NCBI GenBank assembly: GCA_030583805.1
Contig: CP129476.1
Location: forward strand, 509,429 to 573,428
Direction of reading: 5' to 3'
DNA length: 64,000 bases
Source of the DNA: Patescibacteria group bacterium
GTDB lineage: Bacteria > Patescibacteriota > Patescibacteriia > SG8-24 > DYFX01
The notes beneath the pieces are model-generated. The model worked only from the letters and a program-made list of their open reading frames with translations, was not told the origin of the DNA and did not search any database. Numbering within the stretch: position 1 is the stretch's first letter; every line of letters begins with the position of its first letter. Shown here one piece after another: positions 1 to 64,000 of this stretch. Position numbers and translations under genes: made by a program.

Positions 1-643
1 ACGGCTTTCGCTCGGCAGGAGGAGGGGGTCGATCGCGCCCAAGGTTACCGCCTGCAGCATGCCGAGCAGGCTCTCGAACAGCACGAGGCCGAGCATCAGC
101 ACGACGAGTTGCCGCAAATACGCGCGCGGCGGCGCAAGCATCGCGACCGCGAAGAAGAGCAGCATGAAGCGGATGATCTGGCGGGTGCCGAGAACCGCGA
201 TGCCGGGATCAACGAAGTTTGAAACGGCGGACGCGATCGCCACGAGCACGAGCAGCGCGAACGGCAGGTCGAGCGGCGTCGGCGCGCGGCGTTCCCCCGC
301 CAGCACGCGGCGAAGGAGCGCCGAGCCGAGCAGGAGGTAGATCAGGATTTCCGAAAAATACTTGGCGTAGATGAACAGCTCGTCCGGCACGAACTTGAGC
401 GCGAAGGGTTCGAGCGGAATGAACACGGCGAGGACGGCCAGCATCCAAAGCGGGCGGGCATACACCGCGACCAGAAGCCCGATGCCGAGGAAAAAAGCCA
501 GCACCTTCCACGGCGAAACGAAGACCACGGCAAGGCCGAAGAACGCCGCGGCGGCGACAAAAAACTTCATCAGACGCTGCCAAGGCACGTCGGGGATTTC
601 GTAGAGCTTCCGTATCTCGCTTTTCAGCGCGTCGACGAGCGAC
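1..643 (-). CDS. Polytopic membrane protein, O-antigen ligase (Wzy_C)-like; 5' part only, the gene continues past the left window edge. It is not in the ORF track because the ORF is open at the edge.
   Basis: My translation of the minus strand from an ATG at about 643 gives MSLVDALKSEIRKLYEIPDVPWQRLMKFFVAAAAFFGLAVVFVSPWKVLAFFLGIGLLVAVYARPLWMLAVLAVFIPLEPF...YLLLGSALLRRVLAGERRAPTPLDLPFALLVLVAIASAVSNFVDPGIAVLGTRQIIRFMLLFFAVAMLAP... with no stop down to position 1. Multiple TM helices and the loop pattern resemble O-antigen ligase/Wzy-type proteins. Confidence 0.45.
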
Positions 644-724
644 ATATCCCTTAAAGAATAGCAGAAAAAAGAAGAAGGGGCGACTCGCACATGCGTGCGA
701 ATCGCCCCTCTGAGGCCGACCGGT

Positions 725-2713
725 CTAGTTCACGACGATGCCGCCGCCGGAGACGTGGCAGTTGCTCGTTCCTAGGCCGTTGTTCTCGTTGGTGAAGGTC
801 CAGGCAGCGAGGTTGAACCAATCGCCGCCTGCGACCGTGTCGCTTCCGCTCGCCACATCGTCGTTGTCGACGATGAAGAAGTTGAAGCCGTTCAACGAGA
901 CGTCTGCGTAGAAGACGTATGACTGGCCGTTGCCGATCCACGTCTGCTGCGGACCATTGGTATTGATCCGGATGTTCTCAGGCGTCGTAACCGGCGATCC
1001 CTCCGAGAACGTTCCGGCGATGATGCCGTTGCCGTTGGGAGTGATCGTCACCTCGCGCTTCGTGACGCCGCCCACGTCCCAGAGCCGGCAATGGATGTTG
1101 CCGACGATGGTGGTCGTGCTCAGCGTGTGCGTGAACGCGTTCGACGTTTTCGAGCAGGTGCCCGAGACGTTGAACTCGCTCACGTCGAAGGGAAAGGCAT
1201 TCCCGTTTACGTCCCGCAACCGGAGGTTGAAGGCCGTAACCGTGTTCCCCATCGTGAACGTGTAGGTCGCGCCGTCGCCATTCCAAGACAGGGTTTGGGA
1301 ACCGCCGTACTCGAATTGCAGCAAGGACGGCGAGTAGCTGGGCGTGCCTACGAGGTGCGCGAGGATCCCGTTCGAGACCGTCACGGTCGTGTTCGAGCCC
1401 GATTCCGCACAGTGCAGACTGCCGTTGCCGACAGATTGCGCCGTGTGGGTGAACGCGCCCGTCGTCTTCGAACAAGTGCCCGAGACGTTGAACTGGTTCA
1501 CATCGAACCAGTGATCGACGCCCGCGGTATCCCGCACGAAGAGGTTGAACTCGGTCGTCGTGTTCGGCATCGTCAGCACATACGTGGTGCTGTCCGACAC
1601 CCACGACTCCCAGTCGCTCAACCCGTAGCCGAAGCGCAGGGACGAAGGCGTGAAGCCGTTCTGGTTGAAGACGTGGGCCAGGATCCCGTTCGAGATCGTC
1701 ACGTTCGTGTCCGAGCCCGACTCCGCACAGCTGATGCTGCCGTTGCCGACGCTCGTCACGGCGTGTGTGAACGCTCCGGTGATCTTCGAGCAGGTGCCCG
1801 AGACGTTGAACTGGTTCACATCGAACCAGTGATCGACGCCCGCGGTATCCCGCACGAAGAGGTTGAACTCGGTCGTCGTGTTCGGCATCGTCAGCACATA
1901 CGTGGTGCTGTCCGACACCCACGACTCCCAGTCGCTCAACCCGTAGCCGAAGCGCAGGGACGAAGGCGTGAAGCCGTTCTGGTTGAAGACGTGGGCCAGG
2001 ATCCCGTTCGAGATCGTGACATACGTCTGCGAACCCTGCTCCGTACACGAGACCGTCCCGTTGCCGGGGTCGGTCGTCGTACCGCCGGGCACCGTGTGGG
2101 TGACGGCGGTCGCGTTCGGAGCATGCGAGCACGTCCCGCTCACGTCGAACTCGTTGAGATCGAACCAGTACTGCTGGCCGTTGCCGTCCTGGAGGACGAA
2201 GTTGAAGAGCGCGACGGTGTTCGGCATCACGAGCACGTAGCTCGCGCCGTCCCCCGCCCACGCCTTCGCGTCCGTGCCCCCGCTCCCGACGCCGAACCGG
2301 ACGCTCCAGTTCGAGTTGGGATTCAAGCCGTCGCCTCCGATGAGGTGCGCCAGGATCCCGTTCGAGACCGTGACCGTCGTCTGCGTCGATCCCGAAGGAT
2401 CGCTACAGACGATCGTGCCGTTGCCGCTCGGAGGCGGCGGGGGCGGCGGCGTGGTCTGCTCTTCGCAGAGGTTCTGCGCGTTGCACACCTCGCCGCTGTC
2501 GCAGCTCGAGACGTAGGAGCACGCGTCGCGCACGCACGTGCCGACGTGGCACGCGGTCGGACCGTCGTCGCAGTCGGCGTCGGACTGGCAGCCGTTCGGC
2601 TGCGGATCGTTCTGATCATCGTCACCCTGGTCGTCGGCCGTCCCATCGGGACGGACGGCGCAGGACGCGATGGCCAACACGGCAAGACACAGGAGAGAAT
2701 GAATGACCTTCAC
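725..2713 (-). CDS. Secreted Cys-rich repeat (lipo)protein. It has an N-terminal signal peptide with a lipobox-like IASC, an EGF-like Cys-rich module, a poly-Pro linker, then about five tandem ~106-aa repeats each carrying a GTCS Cys pair.
   Basis: Track ORF 725..2803. I place the start at an in-frame GTG (residue 31 of the track ORF) preceded by AGGAG, giving MKVIHSLLCLAVLAIASCAV... The repeat unit begins GTCSKxTGAFTH and ends FNxFVRDTAGVDHWFDVNQFNVS. It ends in VVN. Confidence 0.6.
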   Translation of the reverse strand: MKVIHSLLCLAVLAIASCAVRPDGTADDQGDDDQNDPQPNGCQSDADCDDGPTACHVGTCVRDACSYVSSCDSGEVCNAQNLCEEQTTPPPPPPPSGNGTIVCSDPSGSTQTTVTVSNGILAHLIGGDGLNPNSNWSVRFGVGSGGTDAKAWAGDGASYVLVMPNTVALFNFVLQDGNGQQYWFDLNEFDVSGTCSHAPNATAVTHTVPGGTTTDPGNGTVSCTEQGSQTYVTISNGILAHVFNQNGFTPSSLRFGYGLSDWESWVSDSTTYVLTMPNTTTEFNLFVRDTAGVDHWFDVNQFNVSGTCSKITGAFTHAVTSVGNGSISCAESGSDTNVTISNGILAHVFNQNGFTPSSLRFGYGLSDWESWVSDSTTYVLTMPNTTTEFNLFVRDTAGVDHWFDVNQFNVSGTCSKTTGAFTHTAQSVGNGSLHCAESGSNTTVTVSNGILAHLVGTPSYSPSLLQFEYGGSQTLSWNGDGATYTFTMGNTVTAFNLRLRDVNGNAFPFDVSEFNVSGTCSKTSNAFTHTLSTTTIVGNIHCRLWDVGGVTKREVTITPNGNGIIAGTFSEGSPVTTPENIRINTNGPQQTWIGNGQSYVFYADVSLNGFNFFIVDNDDVASGSDTVAGGDWFNLAAWTFTNENNGLGTSNCHVSGGGIVVN
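1440..2110. repeat. Two adjacent near-identical 318-bp units (period 318 nt, e.g. cccgagacgttgaactggttcacatcgaaccagtgatcgacgcccgcggtatcccgcacgaagaggttgaactcggtcgtcgtgttcggcatcgtcagcacatacgtggtgctgtccgacacccacgactcccagtcgctcaacccgtagccgaagcgcagggacgaaggcgtgaagccgttctggttgaagacgtgggccaggatcccgttcgagatcgt at ~1479 and again at ~1797). They lie within the larger array of diverged 318-bp repeats of the 725..2713 gene.
   Basis: Direct comparison of the sequence lines at 1441-1760 versus 1761-2080 shows more than 200 identical consecutive bases. The duplicated small plus-strand ORFs 1650..1832 and 1968..2240 have identical N-termini (MKPFWLKTWARIPFEIVT). Confidence 0.8.
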
Positions 2714-2924
2714 GGGAAGCTCCTTTGGCCTAGGGCCGGTAGGACGGGAATCGGTTGTTTGCGCTGAAAAGAGGCAAGCACGCCTCTGGCAGCGTGACGA
2801 CACTCTAGCATAAAATGGCTAATTTGTCAAGTATTTCAGGCAAAATAATAGCCTTATTTTGGCAAAAAGAAGAGGCGGAAGACAGCCAGTATTGGCAATC
2901 TTCCGCCCTGAGAAACCGCACGCA

Positions 2925-3602
2925 CTAAAGCGCGATACGGATGATCCCTCCGCCTTCGGGCGGGTGGACGACATGGCAGCTCGAGATACCGATCCCGTCG
3001 ACCGTGAAGCCGTCGGAGTCGCCATCGTCCACCTTGATGTCAGCCCAGCGCACCGCGCCGTTCGTGTAGACCACGGCGATGTTGAAGTTCTCCACGTTCT
3101 CGGAGAACCGCAGCCGGTTCGCGGTACCAGGCTCCCCCATCCAGGCGGCCTGCGGCTTGGCCGTGCAACCGCTCGGATACGGGATGAGCCAACGGTTCGC
3201 TCCGTTGCAGCTCGACTGGATCGCCGACGAGTCGAAGTCGCTGCCGTACGCGATGTACGACGGCGTTGCCCCGGAAGGAGCGTCGCCGAGCAGGCCGTAG
3301 GTGATCCAGCCCGTGAAGTCCAGCACGCGCCAGCGTACGCCGTTCGAATCGGTGTCGAGCGAGCAGTGGATGTGCGGGCGGGGCTGGCAGCCGTCGGGCG
3401 TGAGCACCTGATCGGACGGGCACGTCATCGCGTCGGGAGACGCGTCGGGCGCGGAACCGGCGTCGGTTCCAGCGTCGTCATCGACGGCGCCGTCGACATC
3501 ATCGCCGACGGATCCATCCACATCCAGCCCAAGCGGGGCACCGGAGGGATCGAACGCGCAGGCAACGAGAAACAGCGAGCAGACCAAGATGAGCTTGTGC
3601 AT
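2925..3602 (-). CDS. Lipoprotein with an Asp-rich linker, function unknown
   Basis: Track ORF 2925..4217 has an Arg-rich, implausible N-terminal extension. The internal start MHKLILVCSLFLVACAFDPSG has a classic lipobox (LVAC). It is followed by DVDGSVGDDVDGAVDDDAGTDAG and a Cys-containing globular part. Confidence 0.55.
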   Translation of the reverse strand: MHKLILVCSLFLVACAFDPSGAPLGLDVDGSVGDDVDGAVDDDAGTDAGSAPDASPDAMTCPSDQVLTPDGCQPRPHIHCSLDTDSNGVRWRVLDFTGWITYGLLGDAPSGATPSYIAYGSDFDSSAIQSSCNGANRWLIPYPSGCTAKPQAAWMGEPGTANRLRFSENVENFNIAVVYTNGAVRWADIKVDDGDSDGFTVDGIGISSCHVVHPPEGGGIIRIAL

Positions 3603-3802
3603 GAGCGAACCTCCGTGGCGAAGAGCCACAAACAGCGGGTGGTCGGGACGAAACGAACGGTTGCCGTTACCCATATCCAGAATGGACATGGCGGCAGCCG
3701 ACCAAGCAGGATAGCAGAAAAAAGCGGTTTTGTCAATATTCGCACAAAAGAAAACGACCCCAGTCAGATGACTGGGGTCGAGGGGGTCGGACGGATGGAC
3801 GT

Positions 3803-4474
3803 TCAGTTGGGGTACATGTTGTACGGCCGCGGCATGTGTCCCGTCACGGGGACGAAGAACATGCCGCAGGCACGAACACCGCCGCGCGTACCGCACTCGC
3901 GGTAGTCGCCGGCGATCGCATCCGAGACCGTAGCCTCGCCGTACTGCGCCCACAACACGTTGCCGTTGGCGTCCTTGAACGCGAACGTCATCTCGCAGTG
4001 CTGGCTGGTGCTGGCCGAGGCGGGAACCTCGACCTCGTACCAACCCTCGTCGTTCTGCGTGACCGAGATCTTGCGGCCGTTGGCGCCGTAGTAGCCGGTC
4101 AGACCGAGCGCCGGGCACTCGCCGACGAAGTCGGCGGTGTCGGGCGCGGTCGCCAGGAAGTCGGGGTTGCAGGCCCAGTAGGCCTTGCCGCCGCGGAACG
4201 AGCCGCGGCAGACCCACTTCTCGCTCCCGCTGGGCGGGAGCTCGTCGGCGTCGCAGTCGTTCGGGCAGGACGCGTGGTCCTCGCCCGCCTCGCAGACGTC
4301 GTCGTTGTCGCAGACGGTGCTGGTGCAGTCGTCCGGGCAGGACTGAGCGGACTCGCCGTTCTCGCAGGTGTCGTTCCCGCAGACGGGACCGCCACCGTTC
4401 TCACCGCTGCGCGAGGCGCAGCCGACGAGGACGAACGTGAGCACGAGCAGGAACGGGAACAGGATGCGCTTCAT
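3803..4474 (-). CDS. Cys-rich secreted lipoprotein, function unknown
   Basis: The internal start MKRILFPFLLVLTFVLVGCASRSG (lipobox LVGC) is preceded by AAGGAG. It carries CxxxC-type Cys-rich modules (CGNDTCENGESAQSCPDDCTSTVCDNDDVCEAGEDHASCPNDC). The upstream 69 aa of the track ORF are Arg-rich junk. Confidence 0.55.
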   Translation of the reverse strand: MKRILFPFLLVLTFVLVGCASRSGENGGGPVCGNDTCENGESAQSCPDDCTSTVCDNDDVCEAGEDHASCPNDCDADELPPSGSEKWVCRGSFRGGKAYWACNPDFLATAPDTADFVGECPALGLTGYYGANGRKISVTQNDEGWYEVEVPASASTSQHCEMTFAFKDANGNVLWAQYGEATVSDAIAGDYRECGTRGGVRACGMFFVPVTGHMPRPYNMYPN

Positions 4475-4566
4475 GAGAATCTCCTTGGAATCGTGAACTG
4501 CGGAAAGGAGAGGGCGACCGTGACCGCACTCTCCCGAGAGGAAGAAGGGATCACGGTCCCGCGTGT

Positions 4567-5793
4567 TCAGAACTTCAGAGAGCCGTTGAACCCGCCCGTG
4601 AAGCCGGCAGCGAACTGGGCTTCGTCGTCGTAGCCGTCGAGACCGACCAAGAGGCCGGCATCGACGCTGACGTCGATCCACTTGCTGTCGACCAGCACGA
4701 GCTGGGCGGAACCCATGCCCAGGACGCTCTGCCAGAGGGCCTTGTTGCCCTCCAGATTCCAGCCCTGGTATTGGATTCCGAATCCGAGACCGAGACGCTT
4801 GTTCAGCGCTCGATGCCGGAGCTGTCCCGTGACGACCATGTTGCGGTCGCCGCCAGGCGCCCAGGCGATGCCGAGCACGAACTCGACCGTTGGCGCGAGC
4901 CAGAGTTCGAGTTGCGCTTCCGGAGCGGCGCTTGCGCCGACCGGACGATTCTCCGACCAGATCGCGCTTGCGCGCAGACCGAGGCCGAATTGGACGCGGG
5001 TATCACCATTGAGACCGGGCCGCCCGGCGCTGCCGGGCTTGCCGTCGCACACGACGACGTCGCCGATCACCTCGTCCTTGTCCAGGTCGAGGATGCCGTT
5101 GCCGTTGAGGTCCGTCCAGTTCGTGGAGCGGCTCCCCCCGGCGGGGCAGTCGGCGTGCGACGAGAAGCGCACGGATTGCGTGGTGTAGGAGTTCGCGCCG
5201 TTCTTGCCGGGCTTCCCCGGCTTTCCGGGCGCGCCATCCTTGCCGTTGCAACCGGACTGGAGCTTCTCGATCACCTCGTCGGCGTCGAGCTTCCCATTGG
5301 CGTTCTTGTCGAAGCCGACGGGGAGCTTGAAGCTTCCGTTCGGACACGCCGCGTTGGGCGCGACCGGTTCGGACTCCCCGTAGAGGGGAACCTTCACCTC
5401 GACCGTGACCTTGGTGGCCTTCGGAGCCTTGGGCTTTCCAGCCCTCGGCTTCCGCGGACGCCGCGGCTTCTTGGGCGCATCCTTGCCGGTACGAGCCGAC
5501 TCGAGGATCTCGTTGTCAGGCATGCCCGCGATCAGCGGGCACTGCTTCTTGGCCCAGTCGATCAACATCTCCTGGTCCTTCTTGCACTGGTCGAATCCCT
5601 TGTTGCACTCCTGCTCCTTCAGGGAGCACGACTGCGACGCGGGGTCGGTGGCAGGAGCGGACGTGGCTGCCGGCGGCGCCGGCGGACTGACGCCCGCATC
5701 CCCGGGGGGATTGGTCATCTGAGCCGAGGCCGAGGTCGAACCGAGAATGCTGGCGAGCACGAAGCAAGCGAGAGCGATGATGCGAGTCTTCAT
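4567..5793 (-). CDS. Secreted envelope protein with a signal peptide, Cys-rich region, Lys/Pro-rich linker, short collagen-like G-x-x triplet runs, and a C-terminal ~140-aa outer-membrane beta-barrel-like region ending in Phe
   Basis: MKTRIIALACFVLASILGSTSASA is the signal peptide. GKDGAPGKPGKPGKNG and GKPGSAGRPGLNG are collagen-like runs. The C-terminus ...VDVSVDAGLLVGLDGYDDEAQFAAGFTGGFNGSLKF has alternating hydrophobic residues and a terminal F, as in OMP beta-barrels. GGAGGTG precedes the ATG. Confidence 0.5.
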   Translation of the reverse strand: MKTRIIALACFVLASILGSTSASAQMTNPPGDAGVSPPAPPAATSAPATDPASQSCSLKEQECNKGFDQCKKDQEMLIDWAKKQCPLIAGMPDNEILESARTGKDAPKKPRRPRKPRAGKPKAPKATKVTVEVKVPLYGESEPVAPNAACPNGSFKLPVGFDKNANGKLDADEVIEKLQSGCNGKDGAPGKPGKPGKNGANSYTTQSVRFSSHADCPAGGSRSTNWTDLNGNGILDLDKDEVIGDVVVCDGKPGSAGRPGLNGDTRVQFGLGLRASAIWSENRPVGASAAPEAQLELWLAPTVEFVLGIAWAPGGDRNMVVTGQLRHRALNKRLGLGFGIQYQGWNLEGNKALWQSVLGMGSAQLVLVDSKWIDVSVDAGLLVGLDGYDDEAQFAAGFTGGFNGSLKF

Positions 5794-6059
5794 GACTCAC
5801 CTCCGTGGTTGTGGATGTGTCCATCCGTTGACTTGTCAGAGAGCCATGTGCACCGCAGCACCCTTCCCTCTCCCGCACGATGCGGGGACGAAGAAGCACT
5901 GGAATCGCCCGACGGACTCCGGAAGACAAGGAGGAGGTGTCTCCCGGCTCCAATCGGGCGATTTCAACGCTTCTTAGGCATGATCGTCCATTCCAATGGA
6001 CTGCAGAGTACACCATGATTCTGACGATTTGTCAAGGCCTTTAGGCTGGGGTTTCTTTT

Positions 6060-6100
6060 CCGCCTTAAAAACCGAAAACCGGCCCATTAAGGCCGGTTTC
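6060..6100 (-). terminator. Rho-independent terminator hairpin (aaaccggcc-cattaa-ggccggttt) flanked by T/A runs, just downstream of the stop of the 6112..6756 gene; possibly bidirectional
   Basis: Perfect 9-bp stem at ~6076-6099 seen in the sequence, with a T-run on the minus strand (ttttcggttttt). Confidence 0.5.
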
Positions 6101-6111
6101 ATCTTCTTTTC

Positions 6112-6756
6112 TCAAAGGGGCGGGGCGCCTGAGAAGCGCACGCGGCGATGGCGCCTGGCCTCCCCCACCACCAGGTAGAGGGCGCTCAGGACGACGCCGA
6201 TCACGGCTCCCAGGAAGGCGTTCAAGGGCACGTTCGGCCGTACCGGGAAGCGCGACTGGAGCGGGGTGTCGACCAGCTGGATCGCGAGGTCGTGGCCGCC
6301 GATGTACTGGTTGCCTTCGGTTGTGAGGACGTAGGCAATGGCACGCGCGATTTCAGAGGCCTGGTCTTTGCTCTTGTGGTAGACGGAAATTTGGAGGAAG
6401 CCGGTCTCATGCGTGACTTGCGTCGAGACCATGCGCGACCACTGGCGGCGCTTTTTCGTTTCGTTGGCGTTGAAATAGCTTTTGTCGATGCGGAAGCCCG
6501 CGCCCGTAACCTTGTCGAAGAACACCGACGTGTAGATGACTTGACTCAAGTTGTCGGCGATGCTTTCGGCCGAACGGATGGCGGTGTACGGGTCGAGGCT
6601 CTGGCTGGCGCGCTGGATGATGAGCAAGCGCATCGTTGAAGAGTACTCGAGAGGACGCACGAAACTGAGCGCTGCAGTGAGCACCATCATCGCGGCGGCG
6701 GAAACGGCGACCGTCTTCCAATGCCGCTCGAGCAGTTGCGTGATGTCCAAGGTCAT
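6112..6756 (-). CDS. Wzz/chain-length-determinant-like membrane protein (N-terminal TM, periplasmic domain, C-terminal TM)
   Basis: MTLDITQLLERHWKTVAVSAAAMMVLTAALSFV then a soluble segment, then C-terminal PLNAFLGAVIGVVLSALYLVVGEARR. This is the Wzz/GumC-like topology. The call rests on topology only. Confidence 0.4.
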   Translation of the reverse strand: MTLDITQLLERHWKTVAVSAAAMMVLTAALSFVRPLEYSSTMRLLIIQRASQSLDPYTAIRSAESIADNLSQVIYTSVFFDKVTGAGFRIDKSYFNANETKKRRQWSRMVSTQVTHETGFLQISVYHKSKDQASEIARAIAYVLTTEGNQYIGGHDLAIQLVDTPLQSRFPVRPNVPLNAFLGAVIGVVLSALYLVVGEARRHRRVRFSGAPPL

Positions 6757-6771
6757 ACCTCCTTCTTCAGT

Positions 6772-7890
6772 CTACCTCTTTTCCCCGTCGAGCGTCACGT
6801 CGACCGGCCGTTCGGCGCCGTCTTTCAGGACGTCGAAGCGGATTTTGGCTCCGGGCTCAAGCGTCGCGATCAGCTCGCTCAAATTGCGGCCATCGGTAAG
6901 ATCGGTGCCGTCGACCCGCAGAATGATATCCCCTTCCTGCAACCCGGCTTTGGCGGCGGATGATCCCGGACGCACGGCGGGCAGGCCCAGCGCGCGCGAA
7001 CCCGTGATGCGGGCGCCGTTCACGCCGCCGAATCCCCCGTCGGCGTAGGCCGTCACGTCGAGCGGCAACGTTTGGACGCCGAGCGTCGCCCGCACCGGAA
7101 CGTCGCCGCGGAAGATCTGCGTCAGCGCGGCGCTCACGAGATGCATCGGCACGAACGTGTCGGATCCGGCTTTCTCCGGAACGACGAAGCCTGCGAGATC
7201 GCCGTCGGCGGAAAGCACGGCGCTGCCGGCGGAGCGCGATCCCCAAGCGCCGTCCAGATGGAAGGCGCGCACGAAAAGGTCGGAGTTTTCCAAATGCAGC
7301 GCTTGCGACCGGCGGTTCACAGGCGTCGTCCCGGCAAACGCGGTCGCGACGAACATGCCGCCTTCGTCGAAGGCGTAGAGCGGCGTGCCCGGACGCAAGC
7401 CTTCCGTCTCCTCGAATCCACTGACCGGCAGCGCCGTTGCATCGACTTTCAAAAAGACGAGGCCGGTGCGCGGATCGGCAATGCGCGTTTTCGGTTCAAG
7501 CAACCGGCCGCCGACGGCAACGCTGACCTGTCCGGCGGCGACGGACGGAGCGGTCACGAGCCAGCCGTCCGACGTGAGCACCGTCGCGAATCCGACCGCC
7601 TCCGAAACGCCGCGGGCGCGCTGAGGCAATTCGGAACCTGCCGCGAGCCGCGGATAGACCGGCGCATTCAAGCGGTGAAGGCGTTCGGCGATTTCCGTCT
7701 GCGACAAGGCGCCGTTAACGGCGGTCGGCAGGCGGCCGATCTGCAGAGGCTCGACGGCGGTTGCCGAAAGGCCGGCGAAATACGATTCGACGATCAAGGC
7801 ACCAGCCAGGCCGGCAACGAGGCCGAGCAGGGCCGGAACGAACATCGAGCGCACAATTTCTCCCGTGGTGGTTTTTTTGGTGAAAAACAT
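6772..7890 (-). CDS. Membrane-anchored DegP/HtrA-like trypsin-fold protein with a C-terminal PDZ domain; the catalytic His/Ser motifs appear degenerate, so it may be a pseudoprotease
   Basis: N-terminal TM (FVPALLGLVAGLAGALIV), trypsin-like core, PDZ (GARITGSRALGLPAVRPGSSAAKAGLQEGDIILRVDGTDLTDGRNLSELIATLEPGAKIRF). There is no GNSGGP motif (GSRSAGSAV is found instead) and no TNxHV His motif. Confidence 0.55.
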   Translation of the reverse strand: MFFTKKTTTGEIVRSMFVPALLGLVAGLAGALIVESYFAGLSATAVEPLQIGRLPTAVNGALSQTEIAERLHRLNAPVYPRLAAGSELPQRARGVSEAVGFATVLTSDGWLVTAPSVAAGQVSVAVGGRLLEPKTRIADPRTGLVFLKVDATALPVSGFEETEGLRPGTPLYAFDEGGMFVATAFAGTTPVNRRSQALHLENSDLFVRAFHLDGAWGSRSAGSAVLSADGDLAGFVVPEKAGSDTFVPMHLVSAALTQIFRGDVPVRATLGVQTLPLDVTAYADGGFGGVNGARITGSRALGLPAVRPGSSAAKAGLQEGDIILRVDGTDLTDGRNLSELIATLEPGAKIRFDVLKDGAERPVDVTLDGEKR

Positions 7891-7891
7891 A

Positions 7892-8677
7892 TCAGACCCA
7901 TCGAGCGGTTAAGAGGACGAGCGCAAGCGCGCCGCCGGCATACAAGACGTATTTGCGAACCAAGCGTTCCGGCACCGTATCCGTCGCGCCGATCGGAAGC
8001 AAGTTGGCTGCCAAATAGTACACGATGCCGACGACGGCGCCGCCGACGAACATCGAGGTCGGCAGGTTGAGCGCGACGAGGTACGTCTGGACGACGACCA
8101 GGGCCGTGAGCAAGGTGCGTGAGCGCGGACGGACGCAGTGCGAAGTGCAGGCGAGAAACAAGTGCCAGCTCCACAGCAGCGCGACGACGATCATCGGCGG
8201 AATCGTCCACCACGTCTTCACGGGCAAGAAGGCCGGCACGCCGACAGCGACCGAAGCGACGAGAAACATGGAGCCGATATTGACCATGCGCGCGAACTCG
8301 GAAATCGTCAGGCGCTCTTCCGTCGCATGCGCGGCATCTTCGCGGCGCACATGCTCCAGGAACAGGAACAGCACGAAGCCGAAGACGGCGATAAACACGT
8401 GCCGGTTGGCCACCAGGTCGAGGAAGAGCAGCGAAGCGATCGTTGAAACGGCGATCATGAGCACCGCCGGCACGGCCACGGGCGTCAGACGGCTCTTCAG
8501 CTTGCCGTGAACGAGCGCGAAGAAGATGGTCAGGATCCACGCCGACGTCAGCAGGCTCCACCACAAGAAATCGTGCGGGCGATTAATCGAAACTTCGCTG
8601 AGCGCGATGAACCCGCCGCCGCCGAGATACGGCAGGATCGGAGAAATTTTGACGAGGCGGTCGTAGAACGACGACAT
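7892..8677 (-). CDS. Polytopic integral membrane protein, unknown function
   Basis: At least 7 predicted hydrophobic helices. It packs tightly (about 1 nt spacing) between neighbouring genes on the same strand. Confidence 0.45.
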   Translation of the reverse strand: MSSFYDRLVKISPILPYLGGGGFIALSEVSINRPHDFLWWSLLTSAWILTIFFALVHGKLKSRLTPVAVPAVLMIAVSTIASLLFLDLVANRHVFIAVFGFVLFLFLEHVRREDAAHATEERLTISEFARMVNIGSMFLVASVAVGVPAFLPVKTWWTIPPMIVVALLWSWHLFLACTSHCVRPRSRTLLTALVVVQTYLVALNLPTSMFVGGAVVGIVYYLAANLLPIGATDTVPERLVRKYVLYAGGALALVLLTARWV

Positions 8678-8678
8678 A

Positions 8679-9728
8679 TCAGCGGTTTGATTTCAAGAAA
8701 CGGAAGCCGTCCGCGACGACGATGCCGAGCATCATCGCGACCGGAATCGCGAGCAGCGCGCCGAGGAGGCCGGCGACTTTCACGCCGATCAAGAGCGAGA
8801 AAATGCTGACGATCGGGTGCAGCCCCGTGACCTTCTGCATGACTTTCGGCACGAGGATATGGTTTTCGGCCTGCTGGATCACGATGCACATGATGCCGAC
8901 CAGGAGCGCCTTGAGCGGCGAGTCGGTCAGGGCGATCAGGATGGCGGGAATCGCGGAGAAGATCGGCCCGATGTACGGGATCGATTCGGCAATGCCGGCC
9001 GTGAGCGCCAACACAAGGGCGTACTTCACGCCGAGAATCTTGAGCATGAAGTAGAAGGCGACGCCGATCACGAGCGAGAGGAGCATCTGCCCGCGCACCC
9101 AGCTGCCGATGCTTTTCTCGATGCGCTGGAAGAGGTCGACGAGATACGGCTGGTAGGCTTCGGGCGCGAGATTGCGGAACAAGCGCTTCAGCGCGTCTTC
9201 AGAAACGACCAGATAAAACGCGACGACGAGCACGATGACGAGCGACGCGAAGCCGGTGACGATACCTGTCAGCGTGGCGAAGACGCCGGCCGCGGCCGCG
9301 CCGACGGAATCGGAAGCGCTGGCGGTCGCTTGCTGCAAGTCGGCGCTCAAGCCGTGCGTGGCGGCGAATTCCTTGAGCGGACCGAACGTCGAAAGCATCT
9401 GCGCCCAGAGCGATCCCGAGTTGGAAAGAAGATCGCGCGATTCGAGAAGCACCGCCGGGACGAGCATCGTGAGCACGGCGGCGATCAGCGCGATGATGCC
9501 GGCGTAGAGCAAGAGCACGGCGAGGCCGCGGCTCATCTTCTTGGATTGGAACCACGAGGCGAGCGGATTGATGATCGAGGCGAGCACCAGCGAAACGAAA
9601 AACAGGGCGATAATGTCGCGGATCATGTACAGGAAGCCGCACACCAGCAAAAAGACGGCCACCTTCACGATCGTGGCGGTCGAAATGGTGATCACCTGCG
9701 GCTGGCGCTCCGGTCCGTTTTCCTGCAT
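8679..9728 (-). CDS. AI-2E family transporter (PerM/YhhT-like, UPF0118)
   Basis: Internal start MQENGPERQ..., then 8 TM helices with the typical AI-2E pattern (...LVLALTAGIAESIPYIGPIFSAIPAILIAL...). Confidence 0.75.
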   Translation of the reverse strand: MQENGPERQPQVITISTATIVKVAVFLLVCGFLYMIRDIIALFFVSLVLASIINPLASWFQSKKMSRGLAVLLLYAGIIALIAAVLTMLVPAVLLESRDLLSNSGSLWAQMLSTFGPLKEFAATHGLSADLQQATASASDSVGAAAAGVFATLTGIVTGFASLVIVLVVAFYLVVSEDALKRLFRNLAPEAYQPYLVDLFQRIEKSIGSWVRGQMLLSLVIGVAFYFMLKILGVKYALVLALTAGIAESIPYIGPIFSAIPAILIALTDSPLKALLVGIMCIVIQQAENHILVPKVMQKVTGLHPIVSIFSLLIGVKVAGLLGALLAIPVAMMLGIVVADGFRFLKSNR

Positions 9729-9780
9729 ACTTCGTTGGAAATATAGCAGGAAAACGGTACACTGACCAGCGTCCAACCGT

Positions 9781-10233
9781 ATGAACGCCATTCTCGCCAC
9801 GAACGACAAAGCGCGGTACGACTACGAGTTCCTCGAGAAGATCGAGGCGGGCTTAGTGCTCTCCGGCCAGGAAGTGAAGTCCGCCAAGACCGGCCACCTC
9901 AAACTCAAGGGCGCGCACGTCACGTTCCATCGCGGCGAAGCGATGCTGACCGGCGCGCACATCGCCCGGTACCCGAAAGCCGGCCCCCTCCCCGACTACG
10001 ACCCCGAACGCTCGCGCAAGCTCTTGCTCCACAAGAAGGAAGTGAACCGTTTGCGCGGAAAACGCGAGGAAGACGGATTGACAATCGTGCCGATTCGTGC
10101 TTATATAAAGGGCGGCCGCATCAAAGTGGAGCTCGCCGTCGCGCGCGGCAAGAAGCAATTCGAAAAGCGCGAGGCGATCAAAAAGCGCGACCTCGAACGC
10201 GAGGCGCGAGGCCGGATGAAGATCCGGCGGTAA
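9781..10233 (+). CDS. smpB: SsrA-binding protein SmpB
   Basis: 150 aa: ...YDYEFLEKIEAGLVLSGQEVKS...GAHIARY...LLLHKKEVNRL...KGGRIKVELAVARGKKQFEKRE.... This is the canonical SmpB length and motifs, and it lies directly upstream of the tmRNA. Confidence 0.9.
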   Translation: MNAILATNDKARYDYEFLEKIEAGLVLSGQEVKSAKTGHLKLKGAHVTFHRGEAMLTGAHIARYPKAGPLPDYDPERSRKLLLHKKEVNRLRGKREEDGLTIVPIRAYIKGGRIKVELAVARGKKQFEKREAIKKRDLEREARGRMKIRR

Positions 10234-10268
10234 TTCTCGCCGCGGCTCACCTGATGGTGGGCCGCGAC

Positions 10269-10671
10269 GGGGATGACTAGATTCGATGGAGTTCGTTCTC
10301 AATTCGCGCAGGTTGACGGAGCCTTCCCGTCATGAATAAAAAGGCAAACGACTACGTGCCAACGTTCTCGCAAAAGTGAAGACGGCGTTCGCTAACGCGT
10401 TCGCTCCGTCCTTCGCTCCGGTCCTCGCCTAAGCGCGACTGACCCATCGCCCGTCGACATCTTCTAGACGGATCACGGTGTTATAAGAAGGTCCGCCGCA
10501 TGTTCCGCCGAGAGGCATGCGATACGGTTGGATCCAGGCACGGACGCATACGACTCGTCGCCTCTATGTATGTGCTCCGGTCCCTCACGGGAAAACTCGA
10601 GACGACTACGCCTGTAGTGCGCATTGTCCTACTTCCTCCAGACCCGGGTGCGAATCCCGGCATCTCCACCA
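10269..10671 (+). ncRNA. ssrA: tmRNA (ssrA)
   Basis: The 5' end GGGGAUGACUAGAUUCGAUGG resembles the canonical GGGGCUGAUUCUGGAUUCGACGG. The 3' end has a tRNA-like T-arm GGUGCGAAUCCCGG, then CAUCUCC pairing with the 5' GGGGAUG acceptor stem, then ACCA. It lies immediately after smpB. The internal tag ORF is ambiguous (a GCA resume codon follows AAAAAG; candidate frames end ...APVLA-stop or ANDYVPTFSQK-stop). Confidence 0.8.
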
Positions 10672-10679
10672 AAGAAAAG
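10647..10679 (+). repeat. 33-bp direct repeat copy 1 (ggtgcgaatcccggcatctccaccaaagaaaag), the 3' end of ssrA; putative attL of the integrated island
   Basis: Exact 33-bp identity with 17000..17032, seen directly in the sequence. Confidence 0.85.
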
Positions 10680-10723
10680 TGTCTCTCTACGAGGGGTATT
10701 TTTCTTTTGAATTAACAGTGAAT

Positions 10724-10756
10724 AAAAACCATCCTGAGACTACCAGGATGGTTTTT
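10724..10756. terminator. Hairpin aaaaaccatcctg-agacta-ccaggatggttttt, a bidirectional terminator candidate between ssrA and the 3' end of the HTH-HNH gene
   Basis: Perfect 13-bp inverted repeat with flanking A/T runs, seen in the sequence. Confidence 0.5.
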
Positions 10757-11771
10757 GTCTCCTCCTTGCGCCCCCCATGCACTTATTGCAGTAGACGCCC
10801 AGGTTTTTAAGGGAGTGGTCCTTGGTACTCCTCAGGTGAATAACATTCAGATCCTTGCCGAACCGTTTCTTATGTTCAGTTCTTTTCAGACCACACTTTT
10901 CACACTTCTCCCCCGCCGCCATCATGGCTTTTTCCCTATTGCCACCAAAGTCACGGTAGTCGTAGAAGCATCGTAAACAATATCCATGTTGGAAGTGTTC
11001 ATCAGTGGTCGTCCCACATCCGCGGCATTTCTCGTATTTACGTGACCACCTATCCCCCAAGCTATTAGACTTGGACATGTTCCTTTTGAACATGCATGAA
11101 CTACAAAGCACGATAAGATTTTCGAGGTCGCTGCCATCTCCAACCTTTTTTACGACGTTGAGGTCGTTGCCCGATTTCTTGTTGTACTCGTCTCTTGAGA
11201 TTCCGCAGTCCTCACAACTCTGCCGAGCCCGCTCAAGCGCCTTTTCTCGATTACCTCCAAAAGCGATTGCATCGTACCAACAGTTCGTGCAATACCCCTC
11301 TCTGAGATGCTTATACTTTGTCTTTCCGCAAAGTCTGCAACGTAGGTAGTTTCTCGCCCATCGAGACTTCACCTCTCGCTTTAACTTTTGATACTTTTCA
11401 AATACCGCTGGTACATACTTCTCCAGCTCTTCTTCCGTAACGTCGTATTGAAGCAGGAACCGTCCGTGGTGCGTGAAGGAGTCGATTGCCCTGAACATCT
11501 CGTCTTCTTTTTCCAACAGACGCGCACCCTTCACACGAGTCCTTGCGTCTTCGTGCGTCTTTTTTTTCGCCTCCACGAATGCCTTGAGATCAATCGCGAA
11601 GCCCCTTTCAACCATCGCGTTCACCTCGTCGTGCCAAAGTCTGTTCAGCAGCTGTCGAATGCGCTCCCGAGAAAGCCCAAGCTTGTCCCCGATTTCCTGG
11701 AACGTGTGGCCTTGCGCATAGAGGACCCCGACTGTGGCGTCCCGCTGGCTGTCTTTCTCAGGGGGGTTCAC
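10740..11771 (-). CDS. Sigma-70 region-4-like HTH protein with two tandem HNH-like nuclease repeats (each CxxC ... NL..LC..C)
   Basis: N-terminal GHTFQEIGDKLGLSRERIRQLLNRL is a sigma r4/LuxR-like HTH. Repeat 1: CRLCGKT...CTNC...CEDCGISRDEYNKKSGNDLNVVKKVGDGSDLENLIVLCSSC. Repeat 2: CRGCGTT...CLRC...CEKCGLKRTEHKKRFGKDLNVIHLRSTKDHSLKNLGVYCNKC. Low-GC codon usage. Confidence 0.55.
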   Translation of the reverse strand: MNPPEKDSQRDATVGVLYAQGHTFQEIGDKLGLSRERIRQLLNRLWHDEVNAMVERGFAIDLKAFVEAKKKTHEDARTRVKGARLLEKEDEMFRAIDSFTHHGRFLLQYDVTEEELEKYVPAVFEKYQKLKREVKSRWARNYLRCRLCGKTKYKHLREGYCTNCWYDAIAFGGNREKALERARQSCEDCGISRDEYNKKSGNDLNVVKKVGDGSDLENLIVLCSSCMFKRNMSKSNSLGDRWSRKYEKCRGCGTTTDEHFQHGYCLRCFYDYRDFGGNREKAMMAAGEKCEKCGLKRTEHKKRFGKDLNVIHLRSTKDHSLKNLGVYCNKCMGGARRRQKPSW

Positions 11772-11780
11772 ACGGCGCGC

Positions 11781-13874
11781 TTAGCTCTCAAGACTGAAGG
11801 CGTCATCCGTCAGGAATGCCGACAAATCCTTCGACGCGGCCGAAAGGACACCGATCAGCATGTTGTTGACCGCTTCATCTACTCGAGCCGCGTTAAAGTT
11901 CTCCGGCTCCTTCCTCTCAAGCTCGAAGATGAGGTCCTTTTGGAAGATTTCCAAATACCGATTGAAGAGGAAGGTGCGGAACTGCAACGATTTCGCTCCG
12001 TATTTGTCGAGAATGTACCTCGCCATCGGATTTGCCGTGTTGATCCAGTAGATGCCGTGGGCAAGATCTTCCCTTCTTTGGAAGACGACCGTGTGACGCG
12101 GGGTAAGCTCCACTGGACCATTCACGATGCCAAGTGGATCCACATCATGATTCGAAAGAAGCACTTGTTGCGGCTTGGGGCCCTTGGACTTGCCCGAAGA
12201 ATCATCTTTCACCACGCGAACGACGATACGCGCCTCGTGTCCACCGACTTCCGCCGTGATTTCCGAAGTCGCATCCAGCTTCTCGCCAGTCACAAAAGCC
12301 TTCAGTACGCCGACTTGCGCACCGCTTGCTGCAATCTTCAGGTCGTCGCTCGAGACCACGATGGTGTCGGAGTCCATCGTGACATCAGCACCACTGCTCT
12401 TGAGGGCGATAACCGCACCGACAGGGATCTCCTCAGGACTACGAGTCTTCAAGATGAGCGGGTATTTAACCTTCAGCGGGATGTCGATTTCGGACACCAA
12501 GAACTCCAGTGCGCTTTCGGGCTCTTCGAGCGTTTTCTTTTTCGTGCCCTTGTTTCCTGATTTGTCGCCGCCCTCGGAACCCCCGATGGTCTCCTCAATC
12601 AGCTTCCTCATGACCTTGTCCTTCCAGTCGTTCAGGAACTTGTTGAACTCCGAAGAGATTTTGCGGTCGTTTTCCGCATTATCCTTTCTATCCTTCTCAG
12701 CGATTTCTTTCGCGAGTTTGTCTACCTCTTGGGCAATCCAGCTCAGGAGCGCCCTGGTACGTTCGTTGTTGACGAGTTCCACGCGATCGTTCTGCACGCT
12801 GTCGTGTTCCGCGCTCTCAAGAATCTCGCAGTTTTCAAGTTCACCCCAGATGTGGTTGGCTTGCGGGAAGTTCTTGATTTCAAGCCTGCCGAAGGGATAG
12901 GAGGCGATGCCGCCGACCTCACCAATGACGTCCAAACGATTCAGTTCGCCGTACTTGCTGCCGTCCAACGCGATCTCAGACGTGTGCAGCACGAGGCGCC
13001 CCGCGGAATACTTCGCAGACCCAATCACCACTTCGCCCTCCCCGTCCGTATTCGCCAACGGCAACTTATCAGGAACGGTGACGATTTTGGGTGTTTCGAA
13101 TCCTGAGTAGGGTTGCAGCTTCTCCGGAACGAGCTTTCCGTAAAGAGACTCACCGTTCTTGAATACAGATAATGTGATGCGGTTCAGCACCCGCATAAGC
13201 TGCGGGTGGTGCCTGAGTTTTTCGATAATCTGTTCGGGAGCCTGTGACTTCTTCCTTTTCGCAGAATCTTCACGCTTTGGGGAGTACCCCCAAACGATCG
13301 TAAAACCTGTCTTACCTTTCTCAAGGAGTTGCCTGGCAGTTTTGGGAATATTTTGCTTCTGGATGTTCCCAAGCTTCAAGGCCGCATCGAGTGAAAGCTT
13401 TCGGCCCTGATATCCTTCGTCGTATCCGTACCTTCGGTCTTCATTGAACCCGAATACACTGATTTTGCCGTCCTTATAGGTAACGAAATGCGCGTGCTCG
13501 AACATCTGCCTCATGTAGAACTTCCCCCCGTTTCCATGGCCACCAAAGGTTTTCACATCCTTGCCACGCGTTGCGGCAAGGGCGCTAAACCATTTCTTGA
13601 AAGCCGATTCGATGTCCGTATCATCCATGCCAACAAAATCGAGACAGCCCACGGCTTCTTCGCCATCCAAATCGTCCTCAAAGAGGAGGATTACCGAGGT
13701 GTCATCGTCAGAAAAATCCGAACGCTTATAAGCGTCGATGGAGTTCTTGATCCATTCGGCGATTCCTTTGGGGTGATTGAAGCTGAACGCCTGACCCATG
13801 AAATCGAGCGCGCGCTCTTCGTCCAGAATCGCTCTCTCTGCCTTGATGACAAAACCCTTTTTACTTTTCGGCAT
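11781..13874 (-). CDS. GHKL-superfamily (Bergerat-fold, HATPase_c_3/MORC-like) ATPase, 697 aa, with a long C-terminal extension of unknown function
   Basis: N-box EWIKNSIDAY (ExxxNSxDA). G1-like VGCLDFVGMDDTD. G2-like FGGHGNGGKFYMRQMF. The 4-nt spacing to the downstream HTH-HNH gene suggests an operon. No nuclease motif is recognisable in the remaining ~500 aa. Confidence 0.55.
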   Translation of the reverse strand: MPKSKKGFVIKAERAILDEERALDFMGQAFSFNHPKGIAEWIKNSIDAYKRSDFSDDDTSVILLFEDDLDGEEAVGCLDFVGMDDTDIESAFKKWFSALAATRGKDVKTFGGHGNGGKFYMRQMFEHAHFVTYKDGKISVFGFNEDRRYGYDEGYQGRKLSLDAALKLGNIQKQNIPKTARQLLEKGKTGFTIVWGYSPKREDSAKRKKSQAPEQIIEKLRHHPQLMRVLNRITLSVFKNGESLYGKLVPEKLQPYSGFETPKIVTVPDKLPLANTDGEGEVVIGSAKYSAGRLVLHTSEIALDGSKYGELNRLDVIGEVGGIASYPFGRLEIKNFPQANHIWGELENCEILESAEHDSVQNDRVELVNNERTRALLSWIAQEVDKLAKEIAEKDRKDNAENDRKISSEFNKFLNDWKDKVMRKLIEETIGGSEGGDKSGNKGTKKKTLEEPESALEFLVSEIDIPLKVKYPLILKTRSPEEIPVGAVIALKSSGADVTMDSDTIVVSSDDLKIAASGAQVGVLKAFVTGEKLDATSEITAEVGGHEARIVVRVVKDDSSGKSKGPKPQQVLLSNHDVDPLGIVNGPVELTPRHTVVFQRREDLAHGIYWINTANPMARYILDKYGAKSLQFRTFLFNRYLEIFQKDLIFELERKEPENFNAARVDEAVNNMLIGVLSAASKDLSAFLTDDAFSLES

Positions 13875-13882
13875 AACTTCAG

Positions 13883-14491
13883 CTATCTCACTACGTCAAA
13901 TACGGCCTTGCCGAGTTTTTTCTGCAAAAACCCGTAATACTCTGTGAGGCTTTTTACGAGCTTCGGCTCGAAACCACTCTTCCTGGCCTCATCGAGTGCT
14001 GTTCCTACCACGGCAATCCGTCCAGTCAGTTCCTCTGGTTTGGTTCTCACGCTTACTCCCAGGAACGAGTAGAGATCGGCCTCGATGATGTCGTCCGTCT
14101 TTCCGGTAAGATAGAGCGCAAATCCTTCAAGTCCTTTCATACGCAGAATCTCGGTCGCCGTAGAACGAGAAAGCCGGCTCGTGTCGTTTTTGACGGGCTT
14201 ACTCTTCCCGGAAAGCCTTCGCGCCTCGTCCAAGCCCCTAACAGTAAGGGAGAACATCTTGTTGGACGAACGGAGAAAGCCCGCCTTCTTGAGATTCGTA
14301 TAGAGCGGCTTGTGAACCAGGTCACCCGAATCGGGGTACTGCCGGTAGCCTTTCAGGTGGAAGTTGTCTGGGAAGAGCTCGTATACCTTGACTACTATGT
14401 CCTCATACCTGAGCGATTTGGTGCTGTCCTTGGACAACTCAAACATCGCCAGGAGGATTTTTTCCGATCTCGAGAGCGTGTCGTTGCTCAT
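13883..14491 (-). CDS. Hypothetical protein (202 aa) of the island
   Basis: Clean low-GC ORF MSNDTLSRSEKILLAMFELSKDSTKSLRYEDIVVKVYELFPDNFHLKGY.... The 8-nt gap to the GHKL gene suggests an operon. No recognisable motif. Confidence 0.4.
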   Translation of the reverse strand: MSNDTLSRSEKILLAMFELSKDSTKSLRYEDIVVKVYELFPDNFHLKGYRQYPDSGDLVHKPLYTNLKKAGFLRSSNKMFSLTVRGLDEARRLSGKSKPVKNDTSRLSRSTATEILRMKGLEGFALYLTGKTDDIIEADLYSFLGVSVRTKPEELTGRIAVVGTALDEARKSGFEPKLVKSLTEYYGFLQKKLGKAVFDVVR

Positions 14492-14492
14492 A

Positions 14493-14783
14493 TCACAGGC
14501 TGAAACCGTCGCCGTTTTTTGAACTCGTAAACCTGTCTTTTACCATTCGGAGCTCCCTATCTACTGCAGAAAACATCTTCCTGACTTCAGCCTCAGTATA
14601 GTCATACTGGCTCTTATTCGACAGATTACCGAGGCTTTTGATGCGCCTTAGGATGTTGTTTACCCGCAGGGTTGCGATACGCTTAAACTTGTCCGATTTT
14701 GTCTCTTTATTTTGCGACATATTTGGAGAATATTTGTCGAATATTGTTGCGCTATCTTTACCAAATATACACAAATCCGTCAA
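14493..14783 (-). CDS. Hypothetical small protein (up to 96 aa; an alternative start at MSQNKETK gives 75 aa)
   Basis: ORF sits between the dcm and the 202-aa gene with a 1-nt gap to the latter. Lys-rich. No motif. Confidence 0.3.
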   Translation of the reverse strand: MTDLCIFGKDSATIFDKYSPNMSQNKETKSDKFKRIATLRVNNILRRIKSLGNLSNKSQYDYTEAEVRKMFSAVDRELRMVKDRFTSSKNGDGFSL

Positions 14784-14799
14784 ATATGCCCGAGCCCCC

Positions 14800-15783
14800 T
14801 TAACGAGAGGCAGTGTCCATTGCCCTTTTCATCTCCTTCGCGATTTCCCTGATAACCGGAACGGCGACCGAGTTTCCAAGGAGCTTATATGCCTGCCTGA
14901 CCGTCACAGGCATCTTGAACCCCTTATTAAAACCTTGTAGCGCCTTGCATTCATTAACCGTTAGACGTCTGATGCCCAAGGTATTAATCGGGCTTTTCAA
15001 GTCCGCTCCTTCGCCGCCATCCGAAGGAAGAATGCGGTCTTTCACAAGGTTCCTTTCCCTACCCATATTGCCAGCCACGAACGTATTGGCGATACCTTCG
15101 GGATCCAACACGCAATATCCGAAGTTGCTACCCGCATCGGAGTGCCTCTGCTTGTGCTTAATCAAACCGTCCATGTACTGCTTACTCAAGTAGTGGGACG
15201 GATGTGCGCCTTTCTCCAAAATCTCCTTCAATGGTTTTGGTGCTTTTCTTTTAAGATTATTGAAGCTGAAGTCTATTTTTGGGTTTTTAAATCCAACAAT
15301 AAAAACTCTTTCACGTTTTTGTGGTACTCCGAAGTCCTTGGCATTAAGTACCGCGACGTGGACCTGGTAGCCCAACTTCACTCGTAGAGACCGGAGTATC
15401 GTTTTGAGTGTCTCTCCACCTTCGTGTGAGACCAAGGCTTTCACGTTTTCAAACATGAAGGCCTTCGGTCGAGTCCTGTCGATTAAGTGCTCTAACACGA
15501 AAAAGGCGTTCCCACGAACGTCTTCGAAACCATGTCCCTTTCCTGCCCTCGAGAAGGGCTGACATGGGAAGCCTCCGAGCAATACGTCGTATTTAGGAAT
15601 CTCGAGTAAGTCAACCTCTTCGAGCGGCTTACATACGATCGGACCGTGGTTTGCGGCATAGACAGTTGCAGCATGCGCATCCATGTCGTTGGCAAAGACC
15701 GTCTGGAAGCCAGCCTTCTCAAAACCTAAACGAATACCGCCGATTCCGGCGAATAGGTCGATGCATCTATAGGCCTTCTTCAT
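14800..15783 (-). CDS. dcm: DNA (cytosine-5)-methyltransferase (Dcm-type C5-MTase)
   Basis: Motif I CIDLFAGIGGIRLGF. Motif IV GGFPCQPFSRAG. Motif VI ENVKAL. Motif VIII QKRERVFIVGF. Motif X KLLGNSVAVPVIREI. 327 aa. Confidence 0.9.
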   Translation of the reverse strand: MKKAYRCIDLFAGIGGIRLGFEKAGFQTVFANDMDAHAATVYAANHGPIVCKPLEEVDLLEIPKYDVLLGGFPCQPFSRAGKGHGFEDVRGNAFFVLEHLIDRTRPKAFMFENVKALVSHEGGETLKTILRSLRVKLGYQVHVAVLNAKDFGVPQKRERVFIVGFKNPKIDFSFNNLKRKAPKPLKEILEKGAHPSHYLSKQYMDGLIKHKQRHSDAGSNFGYCVLDPEGIANTFVAGNMGRERNLVKDRILPSDGGEGADLKSPINTLGIRRLTVNECKALQGFNKGFKMPVTVRQAYKLLGNSVAVPVIREIAKEMKRAMDTASR

Positions 15784-15924
15784 ACCGCTACAGTATAGTT
15801 CGAGCTTGATTTAGTGTCACTTTTCGGCGTTCAGAGCCCGGGATTGTTGGGGCGATCATGACGGACGGGTCCAAAATCAAAGACAGGATCAGAGATGATC
15901 CTGTCCGATGACTTTTTGGTACGG

Positions 15925-16364
15925 TTAGAAGGCGAAGGAACCGCTCTTGGAGCTACAGACAACGATGGTCACCTCTTTAGCCAAGTCGTCGATGTAGTGC
16001 CCCACCTCGTCTTCTTTCTTGTTTCTAACCTTAAGGGCCACATGCCCATCTTTCTTTCTACTTGTAAGTAACTTTGTGAACTTCTTAAACTTTTTATTGT
16101 GCTCAACAAAGTTGTTTCGATAGTACTCAATAAAAACTCCCTTAACCAAACCTTTCGGCGTTAGATACAAGGAGATTTCTTTGTTGACGTTGTAGAGGCG
16201 TGCATTCCTCGGCATTTTTGGCAGACCCCACTCCAAAGAGTCCATTTCTGAGTCATACTCAAAAACCCAACCATCTTTTTTGGCCAGTGAATCGAGATGG
16301 AGAATCTCGCTTTTAACAGTTTTGGTTACGTCGTGGGTCATATGATTTGCGGCTATGGCCATTT
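15925..16364 (-). CDS. Hypothetical protein of the island (about 146 aa starting MAIAANHMTHDV); the track ORF extends further 5' into an implausible Arg-rich overlap
   Basis: The low-GC Lys-rich body (...WVFEYDSEMDSLEWGLPKMPRNARLYNVNKEISLYLTPKGLVKGVFIEYYRNNFVEHNKKFKKF...) only begins after about residue 70 of the track ORF. Confidence 0.35.
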
Positions 16365-16724
16365 CCCGTGTACGCACGTCGTCTGGCCGTGTTCCCTGGG
16401 CTCGATTGCGTCGTCGTAATAGGTAGTTCGAACTGCGGCGGGGCTCGCGCCACTGATCTGGACAACGACCTTCACGAAGTTGTGACGAACCTGCCCGGAA
16501 GGCGTTACTTTGGTGCCAAGGGACCGATAGTAGCAGAGGGCGCCGGCGACCGACAGACTTTCGTAAACCCACTGCGGTGATACCAAGACGAGCTTCACCT
16601 TCTTGAGGTAGCTCTTATGTGCGAGGTATGGGCGCTTTGCAAGGTGATTCACGCGATTCACCTCATGGAAAACGACCCGTCGCCCTGCATAATCAGTGCA
16701 GTCTAAGCAGTTGCTCGGGGGCAT
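16353..16724 (-). CDS. Hypothetical protein at the attR-proximal end of the island (123 aa, CxxC ... H-rich N-terminus); possible decayed nuclease or recombinase remnant
   Basis: MPPSNCLDCTDYAGRRVVFHEVNRVNHLAKRPYLAHKSYLKK.... It overlaps the upstream part of the 15925..16572 track ORF, so only one of the two frames is real there. No confident motif. Confidence 0.25.
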   Translation of the reverse strand: MPPSNCLDCTDYAGRRVVFHEVNRVNHLAKRPYLAHKSYLKKVKLVLVSPQWVYESLSVAGALCYYRSLGTKVTPSGQVRHNFVKVVVQISGASPAAVRTTYYDDAIEPREHGQTTCVHGKWP

Positions 16725-16999
16725 ACGGAGACGCTATGGGACCACGACCTCGGGCTGTTGTCAAATGGCTGTGGCGGACACTACTGCGCTCATAATAGCA
16801 TAATCGCAGACCAAAAGCAGGACCGTTCCCGATCCTGCTGTGGCCTGCTTGGTGCCCATCTGGTGCCCAAAATCCGTCGTTGGGTGGCGAACCCTGTCGA
16901 CATCTGGCGAAGGGTGAAACGGGTCATTTCCGCCAACCTTCGGTCAGAATCGGTAGTTATCGGCTAACCATAGGCCTTGTCAGGTTTAGGCGAAGGGCA

Positions 17000-17032
17000 G
17001 GTGCGAATCCCGGCATCTCCACCAAAGAAAAG
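17000..17032 (+). repeat. 33-bp direct repeat copy 2 (ggtgcgaatcccggcatctccaccaaagaaaag), a displaced copy of the ssrA 3' end; putative attR
   Basis: Exact identity with 10647..10679. It is followed by its own hairpin plus T-run (cctct-ccg-agagg cgtttttctttt). Confidence 0.85.
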
Positions 17033-17089
17033 CGCCCCTCTCCGAGAGGCGTTTTTCTTTTGTCATGCTACACTTACCCCAAGACACCT

Positions 17090-17326
17090 ATGAAAGACTC
17101 TCAAATCGAACTCATCGGCTGGTACGGAGCATTCGCCATTCTCTTGGCCTATGCGCTCGCGAGTTTCGGCATTCTCGAAACGCGAGGCGTCCCCTATCAG
17201 CTCCTGAACCTCTTCGGAGCGTTCGGCATCATTCTCGTTTCCATCAAAAAGAAGGCCTATCAGCCCGCCGCGCTGAACGTCGTGTGGCTGTGCATCGCCG
17301 CCATCGCGCTCATCCTCGCCCTATGA
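17090..17326 (+). CDS. Small two-helix membrane protein (78 aa)
   Basis: MKDSQIELIGWYGAFAILLAYALASFGILETRG...VVWLCIAAIALILAL. The 4-nt ATGA overlap with the next gene indicates translational coupling. Confidence 0.5.
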   Translation: MKDSQIELIGWYGAFAILLAYALASFGILETRGVPYQLLNLFGAFGIILVSIKKKAYQPAALNVVWLCIAAIALILAL

Positions 17327-17556
17327 ACCCCATCCGCCTTTCGCGCGAAGAGATAAAAAAGCTCGTCTACGGCATCGAGAGCTTGAACCAGGATCAACGC
17401 GCCCTGATCCGCGAAACGCTTGAAGCGTTGTCGCGCAGCTCGGACGCGCGCATCTCCCCGGAAGAACTCCGCAAGGCGTTGTCGCGCCTGCGCGCCGAGT
17501 ACAAGATTTCCGAAATCGACGCGAAGGCGGTCACGCGCGCCGTGTTTCCGTCCTGA
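17323..17556 (+). CDS. Hypothetical small protein (77 aa)
   Basis: MNPIRLSREEIKKLVYGIESLNQDQRALIRETLEALSRSSDARISPEELRKALSRLRAEYKISEIDAKAV.... The start overlaps the upstream stop (ATGA). Confidence 0.45.
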   Translation: MNPIRLSREEIKKLVYGIESLNQDQRALIRETLEALSRSSDARISPEELRKALSRLRAEYKISEIDAKAVTRAVFPS

Positions 17557-17618
17557 GACCGTTGACGTCCGTCCGAATTCCCGTATGATGCCGGGCACGG
17601 TCTGCCCAGGAGGATTTC

Positions 17619-18161
17619 ATGACCGCACCGATCCTTTTCGAACACCCGAACCGCTTCAACGCGGCGACCGACGCGCGCGGCATTGCCTGGCTCGCCGAAA
17701 CCGAGCTCGAACGGCTGGGCTTCCTGATGCGAAGCGTCGACCCGCGAAAGCCGTGGGGCGCCGAGATCAAGCTGCGCGGCAGTCCCGAACGGGCCATGAA
17801 GTTTCTCCTGTACTTCTTCGGCGACATCGACATCGCTCGCGAGCTGACGGATCCCGTCACGCCCAAGATCCTGCTCATCAAGCAGGCGGAGCGCTTGTCG
17901 TGGCACGTGCACGAACGCAAGCACGCGCATCTTCGCGTCCTGCACGGCCATGTCGGCGTCAGCTTGAGCGATACGGACGCGGAAACCGTTCCGAATGTCC
18001 ATCTGCCTGGCGCATACGTGAGCGTCCCGCCGCAGAAGCGCCATCGCCTTTTCAGCCTGAGCGGCTGGGCGGTCGTGGCCGAGATCGGGCGCGACATCGT
18101 GCCGGGACAACCGTCGGACGACGAGGATACGCGCCGGATCCGAGACGATTACGGACGGTAG
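17619..18161 (+). CDS. Cupin-domain protein (mannose-6-phosphate-isomerase-like cupin_2 motif)
   Basis: AGGAGG precedes the ATG. LSWHVHERKHAHLRVLHGHVGVSL fits the cupin G(x)5HxH(x)3-4E(x)6G pattern. Confidence 0.5.
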   Translation: MTAPILFEHPNRFNAATDARGIAWLAETELERLGFLMRSVDPRKPWGAEIKLRGSPERAMKFLLYFFGDIDIARELTDPVTPKILLIKQAERLSWHVHERKHAHLRVLHGHVGVSLSDTDAETVPNVHLPGAYVSVPPQKRHRLFSLSGWAVVAEIGRDIVPGQPSDDEDTRRIRDDYGR

Positions 18162-18236
18162 ACCGAGAACTCTCGGTCTTTTTCTTTTGAACGAAAAGAC
18201 CCGCCGTGAGGCGAGTCTCTTTCGGATCGGCGCGTC

Positions 18237-18446
18237 TTAGACGCGGCGGACACCGGCGGCGCGAGGGCCCTTTTCGGACGGCTCGACCTCGAAGGTGACC
18301 TTGTCGTCAACGCGGAGCTCGTCGAAGGTGACGTCGACGAGAGCTTCCGAGTGGAAGAAGACATCCTTGGAGTTGTCTTCCGGAGCGATGAAACCGAATC
18401 CCTTATCCGTAAGGCGCTTGATGATACCGTTCATGTGCGTGTACAA
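18237..18446 (-). CDS. Cold-shock protein (CspA family); the likely start is the internal MNGIIKRL (about 18434)
   Basis: ...KGFGFIAPEDNSKDVFFHSEALVDVTFDELRVDDKVTFEVEPSEKGPRAAGVRRV carries the cold-shock domain RNP1 motif GFGFI. Confidence 0.85.
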   Translation of the reverse strand: MYTHMNGIIKRLTDKGFGFIAPEDNSKDVFFHSEALVDVTFDELRVDDKVTFEVEPSEKGPRAAGVRRV

Positions 18447-18581
18447 ATGATTAAACGCAACGCCGCTTGGACGGAAATTGGCAACATTCCCGCGCAGAAG
18501 TCTTTGCTAAGCGAAATGATACCACAGTTCGCGGTTTTTTACAAGCCCCCGACCCCCGTCGGGTGCTACAATGGCTCCGCT

Positions 18582-19202
18582 ATGCCTTTCTCCGGATTCA
18601 GCCCGTCCGATCTCCGATTGTTCCGCCGACTCGACACGCCGGCCAAGGTGCAGGATTTTGTGAACGCGATTCCGATCAACCGCGAGCCCGAAGGCGACAC
18701 CGTCCTCTCTCCGCTCCGCGTGCTTCGCGAGAACCGGGCGCACTGCATCGAAGGCGCCATGCTGGCCGCCGCGATTTTCCGTTATCACGGCGAGAAGCCG
18801 CTCATCGTCGACATGGAAGCCGCGTCGTGGGACCAGGATCACGTCATCGCCGTCTTCAAACGCGACGGTCTCTGGGGCGCGATCTCGAAAACGAATCATC
18901 CCGTCCTCCGATACCGCGAACCAGTCTATCGCACGATCCGGGAATTGATCATGTCGTATTTCCACGAATACACGCCCGTGGGCGGCGAGAAAAAATCGCT
19001 GCGCGCCTATTCGCTGCCCGTGGATCTCACGCGTTTCGACAAGATCGGCTGGATGACGAGCCCGGAAGACGTCTGGGACGTCCCCTACTATCTGTGCGAA
19101 GCGAAACACTTTCCGATTTTGACGCGCTCGCAGATCGCAGCGCTCCGCAAGCTCGACCCGATTGAAAAAGAAACGAGCTCGCGGGAAGAATGGCCCAAAT
19201 GA
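18582..19202 (+). CDS. Hypothetical protein with a possible transglutaminase-like Cys-His-Asp core (AHCIEGAMLAAAIF ... H ... D); possibly leaderless
   Basis: Start MPFSGFSPSDLRLF. TACAAT lies 9 nt upstream of the ATG, with no SD sequence between them. Confidence 0.45.
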   Translation: MPFSGFSPSDLRLFRRLDTPAKVQDFVNAIPINREPEGDTVLSPLRVLRENRAHCIEGAMLAAAIFRYHGEKPLIVDMEAASWDQDHVIAVFKRDGLWGAISKTNHPVLRYREPVYRTIRELIMSYFHEYTPVGGEKKSLRAYSLPVDLTRFDKIGWMTSPEDVWDVPYYLCEAKHFPILTRSQIAALRKLDPIEKETSSREEWPK

Positions 19203-19230
19203 AAAAGCCGCGCTGAGCGGCTGGTCGCGC

Positions 19231-20301
19231 TTACCAGAGATAGCGGTAGACGGCACGAAACTCTTTCACGTATTGGAGATTGGCCTTGCTGAAGCCGTTT
19301 CCCGGCTTGTCCCAGGCGTCGGGGTGCTTGGCGATGATTTTTGCAGCGCCGTAGAGGCCGTGGTTGTACGCCGCGGCGAGATAGGCGCCTTGCTCGTTCG
19401 CGTCGGACTGCAGCCGCTTCAGGATCGTCGCGTCCAGCCGCGCGAGCGTGAAGTCGACGTAGCAGTACTGCGCCATGACGCCGTTGATGTGATCGCGCAC
19501 GCCCGCATAGAACTCCGCCTTGAGCTTGGCGTCGGGATAGTCGTCGCGTATTTCCGCGTACGTCTTGGGGCGGAATTGCGCGAGCCCGCCCGCGTCCGCG
19601 TCGGAGAAGGCGTGATCGTACGCGTCGCCCTGATTCGCGCCGATCAGCGAGAGGACACGGTTGGCCGTCGCTTCGGCGCCGCGCGCATCGAAGTCGGGCG
19701 GATCGATATGCTCGATAACGAGGAGCGTGAGAAGCACGCGTTCATCCACCATCGCCGTCACCAGCGTGTCGGGATCGGTTCGCGAACGCACGTCTCGCGC
19801 TTGCAGCTTGGCGATCGCGCGCGTGGCGATATCGTGAAGATACGCGCGTCCGCGCCGCCGCATCTCAGCGGTGTCGAGGTGCGCGCCGTACGGCGCGTAG
19901 ATCACGGCGACGGAACGACGTTTGCGGCCGAGCGGCCGCTTTTTCACGTTCGTCTTTATCGCCAACACGACAAAATCGCTCGGCGCGTCGACGCGGTACT
20001 CCGAATTCACGCCGTTCCGCTTCAAGAGCGTCACGCGGTACCCCTTCGTGACGGAGCGGCCTTTCCGCACCTTGACCACGGCGAGCTTCGCGGTGCCGGG
20101 CTTCCAGACGGCGAGCACGGCGTTATCGCCGCCGACCTTCGAAGTGCCGACGCTTTGGCCGGCGAGCTTCTTCTTGGCGCGCGCGATCATCTCGACTAAC
20201 GTCGGCGGCGAGACGGTCTTCGGCGGCTTCTTTTTGCGTCCGGCTTCGGCCGTCGCGGCGGTCAGGCAGCACAACAGAAAAAAGAACGCGATCGTCCGCA
20301 T
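19231..20301 (-). CDS. Secreted protein with signal peptide and a C-terminal lytic-transglycosylase (SLT)-like segment
   Basis: MRTIAFFFLLCCLTAATAEA is the signal peptide. ...AFSDADAGGLAQFRPKTYAE...AAAYNHGLYGAAK resembles the SLT-domain GLMQ...AYNAG signature, though the catalytic Glu is not obvious. Confidence 0.45.
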   Translation of the reverse strand: MRTIAFFFLLCCLTAATAEAGRKKKPPKTVSPPTLVEMIARAKKKLAGQSVGTSKVGGDNAVLAVWKPGTAKLAVVKVRKGRSVTKGYRVTLLKRNGVNSEYRVDAPSDFVVLAIKTNVKKRPLGRKRRSVAVIYAPYGAHLDTAEMRRRGRAYLHDIATRAIAKLQARDVRSRTDPDTLVTAMVDERVLLTLLVIEHIDPPDFDARGAEATANRVLSLIGANQGDAYDHAFSDADAGGLAQFRPKTYAEIRDDYPDAKLKAEFYAGVRDHINGVMAQYCYVDFTLARLDATILKRLQSDANEQGAYLAAAYNHGLYGAAKIIAKHPDAWDKPGNGFSKANLQYVKEFRAVYRYLW

Positions 20302-20381
20302 GCGGTTCCTCCTGGCGGGACCACGCGAGTATGCCAGCCGACGACGGATGATTCAACCGAGCCGGCGGCGGTCCGCAGCGC

Positions 20382-20948
20382 TTACGGACGCGCGCAGGCC
20401 TCCGGCTCGACGAGCTTTCGCGCGAGGCTGAATGTCGAAAGAAGAACGAGCGCGATGCCGAGCCAGGTGAATTCCTGCCCGCGGAGCGGGAGCGCGGCCA
20501 AAGCACTGCCCGTGCCAAGCAGGCTCGCGAACAACGCCGAGCCGCAGGCGGCGCAGCCGACGCCCAGAAGACCGACGAGCACGCCGAGCGCGCTGGCGCC
20601 CGCGGCCCGATGCATGCGCACTTGGCGGCGCATGTAGCGCACGATGAACGCGACGTTTATGCCGAAAAGCACCGCGAGGGCGAGCGTCAACGGGCCGCCC
20701 TTGTGAAGAAACGTGACGCGCCCGCCCCACAAAGTCTGAAGCGCCGCTTTCAGCTTCAAGCCGAGGCTGAAATAGTCTTCTTGCGCGATGAAGCCGAGCA
20801 ATTTCAAGTTTGAAAGCACGGCTGCGAACAGCAGGATAAAGGCAAAACCACCGAAGGCGACGAGCCATCCTTCGGTGGTGGAAAACGTTTCTTTCAAAGC
20901 GGAGAGGAGATGCCGAAACCTGGCGGAAATGCGGTTGACGATGGTCAT
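20382..20948 (-). CDS. Integral membrane protein, unknown function (start taken at MTIVNRISARF)
   Basis: 4-5 TM helices. C-terminal GVGCAACGS Cys cluster. Confidence 0.4.
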   Translation of the reverse strand: MTIVNRISARFRHLLSALKETFSTTEGWLVAFGGFAFILLFAAVLSNLKLLGFIAQEDYFSLGLKLKAALQTLWGGRVTFLHKGGPLTLALAVLFGINVAFIVRYMRRQVRMHRAAGASALGVLVGLLGVGCAACGSALFASLLGTGSALAALPLRGQEFTWLGIALVLLSTFSLARKLVEPEACARP

Positions 20949-20954
20949 ACGCGC

Positions 20955-21482
20955 ATGATAGCTTCGCACGCAGAAGGAGGCAACGTGTCCGATCCCGCCC
21001 GTATCGAAGCGTGTCGTCGCATCGTCACGCGTCTCTATCCGCTGATCCTTGCCCAAGTCTGGAGGCCGACGACCGCGAATCCGCTCGAAGGACACGACAG
21101 CTGGAACGCTGAGCGTCCATGGTGCGGCCAAAGCGGTTCCACCTCATGGCTCGTCCGGAAGCGCCTCGGTGGCGCGATCGTCTTCACCGACCATTGGCCC
21201 CACCGGCATTTCTACAACCGGTTTCCCGACGGAACGTACGTCGATTTCGTCCGAACGCTCGCGACCGGGATCGCGTATCCGAATACGCGGGCGGCGGATG
21301 AAGCTGCGTACCTGGCGTCGGAAATCGGCATCGAGGAACGAGGAGAGCTTCTCGACTTCTCGTTCAGCGCCATCTTGCGCTCCGCGCACTTCGGCGACGA
21401 TCCTTCCGGACTGCGTTTGGAAGAGGCCGAACTGATCCTCCGCGTTCACAATCAGGCTCCCCCGCACGTCGATCCAGGCTGA
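20955..21482 (+). CDS. Hypothetical protein (start taken at MIASHAEGGN)
   Basis: ORF with balanced composition, divergent from 20382..20948. No motif recognised. Confidence 0.3.
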   Translation: MIASHAEGGNVSDPARIEACRRIVTRLYPLILAQVWRPTTANPLEGHDSWNAERPWCGQSGSTSWLVRKRLGGAIVFTDHWPHRHFYNRFPDGTYVDFVRTLATGIAYPNTRAADEAAYLASEIGIEERGELLDFSFSAILRSAHFGDDPSGLRLEEAELILRVHNQAPPHVDPG

Positions 21483-21503
21483 TGCCGCGCATCACCTGGT
21501 TTT

Positions 21504-23435
21504 TTATTTTTCCTTGGCAATGAAGCGTCCGTCCCAATCCGGGGCCGGCGGTTCGGCGCGGAAGACGCGGCAGCGTTCGACGTACAGACGCGACGCGTGG
21601 TCGTCAAAACGCTCCGAGAGATCCTGGAACGCGGCTTCCGCTTCATCCCAGCGACGGGCGACGTACGAAACAAGCGCGGCATCGAAGCGCGCGGCGAGCT
21701 CGCGCGTCTTGTCGTCGACGCGGGCCGTTTCCCCCATCAGCTCGTAAACGGCGACCGGCTTCTCTTTTCCTTTCACCGTCACGAGGTCGAGACGGCGGCA
21801 GAAAAAATCTTCGCCGAGTTTCCGGCGCACGGCTTCGGAAATGAGAATCGTGACGCCGTAATATTTCGTAAGGCTTTCGAGGCGGGAGGAAAGGTTCACC
21901 TCGTCGCCGATCGCGGTGTAATCGAAACGCTGCTCGGAGCCCATGTTGCCGATGACGACGTCCCCGCAGTTGAGGCCGATGCCGACGCGGACGTCCGGCA
22001 ACGCGCGCTCTTTCCACGAAGCGCGGAGCGTTTCAAGGCGATCGCGCATGCCGAGCGCCGTGCGTGCCGCGCGGACGGCGTGATCCTCTTGCGCAGCGGG
22101 CGCGTTCCAAAACGCCATGATCGCGTCGCCGATGTATTTGTCGACGACGCCTTCGTGGTCGAGAATCACCGTCGTCATCGCCGTCAGGTATTCATTCAAG
22201 AGCGCGACCAGCTCTTCCGGCGACAAGCGCTCGGAAAGCGTCGTGAAGCCGCGGATATCGGAAAACAAGATCGTCGCTTCGCGGCGTTCGCCGCCGAGCG
22301 CGAGCGGCACCTCGCCGGTTTCGATGCGGCGGATCACTTGCGGCGCGAGATAGCGGCCGAAGGCGTCGCGCATGCGGCGGCGTTCGCCGCGCTCGCTCAC
22401 GTAGCGCACGCACAACTCGACCACGGCCGTGCCGATGATCACGAGCAGCGCGTACCACACCGGCAAAAGCCAGCCGCGGCTCGACAGGAGGAGCGCGACG
22501 AGCATGTAGGCGAGCACGCAGCCGAACGCGATCAAAACGCCGTAGCGCAAGCGCACGGGCGCCAAGAGCGCGGTCATAAACAACGCCACACCGACGTACA
22601 ACGCGGCGGCGAGCGGAAGCGGCAGATGGAATAGGATGCGGTGCGGATCGCCCGAGCGGATGATGCCGACGTAGTTCGCCTGGATCTCGACGCCATGCAT
22701 CAGCCGGCCGTTACCGAACGGCGTCAGCGCGGCGTCGTGGAGATCGGGCGCGGTGGCGCCCACGAGAACGATCTTTCCTTGGAACGTTTCGGGAGGGACG
22801 CGCCCTTCACGTACGTCGATAAAGGAAGCGCTCGGAAACGTGCCGGGTCCGCCATAATACGCGACGCGGAACGCTTCATCGTAAAGAGCGGGCCGGCCGG
22901 CCACGAGCTCGGCAAACGATTCAAAGAAATACGGCGAGCGGACGACGCCGTCCGAGTCGGGATGCAGCGTCGTTTGTCCGACGCGCCCGTCGACCGCGTC
23001 CGCAAAGCGCGGCAACGGCTTCACGTACGTCTCCGTCACGCGCTCGTCGGGCAACACGACGTTGCCCGCGCGCCGAAGCGCGGCTTCAAGCGCGGCATCA
23101 TCCGCTTCGTTCGACGGTTCGGAAAACGTCACGTCATAACCGATCGTCGACGCTCCCGCCTCCTTCAACGTATCGATCATCTCGGCGTGCACGGAGCGCG
23201 GCCACGGCCAACGTCCGATCGCCGCGATGGAAGCGTCGTCGATTCCGACGATCACGATGTCGCTTGGCGGATCGCGTTTCTCCACGAGCTGGTCTTGAAG
23301 CCGCGCTTCAAACGCGCGCCAATAGCCCAACTGCTGCAGCAACAGCACGCACGCGACCCACGCCAAAGCGCCCGCAAGCGCCAAAAGGCGGCTGCGGCGG
23401 CGAGAGCGTTGCGTGAGATTCGGCGCGAGCGGCAT
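21504..23435 (-). CDS. CHASE2-sensor class III adenylate/guanylate cyclase
   Basis: N-terminal TM, extracytoplasmic CHASE2-like domain (IVIVGIDDASIAAIGRWPWPRSVHAEMID), a TM block, then a cyclase domain (ATILFSDIRGFTTLSERLSPEELVALLNEYLTAMTTVILDHEGVVDKYIGDAIMAFWNAP...GIGLNCGDVVIGNMGSEQRFDYTAIGDEVNLSSRLE). Confidence 0.8.
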   Translation of the reverse strand: MPLAPNLTQRSRRRSRLLALAGALAWVACVLLLQQLGYWRAFEARLQDQLVEKRDPPSDIVIVGIDDASIAAIGRWPWPRSVHAEMIDTLKEAGASTIGYDVTFSEPSNEADDAALEAALRRAGNVVLPDERVTETYVKPLPRFADAVDGRVGQTTLHPDSDGVVRSPYFFESFAELVAGRPALYDEAFRVAYYGGPGTFPSASFIDVREGRVPPETFQGKIVLVGATAPDLHDAALTPFGNGRLMHGVEIQANYVGIIRSGDPHRILFHLPLPLAAALYVGVALFMTALLAPVRLRYGVLIAFGCVLAYMLVALLLSSRGWLLPVWYALLVIIGTAVVELCVRYVSERGERRRMRDAFGRYLAPQVIRRIETGEVPLALGGERREATILFSDIRGFTTLSERLSPEELVALLNEYLTAMTTVILDHEGVVDKYIGDAIMAFWNAPAAQEDHAVRAARTALGMRDRLETLRASWKERALPDVRVGIGLNCGDVVIGNMGSEQRFDYTAIGDEVNLSSRLESLTKYYGVTILISEAVRRKLGEDFFCRRLDLVTVKGKEKPVAVYELMGETARVDDKTRELAARFDAALVSYVARRWDEAEAAFQDLSERFDDHASRLYVERCRVFRAEPPAPDWDGRFIAKEK

Positions 23436-23439
23436 GGCG

Positions 23440-24975
23440 TCAGTTGATAATGGGGAGATCGGGCTGGACGACGCGGAGCGTGTCGGTGCCGGTAAAAATG
23501 CCGAGCGCGTGCGTATAAGACGCGATCAGCTTGGTCTCGCCCGCGCGTTCCATCGCGGTGAAAAGATTGCCGCGCATCTGGCCAATGGGCGTCGCCGACG
23601 CGCCGAGCGACCAGACGACGTCTTTGGTCACGTCTTCCGTACGCCCGTCGCTCCAGCGCAAAAAGGCGCTGAAGGAGCCGGACTCTCCGAATCCGAACGT
23701 GAAGCGCTCGCCGGACACCTCAAGGCGCTGCGGAAGCGGCGTCGACGGAACGGAGACCGGCGTCGGCGTCGGCAGGCCGTCGACGCGAATCTCGAACGCC
23801 GCATCCGAAGCGGCGTCGGTCGCGGCTTCGAGTACGGCGGGCGGCGCCGCTTCGAACGTCGCACGGCGGTCAAGAACGCGGTGCAAGGTCTCGGCCAGGT
23901 CCGGCGAGACGCGAAGCGCGACATCGCGCAAGAGCGGCGTCAGCTCCCGGTGATGCGAGACGTATTCAATGACGCGCGGATGGATCCTGCACTCGAGACC
24001 GCTCCTCCGCACGTACGCGCAGAACTGCTCGGCGCGATCGAGCGTCGCTACGGCCCCGCGCTCTCCGCCGGAAAACGAAGCCACAAGAAGCGTCTCCGCG
24101 GCGAGGCGCGTCATCTCGCGCGTGGCGATGCGCTGCGCGTTCGGCGGATGCTTCGCGATGGCGGAGCGCTCCTTCGCTTCGACACGCACGCTCATGTCCG
24201 GCCGCGGCACGAAACGTTCGAGGTCGCCCTGCAAGCGTTCCTCGACGCGCTTCCTGAACGAGACGTCCATTTCGAGGTTTCCGCGTACCCAAGCGTCCTC
24301 CGACAGTTCTTTCGCGTCCTCAATTTTCCAAGCGCTGGCGTTCAAGCGCGCGGTCGCGCCGGCTTGCGGCACGATGAGCCGGAGTTTCTTGCCCGCAGCG
24401 ACGTCCGCGGCGTCGCCGCCGCTCGCGGGAGCGACGCGCACGAGATGCTCGGCCACGTAGACGTCGTTCGCAGCCGCCGAAGCATCCACGAAGAACGCCG
24501 TGCCGCGCACAGTCGCCACGAGATGCGGCGTACGGACTTCATATGCCGACTCCGGCGCCATGAAATCGAGCAGGCGCGACCACAGGCGGCCGCTCTCAAG
24601 CAGGATTTTTCCGACAAAAGAATTTTTTTCTTGGTCCCAGGCCAAATCCTCCAGCGTGATCGTCGCGTTTTCGTCGAGGCGGGCGACGCCTTGTTCAAAC
24701 AAGTTCAGGCTGGCCGAAGCACCCGCGCCGGTACGCACGGCGTCGCCTTTTTCAACTTGCGTTTCGGCCGTGATCGCGATCCACGCTTCACTTCCGGCTT
24801 TGCGGATCTCGACGGTCCCGCGGTGCGGCATGACGAGAGCGCGGTGCGGAACCAGTTCCGGCGTCGATTCGGCCAACGAAGCGGCGGCCGAGTTGAGCAG
24901 CGCGCGTTCGGCAAAGAAGCCCAGCACGAGAAGCGCCAGGATGCCGAGCAGGATTTTTTTCGCGTGTTTCAACAT
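23440..24975 (-). CDS. FecR-domain protein (N-terminal TM plus periplasmic FecR-like domain), the partner commonly found next to CHASE2 cyclases
   Basis: MLKHAKKILLGILALLVLGFFA is the TM. ...TVRGTAFFVDAS is the FecR signature. A long C-terminal domain follows. Confidence 0.65.
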   Translation of the reverse strand: MLKHAKKILLGILALLVLGFFAERALLNSAAASLAESTPELVPHRALVMPHRGTVEIRKAGSEAWIAITAETQVEKGDAVRTGAGASASLNLFEQGVARLDENATITLEDLAWDQEKNSFVGKILLESGRLWSRLLDFMAPESAYEVRTPHLVATVRGTAFFVDASAAANDVYVAEHLVRVAPASGGDAADVAAGKKLRLIVPQAGATARLNASAWKIEDAKELSEDAWVRGNLEMDVSFRKRVEERLQGDLERFVPRPDMSVRVEAKERSAIAKHPPNAQRIATREMTRLAAETLLVASFSGGERGAVATLDRAEQFCAYVRRSGLECRIHPRVIEYVSHHRELTPLLRDVALRVSPDLAETLHRVLDRRATFEAAPPAVLEAATDAASDAAFEIRVDGLPTPTPVSVPSTPLPQRLEVSGERFTFGFGESGSFSAFLRWSDGRTEDVTKDVVWSLGASATPIGQMRGNLFTAMERAGETKLIASYTHALGIFTGTDTLRVVQPDLPIIN

Positions 24976-24979
24976 AGGT

Positions 24980-25282
24980 TCAAACGCCAAGGATCGCACG
25001 GAGCTCTTCGGACGGTTCCCACGGCGGATCGAACGTCACTTCGATGTCGACGACGCGGAGCCCGAGCATGAGCAGGCTTTGCTTCAATTCCCCCAGGAGC
25101 TGCGGGCCGTACGGGCAAAGCGGCGTCGTGAACGTCATCTTGACCTTGAGCTGCTCTTCGTCCTCCGAAAGCTCGAAGCCGTAAATCAGCCCGAGCGTCC
25201 AGATGTCGATGTGGAGCTCCGGATCCTGCGTATGCTTGAAGACTTCCGTGATTTTTTCTTTCATCGTCATATCAGTTTGCAA
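24980..25282 (-). CDS. DUF59/MIP18-family Fe-S assembly protein (SufT-like)
   Basis: ...DPELHIDIWTLGLIYGFELSEDEEQLKVKMTFTTPLCPYGPQLLGELKQSLLMLGLRVVDIEVTFDPPW.... Start ambiguous (M1/M5/M7). Confidence 0.7.
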   Translation of the reverse strand: MQTDMTMKEKITEVFKHTQDPELHIDIWTLGLIYGFELSEDEEQLKVKMTFTTPLCPYGPQLLGELKQSLLMLGLRVVDIEVTFDPPWEPSEELRAILGV

Positions 25283-26006
25283 TCGCTTCGTATCCCTCTT
25301 TGCCGATCCGTTCCGCGAGCTCGTTGCCGCCCTCCGCCACGATCTTGCCGTCCTTCATGACGTGCACGCGATCGGGCCGCAACGCCTCGAGCAGTTTCGG
25401 GTTGTGGCTGATGACCAGGATGCCGATGTTCGGCCCTCGGAGCCGCGCCAGGCCGTCGGTCACGATCTTGAGCGCATCGACGTCGAGGCCGGAATCGGTT
25501 TCATCGAGCACGGCGTAAGCCGGATCGAGCACCGAGAGCTGCAGCACTTCGGCGCGCTTCTTCTCGCCGCCGGAGAAGCCGGCGTTCAAGTGACGGCGCG
25601 CGAAGGCCGGGTCGATTTTCAAATCTTCCATCCGCGCCTGAAGCAGCGCGTGGAACTCGAGCACCGAAAGCGGCTGCTCTTTCACGGCGTTGAAAGCCGT
25701 GCGCAAGAAACTTGAAAGCGTCACGCCCGGGATTTCCGGCGTGGATTGCATCGAGAGGAAGAGTCCGGCCTTGGCGCGCTCGTGCGGCGCGGCGGCCGTC
25801 AGGTCGCGTCCGTCGAGCGCGATCGTACCGCTTGTCGCGACGTACGAAGGATGCCCCGCGAGCGCGTTGGCGAACGTCGACTTGCCGGAACCGTTCGGTC
25901 CCATGAGCGCGTGCACTTCGCCTTTCTTCACTTCCAAAGAAACGCCTTTGACGATTTCCTTGGCGTCGCGCGCCACGTGCAGATTGTCGATCTTGAGAGA
26001 TGCCAT
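25272..26006 (-). CDS. sufC: Fe-S cluster assembly ATPase SufC
   Basis: Walker A GPNGSGKST. Signature FSGGEKKRAEVLQL. Walker B AVLDETDSGLD. Start taken at MASLKIDNLHV (4-nt overlap with the sufU stop). Confidence 0.9.
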   Translation of the reverse strand: MASLKIDNLHVARDAKEIVKGVSLEVKKGEVHALMGPNGSGKSTFANALAGHPSYVATSGTIALDGRDLTAAAPHERAKAGLFLSMQSTPEIPGVTLSSFLRTAFNAVKEQPLSVLEFHALLQARMEDLKIDPAFARRHLNAGFSGGEKKRAEVLQLSVLDPAYAVLDETDSGLDVDALKIVTDGLARLRGPNIGILVISHNPKLLEALRPDRVHVMKDGKIVAEGGNELAERIGKEGYEAIAN

Positions 26007-26007
26007 A

Positions 26008-26382
26008 TCAGTGTTTTTCATTCAGCGCGGACTTGAGCGTCCGGAGCGAGAGCATCGCGCATTTCATGCGCATCGGGCCGACGTCGATGCCGAGCATCTC
26101 CAGGATATCGCGTTCCGAGAGCGCGAGCACCTCCGCGAGCGGCCGTCCCTTGATGCGGTCAGTCAACATCGAGACGCTGGCCTGACTCACGGCGCAGCCC
26201 TTTCCGTCGAACTTCACGTCCCGCACGCGGTCGCACGCGTCGAGCGACAGGAAGAGCTCGATCACGTCGCCGCAGCTGGGATTGAGTTCACGCGCGCGCA
26301 GCGAGGCGTCTTCAAGCCGTCCCGCGTTATGGGGATGCTTGTAGTGGTCGAGGATATTTTCCATGTAGAGATTCTCTTCCAT
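26008..26382 (-). CDS. sufU: SUF system Zn-dependent sulfurtransferase SufU (IscU/NifU-like)
   Basis: ...ILDHYKHPHNAGRLEDASLRARELNPSCGDVIELFLSLDA...GKGCAVSQASVSMLTDRIKG.... Conserved Cys-Asp-Cys ligands. Confidence 0.85.
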   Translation of the reverse strand: MEENLYMENILDHYKHPHNAGRLEDASLRARELNPSCGDVIELFLSLDACDRVRDVKFDGKGCAVSQASVSMLTDRIKGRPLAEVLALSERDILEMLGIDVGPMRMKCAMLSLRTLKSALNEKH

Positions 26383-26383
26383 A

Positions 26384-27595
26384 TCAGAGTTTCAGCGTCG
26401 CCCTGGCAGCTTGAATCGCTTCCACGAGCGCGTCGACATCTTCCTTGCCATTATAAATCCCGAAGCTGGCGCGACAGGTGCCCGTCACGCCGAGCTTGCC
26501 CATGAGCGGCATCGCGCAATGATGTCCGCCGCGCACGGCCACGCCTTCGCGGTCGAAGATCGTCGCGAGATCGTGCGGATGCGCGCCGGCGACTTCGAAA
26601 GAGATCGCGCCGATGCGCTCCCCCGCTTCCGGCCCGATGATCTTCACCCCCGGAACCGCGGGAAGCTTTTCAAGCGCGTACGCCGTGAGATCGCGATCAT
26701 GCGCTTCGACGGCATCCATGCCGATCGTTTCCAAATACGAAATCGCCGCGCCCAGTCCGATCACGCCCGCGATGTTCGGCGTGCCCGCTTCGAATTTCAT
26801 CGGCGCGTCGTTCCAGGTCGAGGCTTCATACTTCACCTCGCGGATCATGTCGCCGCCGTACTGCGCGGGCTCCATCTTTTCCAAAAGCGCTTTCTTGCCG
26901 TAGAGCACGCCGACGCCCGTCGGGCCGTAGGTCTTGTGGCCGGAGAACGCCAGGAAATCGCAATCGAGATCACGGACATCGACCTTCATGTGCGGCACGG
27001 ACTGCGCGGCATCGAGAATGAAGAGGGCGCCGATCGCATGCGCGAGCGCCGCAAGCTCTTTCGCGGGGTTCACCGTGCCGAGCGCGTTCGAGGCGTGCGC
27101 GATCGACACCGCTTTCGTCTTCGGCGTGATCAGCGCGCGCGCCGCGTCCATGTCGAGACGGTACGCCTTCGTGATCGGGATATATTTCAAAACGAACCCG
27201 TGGCGCTTGGCGGCTTCCTGCCACGGCACCAGGTTGGCGTGATGTTCCATCTCGGTCAGCACGACTTCGTCGCCGGGACCGAACGTGCGGCCGAGCGAGG
27301 TTGCGAGAAGATTCAACGCTTCCGTCGTGCCTTTGGTGAACACGATTTCTTCCGGCGCCGAAGCATTCAAAAACTTCGCAACGATGCCGCGCACGGCCTC
27401 GTAGCGCTCCGTCGCCTCCCCCGCCGTCTTGTACATGCCGCGATGCACGTTGGATCGGAAGTTCTGGTAATAGTCGTTCATCGCTTCGAGAACGGAAACC
27501 GGCGTGAGCGACGATGCGGCCGAATCCAAGTACGCCCGCATGCCCATGGCGTGGAGCGAAGGAAAATCTTTTTGGATGTCGTGTGGCAGCTTCAT
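26384..27595 (-). CDS. sufS: Cysteine desulfurase SufS (class V aminotransferase)
   Basis: ...YLDSAASSLTP...FTKGTTEALNL...SGHKTYGPTGVGVLYGK...RGGHHCAMPLM.... The PLP-Lys and active-site Cys motifs are present. Start taken at MKLPHDIQKDFP to avoid a 41-nt overlap. Confidence 0.9.
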   Translation of the reverse strand: MKLPHDIQKDFPSLHAMGMRAYLDSAASSLTPVSVLEAMNDYYQNFRSNVHRGMYKTAGEATERYEAVRGIVAKFLNASAPEEIVFTKGTTEALNLLATSLGRTFGPGDEVVLTEMEHHANLVPWQEAAKRHGFVLKYIPITKAYRLDMDAARALITPKTKAVSIAHASNALGTVNPAKELAALAHAIGALFILDAAQSVPHMKVDVRDLDCDFLAFSGHKTYGPTGVGVLYGKKALLEKMEPAQYGGDMIREVKYEASTWNDAPMKFEAGTPNIAGVIGLGAAISYLETIGMDAVEAHDRDLTAYALEKLPAVPGVKIIGPEAGERIGAISFEVAGAHPHDLATIFDREGVAVRGGHHCAMPLMGKLGVTGTCRASFGIYNGKEDVDALVEAIQAARATLKL

Positions 27596-27596
27596 A

Positions 27597-28352
27597 TCAG
27601 GAAAGTTTGGCGAGGTACGGCTCGACGAACGCTTCAATCAGCATCGCTTCGGCGGAAGCTTCATCGAGACCGCGCGACATGAGATAAAACTTTTTTTCCG
27701 CATCGATCCGGCCGACCGTCGCCGCGTGCGAGCAACGCACGTCCTGGTTCTCGATCTCAAGCATCGGCACGGCGTCGATCTCGGCGGTGTCGGCAAGCAA
27801 CAGCGTTTCTTCTTTCTGGCGGCTGACGCAACCCGAAGCGTCCTTCTCGACGCGCACGAGGCCGCGGACGATCGCTTTGGCGTCGCCCGAAAGCACGCTG
27901 CCGACGCGCAGGTTGGAAACGGTGCGGGACGCCGCGTGAATGATCTCATGTTTCACGTCGAACCGCTGTTGCTGCGCGCCGCGCAAGAGACTCGTCGCTT
28001 CAACTTCGGCTCCTTCGCCTTCGAGGCGCGTCACGAACGACGCGCGCGAAAATGCGGGCGCGGAGCACTCGTCGATCCATTCGAGTTTCGCGTTCTTCGC
28101 GAGACGCGCTTCGCGGCGCACGAATTCGACCGAAGATACCGACTTCGCCACATAAACGACGCGGGCGCCCTCGCCGATTTCAAGCCGGATCTCGGCATCG
28201 CGGTCCCCTTCCGCATCCTCAACGATCCGCATGACCGCGCCGGCCGGCACGTCGATCGTCTTCGTTTGGGCAACCAAAGCCGCCCGATCGAACCCTTCCG
28301 GGGACTCAGGCATGAAAATGCCGATGCCGTATTTGAGAAGCTTGGTCGCCAT
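27597..28352 (-). CDS. sufD: SufD-like Fe-S assembly protein (short, 251-aa form)
   Basis: C-terminal SufB/SufD core ...VKHEIIHAASRTVSNLRVGSVLSGDAKAIVRGLVRV...EIDAVPMLEIENQDVRCSHAATVGRIDAEKKFYLMSRGLDEASAEAMLIEAF.... Position between sufB and sufS. Confidence 0.75.
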   Translation of the reverse strand: MATKLLKYGIGIFMPESPEGFDRAALVAQTKTIDVPAGAVMRIVEDAEGDRDAEIRLEIGEGARVVYVAKSVSSVEFVRREARLAKNAKLEWIDECSAPAFSRASFVTRLEGEGAEVEATSLLRGAQQQRFDVKHEIIHAASRTVSNLRVGSVLSGDAKAIVRGLVRVEKDASGCVSRQKEETLLLADTAEIDAVPMLEIENQDVRCSHAATVGRIDAEKKFYLMSRGLDEASAEAMLIEAFVEPYLAKLS

Positions 28353-28353
28353 A

Positions 28354-29745
28354 TCAGCCGATAGAGCCTTCCATTTCGAGTTCGATCAGCTTGTTGAGTT
28401 CCACCGCGTATTCGAGCGGCAGCGACCTCACGATCGGCTCGACGAAACCGCTCACGATCATGCGCATGGCCGCGTCCTGCGAAAGGCCGCGCGACATGAG
28501 ATAGAACAATTCTTCTTCGCCGATCTTGCCGACCGTCGCTTCGTGCGCGACGTCGACTTTATCGGTCGTCACTTTCATGAACGGATAGGTGTTGGAAACG
28601 GAACCTTCATCAATCAAGAGCGCGTCGCAGGAAACGCTCGACTTCGAACCTTCCGCCGCGTGCGTCGCGCTGACGTAGCCGCGATACGACGAAATGCCGC
28701 CGCCTTTCGAGATGCTCTTGGCGCGGATCGTGCTCGTCGTGTTCGGCGCGGCGTGAATGACTTTCGAGCCGGTGTCCTGGTTTTGGCCAGGACCGGCAAA
28801 GGCGACGCCGAGCGAATGCGACTGCGAGCCTTCGCCGCGCAAAATCGAGCACGGGTACAGCATCGTGACGCCCGAACCCATGTTGCCGTTCACCCATTCG
28901 ACGACGCCGTTCTTATCGACGACCGCGCGCTTGGTGTTCAGGTTGTAGGTGTTCTTGCTCCAGTTCTCGACGCTCGAATAGCGAATGCGCGCGCCTTCAT
29001 GCACGTGCAGTTCCACGCAACCGGCGTGGATCGAGCTCGCGTTGTACCGCGGCGCCGAGCAGCCTTCGATGTACTGCACTTCCGAACCTTCGTCGGCGAT
29101 GATCAGCGTGTGCTCGAACTGGCCGCCGCGTTCGGCGTTCATGCGGAAGTACGCTTGAAGAGGCACGTTCACCTTCACGCCCTTCGGCACGTAGATGAAG
29201 GTGCCGCCGCTCCAAACCGCGGCGTGCAGCATGATGAACTTGTGGTCGTGCGGCGGAATGCAATCCGTCATGAAGTATTTCTTCACGAGCTCCGGATACT
29301 TGCGCACGGCTTCATCCATGTTCTCGAAGATGACGCCCTTCTCTTCCCATTCCTTTTTCAAATTGTGATAGACGACTTCGGAGTCGTACTGAGCACCCAC
29401 GCCCGAAAGCGCGTGGCGTTCCGCTTCCGGAATGCCGAGCTTCTCGAACGTCTCGCGGATCTTGTCCGGCACCGTCGCCCACGACTGCGATTCTTCCGCG
29501 TCGGGACGCACGAAATACGTGATCTGATCGAGATTGAGTTTCGAAAGATCCGGTCCCCACGAAGGCATCGGCGTGCGCTTGAACATCTCGAACGCCTTGA
29601 GGCGCAGCTGCAGCATCCAGTCCGGCTCGTTCTTCGACGCCGAAATTTCCCGGACCACCTCTTCGGTGAGCCCGAGCTCGGCCGCGTGGCGCGTCACGCC
29701 TTCGGCCGCCTTGTCGTAGACGTCGCGAAAATCTTTATCAGCCAT
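28354..29745 (-). CDS. sufB: Fe-S cluster assembly scaffold SufB
   Basis: ...EPDWMLQLRLKAFEMFKRTPMPSWGPDLSKLNLDQITYFV......HEATVGKIGEEELFYLMSRGLSQDAAMRMIVSGF.... Canonical SufB length and motifs. Start taken at the MADKDF methionine. Confidence 0.9.
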   Translation of the reverse strand: MADKDFRDVYDKAAEGVTRHAAELGLTEEVVREISASKNEPDWMLQLRLKAFEMFKRTPMPSWGPDLSKLNLDQITYFVRPDAEESQSWATVPDKIRETFEKLGIPEAERHALSGVGAQYDSEVVYHNLKKEWEEKGVIFENMDEAVRKYPELVKKYFMTDCIPPHDHKFIMLHAAVWSGGTFIYVPKGVKVNVPLQAYFRMNAERGGQFEHTLIIADEGSEVQYIEGCSAPRYNASSIHAGCVELHVHEGARIRYSSVENWSKNTYNLNTKRAVVDKNGVVEWVNGNMGSGVTMLYPCSILRGEGSQSHSLGVAFAGPGQNQDTGSKVIHAAPNTTSTIRAKSISKGGGISSYRGYVSATHAAEGSKSSVSCDALLIDEGSVSNTYPFMKVTTDKVDVAHEATVGKIGEEELFYLMSRGLSQDAAMRMIVSGFVEPIVRSLPLEYAVELNKLIELEMEGSIG

Positions 29746-29746
29746 A

Positions 29747-30172
29747 TTATTTCGCCACGTCGGCAATCGTCGTATTCATGAGCGTCGCCATCACTTGGCC
29801 CTGGACCTTCGTGAGAATACCTGCGTCGTGATGATGTCCGACGGCCGTGCACGCTTCGCGCTCCATCGGACCCTCGACAGCATTCATCACGTCGGCGACG
29901 GTCAGCGTCTTCGGGTCGTGCGCCAAACGATAGCCGCCGGCCGCGCCGCGCACGCCTTCGACGATCTTCGCGCGCCGCAAATCACCGGCGACTTCCTCCA
30001 GGAACTTGCGCGACTCCCCGCTCTTCTTCGCCACCTCCTCAATCGAAAGCGGCCCGGCATCCTGAGGACGCTGGGCGAGTTCCGAAACGAGGAGCAAGCC
30101 CAACTGGGCTTTGCGCGTGACTTTAAGAAGGGATTTCACAATTCCTAGTGTCTTACTGGGAATTGATACCAT
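29747..30172 (-). CDS. Rrf2-family transcriptional regulator (IscR/SufR-like), upstream of the suf genes
   Basis: ...TRKAQLGLLLVSELAQRP...SIEEVAKKSGESRKFLEEVAGDLRRAKIVEGVRGAAGGYRLAHDP.... Winged-HTH of the Rrf2 family. Cys/His residues lie downstream. Confidence 0.8.
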   Translation of the reverse strand: MVSIPSKTLGIVKSLLKVTRKAQLGLLLVSELAQRPQDAGPLSIEEVAKKSGESRKFLEEVAGDLRRAKIVEGVRGAAGGYRLAHDPKTLTVADVMNAVEGPMEREACTAVGHHHDAGILTKVQGQVMATLMNTTIADVAK

Positions 30173-30241
30173 GACGGAAAAATAAGGTCAAGCCATTGAC
30201 CGAGCACGGTGAACACCCGTAGGCTGGCCGAGGAGGATTCA

Positions 30242-30586
30242 ATGCGCGCACCGACTCGTTTCGCCCTTGCGACGTTCGCCATCATCGTATTGCTTTCCGG
30301 CTGCGACTACTTGCTCAAGACGAGTCCATCCGATCTTGAAATCGGGACTACAGCCGCTGCACGGTCTGGGTATCGCGTCGAGCATGCTGTGTGCATGAAC
30401 GCCGTTCACCTGTCGGAACCTTCCCTCGTCCACTGTGGCGAAGCCGACTATTTCATCCTTGGTTTCGAAACGCTGAATCGCGCGAACGAGCGCGTGTATC
30501 TCAGGGTGCACTGCAAGAGAGAAACACGGGACTGCGAAGTCATCGTCGAAGACTGGCGCGCCACATACCTCAGGAACGGAAACTGA
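30242..30586 (+). CDS. Small lipoprotein, unknown function
   Basis: MRAPTRFALATFAIIVLLSGCDY has the lipobox LLSGC. Four further Cys residues. Confidence 0.45.
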   Translation: MRAPTRFALATFAIIVLLSGCDYLLKTSPSDLEIGTTAAARSGYRVEHAVCMNAVHLSEPSLVHCGEADYFILGFETLNRANERVYLRVHCKRETRDCEVIVEDWRATYLRNGN

Positions 30587-30685
30587 TTCTCACGGCACCC
30601 GCGACGCAAAGAGCACCCTCGCTCTCGCGTCCGGGTGCTCTTTGTTTTCAGAACGGCTGGCGTATACTCATGTGCGGAGGTACGC

Positions 30686-31033
30686 ATGGAACCCTGGCAC
30701 CTGGATCTGTTGGCCCGAGCCCGACTGCCGGGCGATCTCAATCGGCTGATCGGACAGCGGATCGAGTACGCGTGCCGAACGGACGGCAGCGATAGGAATG
30801 TCCGCACCATCCGCGGCGTCGCTTTCGGCGGCATTCCCGACGACGATCCGGTCGATCCCGATGACCGCGTCGAGGCGGTGCTCTTCCTCATCCTCTCGGA
30901 TGACGGTCCGTCCCGGGAATCGCGCGAGCTCTTTCCCGCGCTCAGGTTCGATGGCGCGCGCTGGACGGTCCGGTCAAAGGATCCGCTCAACATCGAAACG
31001 ACCGTCGTCGTCCTCTCCGTCCGCTTCCCGTGA
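30686..31033 (+). CDS. Hypothetical protein (115 aa)
   Basis: MEPWHLDLLARARLPGDLNRLIGQRIEYACRTDGSDRNVRTIRGVAFGGIPDDD... is followed by a hairpin ggcgcggac-aga-gtccgcgcc at ~31062-31086. Confidence 0.35.
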   Translation: MEPWHLDLLARARLPGDLNRLIGQRIEYACRTDGSDRNVRTIRGVAFGGIPDDDPVDPDDRVEAVLFLILSDDGPSRESRELFPALRFDGARWTVRSKDPLNIETTVVVLSVRFP

Positions 31034-31491
31034 CTCCGTCGCGGGTTTTTTCTTTTAAAAGGCAACGGCGCGGACAGAGTCCGCGCCGGAGGCTGAGGGT
31101 TGAGGGCGAACGCTCCGCTCATCGAAGCGTTCGCGTCGACGTCGCCGCCGCGCTACACGAGCGCGGTCGCGTCGCCGATGTCGTTGATGCTGCCGTCCCG
31201 GATGACGCCTGTCTTGGTGACGCCAGTCTGGGTTGAGGAATCGTGGGCGTCGTCGTTGACCCCGATGTTCCACGTGATGTGGGTGCCGTTCTTGGGAACG
31301 GCGGACGGATGGATCTTCATCGTCTCTTTGCCTCCACTTGGAGTTTCTTCACGACCCGGCATGGGTCATGTCAAAACCCAAGCTATCAAAACTTTTTGGA
31401 ACCGTCAATGCGCATACCCGCCAACCTTGCTTGTTTTAGGCCTTTTCGCTATAGTGGCTCCCGTAATCAACTTTCCGAGATCGGCCTCCCA

Positions 31492-32043
31492 ATGCGTATC
31501 CATCCGAAAAAATTCCGCCGCCCCGTCGAAGTCGCGCCGCTCTATCGGGCCAACTTGCAAATCCAGGCACCCGAAGTCCGCGTCATCGATGAAAACGGCG
31601 TAAACCTGGGAGTGCTGCCGACGGCTCAAGCCGCCGCGATGGCCCAAGAACGGGGGTACGACCTCGTCGAGGTCGATCCGCGCCCGCAGCCACCGATCTG
31701 CAAGATCCTGAACCTCGGCCAATTCAAGTACGAACGCGAGCGCGAAATGCGCAAGCAGAAGGCCAAGGCCAAGCAGGTGGAAGTCAAAGGCATCCGCCTC
31801 TCCCCCCGCATCGGCGCCCACGACCGCGAAACCCGTTTCCGCCTCGCCGAACGGTTCCTGGAAGAGGGCGATAAGCTCAGGATCGAAATCATCCTGCGCG
31901 GTCGCGAGAAGGCCCACGCCGAACTGGCCAAAGGGGTCATCCAGAACTTCGTGAAGTCGCTGCAGGAGAAATACCCCCTAAATATCGAGCAACAGATCGC
32001 TGTCCAGGGGGGCCAGTTGACAATGATCGTCGGAAAGAAGTAA
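31492..32043 (+). CDS. infC: Translation initiation factor IF-3
   Basis: ...EVRVIDENGVNLGVLPTAQAAAMAQERGYDLVEVDPRPQPPICKILNLGQFKYERERE...VKGIRLSPRIGAHDRETRFRLAERFLEEGDKLRIEIILRGRE.... The canonical infC-rpmI-rplT order follows. Confidence 0.9.
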   Translation: MRIHPKKFRRPVEVAPLYRANLQIQAPEVRVIDENGVNLGVLPTAQAAAMAQERGYDLVEVDPRPQPPICKILNLGQFKYEREREMRKQKAKAKQVEVKGIRLSPRIGAHDRETRFRLAERFLEEGDKLRIEIILRGREKAHAELAKGVIQNFVKSLQEKYPLNIEQQIAVQGGQLTMIVGKK

Positions 32044-32055
32044 GCTACGCCCGCT

Positions 32056-32256
32056 ATGAAAGCCAAAACGAAGAAAGCCTTCGCCAAGCGCATCAAAGTC
32101 ACCAAAAATGGCAAACTTTTGAAGCGCGCAGCCGGCCAAGACCATTTTAACTCCCGTGATACGGGAGTGCAGACCAAGCGCAAGCGCCGGGATACCAATA
32201 TGTCGGAATCCTACCGCCACTCGCTCAAGAGCCTGCTCCCTAACCACAACGTCTAA
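32056..32256 (+). CDS. rpmI: 50S ribosomal protein L35
   Basis: MKAKTKKAFAKRIKVTKNGKLLKRAAGQDHFNSRDTGVQTKRKRR... Confidence 0.9.
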   Translation: MKAKTKKAFAKRIKVTKNGKLLKRAAGQDHFNSRDTGVQTKRKRRDTNMSESYRHSLKSLLPNHNV

Positions 32257-32258
32257 GT

Positions 32259-32618
32259 ATGCCGCGCGTCAAACGAGGTCTCGTCCGCGCCCGCAAGCGC
32301 GCCCGTATCTTGAAAAAGACGAAGGGCATGATGTGGGGGCGCAAGAGCAAGATCAAGCTCGCCAAAACCGCCGCCACCAAGGCTGGCGCCTATGCCTACC
32401 GCGATCGCCGCACCAAGAAGCGCGACATGCGCTCCCTCTGGCTCCTGCGCTTGAACGCCGGTCTCCGCGAACTCGGCCTGTCCTACAGCAAGTTCGCCGG
32501 CATGCTCAAAAAGGCCCAAATCAGCCTCGACCGCAAGGTCCTCGCCGACTTGGCCGCCAACCATCCCGCAATCTTCAAGGCCTTGGTCGAAACGACCACC
32601 AAACTGGCCGCGAAATAA
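32259..32618 (+). CDS. rplT: 50S ribosomal protein L20
   Basis: MPRVKRGLVRARKRARILKKTKGMMWGRKSKIKLAKTAATKAGAYAYRDRRTKKRDMRSLWLLRLNAGLRELGLSYSKFAGMLKKAQISLDRKVLADLA... Confidence 0.95.
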   Translation: MPRVKRGLVRARKRARILKKTKGMMWGRKSKIKLAKTAATKAGAYAYRDRRTKKRDMRSLWLLRLNAGLRELGLSYSKFAGMLKKAQISLDRKVLADLAANHPAIFKALVETTTKLAAK

Positions 32619-32791
32619 GCTCGAATCCAGAAAGTCAGGGCGACCCCAAAAGCCTTGACTTTTTTGGTATTTTGTGATATCTTGGCATGTCCCTACAAAG
32701 TAGGGTCCTTCCGTCAAAATGGCGGTTGCCAGCCTATTCTCGAAGAGAACCACGTTCATTCCATCAACCACACCCTGAAGGAGGTGGCCAC

Positions 32792-34255
32792 ATGAGCCAC
32801 GAAAAGGATCACTGTCCCAAGTGCAGTCTGCACCTGAACACGCACACTCTGGAGTGTGGTGAAGGCGGTTTCCGCTTCGAGTGCAACCGGGATCCCGCGC
32901 TCGGCATCGACGCCTGCGCGGTGAAGATCTGGAAGCTCCTCACACTGGAGGAGACGCACGACGCGGACATGGCGAAGCTGAAGAGCAACCATGCCATCGA
33001 GCTCAGCGCCAAGCAGAAGCTGCTCGACGATCAGATGATCGAGCTGCAGAGCGCCCGCGCCAAGGCCGACGACGTCGAGCGCATCCTGCAGGTCCAACTC
33101 GGACACGCCCGCACGGCCATGGAGGCGACCCACAAGGCCGCCATCAAGACCGTCGAGGAGGCGAAGGACGAGGCAATGCGCATCTTGCGCGAAGGACAGC
33201 AGGCTGCGTACAACGAGCTGGAGAACCGGTACAACGCGAGCCAAGCGATGCTTCGGGGAACCGAAGAGAAGGTTGCAGCTCGCGTCGCCGACATCGCCCA
33301 GCTCGAAGCGCAGCTCAGCGCGCAGCGAACGACTCACGCAGAGGAGCTCGCCGCCGCCGATCGTCGCTACCGCGAACTGGACGATCGCCTCGCGGAGACG
33401 CTCAAGGCTCTCGCCAAGGCCGAAACGGAGCGTGACGCCGCACTGGCTGCCAAGGCCAAGGCGGAGAGCCACGCGCGTGCGGCCGAAGGCGAGGAGGGCA
33501 TCGCGAAGGACGAGGTTCGAACCATGAAGGTGGAGCTCAACCAGCTCCGCGCCATGGCTCGACGCCCCGGACAAGCGGAGCTCTATCGCCTGCAGGAGGG
33601 GTTCAAGTGGTTCGTCGAGAACTACGGATCGCTCCCGGCTGACGTCGAGAAGCAGATTCTCGTCGGCATCCCGGTCGTTTCGGAGAACGAGACTGCTCCG
33701 CCGCCGGTCGTCGAGGCGCCCGAGGACGATTCCATCGTCCCTCACGGCTCCGAAGCTTCCGACAGCGTGGTGACCGCAACTCCCGCGGAGTCCGCGATCG
33801 AACCGCCGTCGACGAGCATCGTCGATGACGCGCAGATCGTGGCCGAAGCGGCTGCGAGCGGCCACCAGCCCGTCGAGGCTACCGCCTCGGCGATCGAGCT
33901 CAGCATGCACGGTTCGCACATCATCCGCGGGATCGACGAGATCCTCGCGGAGCTCGGAGCCCCGACGGACGACGCCGGAGCGGACGAGCTGCCGACGTGC
34001 GAGTCGCCCGATGGGTGCACGAACGCCGTGACGAAGGTCGCGACGCTCATGTCCCCCGACGGCGGCGAGCTCAAGGTGCACGCCTGCGACGACTGCGCCG
34101 CGCATCCGACCTCGTTCGTGTCCGGGCTCGTCGAGCACGGATTCGACATCGACGAGGACGCGCTGCGCGAGCTGTTCGTCCAGACCGAGAACGACCTGTT
34201 CCTTCCCCCCGATCCTTCAACCTTCGACGCTCCCCAGGAGACCCCCAATGCCTAG
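32792..34255 (+). CDS. Zn-ribbon plus long coiled-coil protein with an acidic, Cys-containing C-terminal domain (487 aa), unknown function
   Basis: GAAGGAGGTG precedes the ATG. MSHEKDHCPKCSLHLNTHTLECGEGGFRFEC is the Zn ribbon. About 250 aa are heptad/Ala-Glu-Leu-rich. The C-terminus ...CESPDGCTNAVTKVATLMSPDGGELKVHACDDCAAHP is a second Cys cluster. Confidence 0.5.
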   Translation: MSHEKDHCPKCSLHLNTHTLECGEGGFRFECNRDPALGIDACAVKIWKLLTLEETHDADMAKLKSNHAIELSAKQKLLDDQMIELQSARAKADDVERILQVQLGHARTAMEATHKAAIKTVEEAKDEAMRILREGQQAAYNELENRYNASQAMLRGTEEKVAARVADIAQLEAQLSAQRTTHAEELAAADRRYRELDDRLAETLKALAKAETERDAALAAKAKAESHARAAEGEEGIAKDEVRTMKVELNQLRAMARRPGQAELYRLQEGFKWFVENYGSLPADVEKQILVGIPVVSENETAPPPVVEAPEDDSIVPHGSEASDSVVTATPAESAIEPPSTSIVDDAQIVAEAAASGHQPVEATASAIELSMHGSHIIRGIDEILAELGAPTDDAGADELPTCESPDGCTNAVTKVATLMSPDGGELKVHACDDCAAHPTSFVSGLVEHGFDIDEDALRELFVQTENDLFLPPDPSTFDAPQETPNA

Positions 34256-34715
34256 CATGGACGATCCGATCTTCCAGGCTCCGCCGAGGACTTCGCCAGA
34301 CGAAGCGCATGCCGGTTCCGGACGCCGCAAGGTGATCTGGGTCATCGTGCTCGCAACGCTGGCGATCGTCGGCTACGTCGTGATCCGCAGCGCCCTGAGC
34401 TCGGATCCGTCGGTCGCAGCGACCAAGGCCGCCGCGGCCAAGAGCGACGCAGTCGAAGCACCCGGTCCGCAGGACCAGGTGCTGCTCGCCAACGGCATCT
34501 ACTGCGCCGATCACGCCAACGATCCAGAGATCTTCCCCCGCTGGTACTGCACGGAGTTCCGTGTACAGGCCGAGCGGACGGAGGAACGCCTCGGGAAGCT
34601 CGAAGCGCGAGAAGCGCCGAGCAACACCGCGCTCTGGACCGTCATCGTGATCCTGGGAATCCTCCAGATCTTCACCTGGGCGACCATCGCCAAGAAGAAG
34701 ACCTCGGACTCCTAG
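34248..34715 (+). CDS. Two-TM membrane protein, translationally coupled to the coiled-coil gene (start overlaps the upstream stop)
   Basis: MPSMDDPIF...VIWVIVLATLAIVGYVVI...TALWTVIVILGILQIFTWATIAKKK. Confidence 0.45.
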   Translation: MPSMDDPIFQAPPRTSPDEAHAGSGRRKVIWVIVLATLAIVGYVVIRSALSSDPSVAATKAAAAKSDAVEAPGPQDQVLLANGIYCADHANDPEIFPRWYCTEFRVQAERTEERLGKLEAREAPSNTALWTVIVILGILQIFTWATIAKKKTSDS

Positions 34716-34730
34716 GAGCTCAGCTCGAAC

Positions 34731-34772
34731 GGGCCTGGTACGTCATCTGACGTGCCGGGCCCTTTTACTTTT
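34731..34772. terminator. Strong bidirectional rho-independent terminator between convergent genes
   Basis: GGGCCTGGT-ACGTCA-TC-TGACGT-GCCGGGCCC hairpin, then TTTTACTTTT. Confidence 0.65.
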
Positions 34773-34774
34773 CT

Positions 34775-36166
34775 TCAAAAATCAAGGGATGCCGGAGCGC
34801 TGGCGAAACCTTGCTCGGGAGCGCCGAAACACGCGACGGCTTGTCGGTCGGCCCAAGCATAGCCGACCCGCCTGCCCTCCAAATCATAGAGCGCGTAAAG
34901 CGGCTTTTTTCCCAGCTCGCGGCTTAGCGGATCAAAAGCGCGATAGCCTACGAGCGCGCCTTCCGTATTCGCTACGGCGCGGCATCGAAGCGCGCGTCCT
35001 CGCTTGCCGGAACACACGATGAACATCGGATGCCGCGCGCGCGTCACCGCGCGGAACAACGGCTCGCCGGCACGGAGATCGTCGGTACGCAACGGAGCCG
35101 CTTCAATCCCCAGCGCTTCAGCGAAGGATACGGTTTCAGCGTGCGGATGCGCGGCCAGCGTTTCCGCAAGCGCCTCGGCCATGAGGCGTTCCGCTTCTGA
35201 TGCGCGGGGGTCATGCGACCGCCGTTCCAGCGCCTCGGCCGCATCCGAAGCCGCGACGTGCGAGAACCGCTCGTGCCACTGTTCCGGCAGGCGAAAAGCG
35301 ATCGTCGGCTGCCCAACGCGTCCTGGAACGGGCGCCGTCACGCCGCCACGGCCCAATGCCGCTGCCGTCGCGGCCGCGCCAAGCAGGCGCACGTCATCGG
35401 CATCGTAGCCATCCCAAAAACGAAGCCGGACGTCATTCTGTTCCGCAAGCGCGGCGGTGAGCGCCGAGAGGGCGGTTGTCCGTTCCGCGGCCCGCTCGCG
35501 TCGCAGCAAGCACGAAGCTCCCGCACCGAGCGTGAGCGCGAGCGCGCGGTGCGCATCGTTGGCGCACAAAGCCTCCCCTTCCAGAATCGCGGCGGCAGCC
35601 ATCGCGCTGAGGGCGGCGCCTTCGCGCGTCGCGCCCTGAGCCCGCGCATTCCCCGCGACGTGGCCGAGCAGTTCATGCCATTTTTTTTGCCAAAAAGAAA
35701 CGCCGCCTTCGCGCCGAAGCGTTTCCTGCCGCGCGGCAAAATCCGGCGTGACGGCTTCACGAAGCGCAATCACCATCGCGCTCGCAACGGCTACGTCGGC
35801 GCCTTCATGGCTGCGCGGCGGCGTACGCGGATGACGGGGAGCCAGCGAGCCGAGCAAGCGCGCGGACGTCCAGTTTCCGCTCCTGAGCAGCGCCTCGGCG
35901 GCTCGCGCACGCTCGCGCCATTCCCCTCTCGCGTGCCGCAACCGCATGACCGCATCATCAGCCGCCGAACGATCATCAAGAAAGACGGCCGCGCGTTGCG
36001 CGATCCGTTCACGGTCGGCGGATCCGGCTTCGAAAAAACGCTCGCGGTCGGCGAGGCGGTCGACGACGGCGCGCATCGCTGAAACCAGCGCCGCTTCGTC
36101 TTGGGCAGCGATGACGCGGTCGAGATCGTCGTTCGCAAGCACGCGGCGCACCGCCTCGGCGTTCAT
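34775..36166 (-). CDS. Hypothetical Ala/Arg-rich protein (463 aa), unknown function
   Basis: Start taken at MNAEAVRRV, giving an ATGA overlap with the upstream 118-aa gene. No recognisable motif. Confidence 0.45.
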   Translation of the reverse strand: MNAEAVRRVLANDDLDRVIAAQDEAALVSAMRAVVDRLADRERFFEAGSADRERIAQRAAVFLDDRSAADDAVMRLRHARGEWRERARAAEALLRSGNWTSARLLGSLAPRHPRTPPRSHEGADVAVASAMVIALREAVTPDFAARQETLRREGGVSFWQKKWHELLGHVAGNARAQGATREGAALSAMAAAAILEGEALCANDAHRALALTLGAGASCLLRRERAAERTTALSALTAALAEQNDVRLRFWDGYDADDVRLLGAAATAAALGRGGVTAPVPGRVGQPTIAFRLPEQWHERFSHVAASDAAEALERRSHDPRASEAERLMAEALAETLAAHPHAETVSFAEALGIEAAPLRTDDLRAGEPLFRAVTRARHPMFIVCSGKRGRALRCRAVANTEGALVGYRAFDPLSRELGKKPLYALYDLEGRRVGYAWADRQAVACFGAPEQGFASAPASLDF

Positions 36167-36519
36167 AGGTGCAGTTCGTCGCGCAGGCGCGCGGCGCGCT
36201 CCAAGCATTCCCGTCCGAAGCGATCAAGCGCCGTCCGCACGCGCTCTTGGGCGTCTGGCACCCGAACATCGAAGAACACGATGAGTTCGTCTTCGGTGGC
36301 GCCGTCCGCAGCCATCTCCCGGAACGTCGCAAGCGAATGCGGATCGATAGCGTGCATGAGCTCAAAGCCGACCCGGCGCTGCGCCTCGGCCGTCAGGGCC
36401 GTGACCGTTTCCAGGCGCTCTTCCGCAGGCGCATGCGCGAACCCGGCCTTGGCGACCAAGGCTTCAACGTAGGCGCGGATCGGGTCGTGGGCGAAGACGG
36501 AAACGAGCGGGGGGTGCAT
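36163..36519 (-). CDS. Hypothetical protein (118 aa), translationally coupled to 34775..36166
   Basis: MHPPLVSVFAHDPIRAYVEALVAKAGFAH.... Stop/start overlap (ATGA). Confidence 0.4.
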   Translation of the reverse strand: MHPPLVSVFAHDPIRAYVEALVAKAGFAHAPAEERLETVTALTAEAQRRVGFELMHAIDPHSLATFREMAADGATEDELIVFFDVRVPDAQERVRTALDRFGRECLERAARLRDELHL

Positions 36520-36615
36520 ACCTGAACAGTATAAGGCAAAAACGGCTCCAGGCGAAGATGATAAAGGATCTTGCCTGCTGAAAAGGCCTGTGCTACACTT
36601 GGGCAGTCAAAAAAG

Positions 36616-36693
36616 GGGCCAGTAGCGCAGCCCGGTTAGCGCGTCTCCCTGTCACGGAGAAGGTCGCGGGTTCGAATCCCGTCTGGCCCGCCA
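36616..36693 (+). tRNA. tRNA-Asp (anticodon GTC), CCA encoded
   Basis: Manual fold: acceptor GGGCCAG/CTGGCCC. D-arm GCGC-AGCCCGGTTA-GCGC. Anticodon arm TCTCC-CTGTCAC-GGAGA (anticodon GUC). T-arm GCGGG-TTCGAAT-CCCGT. Discriminator G plus CCA. Confidence 0.9.
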
Positions 36694-36698
36694 TGAAA

Positions 36699-36726
36699 GA
36701 ACCGCCCAACAAGGCGGTTTTTTCAT
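36699..36726 (+). terminator. Terminator hairpin after the tRNA (aaccgcc-caacaa-ggcggtt plus TTTTTTCATTT)
   Basis: Seen in the sequence immediately 3' of the tRNA CCA. Confidence 0.6.
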
Positions 36727-36776
36727 TTGCGCGGCTAACCTTGGCAATTCTGCCACCAGGGGTACACTGGTGGCAT

Positions 36777-37859
36777 ATGCGTGTCCCCATTTCTCCACAG
36801 GCCCTGCTCGAGCGATTGGCCGCCGTCGCGCACCTGACCCAAGGCATCGAGGCGTTGGGCATCATGGCGTTTATCACCGATCCCGACGGCCACATCCTCT
36901 TCGCCAACGAGGCGACGGAGCGGATCACCGGCTTTACGCGCAAGGAAATGATCGGTCGCAACCCGGGAGACCTATGGGGCGGGCAGATGCCCGAAGCGTT
37001 TTACGTCGATTTTTGGAAGACGATCAAGACGGACAAAAAACCGTTCGTTGCGGAAATGCACAACCGCCGAAAAGACGGCGTGATGCACTGGCAAGAGATG
37101 TTCGTGACGCCGATTATGGCGGAGAACGGTGACGTGGAATTTTTCATCGCGGTCGAACCCGATATCACCGAACGCAAAGAACGCGAAAAGTTCCGAGAGG
37201 AATTTACGAGCATCTTGAGTCATCAGCTCAAGAATCCGCTCACGGCCGTGAACTGGACGATCGAACTTCTTCTGGAGCGCAACGGTTTGCGCCCGGACCA
37301 GAAGGCGGCTTTGCATGACGCCTATGAGGGCAGCAAAAGCATGGTCGGCCTGATCGAAGACCTCGTCACGATTTCCCGCCTCGGACAAACACCGGCCCAC
37401 AACGACAGCGTGAACATCGTGCAGGAGCTGGACGAGGTCGTTGCGCTCGCGAAGCGGCATCATCCGAAGGTCGTCGTCGACTATCAGCCGCCGGCCGCAA
37501 CCAACTTCGTAACGAGTCGCGTCTTGATGCTCCAAGTACTGTCGAACATCGTCTCCAACGCGTTCGAATATGCGGATGCGGAGGCGCCGAAGGTGCGCAT
37601 CGCGATGCATATTTCGGATCGCATGATTCGCCTCGAGGTTGAAAACAACGGCCTGACGATCCCGGCTGACGCGAAAGAAAAAATCTTCGACAAGTTTTAC
37701 CGCACCGAAGCCGCGGCGGCATACAAGGCCAGCGGCACCGGCCTCGGCCTGTTCATCGTCAAAATGATCTGCGACACGTTCGGGTGGAAGATCGGCTTTG
37801 AAAGCCCGCGCAGCGAAAAGGGAGGAACGATGTTTTACGTAGAGATGCCTCGCACATAA
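36777..37859 (+). CDS. PAS-domain sensor histidine kinase (PAS + HisKA + HATPase_c); no response regulator is adjacent
   Basis: PAS: ...ITDPDGHILFANEATERITGFTRKEMIGRNPGDLW.... H-box FTSILSHQLKNPLTAV. N/G boxes ...LSNIVSNAFEYA...GTGLGLFIVKMICD.... Start taken at MRVPISP because the track's ATG at 36693 overlaps the tRNA. Confidence 0.8.
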   Translation: MRVPISPQALLERLAAVAHLTQGIEALGIMAFITDPDGHILFANEATERITGFTRKEMIGRNPGDLWGGQMPEAFYVDFWKTIKTDKKPFVAEMHNRRKDGVMHWQEMFVTPIMAENGDVEFFIAVEPDITERKEREKFREEFTSILSHQLKNPLTAVNWTIELLLERNGLRPDQKAALHDAYEGSKSMVGLIEDLVTISRLGQTPAHNDSVNIVQELDEVVALAKRHHPKVVVDYQPPAATNFVTSRVLMLQVLSNIVSNAFEYADAEAPKVRIAMHISDRMIRLEVENNGLTIPADAKEKIFDKFYRTEAAAAYKASGTGLGLFIVKMICDTFGWKIGFESPRSEKGGTMFYVEMPRT

Positions 37860-37933
37860 AAAAACCGCCCGGCAAAGGGGCGGCGAGTGCGCCCCTTGGC
37901 AATTTCGGCGGAATCGGCAACACTGGCCGCATC

Positions 37934-38626
37934 ATGCCCTTTCTTCATCTGCATTGCATGAAGGATACTTCGGTTTCCGACATGGAGGCTTCCGCGATCG
38001 CCGAGACGGCCGGAATCCCGCTCGGAGCGCTCCGTTCCGCGAGGCCTTTCGAAGCGCCTGTCCCCTCCGCGGCGCTCGATGGCGTTTCCGGACTGCTCAT
38101 CGGCGGCTCGGCCTGGTCCGTCTTCGAAGAGATTCCTTGCTACGACGCCTTCGTCGCGCTGCTTCACGAAGCCCGTCGACGTCGGCTGCCGATGTTCGGC
38201 ATCTGCTTCGGCGCGCAGGCGATCGCCCACGTGTTCGGCGGCCGCGTCGTGCGCGATCACGACCGCGCGGAATACGGAACGATCGACGTGCATCGGGAGG
38301 ACGACGTCGACGACCTCTTTGCGGAGCTGCCGCTTCGTTTCCGCGCCCAGGCGTGGCATCAAGACCGCATCGTCCAGCTCCCGGCAGGAGCGGCAGCGGC
38401 CGCTTGGAGCCAGGACGCGGTTCTGCAAGCCTTCGCGTTTCGCGACGCGCCGATCTGGGGCGTGCAGTTCCACCCGGAACGCACGCGCGAGACGTTCGAG
38501 AAGCTGCTCGAAACGCGCCCAGCGCCTTGCGAAGCGCATCCGATCGAGCGTATCCGCGCTTCGCTGGTCCCGACGCCGCGGGCCGCCTCCCTCCTTGCCC
38601 GATTCGTGCGCTATGCGCAACGCTAA
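37934..38626 (+). CDS. Class I glutamine amidotransferase-like protein (GATase1)
   Basis: Cys nucleophile elbow MFGICFGAQAIAH. GVQFHPERT. C-terminal His/Glu. Confidence 0.75.
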   Translation: MPFLHLHCMKDTSVSDMEASAIAETAGIPLGALRSARPFEAPVPSAALDGVSGLLIGGSAWSVFEEIPCYDAFVALLHEARRRRLPMFGICFGAQAIAHVFGGRVVRDHDRAEYGTIDVHREDDVDDLFAELPLRFRAQAWHQDRIVQLPAGAAAAAWSQDAVLQAFAFRDAPIWGVQFHPERTRETFEKLLETRPAPCEAHPIERIRASLVPTPRAASLLARFVRYAQR

Positions 38627-38629
38627 ACC

Positions 38630-38662
38630 AAAACGAGGCTCTCGCCTCGTTTTTTTCTTTTA
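38630..38662. terminator. Bidirectional terminator between the convergent GATase and thioredoxin-like genes
   Basis: aaaacgaggc-tctc-gcctcgttttttt hairpin plus T-run. Confidence 0.65.
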
Positions 38663-38926
38663 CTTGCCGCCGGTGGCCCATATCTTGAGCGTGTCGTAGT
38701 CGACCGCGCCGCAGAGGCGCGCACCCGTTTCTTCGTTGACGAAGAACGGCACGCCGCCGCACATGTTGTCGACATCCTTCTCGGCGCGCAGCTTGTTGTT
38801 CGCCTCGTCGTGCCAGGTCTCGAGTTTCTTGACCTCGACGCCGAGTTCTTTTTCAAGCTGCTCGACGAGCGGCGCCATGCGGACGCAGTGCGGACATTCC
38901 TTTCCGTAGAATTCGAGGAGGGCCAT
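38660..38926 (-). CDS. Thioredoxin-fold protein (CPHC active site)
   Basis: MALLEFYGKECPHCVRMAPLVEQLEKELGVEVKKLETWHDE...GGVPFFVNEETGARLCGAVDYDTLKIWA. Confidence 0.75.
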   Translation of the reverse strand: MALLEFYGKECPHCVRMAPLVEQLEKELGVEVKKLETWHDEANNKLRAEKDVDNMCGGVPFFVNEETGARLCGAVDYDTLKIWATGGK

Positions 38927-39023
38927 GGAAATGCATGAGGAATCTTATCCACACGGTATCGCAGACGCGGCTGGACGGCAAACCCGCGCGCCGATACGGT
39001 AGAGACGGCAAGGAGGTACCGCG

Positions 39024-39434
39024 ATGCCGCAGCCGAACAGTCGTCTCTTGTTCCTTGTTTGCTCGATCTACTCGGTCATTCATCTCGGACTCATGCTCGA
39101 CGCCTTCCTGAGCGAGCGCGACCAGGTCGCCTACGCCATGATCGTCTTGCACGGCATGCTGCTTGCGCTCTACGTCGGCCCCAAGGAGGCCGGACGCTGG
39201 TTCAAGAATCATGGGTCCTCAAGCCGCCCCGGTGAAGCGCTGGTCTTCCTCTGGATCGGAGCGCTCGTCTTCATGGGCATCGTGAACCACTTCGCGCCCC
39301 GCTACCGCGTTCCGGAGGGCATGCTCGACACCGTCTTGACCCTGGGCGTCATCCTCTTCGGCTCCGAGATGTCAAAGCTGATTCACGGCTGGCGGAAGCC
39401 CCCATGTCCGGAAAACGAAAAAACGACGCCGTAA
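39024..39434 (+). CDS. Small polytopic membrane protein, unknown function
   Basis: Four hydrophobic helices (LLFLVCSIYSVIHLGLML, MIVLHGMLLALYVG, LVFLWIGALVFMGIV, VLTLGVILFGSEM). Confidence 0.4.
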   Translation: MPQPNSRLLFLVCSIYSVIHLGLMLDAFLSERDQVAYAMIVLHGMLLALYVGPKEAGRWFKNHGSSSRPGEALVFLWIGALVFMGIVNHFAPRYRVPEGMLDTVLTLGVILFGSEMSKLIHGWRKPPCPENEKTTP

Positions 39435-39447
39435 GCGTCGAATTTTT

Positions 39448-40596
39448 TTACGATTTCGCCGCAGGGAGCTTCACCGTAAATACGGTCTCCTTATTCGGCA
39501 CGCTTTTGAACGAAATCGTTCCGTTCATACCTTCAACGAGGCGCTTGACGATGAACAGACCGAGACCGCTGCCCTCGACGCCGCTCGAAGCCTTGGCGCG
39601 CCAGAACTTTTCAAACAAGTGCTTTTGCTCGGCCGGCTCAATGCCGGGCCCGTCATCAATGACGTCGTAGCGCAGATACGGGTCTTCGCGCGTAATGCGA
39701 ATGCGGACGTGCCCGCCGTCCCTGTTGTACTTCACGGCGTTCGAAACGAGGTTCGTGAGCACTTCATCGACGCGCCGATCGTCGGCCAGCGCCATGGCCA
39801 CAAGCCCGTTTTCCTCCTCGATCTCGATCGAGATCTTTTTCTTGGCGGCGATCGGTTCCATCTCCTTAACGATGCCTTTGGCGGCATCGAGCAGGTTCAC
39901 GAACTCCTTCTTGAATGGAATGCGCTTGGCGTCGAGTCGCGCCATGTTGAGCAGGTCCTCGACAAGCGTCGCGAGATTCTTGCTCGCGCTGACAGCGTCC
40001 TCAAACGCCTGTCGGATTTCGGCGTTCATGCGGCGGTCGGCGATCGATTCAAGGCTCCAGCGAATCGACGTGACCGGCGTGCGCAATTCATGGGCCGCGA
40101 CGAACAAGAACTCGTCTTTCAGCTTCAAGACTTCCGTCTGGCGCTCAATTTCTTTTTTCTGCGCGTCCTCAAGCGCGTGCGTGCGCTCTCTGACCTTGTT
40201 TTCCAGCGACACGCGTTCGGTTCGGAGGGCGGCGGCCATCGCGTTGAACCGCTCGGCCAAAACCTGCAGTTCATCCCCCGTCTTCACGGTCATGTGCACG
40301 TCGAAATTCCCCTTCATGATCTCTTCGGTTCCATGCGTCAAAAGCGCGACGGGACCGAAGATCCGCGTGATAACCATGTAGGTGAAATAGCCGGCCAAGA
40401 CCAGCGTCGAAACCAAGATGATGGCGATCAAATTTTGCCGATCGAGGTTCAGGATGTGCGAATAGGTCTGCTCGTCGAAAATGATCTGCGTGACGATCAT
40501 GTACGTCACGATCAGCAGCACTTCAAAAAAGATGACCGTGCCAGCCACTTTCAAACCGATATTCGGCCGTAAGCCCAAACGTTCGCGCAAGGTCAT
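39448..40596 (-). CDS. Membrane sensor histidine kinase (TM-HAMP-HisKA-HATPase_c); start uncertain and either candidate overlaps the pyk 3' end by more than 20 nt
   Basis: H-box FVAAHELRTPVTSIRWSLE. ...LTNLVSNAVKYNRDGGHVRI...DDGPGIEPAEQKHLFEKFWRA...GSGLGLFIVKRLVEGMNGTI. Confidence 0.8.
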   Translation of the reverse strand: MTLRERLGLRPNIGLKVAGTVIFFEVLLIVTYMIVTQIIFDEQTYSHILNLDRQNLIAIILVSTLVLAGYFTYMVITRIFGPVALLTHGTEEIMKGNFDVHMTVKTGDELQVLAERFNAMAAALRTERVSLENKVRERTHALEDAQKKEIERQTEVLKLKDEFLFVAAHELRTPVTSIRWSLESIADRRMNAEIRQAFEDAVSASKNLATLVEDLLNMARLDAKRIPFKKEFVNLLDAAKGIVKEMEPIAAKKKISIEIEEENGLVAMALADDRRVDEVLTNLVSNAVKYNRDGGHVRIRITREDPYLRYDVIDDGPGIEPAEQKHLFEKFWRAKASSGVEGSGLGLFIVKRLVEGMNGTISFKSVPNKETVFTVKLPAAKS

Positions 40597-40618
40597 ACCG
40601 TTCCAGTATAGCACCGAT

Positions 40619-42055
40619 TCATGGAAGCTCGCGGATTTCAACGCGATCCGACAGGGCGCCGATCGGATCTCCTCCGATGACGACCATCTTTTCGCCCGAA
40701 TCCGCCAAGCCGCGCGACTTCACGACTTCCGTTACAGCCTTGAAAAAAGCCTCCGCATCCTTGCTGCGCTCCATGCAGACCGGCAAGACGCCCCAAGAAA
40801 CGTTCAGCTGGCGCTGGATGCGTTCGTCGTCCGTTACGACCAGGATCGGCATTTCCGGGCGGAAGCGACTCACGATTCTTCCGAGATCGCCTTGCGGCGA
40901 CGCCACGGCAACCAGCCGCACGTCGACGTCGCGCACCAGGACGTTGGCGATTTCCGAAACCGCCTCGTCGACCGACCGCGCATCGCCGCGTCGATGTTCG
41001 ACATCGATGTCATCAAACGTCGAGTCTTCCGTTTCCCGGACGATCTTCGCCATCATTTCCACGGCTTCAAGCGGGTGCGCTCCGCCCGCCGTCTCGCCGG
41101 AAAGCATGACGGCGTCGGCATGATCGATAACCGCATTTGCGACATCGGACACCTCGGCGCGCGTCGGGCGCGGATTGCGGATCATCGAATCGAGCATCTG
41201 CGTCGCCACGATCACGGGTTTAGCGGCCGCGCGGCATTTTGCGACAAGCTGTTTCTGCACGATCGGCACGCGCTCCGGCGCCATCTCGATCCCCAAATCT
41301 CCTCGAGCCACCATAATCACGTCGGACGCTTCGATGATTTCGTCCATCGCTTCCACCGCTTCGCGCTTTTCGACTTTGGCGATAATCCGGATCGCGGATC
41401 GCTGCGGGTGCTGGGAAATCTTCTCAGCATGGGCAATGATCCCGCGCAGCTCTTCGATCTCGCGGGCCGAGCGTACGAACGACAAGGCGACAAAATCGAC
41501 GCCCTGCGCGACGCCGAACACCACGTCCGCCTTATCCTTTTCGGTAATCGGAGAGATCGACAATTTCGAATCCGGAAAATTAACCCCTTTGTGTGACGTG
41601 AGCGTGCCGCCGTCGATCACCTCGCACACCACGTCGCGGCCTTGTACCTCCACCACCTTGGCTGACAACAACCCGTCATCCAGCAAGATGCGCTCTCCTA
41701 CTTTCACGTCTTTATGCAAAAACTCGTACGTCACGGGCAGCCGCATCGCGTCCACTGCCGACTCCCCCGTCGTGAACGTCACGCGCGCGCCCGCCTTGAG
41801 TTCAACGCCTTCTTTCGGCAAGACGCCGGCGCGGATTTTCGGGCCCTGCAAATCCTGAAGGATCGCGACAGGCTCGCCGACGGCATGCGCGGCGGAGCGG
41901 ATCGTTCGAATCAGTTCCGCATGCTCTTCATGCGTGCCATGGGAGAAATTAAGCCGTGCGACGTTCATGCCGGCGCGCACCATGCGCTCCAACACGTCGG
42001 GCGACGAAGACGCCGGACCGATCGTGCAAACGATTTTCGTGCGCTTAAAAGCCAT
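40619..42055 (-). CDS. pyk: Pyruvate kinase
   Basis: MAFKRTKIVCTIGPASSSPDVLERMVRAGMNVARLNFSHGTHEEHAE...ILQDLQGPKIR...MVARGDLGIEMAPERVPIVQK.... 478 aa. Confidence 0.95.
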   Translation of the reverse strand: MAFKRTKIVCTIGPASSSPDVLERMVRAGMNVARLNFSHGTHEEHAELIRTIRSAAHAVGEPVAILQDLQGPKIRAGVLPKEGVELKAGARVTFTTGESAVDAMRLPVTYEFLHKDVKVGERILLDDGLLSAKVVEVQGRDVVCEVIDGGTLTSHKGVNFPDSKLSISPITEKDKADVVFGVAQGVDFVALSFVRSAREIEELRGIIAHAEKISQHPQRSAIRIIAKVEKREAVEAMDEIIEASDVIMVARGDLGIEMAPERVPIVQKQLVAKCRAAAKPVIVATQMLDSMIRNPRPTRAEVSDVANAVIDHADAVMLSGETAGGAHPLEAVEMMAKIVRETEDSTFDDIDVEHRRGDARSVDEAVSEIANVLVRDVDVRLVAVASPQGDLGRIVSRFRPEMPILVVTDDERIQRQLNVSWGVLPVCMERSKDAEAFFKAVTEVVKSRGLADSGEKMVVIGGDPIGALSDRVEIRELP

Positions 42056-42058
42056 AGG

Positions 42059-43288
42059 TCAAAGAGGTTCGTCAGGCAGGACGCCCAGTGTCACCGGAAG
42101 GACGCGTTCGGCGCCGTCGCGCAAAATGCGGACGTGCACCGTTTCTCCCGCGCGACGCTTCGCAACCATGCTGGAAAGCGGGTGTTCGAGATCCAGCCTC
42201 GCGCCGTCGATATCAAGCAGCACGTCGCCGGACGCTAGACCGGCTTTCTCGGCGGGAGAACCGGGGACGATCGCCGCCCCCTCCGCCTGCGTCGTGCCTC
42301 CGACGAGCAACGCGCCGTAGTCCACGTCGAACCCGTTGCGCTTGGCCGTCTCGGGGGTCAGCATCGCGTACCGCACGCCGAGCCACGGACGAACGATCTT
42401 GCCGTGCGTTTTAACGCTTTCAATGACGACTTTGGCGGCATTGATAGGAATGGCGAATCCGATCGATTGTCCGGAACGGTTGACCGCCGTATTCACGCCG
42501 ATCACCTTGCCCTCAAGGTCGACCAGCGGTCCGCCGGAGTTGCCCGGGTTGATGGCTGCGTCCGTCTGGAGAGCCTCCTCGATCACTTCGGATTCTCCGG
42601 AACCGTTGCCTGCGACCACGCGGCGGTTGACGGCGGAAATGACGCCCTTCGTCACGGAATTGCGGTACTCGGACAAGGAATTTCCGATGGCGATGACGGT
42701 CTCGCCCGGCGACAGAAGATCCGAGTCGCCAAGCGGCGCGACCGTGAGTCCGGTCGCTTCGATTTTCAAAACGGCGATGTCGAGAATCGTATCCCGGGCG
42801 AGCACCTTGGCGGGAAAGACCTTGCCGTCGGCCAGGACGATTTCATAATCCGCTTCCGTATCGGAGGCGACGTGCCGGTTCGTGAGAATCAGCCCGTCTT
42901 CGGAAATGACGAATCCCGTTCCGCCGCCGATTTCCTGTTTCTGGCCGGGGGCGGAGGGCGCGAGCGGAATTTCAAACCCGAAATACCCGAACGGACCAGT
43001 GCTTTCGTACAGCTTCGCGAGATCTTTCTTGACGACGACGCTGACCACCGCGGGCGAGACTTCACGCACCGCATCGATCACGCGCCGATCCTCGGCCGAA
43101 ACCGGCTGTCGATCGGTGAAAGCGGCCGGATCGGCCGGTTCGCGCCACGGATAATATTTTTGATTCAAAGAAACGGCGAAAAGGACGCCGAATGCTGCTC
43201 CTGAAAAGCTTCCCAAAAGAAAAGCCGCCACGATGACGTAGGTCAGCGGGTTGCGGCGAAGGCTCTTCTGTGCGGACATGTCCTCCAT
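42059..43288 (-). CDS. htrA: HtrA/DegP-family serine protease with PDZ domain (catalytic triad intact)
   Basis: ILTNRHVA (His), DIAVLKI (Asp), GNSGGPLVDLEGKVIGVNTA (Ser), PDZ ...GSPAEKAGLASGDVLLDIDGARLD.... Confidence 0.9.
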   Translation of the reverse strand: MEDMSAQKSLRRNPLTYVIVAAFLLGSFSGAAFGVLFAVSLNQKYYPWREPADPAAFTDRQPVSAEDRRVIDAVREVSPAVVSVVVKKDLAKLYESTGPFGYFGFEIPLAPSAPGQKQEIGGGTGFVISEDGLILTNRHVASDTEADYEIVLADGKVFPAKVLARDTILDIAVLKIEATGLTVAPLGDSDLLSPGETVIAIGNSLSEYRNSVTKGVISAVNRRVVAGNGSGESEVIEEALQTDAAINPGNSGGPLVDLEGKVIGVNTAVNRSGQSIGFAIPINAAKVVIESVKTHGKIVRPWLGVRYAMLTPETAKRNGFDVDYGALLVGGTTQAEGAAIVPGSPAEKAGLASGDVLLDIDGARLDLEHPLSSMVAKRRAGETVHVRILRDGAERVLPVTLGVLPDEPL

Positions 43289-43297
43289 ACGTCCGTA

Positions 43298-43762
43298 TCA
43301 GCGTTTTTTCTTCGACTTGGCCAAATGCTCGAGGGCTTCTTGAAAGGTCTTCACGTCTTCGAACGCGCGGTACACGGACGCGAAGCGGATATAGGCAACG
43401 GTATCGACGTGCTTCAGGCGATTCATGACGATCTCGCCAACCTCACGGCTCGTCACTTCGTTTTTCTTCCGACGCTGCAAATCGCGCTCGACCTGATTGA
43501 CCAGGTCCTTGAACACTTCCGCAGTGATCGGTCTCTTTTGAATGGCTTTGCGCAATCCGGACTCGAGCTTCTCGCGCATGTACGCCTCGCGGCGGCCATC
43601 GCGTTTCACGACGGTGAGGTCGAGAATCTCGCTCTCTTCGACTGTTGAAAACCGAAAATGGCACTTGAGGCACTGGCGGCGACGGCGAATGCTCATTCCG
43701 CCCTGCGAGAGCCGGGAATCGACGACTTTGGTGTCCTTATGATTGCATGCGACGCACCTCAC
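43298..43762 (-). CDS. nrdR: Transcriptional repressor NrdR
   Basis: [42 protein letters not shown] (Zn ribbon), then an ATP-cone. 154 aa. Confidence 0.95.
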
Positions 43763-45030
43763 AGCATCTTCTTCCGAATGAAGGCGGGGATATCCAGTTC
43801 TTCCTCTTCGGCCGTGCCGGCCGGCTGCGGCGCGGGCGCGGACGAGCGGAAGCGCTGCGGTTCCGGTTCGAGAGACTTGATACGCTTCGGCACGGACGCG
43901 ACAGGCTTGGCCGGTTCAAAGACCGGTTGCGCTTGCGGCTTCGCCTCGATCGGGCGCGCCGCCACGGCCGGCTTTTCTTCCACAGGCTTGCTCGCGAAGA
44001 CGGACGGCTTTGCGGCAGGTGCCAGGGTCCCGGCCGACAGAATACTCTTCATCGAGGAGGTCATTTGCGTGCGCTCCTGGCCGTCAAAGCCCGTCGCCAC
44101 GACCGTGACCTTAACTTCGTCCTTCATCGTTTCGTCGATCACGGCGCCGAAAATAACCTTGGCGCCTTCGTCGGTTTTTTCGGTAATGACGGCTGCCGCA
44201 TCGGCGACTTCCTTCATGCCGAGGCTCTGGCCGCCCGTGACGGTAAAGAGGATGCCGCGCGCGCCGTCGATGGAAACCTCGAGGAGCGGGCTGGCGATCG
44301 CTTGCTTGGCGGCTTCAACCGCGCGGCCTTCGCCGGAACCGCGGCCGATACCCATGAGGGCGGAACCCTGGCCGAGCATGATCGCTTTGACGTCGGCGAA
44401 GTCGACGTTGATGAGGCCCGGAACGGTGATGAGTTCGCTGATGCCCTGAACGCCCTGGCGCAGCACGTCGTCGACGATCTTGAAGGCGTCGAGCAGCGAG
44501 GTGGTTTTATCGATGAGGCCCAGCACGCGGTCGTTCGGGATCGTGATGATGGTGTCGAGCCGGTCTTTGAGTTCTTTGTACCCGACTTCGGCCACTTCGC
44601 GGCGCTTCGCGCCTTCGAAAGCGAAGGGACGCGTCACGACGGCGACCGTCAGCGCACCGAGGTCGCGAGCGATTTCCGCGACGACCGGGCCGGCACCGGT
44701 ACCGGTACCTCCGCCGAGACCGCAGGTCACAAAAACCATGTCGGCATCTTTCAATGCTTCGCGGATTTCGTTCGCGCTCTCTTCCGCGGCGCGCTTGCCC
44801 ATTTCCGGATCCATGCCGGCACCAAGGCCGCGCGTGACGGTTTTGCCGATATGCAGCTTCACCGGCGCATGCGAGTGATGCAACGCCTGCACGTCCGTAT
44901 TGACAGCGATGAATTCAACGCCGCGGATTTTCGACAAAATCATGCGGTTAACGGCGGAGTTACCAGATCCGCCGACGCCGACGACTTTGATCTTCGCGAA
45001 TGTTTCGACCGCGGGTTTAACTTCACCCAT
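43759..45030 (-). CDS. ftsZ: Cell division GTPase FtsZ
   Basis: [17 protein letters not shown]...[18 protein letters not shown]...[23 protein letters not shown].... The stop overlaps the nrdR start by 4 nt. Confidence 0.97.
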
Positions 45031-45136
45031 AGTGGCAGTTGCGCGAGTGGTTATATTTCTTCCCTTACAGCGTACATAAAAAAAGCAGCCTTCTCAAGGC
45101 TCCTTGAACATGATTATTGTTCACTTTATGCCCATC

Positions 45137-46393
45137 TCAGGGCAGAAGCGAGCGTAACAGCTTTTTGAAGCGGCTTCCGACCTGTAAGTCGCCGAATTTG
45201 CCCGCCAAACCGCTCTGGCTGCGGGCATTGTCCGAAAGATGGTGCCCCCACAGGACAAGGCCGACTGCGGTCGAAAAGGCGATGTCGTTCGTGCGGTCGG
45301 TGATGCTTGAAACGTTCACCGGGTAACCGAGCGCCGCGGGGAGACGGAGTTCCGTCTTGGCCATGTCGACCAGGCCGTTCAGTTTCGCTCCCCCGCCGGT
45401 CAGGATAATGCCTGCCGGAAGACGTCCGCTGCGGTCGATTTTTTTCAGTTCCTTGTCGATTTTGCCAAAAATTTCCTCGACGCGGGCTTCGATGATTTCC
45501 GCGACGAATTTCTTGCTGACCACTTCGTCCTCCTCCGCGCCAAGGTCGGCCAAACGGATATCCTCGCGCTTGGCTTCGCGCGACGAGGCGAGGCCGTGCT
45601 CGACCTTCACGCGTTCTGCGACTTCAATCGACGTGCGCAGGCCGATCGCCACGTCGGACGTGATGTGATCGCTGCCGATCGGGAGGACCACGGTGCGCAA
45701 CACGTCACCGTCTTCATAGACCGCAAGCGAGGTGGTGGAGCTGCCGATGTTGGCGACGGCGACGCCGAGCTCCTTTTGGCGAGGGCTGGCGACCGCTTCC
45801 GAAGCGGCCAAGACGCCGAGCACGACGTCATCGATCTCGATGCCGGTGCGGTAGACGCACTTGGAAAGATTTTTCAGCTGCGACGAAAGGCTTTGGATGA
45901 TTTGCGCGTCGACTTCCAAACGAATGCCGGTCATGCCGACCGGATCCTTGATGCCGGACTGGCCGTCGACGATGAAGCTTTTCGGAAGGACGTGGAGAAT
46001 TTCGTAGTTCAACGGGGTGGCGACGGTGCGGGCGGCTTCGAGCGCGCGTTCAACGTCTTCTTCTCGGATTTCGCCATCGGAACGCGAAACCGCCACGACA
46101 CCCTTCGATTCCTGGGAAACGATGTGGCTGCCGGAGATGCCGACGAATGCTCGCTCGATCTGCACGCCGGTCATGCGCTCGACTTTTTCCAAACAGGTCG
46201 AGACCGAAGAGATGGCGTCTTCGATCGAGGTAATGACGCCCTTGTTGACGCCGACAGACGGCGCTTCCGCCGCGCCGATGATCTGGATCGATTCGCGCCC
46301 GCCCGAAGAGCCGCGCTGCCCTACGGCAACGCGCACCGACGATGAGCCGATGTCGAGACCTGCGACGATTTCGTTGGAGGAAGATTTCGCCAT
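45137..46393 (-). CDS. ftsA: Cell division protein FtsA
   Basis: IVAGLDIGSSSVRVAVGQ...VQIERAFVGISGSHIVSQ...GLRTSIEVAERVK...GIILTGGGAKLNGLVDMAKT... is the actin-like ATPase. It sits upstream of ftsZ. Confidence 0.95.
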   Translation of the reverse strand: MAKSSSNEIVAGLDIGSSSVRVAVGQRGSSGGRESIQIIGAAEAPSVGVNKGVITSIEDAISSVSTCLEKVERMTGVQIERAFVGISGSHIVSQESKGVVAVSRSDGEIREEDVERALEAARTVATPLNYEILHVLPKSFIVDGQSGIKDPVGMTGIRLEVDAQIIQSLSSQLKNLSKCVYRTGIEIDDVVLGVLAASEAVASPRQKELGVAVANIGSSTTSLAVYEDGDVLRTVVLPIGSDHITSDVAIGLRTSIEVAERVKVEHGLASSREAKREDIRLADLGAEEDEVVSKKFVAEIIEARVEEIFGKIDKELKKIDRSGRLPAGIILTGGGAKLNGLVDMAKTELRLPAALGYPVNVSSITDRTNDIAFSTAVGLVLWGHHLSDNARSQSGLAGKFGDLQVGSRFKKLLRSLLP

Positions 46394-46401
46394 GTCGATC
46401 G

Positions 46402-46758
46402 TTAGAAGACGTGCGACCAGAACACCAAAACGCCCACGAGGAGCGCGCCGACGGAACTCACGAGCACCGCGCCGGCCATCATATCCTTGATTTGCTCGGC
46501 ATAGGCGTGGATGCGCGGCTTGAACAGATCGACAAGCCGCTCGACGGCGCCGTTCAGTAATTCTAGCACGAGCGTCATGACAGCGACAACGACGAGAAGA
46601 GCCGTTTCGGCGCGCGAGAGGTTAAAGACGAAGATCAGCACGGTAAGCACGAGCGCGGCCAAGAGCTGGATCCGAAAACTCTGCTCTTCGCGCGCCAGCG
46701 TGACGATCCCCTTCACGGCAAAGCGCAGGCTGCGGAGAAAACGGCGCACGTCAAGCAT
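46402..46758 (-). CDS. dgkA: Diacylglycerol/undecaprenol kinase DgkA family
   Basis: ...RAETALLVVVAVMTLVLELLNGAVERLVD....AYAEQIKDMMAGAVLVSSVGALLVGVLVF. Three TM helices, 118 aa. It follows ybeY as in the Firmicute ybeY-dgkA arrangement. Confidence 0.8.
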   Translation of the reverse strand: MLDVRRFLRSLRFAVKGIVTLAREEQSFRIQLLAALVLTVLIFVFNLSRAETALLVVVAVMTLVLELLNGAVERLVDLFKPRIHAYAEQIKDMMAGAVLVSSVGALLVGVLVFWSHVF

Positions 46759-47173
46759 ATGTTTGCGATTTCAGGATCCTGCGTTGCAGCGCGAACATAA
46801 CCTTCTCATCCTTCAAAGTCTCGTGATCGTAGCCGAGAAGGTGCAGGACGCCGTGCACGAGCAAAAGCGCAAGTTCGGAACGAAGCGTTTTCTTGGCTTC
46901 TTTGGCCTGTTTTTCGGCCTGGGCGACCGAAATGACGATGTCCCCAAGCAAGCCGTGGGCTCCGTCCGCGAACGACAGGACGTCGGTCGTTTTTTTCTTG
47001 TTGCGGTGCACCGTGTTCAATTTCGTCATCTCGCGATCCGACACGAAAACGACGCCGACCTCCGTCGAAGCTGTTTTCTTGGCACCGCGCAAGGCGGCCG
47101 TCACCATTTTTTTGATCCACGCGTCGCTGACCGGCGCCTTGACGCGCCGCGCGACGGGAACGGAAACGGTCAT
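46751..47173 (-). CDS. ybeY: Endoribonuclease YbeY (rRNA maturation factor)
   Basis: HGVLHLLGYDHE is the His-triad motif. 140 aa. Confidence 0.95.
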   Translation of the reverse strand: MTVSVPVARRVKAPVSDAWIKKMVTAALRGAKKTASTEVGVVFVSDREMTKLNTVHRNKKKTTDVLSFADGAHGLLGDIVISVAQAEKQAKEAKKTLRSELALLLVHGVLHLLGYDHETLKDEKVMFALQRRILKSQTYA

Positions 47174-48168
47174 GGCTTCTTGCTGAAGCTGTTCATGAAC
47201 ATCACGAAGGTCGTGCGGAAGGCGTCTGGCCGAGACACGCTCTCCGTCCCGCCCTCCACCACACCCTGCGCATGCGCGAGCCGATATATCATTCCGTCAA
47301 GGCTCACGTACGCGCTCATGGCGTCTGAGGATCGAATGCCTTCAAGTCCGGATTTCGTCACGAACTGTTCAACTTGCGTCGGCGAGACCCCGGGGTTTCT
47401 CGTCAAATACCAGTCGAGAACCGATTGATTTCCAGGATTGTCTTCCCTTGCGATCTCGAAATAATCGTTCGCCGCAATCACGAAAACGTACGCATTTGAA
47501 AATTCTTGGAAGCTTCCGGCTTCCGGCGCCAAAACCGTGAAGGCGTCATCGGCAGCGACAAACTCGACAACCAGGTTCGCTTCTACAAGTTTCGTAGGCT
47601 TGAATCCCGTCGGATTGTAGAGATTCATCACCTCCAGACCGTCCGAATAGCCATCACCATCCGTGTCGCTGTTGAGCGGGCCGGTGCCATACAGCGTTTC
47701 CTCCGCATTGGTCAACCCGTCATTGTCCGGATCCAGCGCTTCATCGTTCTGCGGAGTAACCGCGGGGGGCTCAACCTCGGGTTCTGGCTGCGGTTCGGGT
47801 TGCGGCTCAGGCTGCGGCTCGGGCTGCGGTTCGGGTTGCGGCGTCGGCAGCGTCACGGACGGCGCAACAGGCTGCGGCGTCGCCGCCGGCCGCAAGAACC
47901 ACCAGATCGCAAAACCCATGCCCGCCAAAAGCACGACGGCAAAGATCGGTATCAGGAGCCACTTCTTACTCCCCTTCCCGTCGGCATGTTTCGTCGGCGG
48001 CGCAGACCCCGTCGCTGCAGGCGTCGGCGCGTTCGGCTGCGACGATGTAGGCGCTGGCGCCCCCTTCGGCAGCTGCGCCTTTGCCGCGACGCCGTAAAAC
48101 TGCTCCGGGATCGTATAGATGACCGGATCCTTCGGCGCGGCGGATTGCGGAACTGGCTGCTCGGGCAT
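47170..48168 (-). CDS. Single-pass membrane protein with a (PQPE)n low-complexity linker, thrombospondin type-3-like DxDxDG calcium-binding repeats and a C-terminal globular domain
   Basis: TM WLLIPIFAVVLLAGMGFAIWWFL. PQPEPQPEPQPEPQPEPQPEPEVEPP. DPDNDGLTNAEE / DTDGDGYSDGLE. 4-nt overlap with ybeY. Confidence 0.55.
   Translation of the reverse strand: MPEQPVPQSAAPKDPVIYTIPEQFYGVAAKAQLPKGAPAPTSSQPNAPTPAATGSAPPTKHADGKGSKKWLLIPIFAVVLLAGMGFAIWWFLRPAATPQPVAPSVTLPTPQPEPQPEPQPEPQPEPQPEPEVEPPAVTPQNDEALDPDNDGLTNAEETLYGTGPLNSDTDGDGYSDGLEVMNLYNPTGFKPTKLVEANLVVEFVAADDAFTVLAPEAGSFQEFSNAYVFVIAANDYFEIAREDNPGNQSVLDWYLTRNPGVSPTQVEQFVTKSGLEGIRSSDAMSAYVSLDGMIYRLAHAQGVVEGGTESVSRPDAFRTTFVMFMNSFSKKP
47784..47840. 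repeat. Tandem 12-nt repeat (ggctgcggttcg/ggttgcggctca variants) encoding (PQPE)n
   Basis: Seen in the sequence. A similar array occurs at ~48421..48510 in the paralogous downstream gene. Confidence 0.7.
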
Positions 48169-48180
48169 AACGGTCGGATG

Positions 48181-48789
48181 TTACGGCGCGGGCGGGATTT
48201 GCAGGAGCTTGCCCGGGCCCTTTGGATCGTAGCCGTTTCTTACTTCATCTCCGTCCGAGTACGTGTCGCCGTCCGTATCCGCGTTGACCGGGTCGGTGAC
48301 GTAGACCTCGACCTCTTCGCGATCCGACAGACCGTCGCCGTCGGTATCGACCATTCCGGCATTCGTTCCGATCTGGGCTTCGCGCGCATCATTCAACCCG
48401 TCGCCATCCGTATCGACTTCAGGTTCGGGCTGAGGTTGCGGTTCAGGCTGGGGCGGTTCCGGTTGCGGCTCTGGCTGCGGCGGTTCCGGTTGAGGTTGCG
48501 GCGCCGGTTCAGGCATCGGCACTCCGCTTTCCGGCACGGAAGGAGGCGTACCGCCACGCAAAGCGAAGTAGGCTGTTGCACTGCCGCCGATCAAGACAAC
48601 CGCAAGCACGGCGATCAGGATCCATTTGTGCCCGAGACTTGATTGTTCCAACGTCACGCCTGGCGCGGCCGTTACGGAAGGCGGCGCGGTCGGCAGTCCT
48701 TGCGGCGGCGAAGCCGGAGCTTTCTCCGAGGGAATTTCCGCGAAGATGTCGGCTGGTTCAGTTTTGTCGTCAAAGAGGAAGAAAATCAT
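48181..48789 (-). CDS. Paralogous single-pass membrane protein with (PQPE)n plus TSP3-like DTDGDGLSD repeats (202 aa)
   Basis: TM WILIAVLAVVLIGGSATAYFAL. PEPAPQPQPEPPQPEPQPEPPQPEPQPQPEPE. VDTDGDGLNDARE, VDTDGDGLSDREE, NADTDGDTYSDGDE. Confidence 0.55.
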   Translation of the reverse strand: MIFFLFDDKTEPADIFAEIPSEKAPASPPQGLPTAPPSVTAAPGVTLEQSSLGHKWILIAVLAVVLIGGSATAYFALRGGTPPSVPESGVPMPEPAPQPQPEPPQPEPQPEPPQPEPQPQPEPEVDTDGDGLNDAREAQIGTNAGMVDTDGDGLSDREEVEVYVTDPVNADTDGDTYSDGDEVRNGYDPKGPGKLLQIPPAP

Positions 48790-48795
48790 ACGCGT

Positions 48796-49272
48796 TTATT
48801 CTACACAAAAACTTGGTCGCTGTCCTGCGGCAGCCGCTTCCTGTTCACGTGCCGCGACCCAAGCTTTGTCCTGTGTTTTCCCGTCCGTCATCGTCTTGAG
48901 CGGATCCGTGCAGTACGTACGCACCTCTTCGAGATCGCTCAGGCCGTCCGCGTCCGTATCCTTGCGCGAAGGGTCGGTGCGCAAGGCGGCCTCCTCGCCA
49001 TCAGACAATCCGTCGGCGTCCGTATCGCGCAAGGCCGCGTCAGCAGTCACTGGCGGCGCGTCTTTTTCAGGCGGCACGATGCCTTGCGGCTTCGACGTCG
49101 AAGATGGCGAGCCTGGCGTGACGGGCCGTGTGCCCGCACCGCCAATCGGCGTCGTTCCATCCGACGCGGGCGGCGCGATACTGGCCGTGCGGGCGCGGCT
49201 GATGATCACGACGGTCGCGATGCCGGCAAGCAGCACCGCGACCACGCTCAGGATAATGACGAGTCGCTTCAT
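48796..49272 (-). CDS. Third paralog: single-pass membrane protein with TSP3-like DTDADGLSD repeats (158 aa)
   Basis: MKRLVIILSVVAVLLAGIATVVIIS. RDTDADGLSDGEEAALRTDPSRKDTDADGLSDLEE. Confidence 0.55.
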   Translation of the reverse strand: MKRLVIILSVVAVLLAGIATVVIISRARTASIAPPASDGTTPIGGAGTRPVTPGSPSSTSKPQGIVPPEKDAPPVTADAALRDTDADGLSDGEEAALRTDPSRKDTDADGLSDLEEVRTYCTDPLKTMTDGKTQDKAWVAAREQEAAAAGQRPSFCVE

Positions 49273-49273
49273 A

Positions 49274-52200
49274 TTAGTCGCTCGCGTTCGGACCGTCGGC
49301 CCTGTTTACGTACTTGTTTTTCATGGTGAAGCGTCCTTCCGGCGAAGCGGCCGTCTTGTCGATGCGTCCGATGTACCACATGCACGGATTGCCGGAGATA
49401 TCCGAGACGGACGAGAGCAGGCGCGTCGTGCCGCTCGTGACGCCGGAGACGCTCGCGTCCGATCCCGATTCGATCGTGAAGATGGAATTGCTCTTGATGG
49501 TCGCGCTGGCCGCCTTCCACCAACCGCTGTTGCGATTGAATTCAGGCATGTTGGCGTAGTTGCCGTCCACGAAACAGCTGCCGCCGTTCGCAAAGACGTG
49601 ATAGGTGCCTTGGGGCAACGACTGGGTTGAAAGCACCATGATCTCAGGATCCGTGGCGTGCGTGCCTCCCGTCACGTCCCAGAAGAGACGGATGTGGTCG
49701 GCCGCGAAGTTGCCGTTGCCGACGTAGCGCGTATCTGCAGCGCTCGCTTTCCAGCCGAAGTACTTGGTCTGCCCTGCGAGAGGCCCTGAACTGTAGACAG
49801 CCTTCACATAGAGGTCTACTTCGTTGGCGGCATTGTGAGGCGTCGGCCACGAGATCTTGAAGCGGAAGTCGCCGGGCAGGAGCGTACCGTTGTCGCAACC
49901 GCCGGTATAAAGGCCGCAACCCCTGGAGCACAGGACCTGACCGGCTGTGCCGGCACCCTGTGAAGCGCAGCTCGGTGCCGATCCACCAGCGAACGTGTTG
50001 TTATCGCAGACTTCACCGTAGGCCGAATGGATGATGCCGTCACCGCAATAGCCTCCGTTCGGATCGTAGACGCAGTCGTTGCGGCAGACGTAGGTCGTGC
50101 CTTGACCGCGTGCTTGCGGATCGCCCTGGCCATCGCACTGTTCGCCGAATTGCGTCTGTCTCACGCTGTCTCCGCAGAATGCGGGACTCTTGGCGTTCGT
50201 GCCGAAGCAGGCGTTCGAGCAGTAGTTGCAGGAGCCGTCCATGCGGTAGGCCACGCACGGGCCGTTCGCGCCGCATTCAGCGTCGTTCGTGCACAAGCGA
50301 CCGTTCACCTTGCACTTCCTGGCCGTCGCCGCCGCCTGCGTATTCGTGTAGGGCTCGGGCTGGCACTGCGTATTGAACGCGATGCATTGACCCTCGCCGC
50401 CTTGGCAATACTGGCCGGAGACGCAGTCGGAAGCGCTGCGGCACGGCGCACCTTCAGGCGCGCTCGTTCCCGTCCCCGTATACGGAGTGTATCCGGGGTC
50501 GAACGACGTGCCCGTATCGCCGATATCCACGCGCGGCGGACCACCGCCGGACGCCGTTGTAACGGTCAGGTTTTGATCGCGCGTCGACATGTTGCCGTTG
50601 CCGTCGAAGGCGTCGATCGAGATGACGTGAATGCCGGCCGAAAGCGCGCCGACGTTGACCGAGCAGGCTGCCGAAGCGAGACGCGGATTATAGCGGCAGG
50701 TCTGGCGCAGCACTTTGACGCCGGCTGTCGTGAGGTAGATATCGATGTTATCGACAAGTGCGGCGGCATCCGTCACGTCCGAGACCGTAATAACAACGCT
50801 GTCAGCCGTGTTCGGGCTCGTAGGCGCCGTGGTGATCGGACCGATGACGGGAGGCGTCGTGTCGCCGGGGACTCCGGCGTTGCATTCGCCGGGACCGCAG
50901 GTCGCGAACGTCGCGATCGTGCCAGCGAAACGAAGCGCGGCTTCGCCAAGAGGTCCGTACATCGGGATCGCGACGTCGGAGCGCGCAAACCTCTGCTTTG
51001 ACGGAGCAGCGGCCGAAGGCGTAGAAGCGCCCGGATAGTTGCGGCAAACGCCCGGCAAGCAGTCGTTGTTCGTCGTGCAGCCTTTGACTCCGCTCGTGTC
51101 CGCCGGGTTCTGGTAGGTGCGGCTGCACCAGGCCGTGACGGGACCAGGGTCGCACGTTTCCGGCGGCGCCGTAATCGTCCGGTCGCCGCAGAAGGCGCCG
51201 GAGATCGTTTCGATCGAGCAGTCGTTCTTGCAGTAGTTGCAGACGGAACCGTATTGCGGCGTGCAGAGGACGCCGTTGGCCGCGCCGTTGTCGCACTGTT
51301 CGACGCCGGAGCGCACGAAGCCGTCGTTGCAGACGTTCAGGCGGCAGGACGTGAGACATGCTCCGTTCGGCGAATTCGCCGCGCCGTCGTCGCACTGCTC
51401 CGCGCCTTCGATCACGCCGTTGCCGCACGCGCCTGACGGACGGCAGACGGACCAGTCGTTGAACGTGCAGGCTTCGCCGACCGGTTCGGTCGCGGGTTTG
51501 CAGCTCTTGGCGCGCGTTTGCGGGAGGCCGCCCGGCGTCACGGCGCACAACGCGCACGTTTCTCCGCTGGCGCAGTCCGAATTGCTTGAGCAAGAAGCGT
51601 AGTTGCTCGACGCGCCGTTCGTGTCAGCCAAGGAAGAGCCGCTCGGAATGCAGACGCCGGGTGCCGTCGCCTGATTGCCGTCGCATTCTTCATCGCCATT
51701 CGTCTCGCCGTCGCCGCACCGCGGGCCGGCGCCGCGGCAGTCCCAGGCGCAGAAGCCGTACTCGCCGTTGTTCGCGCCGTCATCGCAGGTTTCGCTGCCA
51801 TTCCTCACGCCATCGCCGCAGAAGTTCATGCGGTCGGTGCAGACCGAAGGGAACGGCAAGCCGGAGCAGTCAGAATTCGTGGCGCATGCCTGCGCGAGAT
51901 CGCAGCTGCCGTCGGCGCAGTTGCCGTCGAAAGCCGCGCGCTTCGTAATATTGACGCAGCGTTTCACGCAACCCAGGCTGCCGCTGCGGCAGCGTCCGTA
52001 CTGGCCGTTTTGCGCGCCGTCGTCGCAGCTTTCACCCGCGAAGGTTTCGAGCGATCCGTTACCACAAGCGGCCGGTCCTGGGCAGGCGGTTTGCACCTGC
52101 CATTCGCACGCGGCGTTGCAGCTTTCGAGCGATTGGCCTCCGCTGGCGCAAGCGACGTTGCGCGTCTGACCGATCTCGCAAGCTTCCGTGCCTTCAAGCA

Positions 52201-55200
52201 AGCCGTTGCCGCACGCGCCGCCGGCCGCCGGGCCGACGAGCGGTACGCCGATCGGCATGCAGACGTCCTGTACGGAGCACTCGGCGGACGCGGTGCAAGC
52301 GGCGCCGGTGGTGAGACACGCCTTCGGAGCCGTTGGCGAGGGCAGGCCGGCGCAGACCGGCGTGATCGAAATGCGCGTCGTGCAGTTTCCGGTCGTCGGA
52401 CCGGTCGGAATCCACGAGCAGCCGAGCGCGGCTTCGCAGCTGAAGAGCGAAGTTTTCGCGGCGCACGACGTGCCGAGCCATTGGTAGGTGACGTACTCGA
52501 AGTCGACCGACATGCGGTAATCAATGCCGCCGATCGAGCGGTACTGGTAGACGTGCGAATGCGCCGGGCAAGCGAATACACCGAGCGTATCGTTGTAGCA
52601 GGTTTCCGCTTCGAACGTCGGGCGGCAGACGTCGCCCGCGCCGCCCGCGCAGTCGCCATCGGCGGCGCATGCAGTGCGGCTGATGGAGCACTCCGAACCG
52701 AAGGCTTCACAGCGGTTGAACGCGTTGACCGGATCGACGACGGCTCCGGCCGCGCCGAGTTGCTGGCTCCAGGACGGCCACTTGGACGTGGTGAATCCGC
52801 GCACGAAGCTTCCGGACTCGACTTTCGGATAGAAGCCCGTCTGTTCGCGCGTCGTTTCCAGCGCGTTTTCGATGACGCGCATATCCTGCCAGCGGCGCAT
52901 GTCGCGGCGGATCTTGTCCTTGTCGGAATCGCAGCGCATGTCAGCCGGTCCTGCCGGAAGCGCGCGCACGCAATCGAGGTCGGTCGAGCACATGATCGGC
53001 GCCGTCGATTCCGCCGTCAGGTGGAGAATCTCCCCCGCCGCGTTCTTACAGACGTTGGTCACGCGATCCGAAGGCACGAGGTTGGTATTGAAATTGACGT
53101 TGCCGACCAGGCGGTTGAAGATTTCCGCCGTGCGAGGATCCGCATTGTCGTTGTACGCGAAGACGTAGATGTACGAGCGGATGTCCGGATCGCCGTATTT
53201 GTCGGCCGCGCCGACGTACACGGTGCGCTCGTCCTTGATCGCTTGGTAGCCGTCGACCGTCGCCGCTTCCGTCTTGCCGGAGAACCGCTGGGCGACGTAC
53301 CACTCTTGCGGCGTCAAACGATCGTAGTTCTCATACACGCGCATACCGATCGCGTCCGAAACCCGCCATTCCGGCTGGAAGCGGAAAAGCAGATCTTTCG
53401 AGCGGCAGGTGTCACCCGCGTTGCAATCGGCATTCGAAACGCACGCGCGCGGCTGCGAGAAGTCCGTCGTCGCGGCGCAGAAGCGCAGGAGACCCGAACC
53501 TCCGACCGACTGGCCCTGCACGGGTTGCGGCATGAGTTCCGGAAGCGACGTGCCGGCGTTGTCTCGGCAATAGTAGAACTCGAAGTGGGTCTGCGGATCG
53601 ACATACGGAGCCCAGGCGCCCGTCAAAATGTTGCGGCGCGGCCACGGCATCTGGCAGAGCATGATCGTGATCGAGGATTTGCCGATCTTGTCGCTGCCGG
53701 CGGTCGAAGGCGTGAGGGCGGTATCCGTTTGGATGCGCGCCGTCGCCGCGACTTGCTCCTGGCCGTTAATCCCCTTGGTGGCTTGCACGGTCGCGGAAGA
53801 AGCGCCCGCAGCCGCCGTCAAATCGAGGAGCGCGCCAACTGTCGCGTTTTCGGGAATCGTCGCCCAGCTCCACGTCCAGTCGTACACGCCGGGCACCGGC
53901 GCGATCGCCTCGAGGCGGCCGCCGCGGTCCGTCATGGCCGTCGCCGTGATCGTGAGCGGGATTGCGGAGTCTTGAATGAGCTCCGTGGCCGGCGTGGTTT
54001 GCACGACGTCGAAACGGCAGACGTCCGTGCCCGTCGTGAAGTCCTGGATCGTATCCACTGTTTCCGGATATCCGACGCCCTTCACCGTTTTCACGCCCGT
54101 CTGGCCGCCGCGCACCGTGACGCGGTACAGGCGCGACGAGCTCAGCATCTGCCTGGGCGCGAACGTCGAAAGCGTGCGAACCGTGCCATCGGGCGCGGTG
54201 ACGTTCGTGTGCGTGAAGGTGCCTTCAACCGGCGCGCAGATGTGCGATGCGGAAACTTCCAAGCCCACCAGCGAGCGGAAGAAGCGTCCGATCGATGAAG
54301 CCGCGCGCGCGAACCAGGAGCGCGGACCGTTTTCGTTATACGCATGGCTCGGGCAGGATTCGACGATGAGGCCGCCCTGGAGCGAGCCGGTATTCATCTC
54401 TTCGCCGAACTGCACGCTGATCTGCACGTTGCGGCATTCGTTGCCGCCCTTGGGATTGATGTCGGGAGCGTCGGGACGCGGGTAGCAGCAGGCGCCGGCG
54501 CCGCAAGAAAGGTTCGAACCGAAGGCCGAACAGTCGCTGTCGGCGCGGCAGGAACATTCGACGTTCACGCTGCCTTGTCCGGAGACGGTGCCGATTGCCG
54601 CCGTCACCGAGGCGTTGCAGTTGTTCCTGGCGTCGCACTGGTTGCGAGCCTCGACGACCTGCGTCGGATCGATGTTCGCATCGAGCGCCGGCGCTTCGCA
54701 TTCCTCACCGCCGCCGTTCTGAATGCCGGTCAACACGTCGGCGGGCTTCACGGTGACGACCGTGTCGCCGCAGAAGGCGCGGAGCTCCGGATCGGAACCC
54801 GTTTTGGTGCAGCGCGAGCTGCAGCCGGAAGACGGATCGCCGTTTTCAGCGGCGGCGTCGCAGTTCTCGCCCTTGGCCGGTTCGATCACACCGTTGCCGC
54901 AGCAGTTCGTACCCGCCGTGCAGGTTACCGGGTTTCCGCGCAAGAGACAGCTTTGGCCGCAAGCGAAATTCGGACGCGTCGGATTGCGCTCATCGGACGC
55001 GCCGAGCGCGACGGACGGACGTCCGGCGACCAGAATCTGCGTCGCGAGACCGCCCGCGCCGAGGATGTAATCGCATTGTTCTCCGGGTTCAAGCGCGCCG
55101 TTGCCGCAGACATAGACGTTCTGGCGGGAACCTTCAAGCAAGCAGCGCGAGCTGCAGCCGTCTCCACCTTCGCTGTTACCGTCATCGCACGCTTCGCCGA

Positions 55201-58200
55201 CGCCGGTTGAGGCGTTGCCGCAAGCCGAGAGGCCCGGCGTCGAACCGACGAGCAAGCAGGCGGTCGTGCAGCCTGCGGCCGCCGTGCCGTTGGCAGGACC
55301 CGCATCGCACTCTTCGCCGCGATCCGCCTGGATCGCGCCGTCGCCGCAGCCATTGGCAAGCGTATTGCCGGTCAACAAGCAATTGGCGTTGCAACCGTTC
55401 AAACCGGGCGTGTCGCAGGCTTCGCCGCGCTCGAGGGTGCCGTTGCCGCACGCGGGCGTACCCGGCGGCTGGCTTCCCGTCATGAGGCAGTTCGTCGAAC
55501 AGCCGGCCGGAAGGACGGGGTTGGTATTGATCAATGTTCCCGGCGGCACGTCGGGCAAGAACGAGAAGGCAACCGGCGCGGCCGGGTTCTGCGCCTTGCT
55601 CCAAGCCCAGTTATAGGAAGCCGCGCTCAGGATCTGGCCGCCCGCCGCGCACGCATCAGGAGAGCTGAGCGGGAGCGCGTTCACCGCCGAAACCTGGCCG
55701 ATGTAACGCAGCGTCGTCTGCGAGGGTTCCACAATGACGCGCTGCGGGCCGCACGGATCGCCGGTAAGGCGCGTGCGGAAAATCCAGCTGAAGGCGTTGC
55801 CTTCGTAGTTCAATCCCGTAAGCGGCGCCTGGCTCGTGCTCATAGCCGTGCCGAGAATGACCGCGCGGTACCAGGTATTGGCCGCCAGAACCGGATTGCC
55901 GAACGTCAGGAGGCGCGACGCCGCGGTGTAGCTCGGAGCAAGCGGCACTTCGCCCTCGAAGGCGAGGCACGATTCGTTGCGGCAGCGGTACAAGCGGACA
56001 TTCGAAAGGATGCTGCCCGGTCCGCTCTCGATCATCGGCGTGTTGAAGTACGCGAAGCTCACGGAGTTCACGCAGGCCTGATCGCAATCATGCGGCCCGT
56101 AGTCCACCACGCGCGGGTTGGCGTAGTCGATCGTCAGCGTGCCCGCATCGCTAAAACCGTCGACGGTCGAGCGGATCTGGATCGGCGGACCAGGGTCTGT
56201 TTCGGAAACCGGCGTCGCGACGGCTTCGCATTGGCGCGAGCCGCCGAGCGAGACGATCGTCGCTTTTCCGGGATCGGTCGAAACCCAGTTCACCGTGCGT
56301 CCGTCGCACGAAAGAATCACGCAGCGGCTTGAAAGCGGGAAGGCTTGGTAGTCTTTGGTTTCGTCGGCGGCGGAAATCAAGGCGTTGCCCGGCTGTACGT
56401 CGACGCCCGAGAGCGTGCAGGGGCCCGCGCCCGTCTTAAAGGACGTAACGTAGGCGCCGCCCGCACGGCTGTCGTAGTTGCCGTCGAGCGGTTGCGCGCC
56501 GCGCTCCGGCGTTCCCAAGCTTTGCACCTGGTCGCGGATCGTCAGGCGGTACCACGTGTCCGGCTGGAGGCCGTTCACGGGCAGTACGAGCTGCGAGCGG
56601 CCATCCGTGTCGTAATCGACGATCGAAGGCGCGCCGGCCGAAGCGACGGGCGTGCAGGTGTTGGAAATGGTGGCGCCAGTGCCGCAAGCTTCGAAAATGA
56701 CGTTGGAAGCGTTGATCGTGGCCGGATCCATCGGCAAGCTGAAGCGCGCCGTCATGGCGCCCATGTCGGTGCAGACGTCGGTCATGCCTTTGAACGGATT
56801 CGGGCTCGGCATCGCCGACGGCGGCGAGACTTGGCACGTCGCGTTCTCCATTACGATCGGGAAGATCGGAATCGGGCCGGTTGAAAATTGCCACGCGAAA
56901 CCGCCGGCAGCCGCGGGAGCGCCGCACGACGCGCGGCACGCGCCGTCATCGCAGCAGCTGCGTCCGCTGCCGCAAGAGGCGTCGCCACCGCTTTCACGGC
57001 AGTCGCGTACCTGGAAATTGACGCCGTTCGATTCAGCCGGCGTGGCGCCGACAAACGTGCGCACGCGCACGGGGCCGGTCGTCGCGCCATCCGGAACGGA
57101 AGCGGCGATCGACGAAGACTGCCACTGGCCGATCGAAGCGGCGTTCTGGTTCTCATTGAAACGGACGGCATCAGGATGCAGCGCCGTGAAGGCCGGGAGA
57201 TCGGCGGCGGAAATCGTGCCGAAGCCGTCGCCGTACAACGTAACCGACGTGCCGACCGGACCGTTGTCGGGGTCGACGCGGCAGAGGCCGGGCGTGAGCG
57301 GGTCGGTGTTGATCGTGAACGGCACGGCGTTCGAAGCGCGGCCGTCGGAACGCACGACCGTGACGTTGTAGGCGCCGAGCGCCACGGCAGTGTCAGCCGG
57401 TGTCGTGAAACGCGCCGGCACTTTGACGGTCACGCTGGCGTTCGTCCAATAGCCCGCCGCGCATTGCGCCGGGAAGCTGATGTCGCCAACCGCCTCGCCG
57501 GCGGCGTTCCGGAAACGCACCGTGCCTCCGGATCCGAAGTTGGAACCAAAGACCGAAAGATACGTGCCCACGGAACCGTCTTCAGGCGTGAGGTATTCGA
57601 TGCGCGGTTCCGTTCCGGCCTCGGGAGGCTCGACGCGGATGCATGCGGGGTTCGAAGGCTGGCCGCCGACCGTCACGCGCAACAAGAAATTCGAGCCGTC
57701 AAAGTCGGTTTCGACGTTCGGAATGGTCGGCGAGAACGAGGTTTCGCTCCACGGCGACACCTGCGAGGCCTCGGCAGCCGTCGCCCAGTCCTGGATTTGC
57801 GAGCAGTCCGAACCGGCGCGCGTGAGCTGCACGCGCGAATCGCCCTGTCCGCCGCCGAAGGCGACGCCCGTCACCGTGACGGTATTGCCGGTTTTGACCG
57901 AGGTCGGAGCGACCGAGCAAATACCCGGGCGCGCAACGTCGTTCACTTGGAAATCGGTGATGATCGGTCCGTAGGCGTCGTTGGTCGCGTCTTGGCGGCC
58001 GCCGGAAGCCGTGACGCGGATCGGTCCCGTGACCGCGCCTTGCGGCACGAGCACGACGATACGCGTATCGCTCCAAGCGTTGGCACATTGCGCAACGGTC
58101 GCATCCTGTTCATCCCCCGCCGCGGCCGTTCCCAAGAACGTGACGGTTCCCGCCGTCGAGCCGAAGCGGTCGCCCGTGATCGTCACGAGGTTGCCGGGAC

Positions 58201-59530
58201 GGCCGTCGCGCAACTGCACGTCGGTGATTTGAGGATTCTCGACGCACTGGCCGTTCTGGCAGAGGCCGGAAGCGCATTGGCCGTTCTGCGTGCAAGCGCC
58301 GCCGGTGCACGCGCCGCAGGAGCCTCCGCAATCGACGCCGACCTCGTCTCCGTCGCGCACGTTGTTGAAGCAGAACTGCGGACGCACCGTGACGCGCACC
58401 GCGCTTGAGCTCGCGTTGTCGCCGTCGATATTGAAAGCGCGCGCCGAAAGCGAAACGGTGCGAACCGGCACGAGTCCGGCCGTGTCCCACACCGCCTCGC
58501 TCGAGTAGGTTGAGGGCGCGATGTTTTGCGCATTGCCGTCCGCCGTGAAGAAGGCGCCGTCAGCCAAGTATTCGACGGAAGCGATGCCGGCCTCGTCGGT
58601 CGCGATCGCCTGGATCGGCACGAGATCGCCGGCCGGCACGGACTGTCCGTCGGTCGGGCTCGAAATCGTGATCGTCGGCGGTTCCGTCAGCACCGTGTCG
58701 CCCGTGCGGAAGCTCTGCGAGCAGGTCGCCCCGAGACCGCAGCTGATCGTGCGCGGATCCGATGTCGAGGCGTTGCGAAGGCCGGCGCTCACCGTGATTT
58801 GATAGTCGGAGTTCTGTTCGAGGCAGCGCCGGTCGGCGTTCGGAGCCGGGCACGGCGTAACTGGACGCAAGCGGATCGTGAAATTCTCGACGATCGGCTC
58901 GTAGTCGACGTTCGTGCGCGTCGTGCCTTCGACTTTTTCAAGACGAATGTTGGCGCGGATGTTCGTCGCGTCGTCGGTCGGCGCGGCGCTGAACGTGACC
59001 GCCGCCGTGACGTCGTATTTGGCGAGCGAACCTGCCGGCTGGATGGCCGTCGGGCGGAAAGCGCCTCCCGTACCGCCGCCGAATCCGCCGCCTCCCCCGC
59101 CTCCGCCACCGCCGCCTCCCCCGCCGGGGCCTCCGGTCGTCGCGGTGATGAGGGCGCTCAGGACGTAGGAAACGATAGCGAAAGCCGACATGATGATCAC
59201 GAGACCGATCACCGCGCCGGAGAGCGTCTTTTTCGCCCGTTCGATCTTGCTTTCATCCCCCGCCGCGGTCATCCAGGTGAAGCCCGCGTACAGGATGAGC
59301 ATGAGCGCAATCGTGCCGAGTAGGCCGAGGCCGACGCGGATGATGCGCGCGATCGTGATGCGGATGTCGGCCGTGCCGGTGCCGATTTCGGCGCCGATCT
59401 GTCCGGGCAGGAGTTCGTTCGACGTCACGCTTTGCGCAAGCGCCGCGTCATGAGACGCGAACCACAAGCACGGCGCGAGCAGCGCCAGCGCAATGATCCA
59501 TGATCGATGACGTCGGAAGAACGCGCACAT
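49274..59530 (-). CDS. Giant (3418-aa) cell-surface protein. It has an N-terminal signal plus VirB2/TrbC-pilin-like double-TM anchor, a poly-Gly linker, multiple IPT/TIG-like Ig-fold domains, many myxococcus-type Cys-rich repeats (CGDG...EECDDGN), an EGF-like Cys module and a C-terminal beta-rich domain.
   Basis: N-terminus ...AALAQSVTSNELLPGQIGAEIGTGTADIRITIARIIRVGLGLLGTIALMLILYAGFTWMTAAGDESKIERAKKTLSGAVIGLVIIMSAFAIVSYVL then GGPGGGGGGGGGGGGGGFGGGTGG. IPT-like PQITDVQLRDGRPGNLVTITGDRFGSTAGTVTF.... Cys repeats CGDGVRNGSETCDDGANNGEYGFC, CGDGETNGDEECDGN, CGNGVIEGAEQCDDGAANSPNGAC, etc. Uninterrupted 10.26-kb ORF. Confidence 0.85.
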   Translation of the reverse strand: MCAFFRRHRSWIIALALLAPCLWFASHDAALAQSVTSNELLPGQIGAEIGTGTADIRITIARIIRVGLGLLGTIALMLILYAGFTWMTAAGDESKIERAKKTLSGAVIGLVIIMSAFAIVSYVLSALITATTGGPGGGGGGGGGGGGGGFGGGTGGAFRPTAIQPAGSLAKYDVTAAVTFSAAPTDDATNIRANIRLEKVEGTTRTNVDYEPIVENFTIRLRPVTPCPAPNADRRCLEQNSDYQITVSAGLRNASTSDPRTISCGLGATCSQSFRTGDTVLTEPPTITISSPTDGQSVPAGDLVPIQAIATDEAGIASVEYLADGAFFTADGNAQNIAPSTYSSEAVWDTAGLVPVRTVSLSARAFNIDGDNASSSAVRVTVRPQFCFNNVRDGDEVGVDCGGSCGACTGGACTQNGQCASGLCQNGQCVENPQITDVQLRDGRPGNLVTITGDRFGSTAGTVTFLGTAAAGDEQDATVAQCANAWSDTRIVVLVPQGAVTGPIRVTASGGRQDATNDAYGPIITDFQVNDVARPGICSVAPTSVKTGNTVTVTGVAFGGGQGDSRVQLTRAGSDCSQIQDWATAAEASQVSPWSETSFSPTIPNVETDFDGSNFLLRVTVGGQPSNPACIRVEPPEAGTEPRIEYLTPEDGSVGTYLSVFGSNFGSGGTVRFRNAAGEAVGDISFPAQCAAGYWTNASVTVKVPARFTTPADTAVALGAYNVTVVRSDGRASNAVPFTINTDPLTPGLCRVDPDNGPVGTSVTLYGDGFGTISAADLPAFTALHPDAVRFNENQNAASIGQWQSSSIAASVPDGATTGPVRVRTFVGATPAESNGVNFQVRDCRESGGDASCGSGRSCCDDGACRASCGAPAAAGGFAWQFSTGPIPIFPIVMENATCQVSPPSAMPSPNPFKGMTDVCTDMGAMTARFSLPMDPATINASNVIFEACGTGATISNTCTPVASAGAPSIVDYDTDGRSQLVLPVNGLQPDTWYRLTIRDQVQSLGTPERGAQPLDGNYDSRAGGAYVTSFKTGAGPCTLSGVDVQPGNALISAADETKDYQAFPLSSRCVILSCDGRTVNWVSTDPGKATIVSLGGSRQCEAVATPVSETDPGPPIQIRSTVDGFSDAGTLTIDYANPRVVDYGPHDCDQACVNSVSFAYFNTPMIESGPGSILSNVRLYRCRNESCLAFEGEVPLAPSYTAASRLLTFGNPVLAANTWYRAVILGTAMSTSQAPLTGLNYEGNAFSWIFRTRLTGDPCGPQRVIVEPSQTTLRYIGQVSAVNALPLSSPDACAAGGQILSAASYNWAWSKAQNPAAPVAFSFLPDVPPGTLINTNPVLPAGCSTNCLMTGSQPPGTPACGNGTLERGEACDTPGLNGCNANCLLTGNTLANGCGDGAIQADRGEECDAGPANGTAAAGCTTACLLVGSTPGLSACGNASTGVGEACDDGNSEGGDGCSSRCLLEGSRQNVYVCGNGALEPGEQCDYILGAGGLATQILVAGRPSVALGASDERNPTRPNFACGQSCLLRGNPVTCTAGTNCCGNGVIEPAKGENCDAAAENGDPSSGCSSRCTKTGSDPELRAFCGDTVVTVKPADVLTGIQNGGGEECEAPALDANIDPTQVVEARNQCDARNNCNASVTAAIGTVSGQGSVNVECSCRADSDCSAFGSNLSCGAGACCYPRPDAPDINPKGGNECRNVQISVQFGEEMNTGSLQGGLIVESCPSHAYNENGPRSWFARAASSIGRFFRSLVGLEVSASHICAPVEGTFTHTNVTAPDGTVRTLSTFAPRQMLSSSRLYRVTVRGGQTGVKTVKGVGYPETVDTIQDFTTGTDVCRFDVVQTTPATELIQDSAIPLTITATAMTDRGGRLEAIAPVPGVYDWTWSWATIPENATVGALLDLTAAAGASSATVQATKGINGQEQVAATARIQTDTALTPSTAGSDKIGKSSITIMLCQMPWPRRNILTGAWAPYVDPQTHFEFYYCRDNAGTSLPELMPQPVQGQSVGGSGLLRFCAATTDFSQPRACVSNADCNAGDTCRSKDLLFRFQPEWRVSDAIGMRVYENYDRLTPQEWYVAQRFSGKTEAATVDGYQAIKDERTVYVGAADKYGDPDIRSYIYVFAYNDNADPRTAEIFNRLVGNVNFNTNLVPSDRVTNVCKNAAGEILHLTAESTAPIMCSTDLDCVRALPAGPADMRCDSDKDKIRRDMRRWQDMRVIENALETTREQTGFYPKVESGSFVRGFTTSKWPSWSQQLGAAGAVVDPVNAFNRCEAFGSECSISRTACAADGDCAGGAGDVCRPTFEAETCYNDTLGVFACPAHSHVYQYRSIGGIDYRMSVDFEYVTYQWLGTSCAAKTSLFSCEAALGCSWIPTGPTTGNCTTRISITPVCAGLPSPTAPKACLTTGAACTASAECSVQDVCMPIGVPLVGPAAGGACGNGLLEGTEACEIGQTRNVACASGGQSLESCNAACEWQVQTACPGPAACGNGSLETFAGESCDDGAQNGQYGRCRSGSLGCVKRCVNITKRAAFDGNCADGSCDLAQACATNSDCSGLPFPSVCTDRMNFCGDGVRNGSETCDDGANNGEYGFCAWDCRGAGPRCGDGETNGDEECDGNQATAPGVCIPSGSSLADTNGASSNYASCSSNSDCASGETCALCAVTPGGLPQTRAKSCKPATEPVGEACTFNDWSVCRPSGACGNGVIEGAEQCDDGAANSPNGACLTSCRLNVCNDGFVRSGVEQCDNGAANGVLCTPQYGSVCNYCKNDCSIETISGAFCGDRTITAPPETCDPGPVTAWCSRTYQNPADTSGVKGCTTNNDCLPGVCRNYPGASTPSAAAPSKQRFARSDVAIPMYGPLGEAALRFAGTIATFATCGPGECNAGVPGDTTPPVIGPITTAPTSPNTADSVVITVSDVTDAAALVDNIDIYLTTAGVKVLRQTCRYNPRLASAACSVNVGALSAGIHVISIDAFDGNGNMSTRDQNLTVTTASGGGPPRVDIGDTGTSFDPGYTPYTGTGTSAPEGAPCRSASDCVSGQYCQGGEGQCIAFNTQCQPEPYTNTQAAATARKCKVNGRLCTNDAECGANGPCVAYRMDGSCNYCSNACFGTNAKSPAFCGDSVRQTQFGEQCDGQGDPQARGQGTTYVCRNDCVYDPNGGYCGDGIIHSAYGEVCDNNTFAGGSAPSCASQGAGTAGQVLCSRGCGLYTGGCDNGTLLPGDFRFKISWPTPHNAANEVDLYVKAVYSSGPLAGQTKYFGWKASAADTRYVGNGNFAADHIRLFWDVTGGTHATDPEIMVLSTQSLPQGTYHVFANGGSCFVDGNYANMPEFNRNSGWWKAASATIKSNSIFTIESGSDASVSGVTSGTTRLLSSVSDISGNPCMWYIGRIDKTAASPEGRFTMKNKYVNRADGPNASD
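59068..59135. repeat. GC-only simple repeat (ggc/ggg/gga codon run on the coding strand) encoding the poly-Gly linker of the giant protein
   Basis: Plus-strand ccgccgccgaatccgccgcctcccccgcctccgccaccgccgcctcccccgccggggcctcc. It is a homopolymeric-codon tract prone to slippage. Confidence 0.7.
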
Positions 59531-59533
59531 AGG

Positions 59534-61321
59534 TTATGGGAGGAAACCGCAGGCGACCTGCGAGGGTACGCCGTTGCAGCAGAACGCTTCGTTTCCGGTG
59601 CAGACCGTTTGGCCCGCGCCCGGATAGAAGCAGTTCTGACGCAAGTCGCGCAGGCCCGAAGTCAGGCTGAGCGCGTACGGCTGGTTGATCGACAAGAGAT
59701 CGTGGTCGATGATGCCTTTCGTCTGGTCCGGATCGCCGCCGGCGACCGAAGAAACCGACTCGGTCGCGAGCGAGAAGTTGGTCGGAGCGCCGTTCGCGCC
59801 GGGCACGAGCTTCGCGTTATCGCTCGTGAAGCTCGCCGAGCTCATGAGCTTCGAGAACGTCACGGACATCGGCAGATCGCGGGCGATCGAGCCCTGCAGC
59901 ACCGCCGGTTCGTGCGAAACCACGACAGGCGGCACGAGATCGATTTCGTTGGAGGTGCGGAAGTCGTAGTCGTAGTCGTCGTCCGGAGAACCTTGCGCCG
60001 CGCCGTTGCCGTTGCCGTCGAGCGAATTGCCCGCCATGTCGGTGATGCCGTTCGGAGGATAGATGCCGAGCGGCGGCGCGGCCGTGAGCGCGTCGGCGCG
60101 GACGCTGACGTTGATCTGCTGGTTGGCCGGGAGACAGAAGACCTGCTCGCCGCACGAGTTCGTGCCGCACGATTCGTCCGTGCGGAATTCGACGGTGCGG
60201 TAGGCGTTGCCGATTTGCTCCCGGCCCGCGACGACGTTGCCGCCCGACCGCGTGATGGAGAAGCCGGAGCCGACGCTGACCGGATCGATCGCTTCATTGA
60301 ACGTGACGTGGACGAGCGAGTTGCGCGGAACGCCGCTCGCGCCGTCGGCCGGCACGACGTACGAAACCTGGGGCGGCGTAAGATCGAGTACGGTCGACAC
60401 TTGGAACTCCCAGAGATAGCCGGAGTTGAACGTGCCGGTGAAGGCCGGAGCACCCCCGTCGCGCCGCACGCCGTCGGTGCCGCCGCGAAGCGCGATCGTA
60501 TAGAAGACGTTTTCCGTCGGGCTGCCGAAGCAGTTTGCCGGACAGTTGCGCTGCAGGAACGTGAAGCTGCGGCCGTCGGCCGAAACGGCGACGTCGATGT
60601 CCGCGGCCGTCAGGCTCTGGGCGAATTTCTGAGGGAATTGATTCGAAGCCGCGCCCACGTCGACCGATTTCAAGATGGCGACCGTGGCATTGGCTCCGCC
60701 CACGACGATCGAGGCGGGATCGATGCGCTGCTTGAAAGTCACGACAACGCGCGTGTTGCGCGCGACGCCGGTGGCGTTGCGATTCGGGTAGTGGCTTTCG
60801 ATGATGCCGTTGCCCAAGGCGCCCGCCGGACACGTCGCGGAAAGGCCGATGCAGGCGATATCGTTCGGCGCGCTGGAACCGCCGCCCGTGCCTCCCCCGC
60901 CGAGCGCGCCGCCCTCGCCGAGCAGCCTGCTGATGACGAACGAGGTGATGGCGAACGCCGACAGCATAATCACGAGGCCGATCACGGCGGACGTCAGGAT
61001 TTTCTTGGCGCGATCGACCTTCTCGGGATCGCCGGCAGCCGTCATCCAAATGAAGCCGGCGTACAAGACGAGGAGAAGCGCGATCGTGCCGAGGAAACCG
61101 AAGAATGCGCGAATGATGCGCGCGATCGTGATGCGGATGTCGCCCGTGCCGGTGCCGATGACTTCGCCGATCTCGGTCGGCAGCACTTCATTCGACGTGA
61201 CGCCTTGCGCCTGCGCGACATGCGCGAATGCGTAAGACGCAAAAACCACCAACACGAAACTGGCGACCGTGAAGGTGGCTTTGACGAGCGTTTGGGAGAG
61301 TGACTTCCTTCCTGAGAGCAT
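59534..61321 (-). CDS. 595-aa surface protein sharing the VirB2/TrbC-pilin-like N-terminal anchor and Gly linker with the giant gene, then Ig-like/BIG-like beta domains and a Cys-rich C-terminus
   Basis: ...AQAQGVTSNEVLPTEIGEVIGTGTGDIRITIARIIRAFFGFLGTIALLLVLYAGFIWMTAAGDPEKVDRAKKILTSAVIGLVIMLSAFAITSFVISRLLGEGGALGGGGTGGG.... A stretch of ~60 nt is nearly identical to the giant gene (gatgcgcgcgatcgtgatgcggatgtcg.ccgtgccggtgccgat). Confidence 0.8.
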   Translation of the reverse strand: MLSGRKSLSQTLVKATFTVASFVLVVFASYAFAHVAQAQGVTSNEVLPTEIGEVIGTGTGDIRITIARIIRAFFGFLGTIALLLVLYAGFIWMTAAGDPEKVDRAKKILTSAVIGLVIMLSAFAITSFVISRLLGEGGALGGGGTGGGSSAPNDIACIGLSATCPAGALGNGIIESHYPNRNATGVARNTRVVVTFKQRIDPASIVVGGANATVAILKSVDVGAASNQFPQKFAQSLTAADIDVAVSADGRSFTFLQRNCPANCFGSPTENVFYTIALRGGTDGVRRDGGAPAFTGTFNSGYLWEFQVSTVLDLTPPQVSYVVPADGASGVPRNSLVHVTFNEAIDPVSVGSGFSITRSGGNVVAGREQIGNAYRTVEFRTDESCGTNSCGEQVFCLPANQQINVSVRADALTAAPPLGIYPPNGITDMAGNSLDGNGNGAAQGSPDDDYDYDFRTSNEIDLVPPVVVSHEPAVLQGSIARDLPMSVTFSKLMSSASFTSDNAKLVPGANGAPTNFSLATESVSSVAGGDPDQTKGIIDHDLLSINQPYALSLTSGLRDLRQNCFYPGAGQTVCTGNEAFCCNGVPSQVACGFLP

Positions 61322-61348
61322 GGGACAGGAGGGTAGGGTTTCCCGGAA

Positions 61349-61804
61349 CTACGCTTTGTTTTGCAAGAACTCTTTGACCTTTTTGCCGACCAGGCCGCCG
61401 TCGGCCTTTCCCTTCAATTCTTTCATCATTTCGCCCATAAGGCGACCGAACGCGGCTTCGCCGGAGAGTCCGAGCTCGGTGGCTTTTTTGACCACGGCGG
61501 CTTGAACGTCTTCTTCGGAAAGCTGCGCAGGGAGAAACGTTTCGAGGAGCGCGAGTTCGGACTGCGTCGATTCGGCCAAGTCCTTGCGATCGGCCTTCTC
61601 GAAATCCGAGAGGGCATCGCGCAATTTTTTGACTTCGCGTCCGATGACTTCGATCGCCTCGTCATCGCTCAGCTCTTTCACTTGCTTGTCGATCTCGGCA
61701 TTTTTCATGGCCGAGCGGAGCATGCGAAACGCGGATACGGCCGGGGCGTCCTTGGCCTTCATCGCTTCGACGAACCGCTTTTCGATGTCGCTTCTGAGAG
61801 ACAT
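61349..61804 (-). CDS. GatB/YqeY-domain protein
   Basis: MSLRSDIEKRFVEAMKAKDAPAVSAFRMLRSAMKNAEIDK...LSDDEAIEVIGREVKKLRDALSDFEKADRKDLAES...LLETFLPAQLSEEDVQAAV.... Canonical YqeY. It directly follows rpsU as in Bacillus rpsU-yqeY. Confidence 0.9.
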   Translation of the reverse strand: MSLRSDIEKRFVEAMKAKDAPAVSAFRMLRSAMKNAEIDKQVKELSDDEAIEVIGREVKKLRDALSDFEKADRKDLAESTQSELALLETFLPAQLSEEDVQAAVVKKATELGLSGEAAFGRLMGEMMKELKGKADGGLVGKKVKEFLQNKA

Positions 61805-61807
61805 AGC

Positions 61808-62059
61808 TTAACGATGAGTACGTTTCTTGGCGCGGAGGTCTTCTTCTTTCAGCTTGCCGCTTTTGAGCAGATACTCGCGGCGGGCGGCCAGGAACTGGCG
61901 GCGGAGCGCGGCGTCGCGCTGGCCGTTCTTGTTCTTTTCAGCCGTGTGAAAACGGGTTTTCTTGGCTTGCAGAACGCGGCCGGACTGCTGAATGCGGCGG
62001 CTGAAACGACGAAGCAGAGCTTCAAAGCTCTCTCCCTTTTTGCGTTTGACTTCAACCAC
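61808..62059 (-). CDS. rpsU: 30S ribosomal protein S21 (GTG start)
   Basis: MVEVKRKKGESFEALLRRFSRRIQQSGRVLQAKKTRFHTAEKNKNGQRDAALRR.... AAGGAAGG SD is 8 nt upstream of the GTG. Confidence 0.85.
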   Translation of the reverse strand: MVEVKRKKGESFEALLRRFSRRIQQSGRVLQAKKTRFHTAEKNKNGQRDAALRRQFLAARREYLLKSGKLKEEDLRAKKRTHR

Positions 62060-62090
62060 AACAATACACCTTCCTTTCTACTTAAAAATA

Positions 62091-62107
62091 GTGAGACCGG
62101 GTCTCAC
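62091..62107. promoter_or_regulatory. Perfect 17-bp palindrome gtgagacc-g-ggtctcac about 32 nt upstream of the rpsU start, in the 5' leader/promoter of the long rpsU...pyk operon; candidate operator or leader hairpin
   Basis: Seen in the sequence. Its function is inferred only. Confidence 0.3.
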
Positions 62108-62146
62108 AAGCACAGTACCAGAGCGGGAAACGAAGGTCAATAAGGC

Positions 62147-62175
62147 AAAAATCCGCCGGTTAAGGCGGATTTTTG
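62147..62175. terminator. Bidirectional terminator-like hairpin aaaaatccgcc-ggttaa-ggcggattttt
   Basis: Perfect 7-bp stem with A-run and T-run on either side. It lies about 290 nt beyond the stop of the 62462..62791 minus-strand gene and upstream of the rpsU promoter. Confidence 0.5.
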
Positions 62176-62461
62176 GGGAGATTCTCAAGTAATTTTGCCT
62201 ATATCAACCGCTAGTCCTGCACGAGGAATACGCGGCATATATCATGCCGCCTACAACAGACCCCTATTTTCACGCAAGTCTAAGGTGTCCCTTTGGTGTC
62301 AGGTACGGATACTTGCAACCTGATAGGACAACGCCGTCGCCCCGTCATACTCATGGCCAGCGAAAGCGCGCTGACCGACACCTACTCCGGTTTTTTCGAT
62401 GGTTTCGACCATGTCTCAAACGGGTCGCTCGGTCTTTCGCGCTTATGGAATCATGGAGCCA

Positions 62462-62791
62462 TTACACCGACATCAGTTGATGAAGTGTCAACCAGAACCC
62501 ATAAACACTTACCAGTGCAACAACTAACATTGCAGTATTCAGTATTAAGTATTTGTTTCGATGTATCACGATACTAGTAATCGGCAGGGCGAGCAGGACA
62601 AGGAAATAGATACTCACCACCATGACTCCTGCCGAAGTGGCATAAGTGGCCACGGCGAATATTGAGACAGGAATGATGGCAAGGGTTTGAAGAATCTCAC
62701 CACTCCAGAGCGAAGCAACAAGCAAGATGGCGTGCATGACAAGCAGGATAACCTCGAAATCAACTAGAAGTCTTTTATAGATGTCGCGCAT
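62462..62791 (-). CDS. Small membrane protein in the low-GC patch (start taken at MRDIYKRL)
   Basis: Three hydrophobic helices. The codon usage is AT-rich and unlike the core genes. Confidence 0.35.
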   Translation of the reverse strand: MRDIYKRLLVDFEVILLVMHAILLVASLWSGEILQTLAIIPVSIFAVATYATSAGVMVVSIYFLVLLALPITSIVIHRNKYLILNTAMLVVALVSVYGFWLTLHQLMSV

Positions 62792-62944
62792 ATGTGCTGT
62801 TAGTAGCCGAAGAGTCCCGAGAAGAGTATGCCGAGGAGACCACCGTTCAACGCACCTACACGCTGTTGTTGAGTCGTCGTATCGCGGGGAGAATTGCCCC
62901 AAGCATACCACGGTGCCATGTCCATAGCGGCATGATTTCCGTTG

Positions 62945-63599
62945 GTATCGGTACCTGGTACTTAGGGGTCAGGTGAGAACCGCGTGGTACTCACCAATCT
63001 TTGATACGCACTTTGGCGCTCTAGGTCGGTTGCACCGAGCGTTTCGTAAAAAGGATCGACGGTCACGAGCGGATCAGTCTCTCCAAAAGCGTACACTCCA
63101 TAGCTTGAATAGTGCCATTTTTCTGGCGATGCGACGAGTTTGGCGCGGACTGGGTTCATTTCAATGTAATTTCCACAGGCAAAGAGATACGGATCAGTAG
63201 CGACGATCAGGCTTTTGAAGCGCCCTTGCCAAACATGCCCCACAAACTTGTATTTCTTGCAGTACCGCTTAGCGAACGGCATCTGCACGGCGTGCATGAA
63301 GGAGGAAAGGTCCGAAGTGGGCTTCGCCAAGATGTGCACGTGGTTTGGCATGAGGACGTAGTGATAGATCGTCACTCTGTGATCCTTGGCCGCGTTCAGT
63401 AGGTATTTAAGATACGCATCGTAGTCGTCGGCGTCATGAAAAACACGCATCTTATTGTTGCCACGTACGATGACGTGATAGATGCCGTCGGGGACGACAA
63501 CATAATTCCGGAGCGCTCTTGGCATAGCGCTCCGGATCTACAACACGGTACTCAATTCATGCAAGCCTCACCTGGCACCTGGGTACCAGGTACCGATAC
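62945..63599. mobile_element. IS200/IS605-family or RAYT-like element (about 655 bp): a Y1 HUH transposase gene flanked by imperfect 33-bp terminal inverted repeats with a perfect 17-bp core
   Basis: Left end gtatcggtacctggtacttaggggtcaggtgag (62945-62977). Right end ctcacctggcacctgggtaccaggtaccgatac (63567-63599). The 17-bp core gtatcggtacctggtac / gtaccaggtaccgatac is an exact reverse complement. Low GC. Subterminal hairpin ggtgag...ctcacc at 62972-62995. Confidence 0.7.
62962..63525 (-). CDS. Y1 (HUH) transposase, IS200-like / REP-associated tyrosine transposase
   Basis: MPRALRNYVVVPDGIYHVIVRGNNKMRVFHDADDYDAYLKYLL...YHYVLMPNHVHILAKP...VGHVWQGRFKS.... The HxH (HVH) motif and the catalytic Tyr region are present. 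187 aa. Confidence 0.85.
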   Translation of the reverse strand: MPRALRNYVVVPDGIYHVIVRGNNKMRVFHDADDYDAYLKYLLNAAKDHRVTIYHYVLMPNHVHILAKPTSDLSSFMHAVQMPFAKRYCKKYKFVGHVWQGRFKSLIVATDPYLFACGNYIEMNPVRAKLVASPEKWHYSSYGVYAFGETDPLVTVDPFYETLGATDLERQSAYQRLVSTTRFSPDP

Positions 63600-63606
63600 A
63601 CGATGA

Positions 63607-63928
63607 CGCGATTGGGCGAATCAGGATACGGCGAGCAAACGCCATTAAGCGCGTTCCGACGCTTCATATGCGAAATGTCGTCGATGAGGCGGTGCGGCAA
63701 TTCAGCGCGTCGGTACGGCGAGGGTTGGTGAAGTTCAGGGACGACATTCCCGGGTGGCAGTTCATCAAGAGCCATGTCGAGAAGGTGATCTATCACCGCA
63801 GCAAGGTGACGCTGATCGGCTCGGTGCCGATTGGTGACGATGCGTCAGAGGCCAACAGGATTCCGTTTAGGATCGACGGGCAGATCCAGCGACACATGAG
63901 ACGCGATCCGAATGCGATAATCGCTTAG
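63607..63928 (+). pseudogene. Probable 3' gene remnant. The open frame runs out of the right inverted repeat with no plausible start context (an ATG appears only at 63668).
   Basis: The frame ...DDAIGRIRIRRANAIKRVPTLHMRNVVDEAVRQFSASVRRGLVKFRDDIPGWQFIKSHVEKVIYHRSKVTLIGSVPIGDDASEANRIPFRIDGQIQRHMRRDPNAIIA-stop is continuous back into the IR. This could be the C-terminus of a gene disrupted by the insertion, or element-encoded. Very uncertain. Confidence 0.25.
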
Positions 63929-64000
63929 GCTGCGATGAAAAAGAGTGCCCGCATCTGTGGGCACTCTTTTTCTCAACGACTACCGACAACGCGGCACTAT

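Follow-up and report, generated by a model that had tools for sequence, protein, structure and literature searches.

TIRtrons were defined by Di Nocera et al. (2013; PMC3733652) as a gene, the TIRYT, placed between long terminal inverted repeats (TIRs) that are unrelated to GTAG REPs, and the motif GGGGWSAS was described from the TIRs of many, not all, of these elements. Quentin et al. (2018; PMC6006769) assigned the TIRYTs to subclass 2.1 of the TnpA-Y1 proteins, within a class 2 defined by the tyrosine motif Y---NP. The motifs of this subclass are NHVH or NH[YF]H, W[EQ], YIELNP or Y[IV]HLNP, and a proximal SS (PMC6006769, Table 1); most of its members have a C-terminal HTH-like domain (Bac_DnaA_C, HTH_23 or HTH_28), and the median length is 238 aa (PMC6006769). 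The 64,000-nucleotide stretch of Patescibacteria DNA analysed here (hereafter the window), from a genome of ~1.17 Mb, very probably contains a TIRtron, in which a RAYT-like HUH gene of TnpA-Y1 class 2 and of the subclass-2.1 type (a TIRYT) lies between cognate 33-bp TIRs. The element is a clean example of a described, little-studied kind and not something new. It shares with the known TIRtrons a RAYT-like Y1 HUH protein with NHVH, WQ, YIE[LM]NP and SS, the GGGGWSAS motif in a TIR, one TIR that extends into the 3' end of the gene, a low copy number (here within the 64 kb covered), extra TIR copies that are single, dimeric or grouped in some genomes, and homologues on plasmids. It also matches Group 1 of the RAYTs of Bertels et al. 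(2017; PMC5581495). It differs in having a host in the Patescibacteria (CPR), a name that does not occur in PMC3733652, PMC6006769 and PMC5581495, and in that the arms of its closest subclade follow a consensus of their own, whose core, GGTACCWGGTACC, is near-palindromic.

The TIRYT gene (tnp) is the minus-strand ORF at 62962-63525, with its ATG at 63523-63525 and its stop at 62962-62964, and was identified as a class-2 Y1 HUH endonuclease/transposase gene from the ORF, Pfam, NCBIfam, an alignment of homologues and a profile search of the PDB. Its 187-aa product carries YHVIVRGNN, LMPNHVHIL and HVWQGRF, motifs by which an earlier note on this DNA had recognized a Y1 HUH transposase of this length, and both the ORF translation and the match to Pfam PF01797 (Y1_Tnp; E=1.6e-13, 51.3 bits, cut-off 23) agree with that reading and place the protein in the HUH Y1 superfamily. 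The key residues are H62-V-H64, W99-Q100, Y120-IEM-N124-P125 and S140-S141; of these H62, H64, Y120, N124 and P125 are invariant across 58 homologues, and the predicted metal site (H62/H64) and the predicted catalytic tyrosine (Y120 of the Y---NP motif) of the HUH protein are intact. Y120-I-E-M-N124-P125 has the Y---NP form of class 2, and PNHVH, HVWQ, YIEMNP and WHYSSY correspond to the subclass 2.1 motifs of the TIRYTs, in a comparison with Table 1 of PMC6006769 by motif only. The protein departs from typical TIRYTs of this subclass in its length, 187 aa against the median of 238 aa, and in having no detectable C-terminal HTH of the DnaA_C/HTH_23/28 kind, as no second Pfam domain was found at E<=0.1 in the 187-aa protein or in ten longer homologues. 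The GC content of tnp is ~52% in a 65% GC genome, which fits oddly with a long residence there.

The gene is enclosed by an inverted repeat at 62945-62977 and 63567-63599, the arms of which are 33 nt long and match at 29 of 33 positions (88% complementary), with the outer 17 perfect. That the repeat is perfect over 17 bp and imperfectly extended to 33 bp had been noted before, and the description holds up statistically. Its score of 21 is the highest in 62700-63850 and exceeds every one of 60 dinucleotide shuffles (mean 9.5, maximum 13), and its 17-mer had no match in 100 shuffles of the window. Both arms were aligned with homologous arms. The arm upstream of tnp (63567-63599) has its outer end, ...CCGATAC, at 63599 and is separated from the ATG by 41 nt; the downstream arm (62945-62977) has its outer end, GTATCGG..., at 62945 and overlaps the stop and the last four codons of tnp. 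An exact GGGGWSAS motif, GGGGTCAG, occupies 62965-62972 in the downstream arm, and only a degenerate version with two mismatches, GGTGCCAG, is present in the upstream arm. The arms start with GTATC, without a GT[AG]G tag, and when folded as DNA on both strands they gave no significant hairpin (z = -0.3 to -1.4); this weak folding and the absence of the tag rule out REP-type palindromes. The arms are true terminal inverted repeats, not REP hairpins, and the long flanking TIRs, the non-REP arms and the exact GGGGWSAS in one arm are together what is expected of a TIRtron.

The same layout recurs widely among relatives of this element. The search for these yielded more than 530 proteins and more than 529 metagenome loci, the few with an annotated source coming from Patescibacteria or Omnitrophica. 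Approximately 70 homologous metagenome loci show a gene between TIRs, an arrangement kept by essentially all homologous loci examined, across different samples and phyla. GGGGWSAS oriented inward on both sides, with at most one mismatch, occurs in 44 of 71 homologous loci and in 5 of 71 with the reversed-orientation control. In the closest subclade the arms share the conserved consensus GTATCSGTRCCTGRYACC..RGGGWCAGGT, and homology between copies always stops at the outer GTATC/GATAC. One relative (L122) has a 34-nt repeat of the same sequence family that is 97% complementary, and a homologue on a Pseudomonas aeruginosa plasmid lies between 37-38-nt TIRs that contain GGGGACAG; one P. aeruginosa plasmid carries homologues at three places. 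In other genomes TIRs also occur solo or as dimers with no Y1 gene beside them (L061, L015), and as inverted dimers (L123, L124). A scan of genome contigs with the pattern GTATCSGTACCTGRYAC returned at least 119 loci, mostly chance matches as the pattern is too degenerate.

At the start of the coding sequence lies a second kind of structure, a strong hairpin on the minus strand at 63507-63536 with a perfect 11-bp stem (63507-63517 paired with 63526-63536; -15.1 kcal/mol as DNA, z=-6.0, none of 200 shuffles as good). This hairpin encloses the GGAG ribosome-binding site and the start codon of tnp, its stem abutting the ATG, and it probably limits translation of the gene. The relative L120 has a similar palindrome; across the family, z values below -2 were obtained in 3 of 79 homologues, equal to an internal control, which rules out a family feature. 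The hairpin is specific to the lineage of the window. The earlier note had pointed to a subterminal hairpin at this element, and the stem is real, but its position on the start codon of tnp and its lack of conservation across the family make a role as recognition hairpin of the transposase unlikely.

The plus-strand sequence immediately outside the upstream arm (63600-63928) is the 3' remnant of a gene for a large serine recombinase, of which the last ~109 codons are left, as judged from HMMER, the domain content of the matching proteins and tblastn. The open frame extends from before 63521 to a stop at 63926-63928, its first in-frame start is the ATG at 63668, and the annotated ORF (63668-63928; locus tag QY323_02990) encodes 86 aa. 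A word-indexed search for homologues returned the remnant alone, and a full HMMER scan was needed; this gave 138 matches, the longer of which align at their C-termini, and the matching proteins carry Resolvase+Recombinase+Zn_ribbon_recom. Its final ~100 residues can be aligned with the C-terminal part of the full-length proteins P0136, P0174 and P0189 and with that of CPR relatives. Large serine recombinases are ~570-580 aa long with Resolvase, Recombinase and Zn_ribbon_recom domains, whereas the remnant represents the C-terminal region only, without the catalytic and DNA-binding domains (Resolvase, Recombinase, Zn-ribbon), and Pfam found no match in its ORF. On this homology the 86-aa 'hypothetical protein' beside tnp is a serine-recombinase remnant, and with nothing but an 86-aa ORF left it cannot act as a recombinase. 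A terminator-like hairpin on the plus strand at 63937-63972 (17-nt arms, 94% complementary) closes the remnant.

Homology to the recombinase spans 63602 to 63892 and begins exactly at the outer edge of the repeat. When ten recombinases were aligned with the window by tblastn, all alignments started at 63599-63605 and only 63599-63925 was matched; no part of the window contains the ~460 codons that the remnant lacks on its N-terminal side. The suggestion in the earlier note that the open frame is the 3' remnant of an interrupted gene was therefore correct as regards a remnant, here of a large serine recombinase, but the two flanks do not make up one gene: the tblastn result rules this out, and to the left of 62945 the other strand carries a small membrane-protein ORF. 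Synteny is preserved in the relative L120, which has the tnp-TIR-recombinase junction in common with the window, with dS 0.88 and dN/dS 0.19 between the two recombinase remnants and pN 0.32 and pS 0.80 between the N-termini of tnp. As a relative diverged to a dS of ~0.9 has the same junction, the arrangement is old. An independent TIRtron/recombinase junction is present in L203/L204, where the Y1 protein is only 32% identical and the TIRs are unrelated, and at both junctions the TIR outer edge is exactly where the recombinase frame begins. Three truncation depths were found, with ~218, 109 and 87 recombinase codons left. There were no recombinase matches at 82 other TIRYT loci, which rules out a general linkage of TIRYTs and serine recombinases. 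Two more recombinases that seemed truncated, one a frameshifted gene and the other a partial gene at a contig edge, have no linked Y1.

The surroundings of tnp had earlier been described as AT-rich, and this is borne out by a patch at 62000-63650, from rpsU to the recombinase remnant, in which GC is 0.46-0.52 (46-52%) against 0.62-0.69 over 56000-61000. The rpsU gene lies on the minus strand at 61808-62059, its product S21 and also YqeY having been identified by Pfam, and the patch contains no tRNA, no Rfam family above threshold and no sigma-70-like promoter. The AT-rich patch is the decayed rest of an integrated element. Within it, 632 bp from the resident TIRtron, a second TIRtron, from another lineage, is represented by a 5' stub (62185-62312, minus strand), recognized by a match to the 17-mer, a colinear alignment and its identity to L122. 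This stub consists of an upstream TIR at 62280-62312, which is a third copy of the repeat, a leader and a pseudo-ORF, MPRIPRAGLAVDIGKIT* (62185-62238), and it ends abruptly beside the rpsU terminator. Its TIR matches the 17-mer with three mismatches, and it is colinear with the 5' ends of TIRtrons. The stub is 82% identical to L122 over 105 nt, compared with 68% to the resident copy over 62 nt; the observed score is 67 against a shuffle maximum of 11. The interval from the outer end of the stub TIR to that of the downstream TIR contains a small hydrophobic ORF of low GC on the minus strand (62462-62791; 109 aa with the ATG at 62791 as start, up to 149 aa with a GTG at 62911), which has no Pfam, NCBIfam or PHROG match and no similarity to the ORF at the equivalent place in L122. 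Its membership of the element is uncertain, and a conserved passenger gene is ruled out by this dissimilarity to the L122 counterpart and the absence of a family match.

Three other readings of the locus were weighed against a TIRtron. The repeat might have nothing to do with the gene and reflect chance or some structural role, such as that of terminators or regulatory sites serving the neighbouring genes, a reading in favour of which one can cite the overlap of the downstream arm with the 3' end of tnp and nothing more. The repeat score lies far above the shuffles, and since the same architecture, with related sequence, is conserved at homologous loci in different samples and phyla, this reading is already refuted and its probability is practically nil. 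The earlier note had seen a resemblance to RAYT organisation, which in its canonical form (RAYT/REPtron) is a domesticated transposase flanked by REPs that maintains a genome-wide REP/REPIN population. The protein is indeed nearer to RAYT/TnpA_REP than to IS200: REP_Tyr_transpos is its best NCBIfam model (77.4 bits), and a profile of the family identifies TnpA_REP of E. coli (REP-BIME, REPtron; PDB 4ER8) as the best structural relative by sequence (E=4e-11, compared with 7e-4 for ISDra2 TnpA). With TnpA_REP the element shares the class-2 Y1 fold, Y---NP, cognate repeats inverted around the gene, and a gene that is apparently single-copy at a locus that looks vertically inherited, and in other genomes the repeat family is represented by REPIN-like inverted dimers and by solo copies. 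The NCBIfam score, however, narrowly misses the curated cut-off of 80, the arms open with GTAT and not GT[AG]G and form no significant hairpins, and the 64-kb window shows no dispersed high-copy population: no copy of the repeat occurs outside 62185-63599, in the remaining 62 kb, where REP densities like those of E. coli predict several. REP/REPIN-like scatter, for which the earlier note had proposed a search of the rest of the genome, is not seen in those 62 kb. The resemblance to RAYTs thus holds for the protein, but the precise class is TIRYT/TIRtron and not RAYT/REPtron, which we consider very improbable here.

The junction with the recombinase gene raises a further reading, namely an active IS200/IS605-like insertion sequence with TIRs that recently inserted whole into the recombinase gene and split it. 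The recombinase frame and homology that begin exactly at the TIR outer edge, the similar junction arising independently in L203/L204, the second TIRtron stub nearby and the plasmid-borne homologues, at three places in one P. aeruginosa plasmid, would all fit such an insertion. Against it stand the N-terminal ~460 recombinase codons, found neither across the element nor elsewhere in the window, and the sequences adjoining the repeat on either side (ccgttg | ... | acgatg), which the earlier note had proposed to check for a target-site duplication and which show none. The window holds a single Y1 gene in 64 kb, with no multiple identical copies, the 90% cluster of the protein has one member on one contig, and the junction shared with a relative at dS ~0.9 makes the event old. 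The NCBIfam IS200 model gives 22.1 bits where 55 is the cut-off, the tyrosine motif reads Y---NP and not Y---Q, TIRs take the place of dissimilar subterminal hairpins, and there is no tnpB. The view that this is not a classical IS200 is thereby upheld, and we regard a recent insertion of an active IS as improbable, with a TIRtron remaining the preferred reading.

How such a TIRtron might act can be outlined from these features and from related enzymes. As the HUH/Y1 catalytic core is shared with IS200/IS605 transposases (IS608, ISDra2 TnpA), the single-strand cut-and-ligate chemistry is presumably the same. The enzyme would recognize the conserved blocks of the arms, the near-palindromic GTRCCTGRYACC and the GGGGWSAS-like block, and would cut single-stranded DNA at the outer GATAC boundary via a 5'-phosphotyrosine intermediate before re-ligation, as happens with IS608 TnpA and with TnpA_REP of E. 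coli. Neither arm folds into a hairpin by itself, so the substrate is most likely both arms paired, as a panhandle or as short inverted TIR dimers, exposed on the lagging-strand template. The outcome could be movement of TIR-bounded segments or deletions anchored at a TIR end. The recognition, the position of the cut and the panhandle in this scheme are all inferred, as we know of no biochemical work on a TIRYT.

The resident copy itself is old and mostly sedentary. On the proposed history, the TIRtron sits in what is left of a low-GC integrated element whose large serine recombinase gene has probably been cut away up to the TIR outer edge, and the stub of a second TIRtron 632 bp away shows repeated TIRtron traffic and decay at the site. 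A bolder proposal is that the TIRtrons of Patescibacteria are not inert but move or act as entire units, and that deletions anchored at their TIR ends repeatedly behead large serine recombinase genes and so freeze the integrated elements, the C-terminal ORF being kept as a small functional protein. This proposal draws on the two independent junctions, the three truncation depths, the dN/dS of 0.19 at dS 0.88 and the nearby stub, and we put it forward tentatively, as rather unlikely.

TIRYTs form a large and almost unstudied branch of the HUH Y1 proteins, and in the searchable literature the name itself is used by only two works. The short form (~185 aa) without an HTH tail, to which the protein of the window belongs, is widespread in environmental metagenome assemblies, and for this form the architecture of a gene between TIRs is near universal. 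In annotation, the gene reported here is a TIR-associated tyrosine transposase (RAYT-like), not IS200. Because the arm consensus GTATCSGTRCCTGRYACC..RGGGWCAGGT is conserved in the closest subclade, substrates for binding and cleavage by these enzymes can be designed from it directly.

Our analysis identifies the locus as a TIRtron, an element defined as a RAYT-like 'TIRYT' gene between long terminal inverted repeats (TIRs) that are not related to GTAG REPs (Di Nocera et al. 2013, PMC3733652). The gene, tnp (62962..63525, minus strand), is the only Y1 gene in the 64-kb window and encodes a 187-aa protein with the motifs YHVIVRGNN, LMPNHVHIL and HVWQGRF, which matches Pfam Y1_Tnp (E=1.6e-13) and forms a 90% cluster of one member from one contig. 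An identical sequence, annotated 'transposase', is recorded for a Patescibacteria MAG on a contig of 1,167,441 bp. The comparison with RAYTs made in the earlier note pointed in the right direction: the protein scores 77.4 bits against the NCBIfam REP-associated tyrosine transposase model (cut-off 80) and only 22 bits against the IS200 equivalog (cut-off 55), and a profile built from 58 homologues matches the E. coli TnpA_REP structure 4ER8 at E=4e-11 but IS200/IS605 transposases at only ~7e-4. Residues H62, H64, Y120, N124 and P125 are invariant across the family, and tnp thus retains an intact HUH metal site and an intact class-2 'Y---NP' catalytic motif. Its motifs NHVH, WQ, YIEMNP and SS agree with those of subclass 2.1 in the TnpA-Y1 classification (Quentin et al. 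2018, Table 1, PMC6006769), which is the same as Group 1 in Bertels et al. 2017 (PMC5581495) and to which Quentin et al. assigned 20 of the 26 described TIRYTs (PMC6006769). The protein is shorter than the subclass median of 238 aa and, unlike the subclass, neither it nor its longer homologues have a detectable C-terminal HTH domain.

The TIR arms, at 62945-62977 (downstream of tnp) and 63567-63599 (upstream), are 33 nt long and complementary at 29/33 positions, with the outer 17 nt perfect. This pairing is not due to chance: over 60 dinucleotide shuffles the best inverted-repeat score averaged 9.5 and peaked at 13, whereas 62700-63850 itself reaches 21, and the arm 17-mer had no match in 100 shuffled windows. 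Many TIRtron TIRs share the block GGGGWSAS, and in some the repeat overlaps the gene end (Di Nocera et al. 2013, PMC3733652); here the downstream arm holds an exact instance, GGGGTCAG, at 62965-62972, and also codes for the last four codons and stop of tnp. The earlier note's description was accurate throughout, since the ORF with its motifs, the inverted repeat with its perfect outer 17 nt, the hairpin and the AT-rich patch (GC 0.46-0.52 across 62000-63650 vs 0.62-0.69 upstream) are all present. Its expectation of a scattered REP/REPIN population did not hold within the 64 kb. Unlike REPs, which start GT[AG]G, the arms start GTATC; single arms, with either strand folded, are no stabler than shuffles (z -0.3 to -1.4); and the 64-kb window contains no further repeat copies outside 62185-63599. 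The arms are therefore true terminal inverted repeats and not REPs, and a REPIN-like population is not supported within the window. The target-site duplication that the earlier note proposed to look for is not present.

This architecture recurs in relatives. Among the best 80 metagenome loci encoding them, nearly all with sufficient flank have a 14-40-nt inverted repeat on both sides of the gene, and a GGGGWSAS-like block (at most one mismatch) faces inward on both sides in 44/71 loci, compared with 5/71 in a reversed-orientation control. The arm consensus of the closest subclade is GTATCSGTRCCTGRYACC..RGGGWCAGGT, with homology always ending at the outer GTATC. A plasmid of P. aeruginosa, a cultured organism, encodes a homologue with 38% identity, annotated just as 'transposase', whose 37-38-nt TIRs contain GGGGACAG, and a Gaiellaceae Y1 gene with 29% identity has 41-nt flanking repeats holding the identical GTATCGGTACCTGGTACC of the window arms. 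The repeat GTATCGGTACCTGGTACCGGYCGTGTCC, which contains the exact 17-mer of the window arms although the Y1 proteins are very different, was seen on several contigs of MAGs labelled Gaiellaceae or, more broadly, Actinomycetota/Actinomycetes, including two contigs each in two MAGs; at L034:4589-5265 and L097:1382-2054 a distantly related Y1 gene (195 aa, 29% identical) is enclosed by this repeat in inverted pairs of 39-41 nt, and the repeat also occurs in L003, L013, L027, L030, L032, L047, L058, L079 and L089. A conserved stretch with a variant 17-mer, GTCGAGGTATCCGTACCTGACACGACATCCATG...CAATCTAGGGCAT, is common to L029, L031, L033 and L055 (MAGs labelled Solirubrobacteraceae or Solirubrobacterales) and to L082, L104, L113 and L118. 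The segment ...CCTCCTCNCCGTATCGGTACCTGATACG..., common to the CPR genomes L021, L045, L059 and L091 (the first three being Peregrinibacteria, Patescibacteria and Gracilibacteria), is probably not a TIR but a conserved gene segment.

Other genomes carry arm copies with no Y1 gene nearby (L015, and L061 between tRNA-like sequences), and in L123 and L124 inverted TIR dimers, their halves ~24-70 nt apart, occur upstream of the gene; TIRs can thus exist apart from the gene, as reported for some genomes by Di Nocera et al. (PMC3733652). At L061:6270-6355 the solo TIR copy is accompanied by two tandem partial copies of the TIR terminal part (ACCAGGTACCGATAC), all of them intergenic, between terminator-like hairpins and beside genes that by eye look like tRNAs, with no Y1 gene within 8 kb. 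A different layout was observed at L196:500-4700 (also in L192), where, in the 3.4-kb stretch upstream of a TIRYT gene (232 aa), the element's own TIR-like 26-mer (AAAAATGGGGTCAACTCTATTTTTC) recurs 8-10 times in direct orientation, about every 600 bp, separating small toxin-antitoxin-like ORF pairs (HicA/HicB-like by eye), with one inverted copy downstream of the gene, an arrangement that recalls a cassette array beside a recombinase gene.

The third repeat copy in the window, at 62280-62312, is not a solo REP. It belongs to the stub of a second TIRtron (62185..62312, minus strand), which retains the upstream TIR, the leader and the initial 17 codons (MPRIPRAGLAVDIGKIT*) and is cut short next to the rpsU terminator. 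With the element in L122 the stub shares 82% identity across 105 nt, but with the resident TIRtron only 68% across 62 nt, which places it and the resident copy in separate lineages of one subclade. The low-GC patch has received or held two TIRtrons, most of one having been lost. Within 62139-62240, a terminator-like hairpin (62146-62175) lies between rpsU and the stub and is overlapped by a weak Rfam match to the Pseudomonas rnk leader (30.5 bits vs a gathering score of 55), probably a chance match. At 59507-61321, the two strands carry overlapping ORFs, each just under 600 aa: the Arg/Ala-rich plus-strand frame (598 aa) is probably a high-GC artefact, and the minus-strand frame (595 aa) resembles a secreted surface protein.

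The frame leaving the right arm was suspected in the earlier note to be the 3' remnant of a gene, and this is borne out by homology: 63600..63928 (plus strand) covers the ~109 codons at the 3' end of a large serine recombinase gene. Of 138 hits in a full HMMER scan, the long ones match at their C-termini and bear Resolvase, Recombinase and Zn_ribbon_recom domains, and the tblastn alignments all begin at 63599-63605, the outer edge of the TIR. The annotated ORF within it (63668-63928, 86 aa) is listed as hypothetical protein QY323_02990 in the genome that also encodes the 187-aa protein. The further proposal that the two flanks are halves of one gene fails, because the left flank is occupied by an opposite-strand small hydrophobic ORF; tblastn also found no other piece of such a recombinase gene in the window. 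Many other hits of the remnant are likewise short proteins, among them a 126-aa one in L205 that lacks a nearby Y1 gene.

The same junction is preserved in L120, a 608-bp contig that carries, in order, the tnp 5' end, the start-codon palindrome, the upstream TIR (25/33 identical by manual count) and the same remnant (69% amino-acid identity by tblastn). The sole structural difference is a deletion anchored at the TIR edge: the 66 bp directly outside the window TIR (63600-63665, 22 in-frame recombinase codons) are missing from L120, whose TIR runs directly into the ATG of the remnant ORF. This ORF is intact in both genomes (86/87 aa; window 63668-63928, L120:204-467) with dS 0.88 and dN/dS 0.19, and since the junction is shared at this divergence, it must be older than a long period of separation. 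These substitution patterns, together with a pN of 0.32 vs a pS of 0.80 at the tnp N-terminus, indicate that tnp evolved under constraint and that the 86-aa remnant did as well, which is unexpected for a dead gene fragment.

A second junction comes from P0123, the best non-orthologous protein match of the remnant, which in L203 (2952-4364) and L204 adjoins a different TIRtron. Its Y1 protein (224 aa) shares only 32% identity with the window protein, and its perfect 32-nt TIRs are unrelated in sequence to the window arms, yet contain GGGGACAG. The recombinase is 5'-truncated, with frame and homology starting at the TIR outer edge and ~218 codons left, and is oriented relative to the TIRtron as its counterpart in the window is; this junction is independent of the window junction. 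No recombinase adjoins any of 82 other TIRYT loci, and of two further truncated-looking hits lacking a Resolvase domain in the called protein, one is a gene with a frameshift and the other a partial gene at a contig edge, so the TIRtron-recombinase link is suggestive but not general.

The hairpin called subterminal in the earlier note (63507-63517/63526-63536; 11-bp stem, z=-6.0) is a strong, lineage-specific structure covering the ribosome-binding site and ATG of tnp, and would hold its expression low. Between the upstream TIR and the ATG, the closest relatives also share the leader blocks GCTTGCRTGAA and TGTTGTAG, the latter including a GTAG ~12-15 nt ahead of the start codon; this leader lies at 63526-63566 (minus) in the window, at the equivalent positions in L121-L123 and at 62239-62279 in the stub. 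Conservation extends to the cognate TIRs, whose outer end is sharply delimited and whose arms form no intrinsic hairpin; the Y1 catalytic set is intact, and deletions or truncations abut the TIR ends. By analogy with IS608 and TnpA_REP, the paradigm for the Y1 mechanism (PMC6006769), the enzyme may cut and rejoin single-stranded DNA at the arm boundary via a phosphotyrosine intermediate. As single arms do not fold, the likely substrate would be arm-to-arm pairing, as a panhandle or short inverted dimers, on the lagging-strand template.

In summary, sequence comparison shows the window TIRtron to be a long resident held under purifying selection. It is a new example, in a short HTH-less form and a Patescibacteria host, of a kind of element that is itself known but barely studied, and the leads to pursue from it are its junctions with recombinase genes, the remnant ORF under constraint and, in L196, the toxin-antitoxin-like array with TIR copies between its gene pairs.
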